Shown here in pieces: positions 1 to 63,310 of a DNA stretch of 63,310 nucleotides. Location: positions 114,381,548 to 114,444,857 of the forward strand of contig NC_068984.1 of NCBI RefSeq assembly GCF_001194135.2, given 5' to 3'. This stretch comes from Octopus bimaculoides. Taxonomy: Eukaryota. Numbering within the stretch: the stretch's first letter is position 1; every line of letters starts with the position of its first letter. The notes beneath the pieces were generated by a model. That model did no database searches, had not been told where the DNA came from, and saw only the letters and a list, made by a program, of their open reading frames with translations. Position numbers and translations under genes: made by a program.

Positions 1-22
1 GCACGCGCACACATGGCGGTGG
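1..22 (+). promoter_or_regulatory. Possible TSS-proximal CpG / YY1-like motif (gcacgcgcac acATGGCGGt)
   Basis: ATGGCGG core resembles the YY1 initiator motif; local CpGs in an otherwise CpG-poor window. Motif match only. Confidence 0.2.
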
Positions 23-28
23 GCAACT

Positions 29-91
29 ATGTATAAGATTCTGAAAATTACTGCTACATTACAAATCAGGCTGATGAGGAATAGACAAATG
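29..91 (+). CDS. NEK11: Putative first coding exon of NEK11-like kinase (MYKILKITATLQIRLMRNRQM)
   Basis: ATG at 29 opens a stop-free frame ending at a strong donor ATG|GTAAGA (92). Phase 0 joins the AG at 5348 to give ...RQM-VLKKIYL. No homology support and no Gly loop; an in-frame alternative ATG lies at 74. Confidence 0.45.
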
Positions 92-128
92 GTAAGAATT
101 TGTTAAATCCGAAACCTGGTTCCTGTTT
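63..128 (+). ncRNA. Minimal type-I hammerhead ribozyme, core intact
   Basis: CUGAUGA 71-77; helix II 78-90/98-110 (11 of 13 pairs, G78-C110 closing); GAAA 111-114; quasi-palindromic helix III ACC(U)GGU 114-120; triplet GUU 119-121; helix I CAGG 67-70/CCUG 122-125, extendable by AAA/UUU. Confidence 0.65.
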
Positions 129-429
129 AATAATGATTTTTTTAGGTGATTTTAAATGTCTTGCCTGCTCACGTTTTTGGTATGCTGCTATATTTCATGT
201 TGAGAACTTTTTAGGTCTTAATAGACACAAAATGTGATCTATTTCTAGCGCATTAATTGTCCACGTTAGTGGTCAACGTTATTTTTAAAATGTACCTTAA
301 TCCCTGAGATTGCAGATAATATTTCTGAATCTCTTTGATTCTTTAAATGTGCTGGCCCCCTGATAATTAATCGATATTAATTAATATATTAATATATGAA
401 TAATTACCAGATCTTATAATAATATTTAC

Positions 430-860
430 CCATTATATATATATATATATATATAAACATTTTCAGAATGAGATAAAAAACCAAGGCTGTGAAAGATTTC
501 AGAGCATTTATAAAGAGAAGGTCTTACAGCTGTTTCCGGGATATTTTATATATCCCTTCATCGGAGATGGTGTAAGAAAATGGTTAAGTAACAGTTATTC
601 TAGATAAGATATGAAATAGAGAGTGAAATAGAGGAATGAAAATAGACATGAGATATGCAGGGATATTGCATCTGTAGATCCAATATTTAGGTAGAATGGT
701 ATACGTATGAGATTCCAGTACCTTGTGAGTAAGTTCCAATTGTTTTTAAAATTGGTCATTCCAAGTATAGAGTTTGTACACAGTGTTATTGATATTGAAT
801 CCAGGGTTTTATTTAAAGTGACTTAAAAGTTGGGAATGTATTTGTAAGGTCAAATCGAAA
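430..860 (-). mobile_element. Decayed Penelope-like element 3' fragment carrying an HHR-like motif
   Basis: HHR-like motif at 522-567 on the minus strand; the upstream minus-strand sequence translates to decayed ORF-like text. Confidence 0.35.
522..567 (-). ncRNA. Degenerate minimal hammerhead ribozyme
   Basis: Minus strand reads TCT CCGATGA A GGGATAT ataaa ATATCCC G GAAA CAGCTG TA AGA. It has a 7-bp helix II, palindromic ACAGCTGT helix III and a GUA triplet, but a U4>C core change and only a 3-bp helix I. Confidence 0.5.
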
Positions 861-1962
861 ACAGGAAGAGAGGAACAAAGAAAAGAAAAAAGAAAAGAAG
901 AAAAACAGAGAGAGAGATAATAAAGTGATGAAGAGAGGGAAAATGAACTGGTTAGGGGTCAGTCAAGATATATTGATAGAAGGTATGGGGAGGTGAGGGT
1001 GATAGAGAGAGAAAGATATGAGGATGCAAAAGATGATAGGGTAAAGAGTAAAGGAGTGGCAGAGAGAAGGAATGGGGGGGGGTGATGGGTGATAGAGAGA
1101 GAGAGGTATGAGAGTATAATGAGTAAAGGAGCGTCAGGTATGTAGTGATAGAGCCTAAGTGAAGGGCAGAGAGAGGGGGTAGGGTTAGTAAAATGGTGGA
1201 ATGAAGAATTTGGGAATATAGGTTAGGTTGGTTAGAGGACAGGTCAGTGCTTAGTAGTAGAAGAATATATATATGTGAAGATGTATACACATGCATGTAT
1301 TAAACATGTATATAGATATTTATACATATCAACACCTACACATACAACACGTACTTGTATGTATATGTACATATGTACACCCATAAATATGTGTATCTGT
1401 ATGTATTATTGCCCCTGCACATGCAGATATATATACCTTACATACACACACACATACACACGCATATACGTATGCACACAATTAAATGGTTCAGAATTGT
1501 AACCCCCCCCCCCAAAAAAAAACCCCAGCAGGTAGAGACAGGTATGTGTGTGTTTGCATCCCCTTACCTTGACATCATGTGATGGTTTTAAATAGGCATC
1601 ACTGTCATACAGATGATACTGTTACCTAGTAAGTTAATCCTTTCTCAAACACACGCAATTTATAGGTTGGTACTCAATTCTGGATTCTGTAGAATCAAAC
1701 AGACATGAGAGAAATTCTCCCTTATAAGATGGTCTATCATAGGCAGCTTTTACCAAAAATTTGATATCTCTTCTCAGAAGTCAAATGAACTTCAGCAACT
1801 TGAAATAACTTAGTTGGAGACAATGAACCACTTGGTGAATTTGGACCCTAACATGTAAGCTTATAATCCACTTGATAAGGCACTGGCATGGCTGTGTAGT
1901 TAAGAAGTTCACTATCTAATAACATGAAAAATTTGCAAGCAGGTTACTATCAAAAAGTTTTA

Positions 1963-2164
1963 CCCTTTAGCACTTACACTGCCCATATCTGGCCCAAATA
2001 TTTTACCTGTTTTATGTTCAATTGGCCTCTCACACTTACTGTACAATGTCATTATAATCACATCATTGAAATCCCGAAGCTACAAGATAAAACATGATTA
2101 ATTCAAAACAATATGAATAAATAAGCATTACATTGATAGAGTAATCTGAGTGCTAAAAGGTTAA
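1963..2164. mobile_element. TTAA-type MITE (family A, ~200 bp)
   Basis: Termini ttaccctttagcac...tgctaaaagggttaa; same body as copies at ~48710-48927 and 58520-58743. Confidence 0.6.
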
Positions 2165-3126
2165 AAATGTTGAATGTAAGTTGTTGGGGTGGGGTACCTT
2201 TGGATCAAGAAGTGACACAAGATTTCCTTTCTATTCAAGGAGCAGTGAGGAGCTTGGGAAAGACAGAAGCAGTTTGAGAATGAGAGGAAATGAGTGAAAG
2301 TTGTATAATTTGTTGAAGTGGTAGAACTGATATGAAGACTGGTAGGAAAAGAGGCCTATTTTTTTATCTGTATATGTGATGTGGTGAGGCTCTGTCTGTG
2401 GTCTGGGCTCAGCTATGAGTCCACTTGATTGTGGACTCATAATAACCATGCACAAGGAAAAATTGCTACATCTCTTCAGATTTGTTCCCCTCCTTATGCT
2501 TCCATATTCTTTCTCTTTTAGTTTTATTTCTCTCACCCTACTCTTTGTACATCTATTTGGTAACATGAGAAAACATCACTTTCTGACAAAAGATACTGTT
2601 AAAAATTTTGAACTTGTTTTTTTATGATGAAGCAATTTATAAACTTTTGAACCTTTAATATATACAGTTGAATTTCGATTTATGAATGCCTTTCATCACA
2701 AAAAAAAAATTGATTTACAAACAATTTTTCAAACATAAAACATCTTGGGTGATGAACATGCAAGCTGGCAACAATGGTTGACATCAAGTTGGGAGTATCA
2801 GGTTGACATCAAACAGCAGAGCATCGGGTGCTATCTAGGTTTCACTCAGTGCACATTCCTGCTCAAATTCACTGTGCCTTCTTTTGAATTTTCGATAGGA
2901 AAAATAGTTTTGGTTTAAAAACATTTTGGGTGACAAACAGCCTTCAGAAACAAATTAAATTTGGAAACTGAGGTTCTACTGCATGCATGTGTGTTCCTTG
3001 TCCTTGGCCAAAAAATAAACCTAAACATTCCTCTTATTGTGCATTCTTATATATACTTGATACATTAACACATACGCGAATAAGAAGCAGACTTACAGAT
3101 ACAAATGTTGAGTATATGTCTTTCGG

Positions 3127-3158
<32 letters not shown>

Positions 3159-3539
3159 GAAGATCCAGGATGACATGGGATGAAGTAGTGAAAAATTACC
3201 TTCAGATCTTGAGTCTCACTGAGGAGTTGACAAAGAGCTGAGATGGTTGGTGATTTGTTGTGCTTGAGAAAACCTGTTCATGTAAGTAAAATTGAGACCC
3301 TAAAGGCATATCATTTATGTCTCTGCCCCTGCGCACAATTTGTCCCTGACAAATCTCTCCCCCAACACTCATCTTCCTAACACACCTTCAGTCCTCTTCC
3401 CTTTATCTCCCACTCTCCTTTTGGGCTCCCACGAACTTAATTGCACTCAGTCTGTCTTTAATAAATATCTCCTCTACACTCATCTTGCTAACACCCACTC
3501 CTTCCATCACTTATATATACCTCCCTGTCACATTTGGGT

Positions 3540-3639
<100 letters not shown>

Positions 3640-4077
3640 TTGGATAGCCATATATCTCCACTTCTGCAAGATACCTATTTCTGTCACTCTACTCATACTC
3701 TAAACTTTCATTGCCTGGCTCAAGGCCACCTCCCTCAATTCTACTCTTCACTCAGTTGAGTGACCTTGTCTAGCAAGTTAATAGGTAACCTTGCTGTTGC
3801 TGGTTCTGGTACCATGTAATATATACTCAGTGCACTCTGTAAAGTGATTGGTGTTAGGAAGGGCATCCAGAAAAAGCAGACAGTAGAGTTTGGTGCAGTC
3901 GTCTGACTTGGCAGGTCATATCAAACCATGCAAGCAAAAAAAGTGAACATTAAATAATGATGATGATGATTGTTAGTGTGTATGTATGTATGTATGTATG
4001 TATGCATGTATGTATGTATGTGTGTGTGAGTATACACACAACTGTTTGTATATTGACATGTGCTCTGTTAGACATAT

Positions 4078-4935
4078 TAGGTGGTATCAAAAAGTTCCCA
4101 AACTAGTTCTGTAGCATACCAACAGATGGCAGCACATGGTTGCATGCAAAGTAAGAGCTAGCAGTGACCTTCGTGAGGCAGTGTGCCAAGTGACGTTGCT
4201 GTGCTTACTTCACAAATTGTGAAATTTGTGTTCTTGTGCTCATGTGTATGTGGTAGTCTGCAATTTTATCCTGGACAGGAAGTTGGAACAAAGAGCCAAC
4301 ATGAAATTTTGTGTTAAACTCAGGAAGTCTGCTACAGAGGCATTGAGCATGCTTTGGCAAGTTTACGGCAACAAGGCAATGGTTTGTATGCAATGTTTTG
4401 TGTGGGGCAGATGTTTCAAAAGGCATGATTGATCTGCAGCTCAATCAAGAGCATTTTGTTTTTTTTGTTTCATCCACAATATTGTACATCAACAATTCAT
4501 CCTGCAAAGCCAGACCATCAATTGAAAATTCTACTGTGACATTTTGAAGCATCTGAGGGAGGACAATCGATAAAAGCAACTGGATCAGTGAAGCATGAAG
4601 AATTGGATTCTTCCTGACAACAATGCATCCTGTCTCTGAGCTCTCCTTCCTCACGAGTTTCTCACCAAAAATAACTTGGTATCACTTCCACACCCACCCT
4701 ATTCACTAGATGTAGCACCTATGTTCTTCCATCTCTTCCCCGAGATGAAAAGGGAGCTCAAATGTTGCCGTTTTAGCACCATTGTCAAAATCAAGAGCAA
4801 ATCACAGAAGGTCCTTGACTTGCTAACAGATAACAACTTCCAGGCCAGATTCCAAAAGTGGAATGCTGGGACCAGTGTATTGCTGTACAAGGTGGTTATT
4901 TTCAAAGGAAATGATGTTAAAACTTAGGTATTAAC
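4078..4935 (+). mobile_element. Mariner-family DNA transposon remnant (deleted, frameshifted transposase)
   Basis: 5' end aggtggtatcaaaaagttccc. ORFs contain EQRANMKFCVKLRKSATE (HTH), WILPDNNA and LPHPPYSLDVAP (YSPDLAP motif). Confidence 0.8.
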
Positions 4936-4994
4936 GTCAGCGTCTTATGAAGCTAAATTTATAAGTTCTAAAATTGCAGAAGAATTCATTACTG

Positions 4995-5067
4995 GGCAGT
5001 TTAGCTTAATGGTAAAGCACTTGACGCGTAATCACAGGGATGTGAGTTCGAGTCTCATGGCTGGCCA
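4995..5067 (+). pseudogene. tRNA-Thr(CGT)-like sequence, probably a pseudogene or solo SINE head
   Basis: Perfect D stem GCTT/AAGC; T arm GTGAG-TTCGAGT-CTCAT; acceptor stem 6 of 7 pairs; anticodon loop CGCGTAA (U33>G) with a bulged stem; T5 run at 5076-5080. Confidence 0.55.
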
Positions 5068-5338
5068 GTAGCATATTTTTCTGCAATGTATGGATAATTT
5101 ATCCTGATCATGCTATTTATTAGCATTATCACGCGTTTGAGAATAATAAAAAATTATTTCTCTATCTTTCAATACATCTCAATGCTTCTAAAACAAACCT
5201 TGTTTGTTTACTTTCATCATTAGGTAAATAAGTTATTTTTATTAAACATAACTAGTTTAGGAACCTTTTGATATTACCTCATGCTTTATGAATGTTTAAA
5301 TCAAACTCAAGCTTATCTAAAAATTTTTTCATTTATAG

Positions 5339-5510
5339 TTCCCAAAAGGTTCTAAAAAAAATTTATCTCAATGAAAAAAAACCCAAAGAAACTGATGCTG
5401 CTGAACAGGAAGCAGCCTTGTTATCACAGCTCTCAAATCCAAACATTCTGAAGTTCCTAGACAAATTAATTGATGATGAATGTTTCTGTATAATCACTGA
5501 ATATTGCGAA
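5339..5510 (+). CDS. NEK11: NEK11-like exon, kinase subdomains II-V (SQKVLKKIYL...EQEAALLSQLSNPNILKF...CIITEYCE)
   Basis: Aligns by eye with NEK11 KVLKEIS...LEAQLLSKLDHPAIVKF...FCIITEYCE. Acceptor tag at 5338 (phase 2) or aag at 5348 (phase 0); donor GTAAGT at 5511. Confidence 0.93.
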
Positions 5511-5603
5511 GTAAGTAGATGTTAGTAATTGAATTTAAACACCATTTGAACTCTTCTGTTGATAATTATGCCTTATTTATTCCCTTCTTACTTTCAGAAT
5601 TGT

Positions 5604-5985
5604 GGAGGCGCAAATGGCCCAGTGGTTAGGGCAGTGGACTCACGGTCATTGGATCGCGGTTTCAATTCCCAGACTGGGCGTTGTGAGTGTTTATTGAGTG
5701 AAAACACCTAAAGCTCCACGAGGCTCCGGCAGGGGATGGTGGCGAACCCTACTGTACTCTTTCACCACCACTTTCTCTCACTCTTACTTCCTGTTTCTGT
5801 TGTGCCTGTATTTCAAAGGGTCAGCCTTGTCACGCTGTCACGCTGAATATCCCTGACAACTACGTTAAGGGTACACGTGTCTGTGGAGTGCTCAGCCACT
5901 TGCACGTTAATTTCACGAGCAGGCTGTTCCGTTGATCGGATCAACTGGAACCCTCGACATCGTAAGCGACGGAGTGCCAACAACA
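5604..5985 (+). mobile_element. Full-length tRNA-derived SINE with 14-bp target-site duplication
   Basis: A/B-box head, (CAA)n tail, TSD actttcagaattgt at 5590-5603 and 5986-5999. A second copy lies at 42344-42810 (minus). Confidence 0.9.
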
Positions 5986-6647
5986 ACTTTCAGAATTGTA
6001 CTTGTTTATCAGAGAATTAAATCTGAAATCAAATGTTAAAACTGAAATGGTTTCATTGTTGTTGAGTTTTGCTCAGATCATCTCACTGCTTTCCTTTGGC
6101 AAAGAAGAACAGGTGGCCATTATGAGAAAGATTGTGAAATTGACCAGATTGAAAGGGCTGAAAACAGACTCCCTTCTCTTTGGCCAAGCACTTATCTACT
6201 TTTTCAAATTTTGCTTGAAAAAGAAAGTGAGAGTGGAGAGGGAAGTGTTCCCTTCCAGCAAATTTGTGGAAAGGTGTGGAAAGTGCTAAGGTTGATCTGA
6301 ATAAATGGGCCTACTCTGAGCATGTGCCTGTAGATTGAAGGAAGAGGATGAGGAGAGGGCACTTGCCCTAGTAATCCGGGTATTCATGGTTTTGTGGGGT
6401 TTCCGCAAGCAGCCCTTAGAAGTCTCCATTCTGCTAGGAATTTTTTCTTGTTTGATTTGTTTTGTTATTTTACTGTTTACTTACCTTTCTGTAACTTCAC
6501 ATTATATCATACTGTATCATCCTATATCTTTTAAAATCTGTTTGTAAACCTTTAGTGGTTTATGAAGTAATTGTTGTTGTTGTTGTTGTCATCAGAATCA
6601 TTAGTGTGTCAGACAAAATGCTTTGTGTTATTTACTCTGGCTCTTCA

Positions 6648-6689
<42 letters not shown>

Positions 6690-6691
<2 letters not shown>

Positions 6692-7305
6692 AGTGTTACT
6701 CATATAGTAAGTGAATGTAGCATGCTGGCACAGAAAGAATACAAGAAAAGACATGACAATCTAGGGAGAGCAATCCACTGGGAACTTTGTAGAAAGCTAG
6801 GATTTGACCATACTGATAAACGGTATGAACATAACCTAGTAAAGTACGAGAAAGTAAGAAATACAAGATGTTGTGGCACTTTAACATTCAGAGTGACAGA
6901 GTAATAGAAGCTAGAAGGCCGGATTTAGTAGTAGTAGATAAAGAGAATAGAAAGTGCCTGAGAATTGACTTTACAGTCCCAAATGATGAAAAAATTAATA
7001 TGATAGGTATAGAACAAGTAGCAAAGTACCAGGACCTAGCCATTGATTTACAAAGACTATGGAAAGTGCAGGTAAAATGTATCCCAGTAGTTATAGGTGC
7101 ATTGAGAACTATCCCTAGAGATCTGAACAGATGGATAGAGGAAATAGGTATAAAACCCAGTTTAGTACAGCTCCAGGAAACAGAGTTATTAGGGACAGCT
7201 AGGATACTTAGGAGTGTTCTTGGCAACTAAGGTTACTTGCTGTAACCTGATGTTAAGATTTTTTTTCTTTTCCAACAGTCTAATCTGTTGAGTGTGTATG
7301 AAACT
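6690..7305 (+). mobile_element. 3' end of an R4/Dong-like non-LTR retrotransposon (CCHC knuckle plus restriction-like endonuclease)
   Basis: HIVSECSMLAQKEYKKRHD and RRPDLVVVDK...IDFTVP motifs across one frameshift; preceded by (TAG)n and ends in (TAA)n. Confidence 0.85.
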
Positions 7306-7319
7306 AATAATAATATTTT

Positions 7320-9420
7320 AAAAGGATTAGCATAACTTCTCGCAAAAGTAAATAGACAATACAAAGAGTACAGTGTGATTGCAATAGATATTTTATTGGT
7401 TTGTATGATTTTTCAACAACTTGCCTGTCTTTATCAAGTTCAAAATGAAAAGCGATACATAGAAATTCAAAATTATAGAAATTCAAAATTATAGAAATTC
7501 AAAATTATAGAAATTCAAATTATAGAAATTCAAATTCAAAAGTTTGAATGAGGAGATACTGCATTCCCACTTTGAGGGAACGACATCATCAGTCTTTGAT
7601 TTTCAATTTCCCAACTGGCAAAAAGAAAAAGAAAGAAAAAAATAGAAAAAGAAAAGATTTCTACTCCCTGTCACAAAAAGATCAAGTTCCTATATTCAGG
7701 ATACTTTTGATTTTGTGTCTAAATCAACAATTTTTTTAAACACTGAAGCAATGTCGAGAACTGTTTTTTGGTAACCATGGATGTTTCTTCCTTATATCTC
7801 AATATTGACCATGATGAAGGGGTAGAAGCATGCATGAATGCCTTCAAAAAAGGATCAAACAAAAGTATTCCATCTAATTTTCTCTGTAGGCTATTGAGGT
7901 TTGTGTTACAAAGTAACAGAATGAAGTTTGGACAAAAATTTACCACCAGATGAGGGGTTGCACCATGGGTACCTCTATGGCAGTTAATTTTGCTAATGTT
8001 TTCATGACGAAATTCGAGACACAGTTACTGAAGACATCCAAATCCTTACATGGTCATAAACCAATACTCTGATTACAGTTCATTGATGACATCTTTTTTG
8101 TCTGGGATGGATTTCAGAATAGTTTAATTGACTTGTTGCATTTCTGTGACTATTATGCTGAAAACTATGGCTTTAAGTTCAACATAAAATTTATGTCTAG
8201 TTTTTCAAAAACTAGCGTTGAATTTTTGGACACAAAAGTTAAGTTTTCTGGAGGCAGAATAGTGACAGAATTATTTTGCAAGTCCACGTCCTTCCATTTT
8301 ATAATTCAGTCAAATCCCAAATCCCAATTTTTGAGGATAAAATGAATTTGTACTGATATAGGGGATTACTGGAAACATGCAAATGCTTTTGTATTCCATT
8401 ATGTCAAACACGATTACAATGAATCATGATTAAAGGAAATTGCAAATGACATAGCTAATATTAGCAAGGAAAGCCATGCATAATTTTAGCAAACAAAGTA
8501 AAATATGTGACAGAATTCCTTTAGTGATTAACTGGGACCAAAATCTTGCTGACATTTCAAAAGTGTTACATGAAAGTTACCAGCATTTTTCAGAAAAATA
8601 TCCTCGTTTCAAACAACTGCCTATTGTATCCTTTAATTGAAATAAAAATATAAGAAAACTATTAACCGCTACTTCTGAGTCCAAGAAAGCTAACATTGGT
8701 GTTTCTTCTCACTGTACCTTGAATGGCAACTGCATGAGAAGTAAGCCCTGTTCATTGTGCAACAACATGAGTCAAGTCAATTCTATCCAGAATCATAACA
8801 GAAATGTTATGATTTATACAGAAGGTGGGATGTGTAGAGATTCCCATTTGGTGTACACAGCAGAATGCACCAAACACAACTTGATTTATGTTTGTTGTAC
8901 AACAGAATAATTAAACTAAAGATTCAATGGGCACAGATATGATGTCAGGCACAATAATAATAGTTCGACAGAACTTGTCAAACATTTTATATCAAACGGC
9001 TGCAATTTTGAAAAAGACTTGAAAGTACATATTCTCAGAAAATATTCTGAATCTGCTACACTTTTAGTCCTCAAAATGCCTGAAGAAAAATATGTTTGTG
9101 AATTATTAACATCACACTGTGGAGGAATGAACAAAATAACCGGGGAATTTCATCATATTTACACGAAACTGTTTTATTAAATATTCTTCTTCTTTTCTCC
9201 TTTCTTTTTTCTTCCTTTTTCTTTTTGCCAGTTGTAAAATTGAAGACAGATGATGTCATTCCATCAAAGTGGGAACACAGGATACCCTCGTTCAGACTTT
9301 TGAATTTGAATTTCTATGTATCACTTTTCATTTTGAACTTGACAAAGACAGGCAAGCTGTTGAAATATCATTCAAACTAATAAAATATCTATTGCAATTG
9401 CATTGTGCTCTTCATATTGT
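7320..9420 (+). mobile_element. Penelope-like element: decayed RT plus GIY-YIG endonuclease, flanked by inverted terminal copies
   Basis: RT motifs DVSSLYLNID, G.AMG.S.AVNFANVFM, FIDDIF, FLDTKV; CMRSKPCSLC zinc motif and LVY...C...LIYV GIY-YIG-like region. Segment ~7330-7640 is the reverse complement of ~9190-9420. Confidence 0.85.
7459..7536. repeat. 15-16 bp tandem repeat (atagaaattcaaaatt) x5
   Basis: Read directly; an expansion inside the left PLE terminal copy that is absent from the right copy. Confidence 0.9.
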
Positions 9421-9577
9421 TTAATAAAAATAATAATCCTTTCTACTAAAGGAAGAAAGCCTGAAATTTGGGGGGAGGGGTTAGTCGATTATATCAACCC
9501 CAGTATGTAACTGGTACATATTTTATAGATCTCAAAAGGATGAAAGGCAAAGTCGACCTCGGCAGAATTTGAACTCA

Positions 9578-9655
9578 ATATAATAATAATAATAATTATT
9601 ATTATTATTATTGTTATTATTATTATTATTATTGTTATTATTATTGTTATTATTA

Positions 9656-9719
<64 letters not shown>

Positions 9720-9735
9720 CATTATCATCATAATT
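9578..9735. repeat. (TAA/TTA)n microsatellite between oppositely oriented SINEs
   Basis: Direct sequence. Many similar (TA)n, (CA)n, (TAG)n, (GAT)n and (TATG)n tracts occur throughout the window. Confidence 0.95.
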
Positions 9736-9884
9736 AAGGCAGCACTCTGCAGAATCGTTAGCATGCCAGGCAAAATGCTTAGCAGTATTTCGTCAGACTT
9801 AATGTTCTGAGTTCAAATTCTGCTGGGGTCAGTATAACTGACTTATTCCCTCCCTTGCGTCTACTGGTCATGTGCCAAAATTCG

Positions 9885-9961
<77 letters not shown>

Positions 9962-10116
9962 TCATTCTTTAGGGGTTCAATAAAATAAGTACAAGTTGAG
10001 CACTGGGATTGATGTAATTAACCTACTTCCACCCCAAAATTGCTGGCATTGTGCCAAAACTTGAAACCATTATTATTATTATTATTATTGACAACTTCTC
10101 AATTTAATCGCTATAG

Positions 10117-10265
10117 GGTGGAGATCTGGATCAATATATTGAAAAATGTGTGAGGGCTAAAAGCACAATAAGTATAAAACAGACACTAGATTGGTTTATT
10201 CAGATACTGCTGGGAGTCAACTATATACATTCACAGCATATATTACACCGAGACTTAAAGTCAAG
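10117..10265 (+). CDS. NEK11: NEK11-like exon, subdomains V-VIb (GGDLDQYIEKC...DWFIQILLGVNYIHSQHILHRDLKSR)
   Basis: tatag acceptor, AG|GTAAG donor at 10266, catalytic HRDLK; phase 0 in, phase 2 out. Not in the supplied ORF track in this frame. Confidence 0.96.
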
Positions 10266-10376
10266 GTAAGACCTTTTTTTTTTCCTGTTATTTTGCTTTG
10301 TTTAACATGCCAACATAGGTTAAATGTTACACATACACAAATGCAAGCATACACACACACTCATACACATGTATTC

Positions 10377-10422
<46 letters not shown>

Positions 10423-10593
10423 TCACTCATATCATTATCATCATCATCATCTTCTTCGTTGTGATGCATGTGCCTGGTGTACCCTTATCAGACGAGTAGT
10501 CATGATGGGTATATTGGGCTTCGTATAATTTACCCCAGTGTCACTTTGATGGTATGCACTACTCTCTCATTCAATAATAATGACAATAGTCAT

Positions 10594-10806
10594 AATCCCT
10601 TCTACTATAGAGACAAGGCCTGAAATTTGTGGAGTGGGGATATGTTGATCACATCGATCCCCTTACTTGACTGGTACTTAATTTATTGACCCTGAAAGGA
10701 TGAGAAGCAAAGTCAAACTCGGTGGAATTTGAACTCAGACTGTAAGACAGATGAAACGCCACTGAGCATTTTGCCTGGTGTGCTAATGATTCTGCCAGCT
10801 CGCTAC
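10594..10806 (-). mobile_element. tRNA-derived SINE (family with tttcatcctttcggggtcgataaattaagtaccag core and (TAA)n tail)
   Basis: Reverse complement of the intact plus copy at ~11659-11877. Other copies at ~9436-9577, 9736-9885, 9960-10072, 12333-12555, 14833-14935, 33800-33942, 35038-35260, 46140-46310, 47510-47715 and 50505-50690. Confidence 0.85.
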
Positions 10807-10825
10807 CTTAATAATAATAATAATA

Positions 10826-10874
<49 letters not shown>

Positions 10875-11247
10875 TGCTGAGACCCCCTTCAGTCATGACT
10901 GACCATGGGATTGCACCTAGAAATTTACCCTCCCAGGCACAAGTCTGGGCAAGGTTGTTTATGGAAGACCAGCAGTCGCCCATGCATACCGGCCTCCCCT
11001 CTCCACGCCACCAGTATTAATCCAAGGGAAAGGCAAAGGCCGATACAGCTTGGCACCTGTGACGTCATAACTCATTTCTACAGCTGAGTGAACTGGAGCA
11101 ACATGAAATAAAGTGTCTTGCTCAAGAACACAACACGCAGCCTGATCCGGGATTCGAACTCACAACCTCACGATCGTAAGCTCAACGCTCTAACCACTGA
11201 GTCATGTGCCTTCACAACAACAACAATAGTAATAATAATAATAATAA

Positions 11248-11309
<62 letters not shown>

Positions 11310-24717: not shown

Positions 24718-25899
24718 GTAAGTATAATTAGTTAATTAATTAATTAATCATTACTACCACCATTATCATCATGATCATCATCATGATCATCAACACCACC
24801 ACTGCTACCACCTTCATCACAACTCCACCACTATCACCACCATCACCCCACCACTACCACCACCATCACCCCACCACTACCACCACCCCACCACTACCAC
24901 CACCTCCACCACTATAAGAGCCTCTAGGTGGTCACTCATCTGTTAGAAATAGCTGCCAAGTCTCCCTCAAATCACAACCTGCTATCTGAAGAAAATATAT
25001 TGGATAATGTGATTCTGGGTTCCCTGAACATATGAAAAAGACAGGATATTCATGACCAGAATGGCTTTGATCATGGGTCTTCTTGATCAGGGCTGACCTG
25101 GGGCTAAACAACAACATCACCCTTCGTCATCATGGCCACCCCTACTTTCACCATTACCTCCCCACTATTATCATCCTTACTGTAATCACCACCTCTCATC
25201 ATGATTACCTTCCCACCACCACCACCATCACCACCACCTTTGCTTATCACCACTACCACCACTACCATCGATCATCATTACCTTCACCACCAACACCACC
25301 ACCAACGCCAACACCATCCCTGATCATCATCATCACTACAGCTACCACTAACACGACAGGTAAAAACTAAAAAAACTGACAATACCTTTACTCTACAAAA
25401 TTGTAAAACCCGCAAATGTGAGGCAATTTACATCCTGGTTTTTATACTAGGTTTTATTGACTGCTGTATTTAAATTGATGTTATCAGGTAATTGAGTGAA
25501 GTGCGAAAGATAGGCAGTTGTGCTGGATATATTTATGGTTTCAGTTTTAGTACCTTGCAATTTATAAGTTTAAATTGTCCTAATACTGTGAAATAAGCCA
25601 CTTCAAAATCACTAGAAAAATTTTCAGTAACAATCAGATTGTAAATGAAATCTTTTTTGTCACTCTTTGTCTGTGTGTGTGTGTGTGAGGTCGTAATATA
25701 AGAGTTGTGAAGTATATCAAAAACATATTTTACATAGTGCAAGCGTTATCTGATATGGACCTCAATGTATTGTGTGTTCGTCTGACAGACAAGAATAATT
25801 ATGAACAGCACAGCTTAGGACAAAACTCAGAGTAGACTTTCAAATTTTGATATTATATATGTATGTGTGTATGTACATATATACACGTACACACATGCA

Positions 25900-25957
<58 letters not shown>

Positions 25958-26289
25958 TATATACATATATGTGTGTGTGTGTGTGTGTAGATAGATAGAT
26001 ATAGAAATATGTATGTCTTTTTAGGAGCAAAAATTTCTAGGAGTGGATTCCCAGTCTCCTTGCTCCCGCCACTTTTAGTCGCTTCTTACGACACACAGGG
26101 AATACAGCAACTGCATTCTACCGGTCTCTCTTCCCCTAGCCGCAGGGGTGTTTTGCTAGTTAATCCATAGCTGAGACCCTTACAGATGCTACCACTCTGG
26201 GCCAGAGTAGACTTGGGAATAATAGTGGCTAAAAGGTGGTTCCACACTCCTCAAACTCTGAAACCAGGGCCCCAGCGTCTAACTACTGG

Positions 26290-27175
26290 ATGTAGTTTAG
26301 AGTCATACCCAGGACCTAGAGAAAGCATATGACTGTGGATGGAGATGCAATGTGGCAGGTGTTGCAGTTGTATGGAGTAGATGGTAGATTTTTGAAAGCT
26401 GTACAGAGATTTTATAGAGAAAGTAGGGTGTGTGTTAGGGTAGGTGGTGAAGTATGTGAGTGGTTTAAGGTGAAGGTGGGGTTAAGAGGGTTGTGTGATA
26501 TCTCCATGACTGTTCAATTTATATATGGATGATGAGGTGAGAGATGTGAATGCTAGAACCCTTGTAGGGGAGCTCAAATGGTGGGAGAAAATAGAGAAAG
26601 ATGGCAGGTGAGTCAGTTGTTTGCTGATGATACAGCACCGGTGGTGGGTTCGGAAGAGCAACTGAAGAGACTGGAGGTAGAGTTTGGAAGAGTGTTTGAG
26701 AGGAGGAAACTGAAAGTGAATGTAGCTAAGAGTAAGGTGATGAGATGTTTGAGAGATGGAATGGCTAGTAGGATGGATGTGAATATAAATGGTGAGCTGT
26801 TAGAGGAGGTGAGTGTTTTTAAGTTTCTGGGATCACATGTGATGGCTGATGGGAGGTTGGCTGAGGAAATGGGATATAGAGTGAGGGAGGAGAGTAAGAT
26901 ACTTGGAGACTTGGAGTTGTGAAAGGTATGCTGAGAGGTAAAAGGTTGAGTATGAAAGTGAAAAGAGGTGTGTATGAGGGCGTGATTGTGCCGACAATGT
27001 TATATGGTACAGAGACATGGGGGCTGAGAGAGGCAGAAAGGAGGTGGCTAGATGTGTTTGAGATGAGATGTTTGAGGGCTATGGTTGGTGTGACATGGAT
27101 GGACAGGATGAAGAATGAGGAGGTGCGAAGGCGAGCAGGAATGAGAGAAAAATTAACAACCAGAATGGATAGATG
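26290..27175 (+). mobile_element. RTE-clade LINE reverse transcriptase fragment
   Basis: FKVKVGLR, QLFADDT, LKVNVAKSKVM, FKFLGS and PTMLYGTETW motifs; runs into a gap. Confidence 0.88.
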
Positions 27176-28157
27176 NNNNNNNNNNNNNNNNNNNNNNNNN
27201 NNNNNNNNNNNNNNNNNNNNNNNNNNNNNNNNNNNNNNNNNNNNNNNNNNNNNNNNNNNNNNNNNNNNNNNNNNNNNNNNNNNNNNNNNNNNNNNNNNNN
27301 NNNNNNNNNNNNNNNNNNNNNNNNNNNNNNNNNNNNNNNNNNNNNNNNNNNNNNNNNNNNNNNNNNNNNNNNNNNNNNNNNNNNNNNNNNNNNNNNNNNN
27401 NNNNNNNNNNNNNNNNNNNNNNNNNNNNNNNNNNNNNNNNNNNNNNNNNNNNNNNNNNNNNNNNNNNNNNNNNNNNNNNNNNNNNNNNNNNNNNNNNNNN
27501 NNNNNNNNNNNNNNNNNNNNNNNNNNNNNNNNNNNNNNNNNNNNNNNNNNNNNNNNNNNNNNNNNNNNNNNNNNNNNNNNNNNNNNNNNNNNNNNNNNNN
27601 NNNNNNNNNNNNNNNNNNNNNNNNNNNNNNNNNNNNNNNNNNNNNNNNNNNNNNNNNNNNNNNNNNNNNNNNNNNNNNNNNNNNNNNNNNNNNNNNNNNN
27701 NNNNNNNNNNNNNNNNNNNNNNNNNNNNNNNNNNNNNNNNNNNNNNNNNNNNNNNNNNNNNNNNNNNNNNNNNNNNNNNNNNNNNNNNNNNNNNNNNNNN
27801 NNNNNNNNNNNNNNNNNNNNNNNNNNNNNNNNNNNNNNNNNNNNNNNNNNNNNNNNNNNNNNNNNNNNNNNNNNNNNNNNNNNNNNNNNNNNNNNNNNNN
27901 NNNNNNNNNNNNNNNNNNNNNNNNNNNNNNNNNNNNNNNNNNNNNNNNNNNNNNNNNNNNNNNNNNNNNNNNNNNNNNNNNNNNNNNNNNNNNNNNNNNN
28001 NNNNNNNNNNNNNNNNNNNNNNNNNNNNNNNNNNNNNNNNNNNNNNNNNNNNNNNNNNNNNNNNNNNNNNNNNNNNNNNNNNNNNNNNNNNNNNNNNNNN
28101 NNNNNNNNNNNNNNNNNNNNNNNNNNNNNNNNNNNNNNNNNNNNNNNNNNNNNNNNN

Positions 28158-28188
<31 letters not shown>

Positions 28189-29099
28189 CATATAAGTTTG
28201 TATAAATGGCTGAAGATTGCTTTTCTGTGACAGTACAATAATCAACAACATTCTTTAGTTTTCAGGGTTCCAAGGACTAGATAATGTATCGAAACCTATT
28301 TTAGGCCAAAGTGCTTACTTTAAGAGTACCTTAGTTGAAACATTTTGTTGCCAAAATGTACAGTTTTTGTTAGAATTGTAGAAGATATAAACAGACCTTG
28401 GACATATATATAATATTAAAAATTAAGTTGCAAGTATGACCCTTACAGTGCTTAACAACAAACATCAGGAATCTCAGTTACTGCAGCCTCAAAAATCCTG
28501 ATGTTTATAACTTATATCACTCTTTAGCTACCAAACTGAAAACGTCAGAGGCAGTTATCACCTCAGAAGTTATCATGGATAATAAATGGTCCTTCTTAAA
28601 TTCCACACTCTATGACTGCTGCCAAAATCTTTAGATTCAAGAAGAATAAAAACTAAAACTGGTTGCCTGAGAACTCTAAGAGAATCAACAAGCTTCTGAA
28701 TTATATGTTCAAGGCCTATATAATAAATTTGGACAATTAATTATCATATGCTCTGATAAAGTGGTAGCAAGCTCTTCAGAAATGAGTTTCAAACTGCTCT
28801 GTATATTTTAATGTATGAGTGAAGATTGCAAATGTTCAGAAAATTAAGATGTATACAGATAGGTATAATATGCACAATTTCTGTGATGCACTAAAGACTC
28901 ATTATAGCCCTGGAAATTAATTATTCCATAGTACCATTCAAGTGACCACATGGTTGGTGCTTCTCTAGTGAAAAAGCAGTCAAAAATAGGGGTTCACTGC
29001 AGAGAACATTTCTACCACTAGTTCTTAAAAACCAACAACCTTGGCTGAAGTTAGTTTCATTGTTAAAACAGGAAAACTCCTGGTCTTGACAATATTCTA

Positions 29100-29650
29100 G
29101 CAGAAATCTTAAAGGAGAAATGGTTATTTGTGCTCAATAGCATTTTGTGATATCTCAAACATGTGGAACTAGGAGAATATATATCAACATTGAATGGATA
29201 CCAACATTGTCAAAAATCTATAAGAACAAGGGAGACAAATCTGTTTGCTCTTATAGTTGGTATAAACCACTCCTGGCTCTTGCTGGGAAGATACTGGCAA
29301 AGATTATACTTGACAGCTCGGTCCCCCAGTATCTCAGAACATCAAATAAGAGTCACAGTATGGCTTCTGTAAGGACCAAGATATAGCAGACGTGATCCTT
29401 TTACAAGACAGCATCAAAGAAAATGCAAAGAACAATACTAGAATCTGTTCATTGCATTAATGGAACTATCAAAGACTTTTAGCAGAATTGACAGAAAAAT
29501 TCAGTGGGATATTCTTAGCAAGTTCGGTTGCCTGTACAAATTCACGAATTTCCCATGCCAATTCCACATCACAGTGATGATGACTCAAGATGTTAATGGA
29601 GGGCTAAAATCTGAGCCCTTCAGTGTGAAAGCAAAAGTCAGACAAGGTTC
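29100..29650 (+). mobile_element. Highly decayed RTE-like RT fragment
   Basis: IYKNKGDKSVCSY...LLALAGKILAKII and SEPFSVK..VRQG motifs. Confidence 0.7.
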
Positions 29651-30857
29651 TGTACTCTTTTACTTGTTTCAGTCATTTTGACTGTGGCCATGCTGGAGCA
29701 CCGTCTTTAGTCGAGCAAATCGACCCCAGGACTTATTCTTTGTAAGCCTAGTACTTATTCTATCTGTCTCTTTTGCTGAACCACTAAGTTACGGAGACGT
29801 AAATACACCAGCATTGGTTGTCAAGCAATGTTGGGGGGACAAACACAGACACCNNNNNNNNNNNNNNNNNNNNNNNNNNNNNNNNNNNNNNNNNNNNNNN
29901 NNNNNNNNNNNNNNNNNNNNNNNNNNNNNNNNNNNNNNNNNNNNNNNNNNNNNNNNNNNNNNNNNNNNNNNNNNNNNNNNNNNNNNNNNNNNNNNNNNNN
30001 NNNNNNNNNNNNNNNNNNNNNNNNNNNNNNNNNNNNNNNNNNNNNNNNNNNNNNNNNNNNNNNNNNNNNNNNNNNNNTATATATATACACACATATATAT
30101 ATATATATATACATATATACAACAGGCTTCTTTCAGTTTCCATCTACCAAATCCACTCATAAGGCTTTGGTCGGCCCGAGGCTATAGTAGAAGACACTTG
30201 CCCAAGGTGCCATGCAGTGGGACTGAACCCGGAACCATGTGGTTGGTAAGCAAGCTACTTACCACACAGCCACTCCTACGCCTATATGTTTAATAAATTC
30301 TTCATCTTTGTGATCACACTGTTATGCAGAACAATGGAAAGAACAACAGGAATCGCTATTAACTTTCAGCTTAATGGAAACATCTTTAATGTCTAAAAGC
30401 TGTTCAGAATTTAACAGATCATTAAACTATTACATGTTAATAATCATACTCTTGTAGCTAATTTTCCAGCTCTTCTAACCATCCTCTTGGCAGTTGTTGC
30501 AGCTTATAAAAGATAGGAACTGGTAGTTAACTTTCAGTTAACACTAAGTCATCAGTCAATGGCCCACTTTACCACCCTCTTCTCTCCTCCCTTTTCTTTC
30601 CTTTTTGGTACAGTGCCAATGACTAACCTCACCTTCCCAATTCAGATACCAAGGAAGTATAATTTCCAATGACTGCATTTTAGACAAAGTGATAAAAAAA
30701 AGTGACTGTGTGGTAAGTAGCTTGCTTACCAACTACATGGTTCTGGGTTCAGTCCCACTGTGTGACACCTTGGGCAAGTGTCTTCTACTAGAGCCTCGGG
30801 CCGACTAAAGCCTTGTGAGTGGATTTGGTAGACGGAAACTGGAAGAAGCCCGTCGCA

Positions 30858-30904
<47 letters not shown>

Positions 30905-31953
30905 ATATGTTTGTGTGTCTGTGTTTGTCCCCCCAACATCGCTTGACAACCAATGCTGGTGTGTTTACGTCCCCGTAACTTAGCGGTTCAGCAAAAAGAG
31001 ACCAATAGAATAAGTACTAGGCTTATAAAGAATAAGTCCTAGGGTCGATTTGCTCAACTAAAGGCGGTGCTCCAGCATGGCCACAGTCAAATGACTGAAA
31101 CAAGTAGAAGAGTATAGACTTCTGAAACTTTTGGGAGGTTCAAAAAGAAGGGCTTTTCCAAATAACCATCTCTGTGTAGGTATGGTCGTGTGGCTAAGAA
31201 GCTTACTTCCCAACCATGTGGTCTTGGTTTCAGTCCCGCCATGCAGAAACTTAGGCAAGTGTCTTCTTCTGTAACCTCCAAGCTGACCAAAGTGTTGTGA
31301 ATGGATTTGGTTGATGGAAACTGAAAGAAGCCTGTTGTATACATGTATATGCATGTGTGAGTGTATTTGTGTGTATCATTATTTTGACATCGTGTGATGA
31401 TTGTATCTGGGCAGTGATGTCGTTTGTTTGCTGACTTTTATGGTGAAATATTACCTTGCTTGGAAACAGATTAAGGTTGGCAACAAGAAGTGGGGTCTAG
31501 CCAGAGAAAAAAAATCTGCCTCAGAAAATTTCATCTGACCCATGAAAACGTGGAAAAGTGGACATTAAATGATGAAAATGATGATGCCAATGATGATAAT
31601 GGTGATGATGATGATGAGGGTGCAAGACACAAACCACGTACTGTCGATACATTGAGGACCTTTAAAGAATGACAGAGAGAGAGGGAGAGAGAGATAGCTG
31701 ATGTGATGGTCATGGCTAAAATGTTTTTGATCAGAGGGTTGCTCATTCAGGACAGACCTTAGGCTAAACTACTACTACTACTACTACTACTACTGTTGCT
31801 GCTGCTGCCGCTGCCGCCACCGCCACCACCACCACCACCAATACTACTATAGTAAGCAAAAATGTTTGGGGAGTGAATTCAGAAAAATCCTTTTTGTTGT
31901 TGTTTTATCCCCGAATTGAAATAATATTTCATTTTATTTTGTGTTGTTCCTAG

Positions 31954-32026
31954 AGAAGCAATAAAACAGAGGTGGTTGGAGAATCATGCGAAAAAAAAAG
32001 CTTCAAAAGTTAAAAGCAAATTTCAT
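31954..32026 (+). CDS. NEK11: NEK11-like exon (EAIKQRWLENHAKKKASKVKSKFH)
   Basis: gttcctag acceptor, CAT|GTGAGT donor; phase 2 in matches the 24717 donor. Position corresponds to NEK11 INAMQKRIHLQ. Confidence 0.8.
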
Positions 32027-32439
32027 GTGAGTATGCTGTATTTTATACATTTTTGAAGCGAGAACCTGACATAAAAGAGATTGGAGAAGGGATTGAGTTT
32101 CAGTACAATACTTTTTATGTTAGCTGTGGTATCAGTTTTAAAATGATGGCAGTAGTGGGGTTTTATTTACATAGTATCCAGCAGAAAAATAGAGATAAAG
32201 ATACAAAAATACTGTATAGGACAGAGGGACTGTATGTGAATGAGTGCAGGAATACTAAATAATGTCATCAGATGATCTCGTGCCTGGTTACCCAAAACAC
32301 AGAGAAAACATCATGTTATTAATACATTGTTTTTGTCTTATCATTTGTATTCATCATGTGTAATAATTCTCATCACATTTTAATCTTAATTTCTGCTTGT
32401 TTACCATCTTTGAAATGTGCATATTAAAATTCATGTTTA

Positions 32440-33230
32440 GCCCATTTTTGATAGCAGGCCTGAGTTTGCCTTTGGTTCTATGATACAAGCTCATGTTTTT
32501 AAGTAATCTAAGTTAAAAAACCTTCCATTAAAATTTTGTGTAAATTTAAATTCGAAACATCGGATTGATAATGACAAAGCTATCTTATTAAATCCTTAAA
32601 GCTATCTTATTATTTCACAATTAATTGAAACAAAGCCATGTATTTGAACAGAAACATGGTAACAAAAGGGCTAACTTTCCTGAAACCAATCCTTGTTTTG
32701 TGATACAAATTTCTCCTTCAAAATTTTATATAAACTAAAGTTCTAAATACCAGCATAATAGTGACAAAATTATTTTACTAAATTCACAATTGATTGAAGC
32801 AAAGTTAGTGTAGTTTAACAAAAATATTGTAACATAACCCTTTTGATACCAACCTGCCAGAGGCCACCCTTGGTTTTATGATACAAGCTTCTTTAAAGAT
32901 GAGTGATCTAAATTAAAACCATCCATCAAAATTTTGTATTTATGTCCAAACACCAGATTAATAATGACAAAACTATTTTACTAAATCCTTCATTATTTTC
33001 AAAATTAATGGAAACAAAGCCATGTATTTTAATAGAAATATGGTGACAAAAGAGCTAACTTGTCTGAAACTGTACCTTGTTCTGTGATACAATTTTTCCA
33101 TCCAAATTTTATATATAAATTTAAGCTACAAATATCAGTTTAATAAGGACAAAATTATTTTATGAAATTCAGATTAATTGAAACAAAGGTAGTGTACTTT
33201 AACAGAAATATTGTCTCAAAAGGGTTGCTT
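32440..33230 (+). mobile_element. Tandem array of four MITE family-B units
   Basis: Repeated ...gataccaac...taaattaaaacc...aatgacaaag...gaaacaaag...ggtaacaaaaggg units. Single copies at ~22110-22340, 23720-23930, 40430-40670 (-), 52828-53050 and 58388-58845. Confidence 0.75.
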
Positions 33231-33239
33231 GCTTGCTTA

Positions 33240-33660
33240 TGACAGCCCATCAAAGGTGATAATAGCATCAATTCAAGACATTCATCCTCCTCATGATGGT
33301 ATGCAAGCCAGAGTGACACTCAGCAGTGAAGCCTTGTAACCTTTTGATATCCAGGTGGGTGTAAAACAAGGATGCATCCTTGCCCCTGTACTATTTAACA
33401 TTTACCTAGTGGTTGCAACCCTTCTTTTCAGGAGACAATCCACTGAAGATGGAATTCGTATCAAGTACTGCTATGATGGTGGTATCTTTAACACTCACCA
33501 GCTGAAAGCCACATAAAAAATCCCCTCAACCACAGTGTATGAGATTTAGTATGTTGACGATTCAGCTGCATCATCTCATACCTCTGCTTCTCTTTAATAC
33601 ATGATGAACTCAATGCACAGTGCCTATTCTTGGCTCGGTCTTCAAGTGAATCATTGAACA
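33240..33660 (+). mobile_element. RTE-like RT fragment
   Basis: GVKQGCILAPVLFNIYL and a YVDDS-type motif are visible on translation. Confidence 0.75.
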
Positions 33661-33944
33661 AAAGGGCTAACCCTTTTGATACCAACCTGTCTGAGATCAC
33701 CCTTGTTTCTATGATACAAGATTCTCTAAAACTAAAGTGATCTAAATTAAAACCTTCCATCAAATTTTAGTATCAATTTATGTTCAACAACCAGATTAAT
33801 AATCCTTTCTACTGGAAGCACAATGCCTCAAATTTGGGGGAAGGGATTAAGTCGATTACATTGACCCCAGTGCGTAACTGGTAGTTATTTAATCAACCTC
33901 AAAAGGATGAAAGGCAAAGTCGACCCTGGCGGAATTTGAATCCA

Positions 33945-34260
33945 AATTTAAAATTCACCTGAACAACCACAGATCTTCTTTCTGGATCCCAGAGAGACAC
34001 AACACAATGACACTCACAGCATACGTATGGTGCCTAAAGGACAATCATATGCCCTTTAACATCAGGTGGAAATTACTGGAAACTTGTTCACCCTATCACA
34101 ATGGAACAAGACTATGTAAATTGTGTATAGCAGAAAGATATATATAAACTCACATGAACCAGGGTCTACCTGAACTCCTGGACGGAAGTTGTGAGGAGTT
34201 GTCCACATTTACGGAAATTTTTACTTCAAAATTGGAAAACCTAGCTATCAAGCGAAGGAA
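33945..34260 (+). mobile_element. Penelope-like element C-terminal coding fragment
   Basis: Translates TLTAYVWCLKDNHMPFNIRWKLLETCSPYHNGTRLCKLCIAERYI...LNSWTEVVRSCPHLRKFLL, resembling the post-GIY-YIG CxxC/H tail of PLEs. Confidence 0.7.
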
Positions 34261-34993
34261 GACAACTTGCCCAGCCATAATTTTTTAAAAGGAATATTTC
34301 TTGAACTATCACCAGCATTCAGTTATTGTTTAGAGAAACTGAAGAGGTGTCTAGTTCACTGTTATATTACACATACAAAAATATATGTATATGTATATAT
34401 ATATGTGTATTTTATATNNNNNNNNNNNNNNNNNNNNNNNNNNNNNNNNNNNNNNNNNNNNNNNNNNNNNNNNNNNNNNNNNNNNNNNNNNNNNNNNNNN
34501 NNNNNNNNNNNNNNNNNNNNNNNNNNNNNNNNNNNNNNNNNNNNNNNNNNNNNNNNNNNNNNNNNNNNNNNNNNNNNNNNNNNNNNNNNNNNNNNNNNNN
34601 NNNNNNNNNNNNNNNNNNNNNNNNNNNNNNNNNNNNNNNNNNNNNNNNNNNNNNNNNNNNNNNNNNNNNNNNNNNNNNNNNNNNNNNNNNNNNNNNNNNN
34701 NNNNNNNNNNNNNNNNNNNNNNNNNNNNNNNNNNNNNNNNNNNNNNNNNNNNNNNNNNNNNNNNNNNNNNNNNNNNNNNNNNNNNNNNNNNNNNNNNNNN
34801 NNNNNNNNNNNNNNNNNNNNNNNNNNNNNNNNNNNNNNNNNNNNNNNNNNNNNNNNNNNNNNNNNNNNNNNNNNNNNNNNNNNNNNNNNNNNNNNNNNNN
34901 NNNNNNNNNNNNNNNNNNNNNNNNNNNNNNNNNNNNNNNNNNNNNNNNNNNNNNNNNNNNNNNNNNNNNNNNNNNNNNNNNNNNNNNNNNNNN

Positions 34994-35032
<39 letters not shown>

Positions 35033-35701
35033 ATATTGCTGGCAGAATCATTAGAGTGTCAGACAAAATGCTATGTGGTTATTTGCTCTGGCTCTTTATG
35101 TTCTGAGTTCAAATCCTTCCTGCCAAGGTCAATTTTGCATTTCATCCTTTCAGTGGGGGGAGGGGGGGGTTCAATAAAATAAAGTACCAGTCAAGTGCTG
35201 TGGTCAATGTTATCGACTACCACACTACCCTCAAATTGTGCAGGCCAGAATCAGAAACCATTGTTAAAATGTTTGTTTGTTTGTTTTTAGTAATGCTTTC
35301 ATCTGTTCTTCTCCATATGTGGTTAATAAAGGGAAAAAGCATTATTAAAAAAAATTGTTGTTGTGGTTGCCATTGTTGCTGTTGTTATTGTAGACATACA
35401 GTCCAGCTTGGCATGATGTTGCAAAAGGGAATTGGTTTATTAGTCATGTATTGAATATCAGGTGGTGTAGGAATGACTGTACAGAATGACTCCGCGATGA
35501 CTAATTCTCCTGATGTAATATCAACCACTTCTTACATTTGTATGGGCCATGAGTGTCTTTCTATAGATTTTTCACATATCTTTTAGACATGTGTTTACAT
35601 ATGTATATGCATGGATGAATGTATGTTTGTATGTATTTGAGTATGTATGTGTATGTACGTCTGTGTATATGTATGTACGAATGTGAGTGTTGATGTATGT
35701 A

Positions 35702-35754
<53 letters not shown>

Positions 35755-35987
35755 GTATATTTGTTCCCTTCTATTTTTAATTATTTGAAGTCTTCTTTAA
35801 AGGAAAGATCTAGTTTCTAACCAAGACACAGAGCTCCATTGTTGGAATGTAGATAGCAAAAACAATGTCACATGTGTTTATGTATGTATATGTATGTATT
35901 TATGTATGTATATATGTATACATGTATGTGAGTGTGTATATATGTCTGTGTATATGTATGCATGCATGTATGTATGTGTACATGCAT

Positions 35988-36018
<31 letters not shown>

Positions 36019-36301
36019 GTTTAACGTCCGCTTTCCATGCTAGCATGGGTTGGACGATTTGACTGAGGACTGGTGAAACCGGATGGCAACACCAGGCTCC
36101 AGTCTGATTTGGCAGAGTTTCTACAGCTGGATGCCCTTCCTAACGCCAACCACTCAGAGAGTGTAGTGGGTGAATAATAATAATAATAATAATAATATGT
36201 ATATGTATGTGTATGTATGTATGCATGTATGTATGCATGTATGTAGATATAATCTATGTGTCTATGTGTGTGTTCATGTATGTATGTATGTATGTATTAT
36301 G

Positions 36302-36336
<35 letters not shown>

Positions 36337-37274
36337 NNNNNNNNNNNNNNNNNNNNNNNNNNNNNNNNNNNNNNNNNNNNNNNNNNNNNNNNNNNNNNNN
36401 NNNNNNNNNNNNNNNNNNNNNNNNNNNNNNNNNNNNNNNNNNNNNNNNNNNNNNNNNNNNNNNNNNNNNNNNNNNNNNNNNNNNNNNNNNNNNNCAATAA
36501 AAACTTTAGAAATATCATGAATGTTCAAAATATTTATTAAAAAAATATTTATAAATATGCATGATTTCTAAGTTGTATAAAAATATGACAATTAAAGTTA
36601 AAACATTACGATGTGTAAACGTACATTATGATATAACATATAATGGGTAAATATATACGGTATGATGAAGTTATAAATTTACATGTATTATATTAAAAAC
36701 GTGTACATTAGGACACTTTTAGACACTTTAGAGACTGAATACTATAAATTCATTTATTGATTCTTGAAGGAATTGAACACACATATTGTATCTTGCGTTG
36801 GACATATGGTATTATTCCTGTGATTTTCCACCCTTATGTATCCATTTTTACTATAAGATATATATATCTGTATATATGTATGTGTATACATATGCCTGTA
36901 TGTATGTGTGTATGTATCATCAATGTTTTCTTTATCACAAATAAACAACAAACATTTACAGCAGAAATGAATGAACATATAATCTGCAGTCAATAATATA
37001 TATGTGTTTGTTTAAATATAATTATGTTTTTATTAGAAATAATACATTTCTAAATCTCTCAGAGAGATTTATACAGTTCTTGTAGTGATGATGGTGGAGG
37101 ATATCGACAGCACCCACTACACTCTCTGAGTGGTTGGCGTTAGGAAGGGCATCCAGCTGTAGAAACTCTGCCAAATCAGATTGGAGGTTGGTGTTGCCAT
37201 CCGGTTTCACCAGTCCTCAGTCAAATCATCCAACCCATGCTAGCATGGAAAGCGGACGTTAAACGATGATGATG

Positions 37275-37930
37275 AAATGTTCAATAATATTGAGAACTGG
37301 GGACTGTGGTGTCCAGATAAGATGTTCAACTTCACCAGAATGTTCCTCGTGCCATTCAGTAACAACTTTAACTGTGTGAATTGGTGCATTATCATCCTGA
37401 AAGATTGTGTTTCCCTTCGGAAACAGTTCCGCAACCATAGGGTGAATTTGATCAGATAAAATGCTTAAACAGACCTGACTATTAATTCTGTCATGACGGG
37501 AAACAATTGGGTCGGTGGATTTCCAAGATATAGCCCCCACCCCCAGATCATCACAGATCCTCCTCCATGTTTAACAGTTGGAAGAAGGCAGTCTGGGTCA
37601 AATGCTTCTTTTGGCTGTCTCCACACGTATACTCGGCCGGTGGTTGGAAATAAGGTAAAAGATGACTCGTCCAAGAAAGTAACATTCTTCCACTGCTCTA
37701 GGGACCAATTCTGTAGGTTTTTACTCCACTCTAAATGCTTTGGAGTGTTTGTTTTTGAAAGTAGTGGTTTTCTGATTGCAGCCCTCCCATGAAATCCAGC
37801 TTTGTGCAGCTCCTAGTGAACAGTTTTTGTGGAAACTGGGTTCTCGATGTGGTCATTAAGCACTGCAGTAATTTTGGGAGCTGTACTCTTGTAATCCTTT
37901 CGTGTAAGAGTCCAATAGTCCCTATCTGAA
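37275..37930 (-). mobile_element. Tc1-family transposase fragment
   Basis: DESSF...RVYVWR...TVKHGGGSVMIWG, FQDDNAPIH and WTPQSPVLNIIE motifs. Confidence 0.9.
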
Positions 37931-38660
37931 AGTTTTGGTTTTCTTCAGAATCTCTTGCAATTCATCTGGATGGTCTCCTTGTTTATGTTGGTGAATTCTG
38001 CCATAATCCTTGCCTTCAGTTCATTTTTGGTGTTACAAGGAATTTTGTTGGTCTCTAGCTCAACTATGCTCCACACATAATAATCAAGGGGGTTGCAGTC
38101 TGGGGAGTTAGGTGGCCAGATGTTAAGGGTGATGTGGTTGTAGAAATTGTCTGACAGCCATGACTAGATTCTCCTGCTTGTGTGGCATGGTGCAGAGTCC
38201 TGTTGCCAGACAGAGGGTCTTCCAACAGCCACCCTCTTGACCCAGGGAAGCATTACCTCCTCCAGGCACTCGATGTAGGCCTGAGTTGAGTCTGAGGCTG
38301 TGTGAGAAGATGAATGGAGGTATAACATTACTCTCACTCGTTATCACTCCAAACACCATGATGTTGACTGGATGTTTGATTTTTATCACTCACAGTACAT
38401 GTCCTCAGATTGCACTGTCCTCAGTTTGACACCCAAACACTCTGAAATGTTCATATTGGAGCTTCCAGTGCAAATGCTAAGCAGTACAGCATGTCATTAC
38501 CAAATTTCTGGCAGAGTGAATTGCATCATGGTGCTGTTTTTCTCACAGGCAGTGCCCAACTGACCCTACTATACTGTGCTGTCAACAAAATCAAAAACAA
38601 ATACTATGCATGCATGAAATTAAAAATATAAAATGGTGACAATTTACCCACCACACCCTG
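37930..38660 (-). mobile_element. Tc1/mariner-superfamily transposase fragment
   Basis: KHPVNIMVFGVITS and WPPNSPDCNPLDY motifs on the minus strand. Confidence 0.8.
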
Positions 38661-39807
38661 TATTTACACATACATATACATACTGACAGACTGATAGAAA
38701 AATATAAAAGAAACCCATTTTTACCTCTAGGTACAAGTGGTCCATATCAGTCTGGCCCCAACTCCTTTGACCTGTCCAGCATAGATGGCCCTACCAGTAG
38801 GAGCTTGTGCTCCACTGGCATAACTCTCAGGATCACTGGACCTTATATGCCACTACTCTTGCAATAAGGATTGGACATTGTGGTGGACGTTACATAATGT
38901 AATCTTTCATAAACTATACCTGAATAAAAGTTACAATGGTTATAACAGAATACCTTTGCTTATAAGTTAGCTGTATCATGGGTGACTGCTAGTTAAACAA
39001 TGTCAATTTGTATTATTTTCCAAAAGCCTAACATGTTGTCCAGTTGTACATCACCATCTGGTTCTTGGATGCCTTTAGTTGGAATTATCTTCTCTTACAA
39101 AGATTCAGATCCAACTCTTGTTTCCCTCCTTTCACACATTTCTTTTATCCTGCAGATGTGTAGGCTAGGCATCAGAGACATCAACTCTGCTAGTCTGAGA
39201 GTGGAAGAATCTGCAAAGGTCATGGATACTCTCTTACCACTTACATAAAACAGGCTATAAAATATTAGAAAAGTATATGGTCTACTCTTGTGAAGTGTGG
39301 TGAGAGAGACAAACCACTTCCAAGCATATTTCTCCAATCTCAAATTCTCATTTATGACACCTCATAAATTTCAAGTAGCCATAAGAACATTACCTTCGCT
39401 CCATGGAGAAAATACGTATTGAAATTACCTGCCAAGTTACAGTTGCCAATGATGATTACTAACTTTGTCAATTTGACCTGAGGCTTAACATCCTCTTGAT
39501 AGTATGTAGATCCAATTAAAACTGGTAACAGGTTGCTCAACAATATCAGGAATTCAATCGCCTGTGCTTTCAATGACAAATGGGGACTCTGTTCCAGGTA
39601 TATGACACAATATCTCTCTGTCTAACCCTGTAACTTAGTGGTCTGTCAAAAGACATCAATAGAAAAAGTTCCAGGCTTAAAAAAAAATAATTAGTGGGGT
39701 TGATTCATTCAACTGAACTTCTCCAAGTTTTATGACTGCATTCTAATGACTGAAATAAGTAAAAGATAAAAGATATGTAACGGTTGTTGTCTATGTTAAA
39801 GATGAAA

Positions 39808-39845
<38 letters not shown>

Positions 39846-41073
39846 AACTCCATGAAAGAAGGATAGTGGCCAGAGTTATTTCACCATTACATATAATTAA
39901 AGCCAAACCATGATGGGCTAGCATGTAAAAAAAACAGTCGGAAAGCATACAAAGCAATGAGAGTTATATTTTCTTGTAAAAATAATGTTGGACTTACTTA
40001 TTCCCTGTCGTTCTAGCACCCATAACTAACTAGATTAAGTGAGGTTGTTGAAATGAAAATTACATTGTGGTGCAGAATTTCAAAGTCAACCACAACACAA
40101 TGGTGAGTTCAACTGAATAGAAAAGCCAGTGGTAAAACATTTTTTTAAAAATTAAAATGCAAAAAAAAAAATCAAAAAGTTTAGAAAACCAATGAATGAT
40201 AGAACAAAGGGTGAGCCCCAAAATATGAAAGAGTGGATTGGTTTAGAGTTGAGGAGTAAGAAGAAAAGGAGAAAGAGAGGGAAAGAAAGAAAAAAAAATG
40301 GAGAAAAAGGTTGTTATTGTTACAGGGTGGGGGTGTATTATGGTCATAAAAATCTATTTTAGAGATGTGACAACAGATTTTAGCAAACTGCTAGAATGTC
40401 ATCATTCAAATTTATATGGATAAAGGGGTGGTGGAGTTGGTGGGGTCATTCATTCCATATTTCTGTTGAAATACTCTCTCTTTGTTTCAAATAATTTTGA
40501 AAGTAATGAATAATTTAGTAAAATAACATTCTCATTATCAAACTGGTGTTTGGAACATAAATTAACATTAGATTTTGATGGAAAGTTTTAATTTAGATCA
40601 CTTTAAAACAGAAAATTCTATCCTTGATGCAGAGGTGGTCTCAGGTAGGTTAGTTACAAAAAGGTCAGAAGCTTTAAAACTGCTACCATCACCTTTATTT
40701 ATTTCTCAATACTTATTACATCCTGTACTATGAAATGTCAACAAGTTCCATCACACTTCAGTAACCTATTTACTAATACAATTTCATGCCTCTTTGACAC
40801 GTTTATTTCAGTTTCAAGCCAGGCTCTCAGATCAACTCACCAAACAAGCACAATTCTAAAATGTGTGTGAGCGTGTGTGTGTGTGTATGAATGTATGTAT
40901 ATATGTATGCATACACACACACTCACATATATCTCCCCTGTCAGTATATGAAAATGTACTTTTTTTTGTGGGTCTAAGGGTTTTAACTCTTATTTCTAGC
41001 AATATAGGTGCTACCTGGCACCCTCAGTCACAGTTAGTGATAAATGAATTTTTCCTATTTGGTATATCCACAG

Positions 41074-41399
41074 TGTACAGTATTATATATCCATCACAGC
41101 CGATCTTACCAATCAGTTTCATGCTAGGGGAACAATGGAGTGTTAGGTAACAATCCGATTATATAACCCTACACTCATCAGAGGTAGCCAGTGTGGAATG
41201 AAATATGGCAACTGTTCTCTATTGTTGGATGTGTCAATTCACCTCCAACAATAGAGAGCAGTCACCATATTATATTCCATGTTGGCTGCCTCTGATGAGC
41301 GTAGGGTTATATAATCAGATTGTTACCTAACACTCCATTGCTTCCCTAGCATGAAACTGGTTGGTAGGATCAGCTGTGGTGGATATATAATACTGTACA
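41074..41399. repeat. 326-bp palindrome (156-bp arms, 14-nt spacer)
   Basis: 41074-41229 is the near-perfect reverse complement of 41244-41399; differences are mostly transitions. Confidence 0.92.
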
Positions 41400-41515
41400 T
41401 TTTGGATAATATACCCACTCTATTGACAGATATACAAGTGCAACTTTTTCCTGACTTATGGACTTTTAGATGACTTATGCATTATACACACACACACATA
41501 CATATATATACATAC

Positions 41516-41582
<67 letters not shown>

Positions 41583-41595
41583 TACACATACATCC

Positions 41596-41629
<34 letters not shown>

Positions 41630-41954
41630 GATTAGAGGTTGTGTTAACCTCATGAAGGGATGGTTTCATCCAAAGAAATATTGGTTCAATACTTAGTATT
41701 TGCGAGGAATTAATTACCTTAAAATGATAGGTATATATGTATATAAAAACATAGTTATAAATTCATATAAAGGAAGAAAAAGAAAATGGAGATTGGGAAG
41801 TTAATAACTGTTTATTATTAGCAGCAAATTAATCACCATCCCTTACAGCTGTTTCAATTAAAACTCAGGAAATATTAAGTAAATATTAAATTTATATTTA
41901 TATGACCTGAGCATAATAACTTCAGAGGGAAAAAAAATATACCCTTGGATGTTT

Positions 41955-43448
41955 TATATGTGTTTATGGATTCTTTATAGCGGACTGAATGATATGGTTA
42001 ATGATTTGTATTGTTATATGTTTGGGCAAGGGGTTTGCAGGCTGACTGGAGATAAGATAGAGTAGGTAAATAAAATTAGAACAATAAATGAATAAATTAA
42101 ATTGAGATGATAGAGGAAATTTAAATGTAAGTAACCTAAGTTTATAGTTAATAAAAGAATGGAATATTCATTTATAAAGTATGAATAAAGTTATGAAAAT
42201 TTGTATATATGCAAGTACACACGTATCTTTATACACACATACATATCTTTATCTGTACATCCATATATATACACAGAAATACACACATATACATACATCC
42301 ACACGTACACACATATCCGTGCATACATGTATATATATATATATTGTTGTTGGCACTCCGTCGCTTACGGCGTTGAGGGTTCCAGTTGATCCAATCAACG
42401 GAACAGCCTGCTCGTGAAATTAACATGTAAGTGGCTGAGCACTCCACGGACACGTGTACTTTTAACGTAGTTCTCGGGGATATTCAGCATGACACAGTGT
42501 GACAAGGCTGACCCTTTGAATTACAGGCACAACAGAAACAGGAAGAGTGAGAGAAAGTTGTGGTGAAAGAGTACAGCAGGGTTTGCCACCATCCCCTGCC
42601 AGAGCCTCATGGAGCTTTAGGTGTTTTCGCTCAATANNNNNNNNNNTGGTGAAAGAGTACAGCAGGGTTTGCCACCATCCCCTGCCAGAGCCTCATGGAG
42701 CTTTAGGTGTTTTCGCTCAATAAACACTCACAACGCCCGGTCTGGGAATCGAAACCGCGATCCTATGACCGCGAGTCCGCTGCCCTAACCACTGGGCCAT
42801 TGTGCCTCCACATATATATATAAATATACAAATACATGAATACTTAGGTACATTCACACATACATATATGTATATACATGTGTTTACTCTTCATACCCAT
42901 CACACCAAAGAAGAAGTTAATATAGATCCATGTTAATTGACCAACATGGATCTATATTAACTTCTTCTCAGGTGTAATGCGTAAAAAGAGAAAATACATG
43001 TATATACATATATGTATGTGTGAATGTGCCTAAGTATTCATGTATTTGCGCATGTATGTGTACATATACATATATATATGTGTATGCATGGATATGTGTG
43101 TACGTGTGGATGTATATATATGTGTGGATGTATGTGTGTATTTCTGAGTACATATATGAACATACGCATACAGATATGTATGCATGTATATGTATATGTG
43201 CATACTTGCATATATACAAATTTTCATAACTTTATTCATACTTTATAAATGAATATTCCATTCTTTTATTAACTATAAACTTAACTTAGTTATATTTAAA
43301 TTTCCTTTATCGTACTATTCAATTTATTCATCTAGTGTTCTAATTTTATTTACCTACTCTATCTTATTTTGCCCAAACATATAAAAATATGAATCATAAA
43401 CCGTATCATTCAGTCTGCTATAATGAATCCATAAACACATATTAATAT
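41955..43448. repeat. Long foldback inverted repeat with a SINE inserted in the left arm
   Basis: 41955-42343 plus 42812-42934 pair with 42943-43448; perfect 25-bp central stem 42910-42934/42943-42967; the right arm is cut by a gap. Confidence 0.9.
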
Positions 43449-46400
43449 NNNNNNNNNNNNNNNNNNNNNNNNNNNNNNNNNNNNNNNNNNNNNNNNNNNN
43501 NNNNNNNNNNNNNNNNNNNNNNNNNNNNNNNNNNNNNNNNNNNNNNNNNNNNNNNNNNNNNNNNNNNNNNNNNNNNNNNNNNNNNNNNNNNNNNNNNNNN
43601 NNNNNNNNNNNNNNNNNNNNNNNNNNNNNNNNNNNNNNNNNNNNNNNNNNNNNNNNNNNNNNNNNNNNNNNNNNNNNNNNNNNNNNNNNNNNNNNNNNNN
43701 NNNNNNNNNNNNNNNNNNNNNNNNNNNNNNNNNNNNNNNNNNNNNNNNNNNNNNNNNNNNNNNNNNNNNNNNNNNNNNNNNNNNNNNNNNNNNNNNNNGT
43801 TTCCACTGGTGGGGATGGTGATGGAGTTTTTCGAAAGACTGCATGGATGCCTTCTGGAGATGGACCGTCTGCTCAATATCCAGCTGTTTCAGTACAAACT
43901 TCTTCAGACAGTTCTTCAGGTATTTTTTTACCATTAATGTAAATTTCTTATTAGTTGACACATAATACTTAGATAGTGGAGGAGATATGATGTTGCTGTG
44001 GGCTGGAAGTATGCAAGAAGTTAAAATTTTTTTTTGACTAAAACACAACTGGGACCCTAAGTAAGGCATTTGTAAAATTTGAATGAAATTGGTTGTGTAG
44101 TTCTGGAGTTTTAGGGATTCACAAAGACACACACACACACAGACACACAGACATACATTCACAATTTTATATATATATATAGATATATATGTATAAAGTA
44201 TGTAGGAGATACTTGCCTAAGGTGCCATGCTGAAGGGCTAAACCCAAAACCATGTGGTTGGGAAGTGAACTTCTTAACCACACAGCAATTCCTACACTTA
44301 TATGATAGATGATTTAAGTATTTAATATTTTGAACAGCTCTGAGTACTTACTAAAATGATCCAGATTCTCAAATTAATCACTTGACTTCTTGTGACCAGG
44401 CGAACTTCAACAAACAGATGACACCAGTAAAACTTAACACAGCACTCTTGTCTTAACAACTCTTGTAAGAGAAAGTAAACCTCAAAACAACAAAACAAAT
44501 TCACAGCACCAACCAATACCTAGCACAACAAACCATTCCTTCCCAAGGCACAAGACAGCTTCTATGAAATAACAGTCAATTCTTTTTTCCAAATTCTGCA
44601 TTGGACAATGAACAAGTCCCTTAACTCTTTGGGGGTGGTTGGGGCACTTCAGGCTTGCAGCTTATCTTGGACGAGGAAGCCTGGCAGAGCCCATCCCTCT
44701 TCCAAGCTAAACTCCTTTCTACAGCTGAGTGGATTGGAACAACGTAAAATGAAGTGTTTTGCTCAAGAACACAACACATCACCTGGTCCAACACCCTAAC
44801 CACTAAGTCACGTGCCTCCACGTAATTTTGCCTAACCATCTTGAAGAACATATTAGACAATGTAGTTCCAGATACTTTTAAAAAGAAGGGATGGCCATTA
44901 CTAGGATATTTTGGCTTATAGGTCTGCAGATCTTTTTGATCTGGAGCTAAACGATAATATCAGTAACAACATCCCTGTAGAATTATTAGCATGCCTGCAC
45001 AAGTGTGTGCCTCCCGACTTTGTTTCTTCATAGCCTTCAGAAAAATGCATATTTTCTAATTAGATTTTCTAAAAATGCCTTTCAGATAGTGTAGATTACG
45101 ATTACACTGGAATTTAATGTAAAAAAAAAAAAAAAAGGTTGGCATGCACATATACATATACTGACACACAAGTCAATTTTGCTAGTAGTGTGTATCAGTA
45201 TGTATGTAAACGTGTCCACCAATTTGTTTCGCCTTAAATTTCGATCGATCATAATCTACATCATCTTTCAGAAAATTCCATCATCTTTGCTGAAAATTCC
45301 ATTAAAAAATACTAATTTTTAAGATGAAACAAACTTGTTTGAATTATTTGAAATTCCTCTCCGACTCACTCCGAGGAAAAATTTGACGATAAATTTCGAT
45401 ATAATCGGAATTTACATCATCTAAACAGTACTTGCAGAAAAATCTGAAAGCTATAAGGAAACAAATTCGTGGGGAGCATACATTTATAGTAGATATGCCC
45501 CACCTGCAGCTTTCGTACTGGTTTACATTGGAAAAAATTATAAACTGACAAGCTGTTCGAAAAATTGCCAAATTTCAGTTATTTTAATTATATAAACATG
45601 TTTTATATGAAACTGAAAGCAAGACCACTTGTCAACAGTGGATTGGTTGGCTGCTTGAGGTTGCCTGTTTGTAGCAACAAAAATGTGGTTAGAAAATGCA
45701 AATAGATCTTATTGCAGAAATTGCCGATGTGCTTGTGTTCTTGCGTAATACGACAGAGTGTGATGTCTTTTTGTTTTGTTCCAGTGTTTGTTTTTGCAAA
45801 CTAGAGGACTAGCTGAGTTAAGGCGGAGAAAACTTTTTAGTATATTGAATATGTTTCAAGTAGAAGCAGACACAATCATGGAAAGTACAGTTAAAGCAAG
45901 GGAGACAACTTATTTATACGCATCAACAAGTGCGCCTCTACACAGACATTTGATCTACTAGAAATAGTAGCCATATTTCCTCCTCACATCAAACCTTCCT
46001 GTTTTAAAAAAGTAAAGAAATTTTGAGGCCACACAGGCCTCACAGACACACACACTCGCGTGTATATAGGTCTACAGGCATTATTACATGATTAAGAAGT
46101 TTGCTTCACAACCATGTGATTTGGGGATCAGTCCCACTGTTATTTCTTTATTGCCCACAAGGGGCTAAACATAGAGGGGACAAACAAGGACAGACAAAGG
46201 GATTAAGTCGATTATATCGACCCCAGTGAGTAACTGGTACTTAATTTATCGACCCCGAAAGGATGAAAGGCAAAGTTGACCTCGGCGGAATTTGAACTCA
46301 GAACATAACAGCAGGGTGTGGCACTTTTTCACACAGTTATCCTCATCCATTCTTGCCACATGTCCATACCAGCACAATCGTCTCTCTTGCACACCACAAC

Positions 46401-47003
46401 TGATGCTTCTTAGGTCTAATGTATATGTATATATATGTGTGTGTGTGTTTGTGTGTCTGTGTTTGTCCCCCCAATATCACTTGACAACCGATGCTGGTGT
46501 GTTTACATCCTCGTAATCTAGCAGTTCGGCAGAAAAAACCGATAGAATAAGTACTAGGCTTACAAAAAATAAGTCCTGAGGTCGATTTGCTCGACTAAAG
46601 ACAGTGCTCCAGCATGGCTGCAGTCAAATGACTGAAACAAGTAAAAGAGTAAAAGAGTAATGTATACATGTATATATATGATGTATATATGTGTGTGTTT
46701 GCGTATATTCTTGTCTTGACATCATGTGATGGCTGTAATTAAACATTACCATCATGCAAGTGATGTTGTTTGTTTTCAGTCTTCTATGAAAAAGATATCT
46801 GGCTATGGGAAATATTATCTTGGTTGGAAACAAGTGACAGTTGGTGACAGCAAGGGCATCCAGTTGGAGAAAATCTGCCTAGACAAATTCTGCCTGACCC
46901 ATGCAAGCATGGAAAAGTGAGCATTAAATAAGGATGATGATGATGATTTATCAAATATGTGTACTTTGGATCTTTTGTCCATGTTTGTTATATTTTATTT
47001 TAG

Positions 47004-47010
47004 GCATTAG
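47004..47010 (+). CDS. NEK11: Candidate 7-nt microexon GCATTAG of NEK11-like gene
   Basis: tattttattttag acceptor and AG|GTAATG donor; converts phase 0 (32026) to phase 1 (48192), giving FH-AL-DEDE. Frame logic only. Confidence 0.35.
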
Positions 47011-48191
47011 GTAATGTAAAAATATAATTTACTCTGCCCTCAGGCAACATTGTTGTTGTTGTCTAGCCTTATCTGACCTCTGATCAGATAGACCTATGAT
47101 CTAAAGCTATCCAACCATGACTCCTATCTTTTTATGAGTATCTGGGACTATATTATCTAATGCAACTTTCCCTACTTTTTTTTAGACAGTGAGTGTGATT
47201 TGAGAGAGATTTGGCTGTTACTTCTAACAGACTGTGTGACCATGTAGATGCTCTCTCTCCTAGTCCTTGGCTGTGACTTTAAGGAATGTTATATATAGAT
47301 AACATTATTGTTAAGTAACCCAGAACTTATGTAATCCAGGATGCACACATAGCTGTGTAGGTCACTGACATGGCTGCATAACGCACAGATGTGGCCATGC
47401 TGAATGTAGGTGTGGCTGTGTAGGGTGTAGGCAAGTGCCTTCAACTATAACTTTGAGCTGACCAAAACCTTCTGAGTGGATTTGGCTGATGGAAACTAAA
47501 AGAAGTTTAAGGCGGCGAGCTGGCAGAAACGTTAGCACACCGGGTGAAATGCTTAGCTGTATTTCTATGTTCAAATTCCGCCGAGGTCGACTTTGCCTTT
47601 CATCCTTTCGGGGTCTATAAATTAAGTACCAGTTACGCATTGGGGTCGATGTAATCAACTTAGTCCATTTGTCTGTCCTTATTTGTCCCCTCTGTGTGTA
47701 GCCCCTTGTGGGCAATAAAGAAATAGGAAACTAAAAGAAGCTTGTTTTGTGTGTGTGTGTGTGTAGTTCAGTGCCTTCTTGTCTACTTATAAATGAGCAT
47801 CGTCATCATACAAGCAATGCTTGTGAACCAATTGTTCTTCTGCGTAGGATGGCAGTAGTTATGTGTATGTATATGTTTTTTTTACCTAGTTAAATGGATA
47901 TTTAGTTGATCAGCTTCCACTAAATCTAACTAAATTATATTCTCTTCATAAATTATATTCTCTTCATAAATTATATTCTCTTCCTCCAACTGATTTTTCT
48001 CATTCCTTCTCCTCTTATATTTTTTTTCTATCATTCTTCTGATGAAGAACTAATGACTCTTTACTTCTTTTTTAAACGATTAAATAATACAACAGTTGTT
48101 AAAACTTATCCATTGTGTATTATTTTCTTTCTCTATTAGTTCATTGCCTTCATAATATTTAAAATGTAGTTTTAATTTAACAATTTCACAG

Positions 48192-48365
48192 ATGAAGATG
48201 AAAATTCCTCTGAGAAGAATTCTCATGAAAAAACAATCTTAGGTAACCACAATGGCTCCTCTTTGACTGTAAAACCTCCTGTATATAACCTTGATGACCG
48301 ACCAATAACTCCTCTACGTCAAACATTCCCTTCAGGATCTGATATTTACAAGGAATTTGAAGATG
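48192..48365 (+). CDS. NEK11: NEK11-like exon (DEDENSSEKNSHEKTILG...LDDRPITPLRQTFPSGSDIYKEFED)
   Basis: ttcacag acceptor, G|GTATGT donor; 174 nt open in phase 1, joining 55825 in frame (EFED-GIP). Confidence 0.8.
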
Positions 48366-50894
48366 GTATGTAATGTTTTAAAATCAGATTTTGTTTTTCA
48401 AATATCATTAATGTGTTATAAGGTTGTCATGTACCTCCTCTATAGTTAAGATACATGTTTCTGGTACTTTGTTATATTTTAATCTCTCGATACCTGGTCT
48501 AAGCCATCTCCCTCAGGCAACATTTTTTTTTGCAGTGGGGGCTTGCAAATTACTTGGTAACCCCATTAGTGCCAGTGCCATGAAAAAGGCATGTAGTACA
48601 CTTTGTAAAATGATTGGCATTGGAGAGGACATTCAGTTATAGAAATCATGCCAAAACAGACGCTGAAACTCAGCATAGTCCTACAACACATCAGATCCTC
48701 TTAACCTGTTAGCATTTAAACTGGCTATATCTGGCCAACATATTTTACTAGTTTTATGTTCAAACTGGCCTGATCTGGCCTCTCACACCTTCCCTACTGT
48801 GTCATTCCAAAAAAAAACAATCACATCATCAAAATCTCAAAGCTATGAGATAATGCATGATTAATTCAAAGACACGAATAAATAAGCATTACATGTGACT
48901 GAGTAATATGAATGCTAAAGGGTTAAACCTATGCCAGCATGGAAGACAGATGTTAAATAACGAGGATGATGGTTAGGGTGAATTGTGATTGCAATTTGGT
49001 CAAATTTTATTAACAAGTTCTAATAAGAAAAATTATAAAATCAGGGGTGGTTGGTGTTAAGAAGGGCATCCAGCGATAAAAACCATGCCAAAACAGACAC
49101 AGAAGCCTGGTGTAGTCTTCTGCCTGGCCGGCTCCTGTCAAACCACTTAACCTGTGTCAGCATGGAAGACAGACATTAAATGATGATGATAATGTTCAAG
49201 ATTTTTTATCCTATAAAAAAAAAGTAATGGGGTCAATTTATTTGACTAAAATTCTCCAAGACGGTGCCTCTGAAACAACTAAAAGATAAAAAATAAAAGA
49301 TAAAGGTATTGTTTTTTTTTTTTGTTTCAGTCATTTTGACTGCGGCGATGCTGGAGCATCCCCTTAAAGGGTTTTTAGTCGAAGAAATCAACCCCAGGAC
49401 TTATTCTTTGTAAGCNNNNNNNNNNNNNNNNNNNNNNNNNNNNNNNNNNNNNNNNNNNNNNNNNNNNNNNNNNNNNNNNNNNNNNNNNNNNNNNNNNNNN
49501 NNNNNNNNNNNNNNNNNNNNNNNNNNNNNNNNNNNNNNNNNNNNNNNNNNNNNNNNNNNNNNNNNNNNNNNNNNNNNNNNGGACTGGCTTGTGCGGGTGG
49601 CACATAAAAGACACCATTTCGAGCGTGGCCGTTTTCGTGCGGGTGACACGTAAAAGCACCCACTACACTCTCTGAGTGGTTGGCGTTAGGAAGGGCATCC
49701 AGCTGTAGAAACTCTGCCAAATTAGATTGGAGCCTGGTGTTGCCATCCGGTTTCACCAGTCCTCAGTCAAATCGTCCAACCCATGCTAGCATGGAAAGCG
49801 GACGTTAAACGATGATGATGATGATGATGATACAACAAGTTTCTTTCAGTTTCCCTCTACCAAATTCACTCATAAGACTTTGATCAGCCTGAGGCTATAG
49901 TAGAAGACTTTTGCCCAAGGTGCCATACAGTGGGACCGAACCTGGAACCTTGTGGTTGAAAACCAAGCTTCTTACCACACAGCCATGCCTGCACCTATTA
50001 AGGGATTTTTTTTTTAGGTGTAAAAATAATTGGAAAATATCATTTTCATCACTGAAATGACTATTGCTTTCAGCGATAAACATGATTTATCAGAAATATT
50101 GAAATTTTACACTTAACGGCCTTTAATAATTTAAATGAAATCTGACCATTTTTTAGGTTTTTGTAATTAACATAAATTATTAATAATTATTAACAGTATT
50201 TCATTTTTTTTTAAAATTGTCAAAACCTGTCTTTCAAAGAAAGGATGGCTTGTTGGCATAGTAACAAAACAAAAGGATTCAATCTAATTAAGAGCTTATT
50301 ATTTACAGTGGAAATAGAAGTGATTTTTAACAAATATCTGGCACTCTTTGTTATATTTCTTAATAATTGATTTTCAGCCTAAGAGCTGCCTACAGTTTCT
50401 GCAATGTCTTTTCTGCAATCAGCTATTATGTCAACAAGACAGAATAGTCAACTACAGGTATGGTTAAAAACAAAGCAAAAAAAATCAAAAAACCATGCAA
50501 ATATTATTGGTTTCAAATTTTGGCACAAGGCCAGCAATTTTGGGGAAGGGGTAAGTCAATTACATTGACCCCAATTCTCAACTGGTACTTATTTTATCGA
50601 CCTCCAAAAAAGGTGAAAGGCAAAGTTGACCTTAGTGGAATGTGAACTCAAATGTAAAGACAAATGAAATGCCGTGAAGCATTTTACCCAAAACATGTAT
50701 ATTATATTAGCAGCAGACATCACAAGGTGCAGGTAAGTCTGTGTGGTTAAGAAGCTTGTTTCCCAACCAAGTGGTCTTGGGTTCAATTCTACTGTGCAGC
50801 ACTATGGGCAAGTGTCTTTTACAACATCCACAAGCCAACCAAAGCCTTTTGTATGGATTTAGTTGATGGAAATTGAAAGAAGCCTGTTGTGTAT

Positions 50895-50936
<42 letters not shown>

Positions 50937-50946
50937 NNNNNNNNNN

Positions 50947-50984
<38 letters not shown>

Positions 50985-51991
50985 CACACACACATAATCA
51001 TCATCATCATCATTTAGCATTCGTTTTCCATGCTGGCATAGGTTAGACAGATTGACTGGAACTGGTAAACCAGAGAGCTGCCCCAAGTTCCAGTCTGATT
51101 TGGCATGGTTTCTATGGCTGGATGTCCTTCTTAACACCAACTACTCCAAAAGTGTCATGGGTGCTTTTTACATGCCACCAGCATGGGTGCTTTTATGTGC
51201 CAGTTACATGACACCGGCATCAGCTACAACAACAATTTCATTTAGTTTGACAATCATCATCATCGTTTAACGTCCGCTTTCCATGCTAGCATGGGTTGGA
51301 CGACTTGACTGAGGACTGGTGAAACCGGATGGCAACACCAGGCTCCAATCTAAATTTGGCAGAGTTTCTACAGCTGGATGCCCTTCCTAACGCCAACCAC
51401 TCAGAGAGTGTAGTAGATGCTTTTACGTGTCACCTGCACGAAGGCCAGTCAGGCAATACTGGCAACGGCCACGCTCGAAATGGTGNNNNNNNNNNNNNNN
51501 NNNNNNNNNNNNNNNNNNNNNNNNNNNNNNNNNNNNNNNNNNNNNNNNNNNNNNNNNNNNNNNNNNNNNNNNNNNNNNNNNNNNNNNNNNNNNNNNNNNN
51601 NNNNNNNNNNNNNNNNNNNNNNNNNNNNNNNNNNNNNNNNNNNNNNNNNNNNNNNNNNNNNNNNNNNNNNNNNNNNNNNNNNNNNNNNNNNNNNNNNNNN
51701 NNNNNNNNNNNNNNNNNNNNNNNNNNNNNNNNNNNNNNNNNNNNNNNNNNNNNNNNNNNNNNNNNNNNNNNNNNNNNNNNNNNNNNNNNNNNNNNNNNNN
51801 NNNNNNNNNNNNNNNNNNNNNNNNNNNNNNNNNNNNNNNNNNNNNNNNNNNNNNNNNNNNNNNNNNNNNNNNNNNNNNNNNNNNNNNNNNNNNNNNNNNN
51901 NNNNNNNNNNNNNNNNNNNNNNNNNNNNNNNNNNNNNNNNNNNNNNNNNNNNNNNNNNNNNNNNNNNNNNNNNNNNNNNNNNNNNNNNNNN

Positions 51992-52315
51992 NTCTTATTC
52001 TAGCAGCTACACTTTCAGCGCACCCACCCCCACTACTAACTTGGTCGCCCAGATAGCGGAAGCTATCGACTACCTCTAGTTTTTCACCCTGGAATGAGAT
52101 AGAAGTTGTTTCCTGTTTGTTTACAGTCTTTATTGCACCTGAACATCTGCCACAAACAAAAACTAACTTCCTAGTTAACCTGCCTTTGATGTTGCTGCAC
52201 CTCTTATGTGTCCATAGCTTGCACCGGGTACATCTTATAGAGTTACTACCTACTCCTTTTCTACATACTGAGCAGGGCCATCTACCTAAAGGGGTTTGTG
52301 TTTTATCTACCTTCC
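51992..52315 (-). mobile_element. RTE-like LINE fragment with PHD-like Cys motif
   Basis: Same sequence as 60300-60640 (GRWPCSVCRKGVGSNS...CKLWTHKRC on the minus strand). Confidence 0.8.
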
Positions 52316-52320
52316 TGTAA

Positions 52321-52462
52321 ATAATCCTTCGAACAGACGGTCAGTAGCGACGCCTGCATGGTTTGGCTGATCTACATTGATAAGGGGCAAATACCCTGAA
52401 ACTGGTCTGTAGATGCCAGACCAGCAAGGGGAAGCAGCTGACCTCCCCTGTTCGAAGGTTAT
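52321..52462 (+). ncRNA. ~140-nt rod-like RNA element with a degenerate minimal hammerhead at its tip
   Basis: Nested stems 52326-36/52448-58, 52339-44/52438-43, 52359-67/52415-23 and 52370-76/52408-14; core TTGATAA-GGGG caaata CCCT-GAAA-CTGG-TC. Confidence 0.6.
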
Positions 52463-52633
52463 AATGGACACAGGTTCATGTGTCACATAGCTAGCTAGAT
52501 GCGATGTTTCATATGTCACATAGCTAGCTAGAGTTCGATTCCAGGCAGCGACCTGAATAATAATGACGATGACAACAACGACAACATTGAAAAATACCTT
52601 AGGAATAAGAACCCAGGTTCAAAATTTCCCCAA

Positions 52634-52679
52634 GACACCTGATGAAGGCTGGAGGGTATATCAGCCGAAACATTGTGTT
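52634..52679 (+). ncRNA. Minimal hammerhead motif in a Penelope-type short repeat
   Basis: GACAC CTGATGA A GGCTG gagggtatat CAGCC GAAA C ATT GTGTT: 5-bp helix I and 5-bp helix II. Helix III is ACAU, one transition away from the palindromic ACGU. Confidence 0.6.
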
Positions 52680-53060
52680 AACAACATACAAGATGAGGAC
52701 AAATATCTGTCAAATGTAAATAATGTAAATAAAGTAGAATATGAAATTTGAGGAAGATTTAGTTACTATTTCTAGCAGATCAAGCTACCACATAGAGGAG
52801 CTCCTCAGTGGCTCTTGTATTCAGATTTTAACCTTTTGATACCAAACCATCTGAGACCACTCCTAGTTTTATGATACAATTTCCCTATTTTAAAGTGATC
52901 TAAATTAAAACCTTTGATTAAAATTCCATTAATTTGTGTTCCAAACACCAGCTTCATAATAACAAAGTTATTTCAATAGATTTTCAAATTTTCAAAATTA
53001 ATTATAACAAAGGCAGTGTATTTTTAACAATTATGGAAAAGAGGATGTTAAAATGACGAT

Positions 53061-53091
<31 letters not shown>

Positions 53092-55681
53092 GTGTTTTTA
53101 ATATTAATTAATATTAATTCTTTGCAAATTTCATGCTAAATACCACACTATTCAGATGAATGTGATTCTAGTGAAGGATATCTCTTGTGTGACTGTGATA
53201 CTTTTGTGTTATCAAGAGGATACACACACAAACATGTTTCTTGACATTTCTTTCTATATATGGACCTGTTTTTTTTAAAGGAATTGAAGATAGGGAATTG
53301 TAATGTTCTGACATTAACAATCTTAAGGCTTTTAGCAGCAGTAGTTATATCTTACACCAGGTCATAGATTTCATTAGTTTCTTACTTTGGCTCAAGCCTA
53401 CGACTTTACAAGTAAGAATAATGTGACTGTGTGACATTTATGCCTTATGCTGTTAATGCTAAAACCCTTAGGATTGCTAAGTTGCTAATGCTAAGAATGT
53501 TAGCATCATAAAGTCATTAAAATGTGAAGGCTAGTGATGATCAGTGCTGAGATAAATTGGTTCAGAAAGACAAACAAAAATATTTGCATGTTAGTAGGCC
53601 ATGAGAAAAAAATGGTAGAAAGTTAATGTTTTGGGTGGTTCCTTTCTTTAAAGAAAAGCAAAAATCTTTTCTTTGCTAATGAAAGATTCCATTTTAAAAC
53701 ATTTTTGTCTACTTTTCTCATGACACTAACATATATATATACAGTTAGCATATATTTCCATTAGCAATATAATAAAAATGAATTGATATTTCCAAGAATA
53801 GTCAACCTCTTCACTGTAGAATTATGTACTGAATTAATAGTAAGTGGTTTATTTTTATTCTGATTTTAAATAAGTTTATTATAACAACATGAAAGCATGG
53901 CCCAGTGGTAAGTGAGTTGCACTCATGATCACAAGACCATGGTTTCGATTCCCAGACCACTGGTGTGTTGTGTTTTTGAGCAAAACACTTCATTTTAATG
54001 TTTCTCCTGTTCCCTCAGTTGTAAATAGGTAACCTTGCAATGGACTGATGTCTCATTCAGGCACAATGTTGAACTGCCCACTTGTCAGTGAAGTAGCATT
54101 ATTCAAAAGCAACAACTATGTGATCAGGCACATTGTGACCAATGGTTTGTAACAACATCTAATAATAATATTACAGTGATTATATACACTTAAAGTAGTG
54201 TCATTTTAATTCTTGTTATTTAACCCCGACTCAATTCTGACTGAGAGATTTATGATCAAAGGCATTCCAGCTATGGCCATCATTCTTTAGTTATCTTGAA
54301 TCTAGAAATACTTGATTCAACGTGTCACTCCTTTTTAAAGATAGTTTGGTGTGTGATTAGAGAAAAATCCAACTACTATTTTTAGCAGATTGAGCTCATA
54401 AAGTTTCTCAGATCAATGGTGTCTTTTGTAACAAAACACTTTATTTAATATTTCAGTTGTTCATTCAACTGTTAACCGGTAACTGTGTAATGTACTGGTG
54501 TTCTATGCAGGGGCAATGTTGGCCTGCCTACCTAGCCAGTGGGTTGACATTATTCAAAAATGACAACAATGTGATGAAACACATTCTGACCAGAAATCCA
54601 ACTACTATTTTTAGCAGGTTGAGCTCATAAAGTTTCCTTAGTGATTTTCCACCTAAGTGTTACATAATTTAACTGGCATGCTATTGGTTAAGATGACAAG
54701 GGTTCCAGTTGATCCGATCACCAGAATGGCTTGCACGTGAAATTAACATGCAAGTGGCTGAGCACTCCACTGACAGGTGTGTCCTTAACATAGTTCTTAG
54801 GGGGATTCAGTGTGACACAGAATATGACAAATCTGGCCCTTTGAAACACATTTTTGCCAACTAAGTGAACTGGAGCAATGTGAAATAGTGTTTTGCTCAA
54901 GGATACAATGCATCACCAGGAATTGAACTCACAACTTTATGATCATAAGCTGAATGCCCTAACCACTCAGCCACGTGCCTTCACATAATGATAATGAGAT
55001 ACTGACTTTCTTAAGTACCACAAAATTGTCAGATTGATTTTTAACAGTAATAATTAGATGTGCTACAGGTTAAAATATATAACTTGGGTGTGTTGTTATT
55101 GTAAAACAAATTGAAAATAAAGATAAATTGGCTTATATTTAATCTTGAAATGTAAATTTTTTACTGCGTCTCTGTCAAAATAGTTGTTTGTTAGCTAAAT
55201 TTGAAATATGCAGCTTTAAAAAGACAAAGATTTTAGTATCAGAGTAGATTATTACTAAAAATTTTAGTGATTAAAAAATAGCTATAAAAACAGCAAATCA
55301 GTTTTTTAAGGGATTGGAATTAAGACTAAAGAATCTGAAAGATTCTCAGAGGCCTCCAAAGTATTCAACAAGCATATGTTTGCACTAATGAATACAGCCT
55401 TAATAAATTTATAAAATTCTGGTAGAATTACAAGCATTATTTCTTTTTTTTTTATTAGATAGTCTTAGAAAAAAGTTGTCATGTACTCACTGAAGGATGT
55501 TTCCATGGTCCCTATGAATGGTGGTTGTATGAATTCAGTGTAAGGTTTTTGGGTTGCATACTGATGGTGTGTGTGTTTGGGAACTTAAGGAAGATGCAAA
55601 CTGATTCCATTTACTTCAAAGTATGTGTGTTGTGAAGGTAGTGAGAATGTGTAGCTCACAATCATAATGTTGCAGGTTCAA

Positions 55682-55737
55682 TTCATGGGCCAGGTGACAT
55701 GTTGCATCCTTGAGCAACATGTCACCTGGCCCATGAA
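55682..55737. repeat. Perfect 24-bp inverted repeat with 8-nt loop
   Basis: ttcatgggccaggtgacatgttgc / atccttga / gcaacatgtcacctggcccatgaa. Confidence 0.95.
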
Positions 55738-55824
55738 GGGTTAAATATTTGCAGCAGGGAGTAATTTTCTTCTTTATAACTGTATTAAATCCTCTACTAA
55801 GCTCAGAAATTAATGTCTTACTAG

Positions 55825-55986
55825 GAATCCCTACAACTGCACGGCTAGCTGAGGAGTATTATACTCCTGACTTTGAAGATGATGAAGATGAGGAGATGAC
55901 ATTGTGTAACACTGTAGAAGACACATACCAGGACAGAGAAATGATGCTTAATTATCTTCAAAATGCTCTAAGTTACCCAGAAGATC
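55825..55986 (+). CDS. NEK11: NEK11-like exon (GIPTTARLAEEYYTPDFEDDEDEE...LNYLQNALSYPED)
   Basis: Matches NEK11 EIPEDPLVAEEYYADAF...ALARCLENVL; ctag acceptor, C|GTAAGT donor. Confidence 0.92.
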
Positions 55987-56087
55987 GTAAGTATTTTTAA
56001 TATTTTGTTTTCAGCAGTTCTATCTAGCCAAGATTTACTGGTGTACGGAGGTTAGAAAATTGTATATGAATCCCACATACGTGTGTG

Positions 56088-56118
<31 letters not shown>

Positions 56119-56381
56119 TTACATTTGTTTGATAGCTACTTAGTGACCTCTTATTGCTGGTGCCACCAAAAAACACCCAGTACACTCTATAAGGTGGTTG
56201 GCATTAGGAAGGTCATCCAGCTGTGGAAGTCATACCAAAGCAGAAAGTGGGGTTTGGAAAAACTCCTCTGACTCATCTGTTGCAGTTGAACCATCCAACC
56301 CATGCCAGCATAGAAGACAAACATTAAATGACAATGGTGATGATGATATATATACTTTCTTCCTTTCTTTTTTCCAATCAG

Positions 56382-56460
56382 AAAGCAACACTTTAACAAC
56401 TGACTATAGTGGAGCATTTGGACCTGAAGCTCGAAGTAACAGAATTAAAAATTTAAGACG
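56382..56460 (+). CDS. NEK11: NEK11-like exon (QSNTLTTDYSGAFGPEARSNRIKNLR)
   Basis: Long pyrimidine tract and tcag acceptor, CG|GTAACC donor; phases 1/2 fit the neighbours. Corresponds to NEK11 FNSVMARTKMKRMR. Confidence 0.88.
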
Positions 56461-58519
56461 GTAACCTTCTTAAATATTTTTACATTTATGTATTTGTTTT
56501 GCAAGGTTCTTGATGTGAAATTGCGTGTTGAAACAGATATTGTTATACTTAGGGATGGTCATATTTTTTTAGTTAAACATACGCACTATATATTTAGTCT
56601 TCACTTCAGCTTTATTATTATTATTATTTTAGTTTCTTTGTCAAAACTCTTTCATCACACATCCTGTGACCTCTTCAGCAATTCTCTATCCCATGTGTCT
56701 TCTCTTGTTCCTTTCTATTCCTTTCTAAATATCTTTAAAAATACTTTTGTTAAATAGTTTTGTGAGTTTTATTATAGTGACTGTAGTTGCTAGATTGGTA
56801 GTGACTGGTTAGAAAGTCATTGGTTCATATGAGCATCAATGGTAACCTTTATATCTTCGTGTATTGTCTCTAAGATGGTTGTTGTTGTTGTTGCTTAGCA
56901 CCAAATCAGCTCTGATTATGCTGACTTATAATCAAAGCTGACACAACCATAACTATTTTAAGCATCAGGCACCTCATTCTTCAATGTCTCCACTTCTACT
57001 TAAGACAGTTGGAGGAAAGCCAGTAGAATAAAAATATCTTAGTTGAAAAACAAAGGTTGATGACAAAAAGGGCACCCAGCTGTAGAATATTACTTTAGCA
57101 AGTTTAATCTAACTGATAATAATAAAAATAAATGAGCCCTATTAAGGCCTAGCCAGGTTCATGGGCCCGGTTTCAATGGCATATATGTTCCCCAGCTGGA
57201 CAGGACGCCAATCTATCGCAGCATTACTCATTTTTGCCAGCTGAGTGGACTGGAGCAACGTGAAATGAAGTGTTTTGCTCAAGAACACAACGCGTTGCCC
57301 GGTCCAGGAATCAAAACCACAATCTTACGATCATGATGCTGACACCCTAACCACTAAGCCACGCGCCTCCACTAATCTAACTGATACTAGGATAAAAAAA
57401 GAAAGGATTGTCGAAAGGATTCTTCAAGCCAAGCCAAACAACAGGAGGCCAAGAGATAGACTAAGAACAAAATGGTTGGATAACATCTGTAGTCTTATTT
57501 AGCTATGCTTTAAGAATGCAGCTGAAAAGTGTAATGACAGTTGCTTCTGATAGGATCCTATGGAATAAGTGCATGAAGACTCTACCCCTATGACTCACCC
57601 AGGTGGAGAAGATGGATGAATATAAGGTGTATTATGTACTACATACACTATTTATTAAATTATTTTTTTAGTAGCATGGTGCAATTAATAAGCAGTAGTC
57701 TCATAAGTCTTCAAGTGAGTAAAAATTTGTTTATGTCTGCATTAGATACACTTTCATTGTGCCTGTGTTAGAGGCTCCATCTTTATGAGGCAGATGAGAC
57801 AGACAAGGCCTGAAATTGTTTTCACACAAAACATTTTTGTCACTGACAGACGTGATTATGTGGTTAAGAAATTTACTTCCCAACTGCATGGTTCACTCCC
57901 AGTGTATGACACCTTGGGCAAATGTGTTCTGCTATATCCCCAGGCTGACCAAAGCCTTGTAAGTGGATTTGGTAGATGGAAATTGAAAGAAGCTCATTAT
58001 ATATATATATATATGGCTGGCTCCTGTGCAGGTGGCACATAAAATACACCATTTTGAGCGGGGCTGTTGCCAGTACCGCCTGACTGGCCTTCGTGCCACA
58101 CATATATATACATATATATATACATATATATACGATGGGCTTCTTTCAGTTTCCGTCCACCAAATCCACTCACAAGGCTTTGGTTGGCCTGAGGCTATAG
58201 TAGAAAATGCTTGCTAAGGTGCCATGCAGTGGGACTGAACCTGTAACCATGTGATTGGAAAGCAAACTATTTACTACACAGCCATACCTCCACCTATAGT
58301 GTTGATTAAAATTATAAGAGATTCTTCCAAATCCTTGTTATTTCACTTCATTCAGGTTTCCTTCAGCAAAGCTCATTTAAAGTTATTCAATCCTTTTGAT
58401 ACCAACCCACATGAGATCACACCTGATTTTTATGATACAAATTTCCTAATTAAAGCCATCTAAATTAAAACCTTCCTTCAAAATTCAATGTTAATTTTGT
58501 GTTCCAAGCTCCAGGTTAA

Positions 58520-58743
58520 TCCTTTAGCATTTGAACCAGATATGTCCAGCCCAAATATTCTACCTGTCTAATGTTCAAACCAGTCAGATCCAGACTCTCA
58601 CACCTACTCTACAATGTATATTCTAAATATATGCAATCATATTATCAAAAACCTTGAAGCTTTGAGATAATGCATGATTAATTCAAAAACAATGTAAATA
58701 AATAAGTATTACATTTGACTGAGTAATCCTGAATGCTAAAGGA
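58520..58743. mobile_element. MITE family A with 12-bp TIRs and TTAA target duplication, nested in MITE family B
   Basis: TTAA 58516-58519, TIR tcctttagcatt...aatgctaaagga, TTAA 58744-58747. The host MITE-B sequence ccag.TTAAtaatgacaaag is split at this site. Confidence 0.88.
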
Positions 58744-59293
58744 TTAATAATGACAAAGTTACTTTACTAAATTCCTCATTATTTCCAAAATTTATTGAAA
58801 CAAAGGAAGTATATTTCAATAGAAATGTGGTAACAAAAGTGTTAAATATTAGTATATGAAACTATAAATGCCAGCCAAAATAGCAAATAGCAAGAATGAA
58901 GGAGAGGAAATTATCAACAAAACTCCAGACAAATTGGATTTGTCTAAAATATCTAGAAAATATTTAAACTTGGTTTATAGTTTTATATTATATCATAGTT
59001 TCACAATCTGTATAACATAATGAAATTCAAGTAAACAATTGGTTTTTATTTACCTAGAGAAAAAAAATAAACAATTGGAAATAGAGTTATATATTATTTT
59101 GTTTTACTCAAATAGATGCAGGCATGGCTATGTAGTTAAGAAGTTTACTTTGAAACCATGTCGATTCAGGTTCAATCTCACAGTGTGGCACTTTCAGTAT
59201 GTTCTGATATAGCTCCAGACTGACTGATGACAATGCCTCGTAAGTGAATTTGGCAGATGGAAGCTGTATGGAAGCCTGTTGTGTGTGTATGTA

Positions 59294-59334
<41 letters not shown>

Positions 59335-59699
59335 TTGTATGTCATCATCATCATTGTCGTTTAATGTCCGCTTTCCATGCTGGCATGGGTTGGATGGTTT
59401 GACTGGGAGCTGGCAAACCAGAAGGCTGCACCAGGCTCCAATCTGGTCCGGCAAAGTTTCTACAGCTGGATGCCCTTCCTAACACCAACCATTCCAAGAG
59501 TGTAGTGGGTGTTTTTTACATGCCACTGGCATGAGGGCCAGTCAGGCGGTACTGGCATCGACCATGCTTGAATGGTGCTTTTTATGTGCCACCAGCACGG
59601 GAGCAGTCAGGCGGCACTGTTATCGACCATGCACAAATGGTGCTTTTTACGTGCCACCAGCATGGGTGTCAATCAGGCTTGGGTATCAACAATGACTTC

Positions 59700-60860
59700 A
59701 CTTGACTCAACAGGTCTTCGCAAGCACAGTCTATTGTCCAGTGATTGAAGGATGCTCTTAAATGGGCCAGTTATGCTGCACTGGCATAGGCCACAGTTAC
59801 AGTCTTACTTAGCTTGCTGGGTCTTCTCAAGCACAGTATATCTCCAAAGGTCTCGGTCACTTGTCATCACCCCTGTGAGGCCCAACGTTCGAAAGTCGTG
59901 CTTCACCACCTCATCTCAGGTCTTCCTGAGTCTACCTCTTCTACAGGTTCCCTCAACTGCTAGGGTGTGACATGTTTTCACACAGTTGTCCTCATCCATA
60001 CACAACACATGACCATACCAGCACAGTCATCTCTCTTGCACGCCACATCTGATGTTTCTTATGTCCAACTTTTCTCTCAGTGTGCATACACTCTGTCGTG
60101 TATGCACAATTGACATTACACATCCAGCAGAGCATACTAGCTTCATTCCTTGCAAGCTTACACATGTCCTCAACAGTCATGGCTCATGTTTCACTGCCAT
60201 GTAGCATGGCTGTTCGCACACGTGTCATACAGTCTAGCTTTTACTCTGAGCGAGAGACCCTGTGTCACCAGCTGAGGTAGGAGCTCTCTGAACTTTGCCC
60301 AGGTTATTCTTATTCTAGTAGCTACACTCTCAGAGCATCCACCCCCACTACTGACTTGGTCACCTAGGTAACGGAAGTTATCAACTACTTGTAGTTTTTT
60401 TCCCCCTGGTATGTGACGGAAGCTGTTTTCTGCACATTTTCAGTGTTTGTTGCCCCTGAGCATTTGCCACACGCAAAAACTATCTTCCCAGTTAGCCTTC
60501 CTTTCACATTGCTGCACTGCTTATGTGTCCATAGCTTACACCATCTACATCTTATGGAGTTTCTACCTATGCCTTTTCTACAGATTGAGCAGGGCCATCT
60601 TCCTAAAGGGATTTGTGGTTTGTCTGCCTTCCTTCTTATTAAGACTTTGGTTTTTGCTAGATTGACTCTAAGGCCCTTCGATTCTAGACCTTGCTTCCAC
60701 ACCTGAAACTTCTCTAGTTCTGATAGTGACTCAGCTATGAGAGCCAGGTCATCAGCATAGAGAAGCTCCCAGGGGCATCCTGTCTTGAATTCCTCTGTTA
60801 TTGCCTGGAGGACTCTGATGAATAAGTGGGGACTGAGGACTGATCCTTGGTGGACCCCTG
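59700..60860 (-). mobile_element. RTE-like LINE 3' part (RT C-terminus, PHD-like Cys motif)
   Basis: LLYADDL, GLRVNLAKTKV and WPCSICRKGIGRNSIRC...WTHKQC motifs; continues into the RTE-tail repeat at 59345-59700. Confidence 0.88.
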
Positions 60861-60866
60861 TTTGTG

Positions 60867-60913
<47 letters not shown>

Positions 60914-61067
60914 CCTTTGTAGGTTAGAAATTCTAACTCTGAAGAATTAACTCTTTAGTATATACATATGTGTGTGTGTTAGAGATAAAAGAGTTAATGG
61001 TAAGTATTTTGTTATATAATAACCCTGCTTATAATTTGAATCTTCATTTTCTTAACACTCTTTTCAG

Positions 61068-61278
61068 AGAATGCAAGATAGCACTGGGACCAGAGATGTT
61101 TCAGAATGTTTACAAATACCTATGGCAAGTTCGCTTAAAGAAAATAAGAGAAACCTGTCTCAATGAAGAAGAGATGAAAGGTTTGCAAGAGATAGTGAAG
61201 GAAACAAACTATGGAATGATGGTGGAACAATTGATTTTCTTTGAAGAACAGGAGAACCCTGGAATGTTTAAATATTAA
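61068..61278 (+). CDS. NEK11: NEK11-like terminal coding exon (RECKIALGPEMFQNVYKYLWQVR...MVEQLIFFEEQENPGMFKY*)
   Basis: ttttcag acceptor; matches the NEK11 C-terminus KLGTEVFEEVYNYLKRAR...VDQLLYFEEQ; TAA at 61276-61278. Confidence 0.93.
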
Positions 61279-63310
61279 AGCAGATTGTCTTTATTAGACG
61301 CATAATATGCTAGAAATAAACCCAGACATCAGATCCAATGAGTTCTACAGAACTATAAATTAGCTTGAAACGTATGGGCTAATTCTCTTACCATTGTTTG
61401 TTCTTGTTCCAGATTCTCATTGGTTGTCCTTTGGTAACAACTTAATGTACAGATTTCACTGCTTTTGACTTACCACAAATATGACTTTTGTAAAAACGAG
61501 TGTTAACAATTGAATTAATTGCAGTGCATTTTAGTGACTCATAATGATTGAAAAGCAGTTGGCCTCAGCTTCTAAGAACATGTAGGTTCTAAACTCAATA
61601 CTGTAATAAATAGTTTTATGGCCTATTATTGCTACCAACCTGATGTCATTATTTGCTTACAGGAATTGATTTCCTTATGTACAATATCAAAGCTCATGTT
61701 TGGAGTATAGTAACCGCTAGCATAAAATTGTATGTGATTCTTCTGTCTTTTGATTCACTCTTGTACATAATGAAGCATATCTAAATCTGTAAAAAAAGCA
61801 AAACCATCAAACAAACAAACAAACAAAAAACTGCACTATTGAAGAAGTCTGCTGCCTGATATATAGATTTCAAAAATTAAATATTCACTACTCTATCTGA
61901 GATATGTATCAACTCATGAGCCTGAATTAAAACCAAAATCCATTGTGTTTTTGTCTGTATGTAAGAATCAATCTGCATGCAAAGTGTTCAGGAGTTATAC
62001 TAAATTTCACAGATCTTTTCTCCAATGAAAAAAAAAATCTATCCCAGTTAGATAAATTATTGTATTTATAGTATTATATACATTTGTTGAAATTCTTACA
62101 GAAGAGAAATAGGATTGTCCCTAAAACTCAGAATAGAAGATAAAAAATCTCTGATCATAAAAGAAATAAGTTACTACAGAATGTATCATGTAAGAAGGAG
62201 TATTACATGCTATTTTGGAATGATTTTCCATTATAAAGAAAAAAAGACAATAAATAACCAATTGGGACATCATGAAGATCAAAGAACTGATGTATATAGT
62301 GCTAAATTAAACCACAGCCAGCAAGCCCATAGCAGACTTCAGTAGAATACGGTTGCCATTACAGAAATATGTTTAATAAGTTCAACTGCAGCATAGTGGT
62401 TAAAAGCTATTTTAATCTGTGTTAAAAAATAAATATCCTGAATTCAAATTTAGTATAGAGATAATGAATATTTGTAGAAATTCATTAGAGAATTGGTTTA
62501 TTGAAATATAATACAGAACATGAAGACTATGAAAAATTAGGTGAATAGCTAGAAAATTTCATTTTTTTATGCACATACACATGCATTAAATGTAAACTTA
62601 TAACGTAAAATTAAGCATATATGTAATAAATAAAACCCAAAACAATCACTTATTGTGTCTTAGGGTTCATTACATTAGCTAATTTTATGACTAAACCTTT
62701 GCTATTTTCCATTTTTAATATCATATACCACATTTCAACTCATCTTTCTGTTATCCAAGCATGGCCTAAATTACTGGAACCAATAAACAGTGAGGAGTTG
62801 TCTCCATGCTAAGTTCTGCATTTAGTTTTCTAATATACAACTTGGTAAGAAGAACTAACAAACAATTTGCTAACATTCTTAGAAACGATTATATTTGCAT
62901 TTTATGATCCATGAATTAATTTACAAAGAAAAAAAAAAGAGAAAAAAGAAGAAAAACAAAAGCTCAAATTATTCAATGAATATACTTGTATATATAAACT
63001 GTAAATATATAGACCAACAAAAGCAGAACAGAAATGTTTTATTTTATTTTTAATTTTAATTTTTTTTTTCATGAGAGCCAGGTAAAGCTTAAGCCTAATC
63101 AAATATCTCCTAATAAAAGATTATTGAATTTAATCCTAATCTCAATTACATTATCAGTGAAATTTCTTTCACTCCACAAAATATTCCTGCTAAAAGCTAT
63201 TTTAAAACTAGCTAACTTACAAAGGCTCTTCCACATAAAAATAATTGCCTTCTTATGTATTCACGTCCCTCTGCTAATAATTTTTATCTTCATCTGGAGC
63301 TCACAAGTTC
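61279..63310 (+). other. Probable 3' UTR and downstream region
   Basis: Almost free of SINEs and microsatellites, unlike the introns. AATAAA hexamers at 61315, 61605, 62625 and 63112; the true poly(A) site cannot be determined. Confidence 0.45.

Follow-up and report, generated by a model that had tools for sequence, protein, structure and literature searches.

A candidate retroelement-type minimal hammerhead relic in an intron of the octopus NEK11 gene

We analyzed a 63,310-nucleotide stretch of the Octopus bimaculoides genome (contig NC_068984.1, positions 114,381,548 to 114,444,857; hereafter the window) and found a complete type-I hammerhead core at positions 67-125 of its + strand. We consider it probable, with moderate confidence, that this segment is the solitary relic of a minimal type-I hammerhead of the retroelement type, inactive or nearly inactive, in an intron of NEK11. 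By direct reading, the core comprises C3 U4 G5 A6 N7 G8 A9, G12 A13 A14, an A15.1-U16.1 pair and an H17 that is not G. An initial annotation of this DNA had assigned coordinates to the core, the helices, U120 and the H17 residue U121, and a base-by-base reading of window positions 1-600 agreed with every one of them, as well as with its distance of 30 nt from position 91 to the cleavage position 121 (121 minus 91). The parts of the motif are as follows.

67-70 (+): CAGG, 5' strand of helix I (positions 2.4-2.1), with CCUG 122-125 as its hammerhead partner; direct reading
71-77 (+): catalytic box CUGAUGA (C3-A9); exact match
78-110 (+): helix II hairpin of 33 nt and 13 positions, closed by G78-C110 (10.1-11.1); direct reading and folding
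111-114 (+): catalytic box GAAA (G12, A13, A14, A15.1); exact match
114-120 (+): minimal helix III, ACCUGGU, a near-palindrome with a central U; direct reading and folding
121 (+): H17, a U, giving a GUU triplet with the predicted scissile bond at 121/122; direct reading
122-125 (+): CCUG, 3' strand of helix I (positions 1.1-1.4); direct reading

A77 is immediately followed by G78, the partner of C110, so that no extra base separates position 9 from 10.1. Helix II (strands 78-90 and 98-110) contains 11 pairs over its 13 positions, one of them G-U, with mismatches at A81/A107 and A83/A105, and its 7-nt loop (91-97) reads GGUAAGA, a sequence resembling a 5' splice site. The hairpin has a constrained energy of -6.3 kcal/mol and pairing probabilities of 0.9-1.0, except for U82-A106 (0.33). 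CCUG occurs twice, the copy at 122-125 coming 7 nt after that at 115-118. Helices I and II can thus be drawn as the initial annotation had them, but its helix III, three pairs (A-U, C-G, C-G) around a 1-nt loop, cannot close.

Two snoRNA-like features around the motif were dismissed. CUGAUGA could be taken for the C box of a C/D-box snoRNA, but no CUGA D box lies within the following 120 nt. A weak SNORD48-like match directly downstream of the motif (129-175, +; 17.8 bits, gathering score 36) has no visible D box and is probably a chance match. By eye, the first ~30 bases of the window (1-30, +; GCACGCGCACACATGGCGGTGGGC...) are far more G+C-rich than the window average of 35%, and may belong to the margin of a promoter, exon or other element situated upstream of the window.

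To judge how often such a motif arises by chance, we used a descriptor that required the core boxes, a G-C-closed helix II within an energy threshold, the A15.1-U16.1 and 15.2-16.2 pairs, an H17 other than G, and a helix I with a minimum of 3-4 bp. The candidate was the sole match to the strict descriptor on the two strands of the window. In 400 Mb of order-1 Markov sequence there were four loose matches and none at the quality of the candidate. With planted seeds (18 million, corresponding to 72 Gb of order-1 Markov sequence), the expectation per window, both strands included, was 3.5e-5 at candidate quality and 1e-3 for loose matches. CTGANGA seeds numbered 46 in the window, compared to 31.5 expected. 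We also dropped the 15.2-16.2 requirement and ran each of the 720 possible letter permutations of the boxes against the real window; the 719 permuted cores gave one match altogether, the true core two. The low Markov expectation, together with the result of the decoy cores, indicates that the hammerhead core is specifically enriched in the window, and the motif is not a chance match at this scale. For a 2.5-Gb genome, the expectation is about 1.4 motifs at candidate quality and about 40 loose ones, and one such motif could arise by chance somewhere in the whole genome.

In the folding model, the ribozyme fold is disfavored. When 60-130 was folded, the structure of minimum free energy, which was also the centroid, was a hairpin at -14.4 to -14.7 kcal/mol that closes an internal loop formed by both catalytic boxes.

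64-121 (+): competing extended hairpin, AAUCAGG 64-70 paired with CCUGGUU 115-121 (7 bp); minimum free energy and centroid

The hammerhead fold came to -6.4 kcal/mol with helix III and -9.6 kcal/mol without it. The pairing of CAGG 67-70 with CCUG 115-118 had a probability of about 0.99 in isolation and 0.7-0.99 across all contexts folded; for the helix I pairs (67-70/122-125), the corresponding values were 0.01 in isolation and, when longer contexts were folded, 0.07-0.27. The competing hairpin is itself of ordinary stability, with a z-score of -1.56, and 11 of 200 shuffled sequences folded as well.

As a monomer, the only helix III available has 2 bp and a 3-nt loop, at a positive energy cost. 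Because helix III is so small and nearly palindromic, the candidate could cleave only as a dimer, in which ACCUGGU would form six pairs around a central U-U mismatch. The predicted energy of such a double hammerhead is -26.5 kcal/mol, versus -28.8 kcal/mol for two separate alternative hairpins and -31.4 kcal/mol for the dimer minimum. A second copy that could support dimer cleavage in cis was found neither in the 63 kb downstream nor in the 62 nt of upstream sequence that the window holds, and the hammerhead-like motif at 52639, described below, is unrelated in helix III (ACAU).

The Infernal search proposed in the initial annotation returned no match at three stringencies: the Rfam hammerhead models (Hammerhead_1, Hammerhead_3, Hammerhead_II, HH9 and HH10) matched neither the window at gathering score nor, at E<=10, positions 1-300 or 55-135 (81 nt), although these models may not cover minimal retroelement hammerheads. 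Hammerheads that lack loop-loop contacts are slow at physiological Mg2+, and GUU is a weaker cleavage triplet than GUC. Judged by thermodynamics and general hammerhead biochemistry, the candidate would now be catalytically silent or nearly so, because helix III cannot form in the monomer and no second copy lies in cis, and because the preferred hairpin sequesters helices I and III, loop-loop contacts are absent and the triplet is GUU. The hammerheads of metazoan Penelope elements have very low activity, even as dimers (PMC4209133).

The gene named in the initial annotation, NEK11, was confirmed by homology and by the exon map, which put the motif on the sense strand. The following exons were located.

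5339-5510 (+): NEK11 kinase exon ..SQKVLKKIYLNEKK..ITEYCE (the 'KVLKKIYL' exon), with its acceptor AG at 5337-5338; tblastn
10117-10266 (+): NEK11 kinase-domain exon; homology
12954-13118 (+): NEK11 kinase-domain exon; homology
about 15560-15709 (+): NEK11 kinase-domain exon; homology
21765-21860 (+): NEK11 kinase-domain exon; homology

The exon at 5339-5510 is 70% identical to the Nek11-like protein P0002 of Argonauta hians (tblastn). With a 207-aa concatenate of four exons, the best matches were Nek11 or NEK11-like proteins of many animals, down to E = 1e-90, with 80% identity to Argonauta hians and 70% to cuttlefish. In Argonauta, the first coding exon encodes amino acids 1-48, including the glycine-rich loop (L001:10001-10144), and is followed by a 2.55-kb intron 1 (L001:10145-12694) and then by a 'KVLKRI' exon. 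A homology search of window positions 1-5342 gave no counterpart of this first coding exon; the interval has no assembly gap, the earliest run of Ns beginning at 17007. Since exon 1 is absent and exon 5339-5510 is the next one downstream, the motif reads as intronic: it appears to lie within the intron before this exon, in the sense direction and at a distance of about 5.2 kb on the upstream side. The same exon has a tRNA-like sequence about 270 nt upstream (4995-5066, +; Rfam tRNA, 33.6 bits, gathering score 29), which could represent a tRNA gene or else the head region of a SINE derived from a tRNA. In the cuttlefish, a 5S rRNA gene (L002:22954-23068, -; 53.5 bits) lies just downstream of the NEK11 gene model.

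The orthologue comparison that had been suggested found no conservation of the motif. No hammerhead was present in intron 1 of Argonauta hians NEK11 (L001:10145-12694) or in the locus of the cuttlefish Acanthosepion pharaonis (L002), and positions 1-600 of the window had no similarity to either L001 or L002 (57 kb together). Within the window, a pattern search allowing three mismatches and blastn with word size 7 detected no other copies of 1-600 apart from the (TA)n tract. Scanning JGI metagenomes with the pattern GGCTGATGAGG..CCGAAACCTGG gave six unrelated matches, mostly G+C-rich, and no copy of the candidate. No direct or inverted repeats near the motif bound an element, and a six-frame Pfam search of 1-3300, in which the upstream side, where the body of an element would be expected, amounts to 62 nt only, detected no remnant of a reverse transcriptase or GIY-YIG domain.

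The window contains another hammerhead-like motif, which is part of a retroposon family. It was found with the descriptor lacking the 15.2-16.2 requirement, and the cuttlefish locus has two stretches that align with 52636-52733, at 76% (E = 2e-14) and 72% (E = 4e-10) identity.

52634-52680 (+): second hammerhead-like motif, cited here as 52639; descriptor without the 15.2-16.2 requirement
L002:3800-3893 (+): Acanthosepion pharaonis copy; alignment
L002:31606-31703 (-): Acanthosepion pharaonis copy; alignment

The motif runs GACAC, CUGAUGA, A, GGCUG-loop-CAGCC, GAAA, CA, U, U, GUGUU. Its extra A between positions 9 and 10.1, its G10.1-C11.1 pair and its 4-nt minimal helix III are hallmarks of retroelement minimal hammerheads. 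About 100 nt separate it from the 3' end of a family common to the octopod and Acanthosepion pharaonis, and one of the two cuttlefish copies ends in a poly(A) run; no ORFs were found upstream of the cuttlefish copy. The minimal helix III is ACAU in the octopod copy and AUGU in one cuttlefish copy, a pattern expected if an ancestral ACGU had undergone CpG decay, and the inferred ancestor of the family also has a GUU triplet (consensus, GAAACGUU). The candidate and the second motif have no common sequence outside the core. The second motif establishes that hammerhead-like motifs on retroposons exist in this lineage and genome, and it raises the prior for the same kind of origin of the candidate.

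We therefore favor, at the moderate confidence given above, the reading of 67-125 as a retroelement relic. The candidate would descend from the insertion of a ribozyme-bearing retroelement, Penelope-like or a non-autonomous derivative, that was either 5'-truncated or reached upstream past the window edge. Penelope elements are an abundant and anciently expanded class of repeats in octopus genomes (PMC13282606, PMC8967140). Their hammerheads are mostly single dispersed motifs from shortened element copies, and those of metazoans combine a helix I of 4-5 bp with a long helix II and with a helix III that is minimal and palindromic (PMC4209133). The initial annotation had likened the candidate to this type; the short helix I, long helix II and tiny near-palindromic helix III bear out the likeness, but neither an element body nor copies were found.

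Other repeats are scattered through the window. ORF fragments resembling retrotransposon remnants occur at 26578-27170 (+), 60385-60702 (-) and 6868-7230 (+); by eye, ..FADDTA..KLKVNVAKSKVM.. and ..GLRVNLAKTKVL.. in such fragments look like reverse-transcriptase motifs, and ..RPDLVVVDKENRKCLRIDFTVPND.. is a further example of a retrotransposon-like fragment. The ORF at 60970-61278 had no match in a protein search. There are also interspersed repeat families of about 65-180 nt, with 5-9 copies each in both orientations and often ending in (ATG)n or (TA)n, which are probably SINEs of the kind abundant in octopus genomes. They include the following, among others.

16826-17004: interspersed repeat
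17745-17923: interspersed repeat
19831-20010: interspersed repeat
24015-24267: interspersed repeat
30079-30257: interspersed repeat
49653-49970: interspersed repeat

The window comes from a gapped draft assembly, with ten runs of Ns (3,595 bases in all), many of them flanked by (TA)n, and exons or repeats could be hidden in these runs.

17007-17619: N run
27176-28157: N run
29854-30077: N run
34418-34993: N run
36337-36494: N run
43449-43798: N run
49416-49580: N run
51486-51992: N run
elsewhere in the window: two N runs of 10 nt

Pure chance is the most serious of the alternatives to descent from a retroelement. On this account, an A/T-rich intron came to contain both boxes at a workable spacing, along with short complementary stretches, and was never part of a ribozyme. 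With 1.4 to 40 such motifs expected per 2.5-Gb genome, one would turn up sooner or later if many windows were scanned; no family, Rfam match or conservation was found, the stable fold is a plain hairpin of ordinary energy (z = -1.56), and helix I depends on a repeated 4-nt CCUG. However, the expectation per window is merely 3.5e-5 to 1e-3, a comparison with 719 decoy cores in this very sequence showed specific enrichment of the true core, and a repeat family is demonstrably the source of the window's other such motif. We consider chance unlikely. Far less probable, in our estimate, is that the extended hairpin at 64-121 is the relevant structure, for example as a transposon-end hairpin or a small-RNA precursor, and that the hammerhead boxes are incidental. 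That hairpin was the minimum free energy structure and centroid in every context folded (probability 0.7-0.99 for 67-70/115-118), yet its energy lies inside the shuffled range (z = -1.56; 11/200 shuffles as good), it matches no RNA family, it has no inverted or direct repeats on its flanks that would delimit an element, and it would leave the exact hammerhead core unexplained.

The initial annotation had gone further, taking 91|92 as the donor of exon 1 and proposing that splicing and self-cleavage exclude each other. A coding exon 1 at the motif was rejected on grounds of homology and reading frame, for the real coding exon 1 has no counterpart here and no frame links 1-91 to the kinase exon. 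An exon ending at 91 and read in the kinase frame would meet the stops UGA UGA at 72-77, which stem from the CUGAUGA box itself, and has no later ATG; translation from the ATG at position 74 across a junction with the acceptor at 5338 gives MRNRQMFPKGSKKNLSQ and a stop after 17 codons. Donor-like sequences are also common in the window, where GGTAAGA occurs three times on the + strand and four times on the - strand (seven in total) and GGTAAG 16 and 13 times, respectively. Given these stops and the commonness of such sites, nothing marks 91|92 as a used donor, and the splice-site look of the helix II loop would be a coincidence, although a non-coding 5' exon ending at 91 is possible. The acceptor-like UUUUUUUAG at 137-145 allows a 54-nt mini-intron (92-145) to be drawn, a pairing of donor and acceptor that could easily be coincidental in A/T-rich sequence.

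The least probable of the readings we weighed is that of an active module, exapted or retroelement-borne, in which the helix II loop is a used 5' splice site at 91|92 or, in a variant, the donor of a retroelement-borne mini-intron at 92-145. Binding of U1 or splicing would keep the ribozyme from folding, and splicing would be impossible after cleavage at 121/122, a mutual exclusion that would regulate NEK11. In its favor, AUG|GUAAGA is a good match to a 5' splice site, UUUUUUUAG could close the 54-nt mini-intron, the motif is on the NEK11 sense strand, and Penelope elements carry small spliceosomal introns beside their hammerhead (PMC4209133). Set against these points are the location of the true coding exon 1 outside the window, the lack of a frame from 1-91 into exon 5339-5510, the seven GGTAAGA sites, a predicted occupancy of the active fold of about 1%, the lack of a partner copy for dimer cleavage in the sequence searched, and the absence of the motif from the orthologous Argonauta intron and the cuttlefish locus. 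The proposed ribozyme-versus-spliceosome switch found no support, and we infer that the motif has no role in NEK11 expression. To our knowledge, competition between a natural self-cleaving ribozyme and the spliceosome has never been demonstrated.

Returning to the relic reading, we compared the candidate with known hammerheads. Minimal hammerheads of this kind were reportedly the subject of a study by Lunse, Weinberg and Breaker in 2016, and the conserved intronic hammerheads of amniotes (Rfam HH9 and HH10) are said to have been described by De la Pena & Garcia-Robles in 2010. Like HH9 and HH10, the candidate is a hammerhead in sense orientation within what reads as an intron of a protein-coding gene. 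Unlike them, it has no Rfam match and is absent from the orthologous Argonauta intron, whereas they are deeply conserved, match Rfam models and have stable monomer folds with tertiary contacts.

The closest resemblance is to the minimal hammerheads of Penelope-like elements (Cervera & De la Pena 2014, PMC4209133), with which the candidate has in common the type-I topology, the intact CUGANGA/GAAA core and G10.1-C11.1. As in those hammerheads, helix I (4 bp) has no defined loop 1, helix II is long and helix III consists of a few near-palindromic nucleotides and could form in a dimer only; loop-loop tertiary contacts are likewise absent, the motif is single and dispersed, and its activity would be very low. 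In contrast to Penelope hammerheads, no element body, pseudo-LTR beside the candidate or family of copies was found, and helix II is more A/U-rich and has 13 positions with an internal loop, compared to 6-8 bp in theirs. The palindrome is of odd length, with a central U-U mismatch in the dimer, H17 is U, and the extra nucleotide between 9 and 10.1 that the motif at 52639 possesses is missing. The overlap of a splice signal with the ribozyme, such that spliced and unspliced RNAs would differ, recalls the Penelope hammerhead of Drosophila virilis (PMC4209133), but there the 3' end of an experimentally known intron abuts helix I, whereas here loop 2 holds a heptamer that resembles a 5' splice site, a putative donor.

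Non-LTR retrozymes carry type-I hammerheads in tandem repeats of about 170-400 bp; 'solo' monomers also exist, and about 43% of the Xenopus copies are in introns (PMC7229834; bioRxiv 10.64898/2026.07.22.740005). The candidate resembles them in its type-I hammerhead, weak helix III and low-GC sequence. It differs in that no tandem repeat is present, 1-600 having no second copy downstream, and in that retrozyme hammerheads usually have helices I and II of 6 and 4 bp, respectively, together with loop-loop contacts.

The literature we searched contained almost nothing on cephalopod hammerheads, the only overlap being one paper on Penelope elements, which includes Octopus in its set of genomes. Retroelement-type minimal hammerheads have been described by the thousands per genome in invertebrates. 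The candidate would matter more only if the overlap with a splice site proved to be used, in which case it would be relevant to the purpose of intronic ribozymes. If the relic reading holds, 67-125 would be one more dispersed minimal hammerhead of the retroelement type, its value lying mostly in annotation, and would indicate that octopod genomes have motifs of this sort, also within genes.
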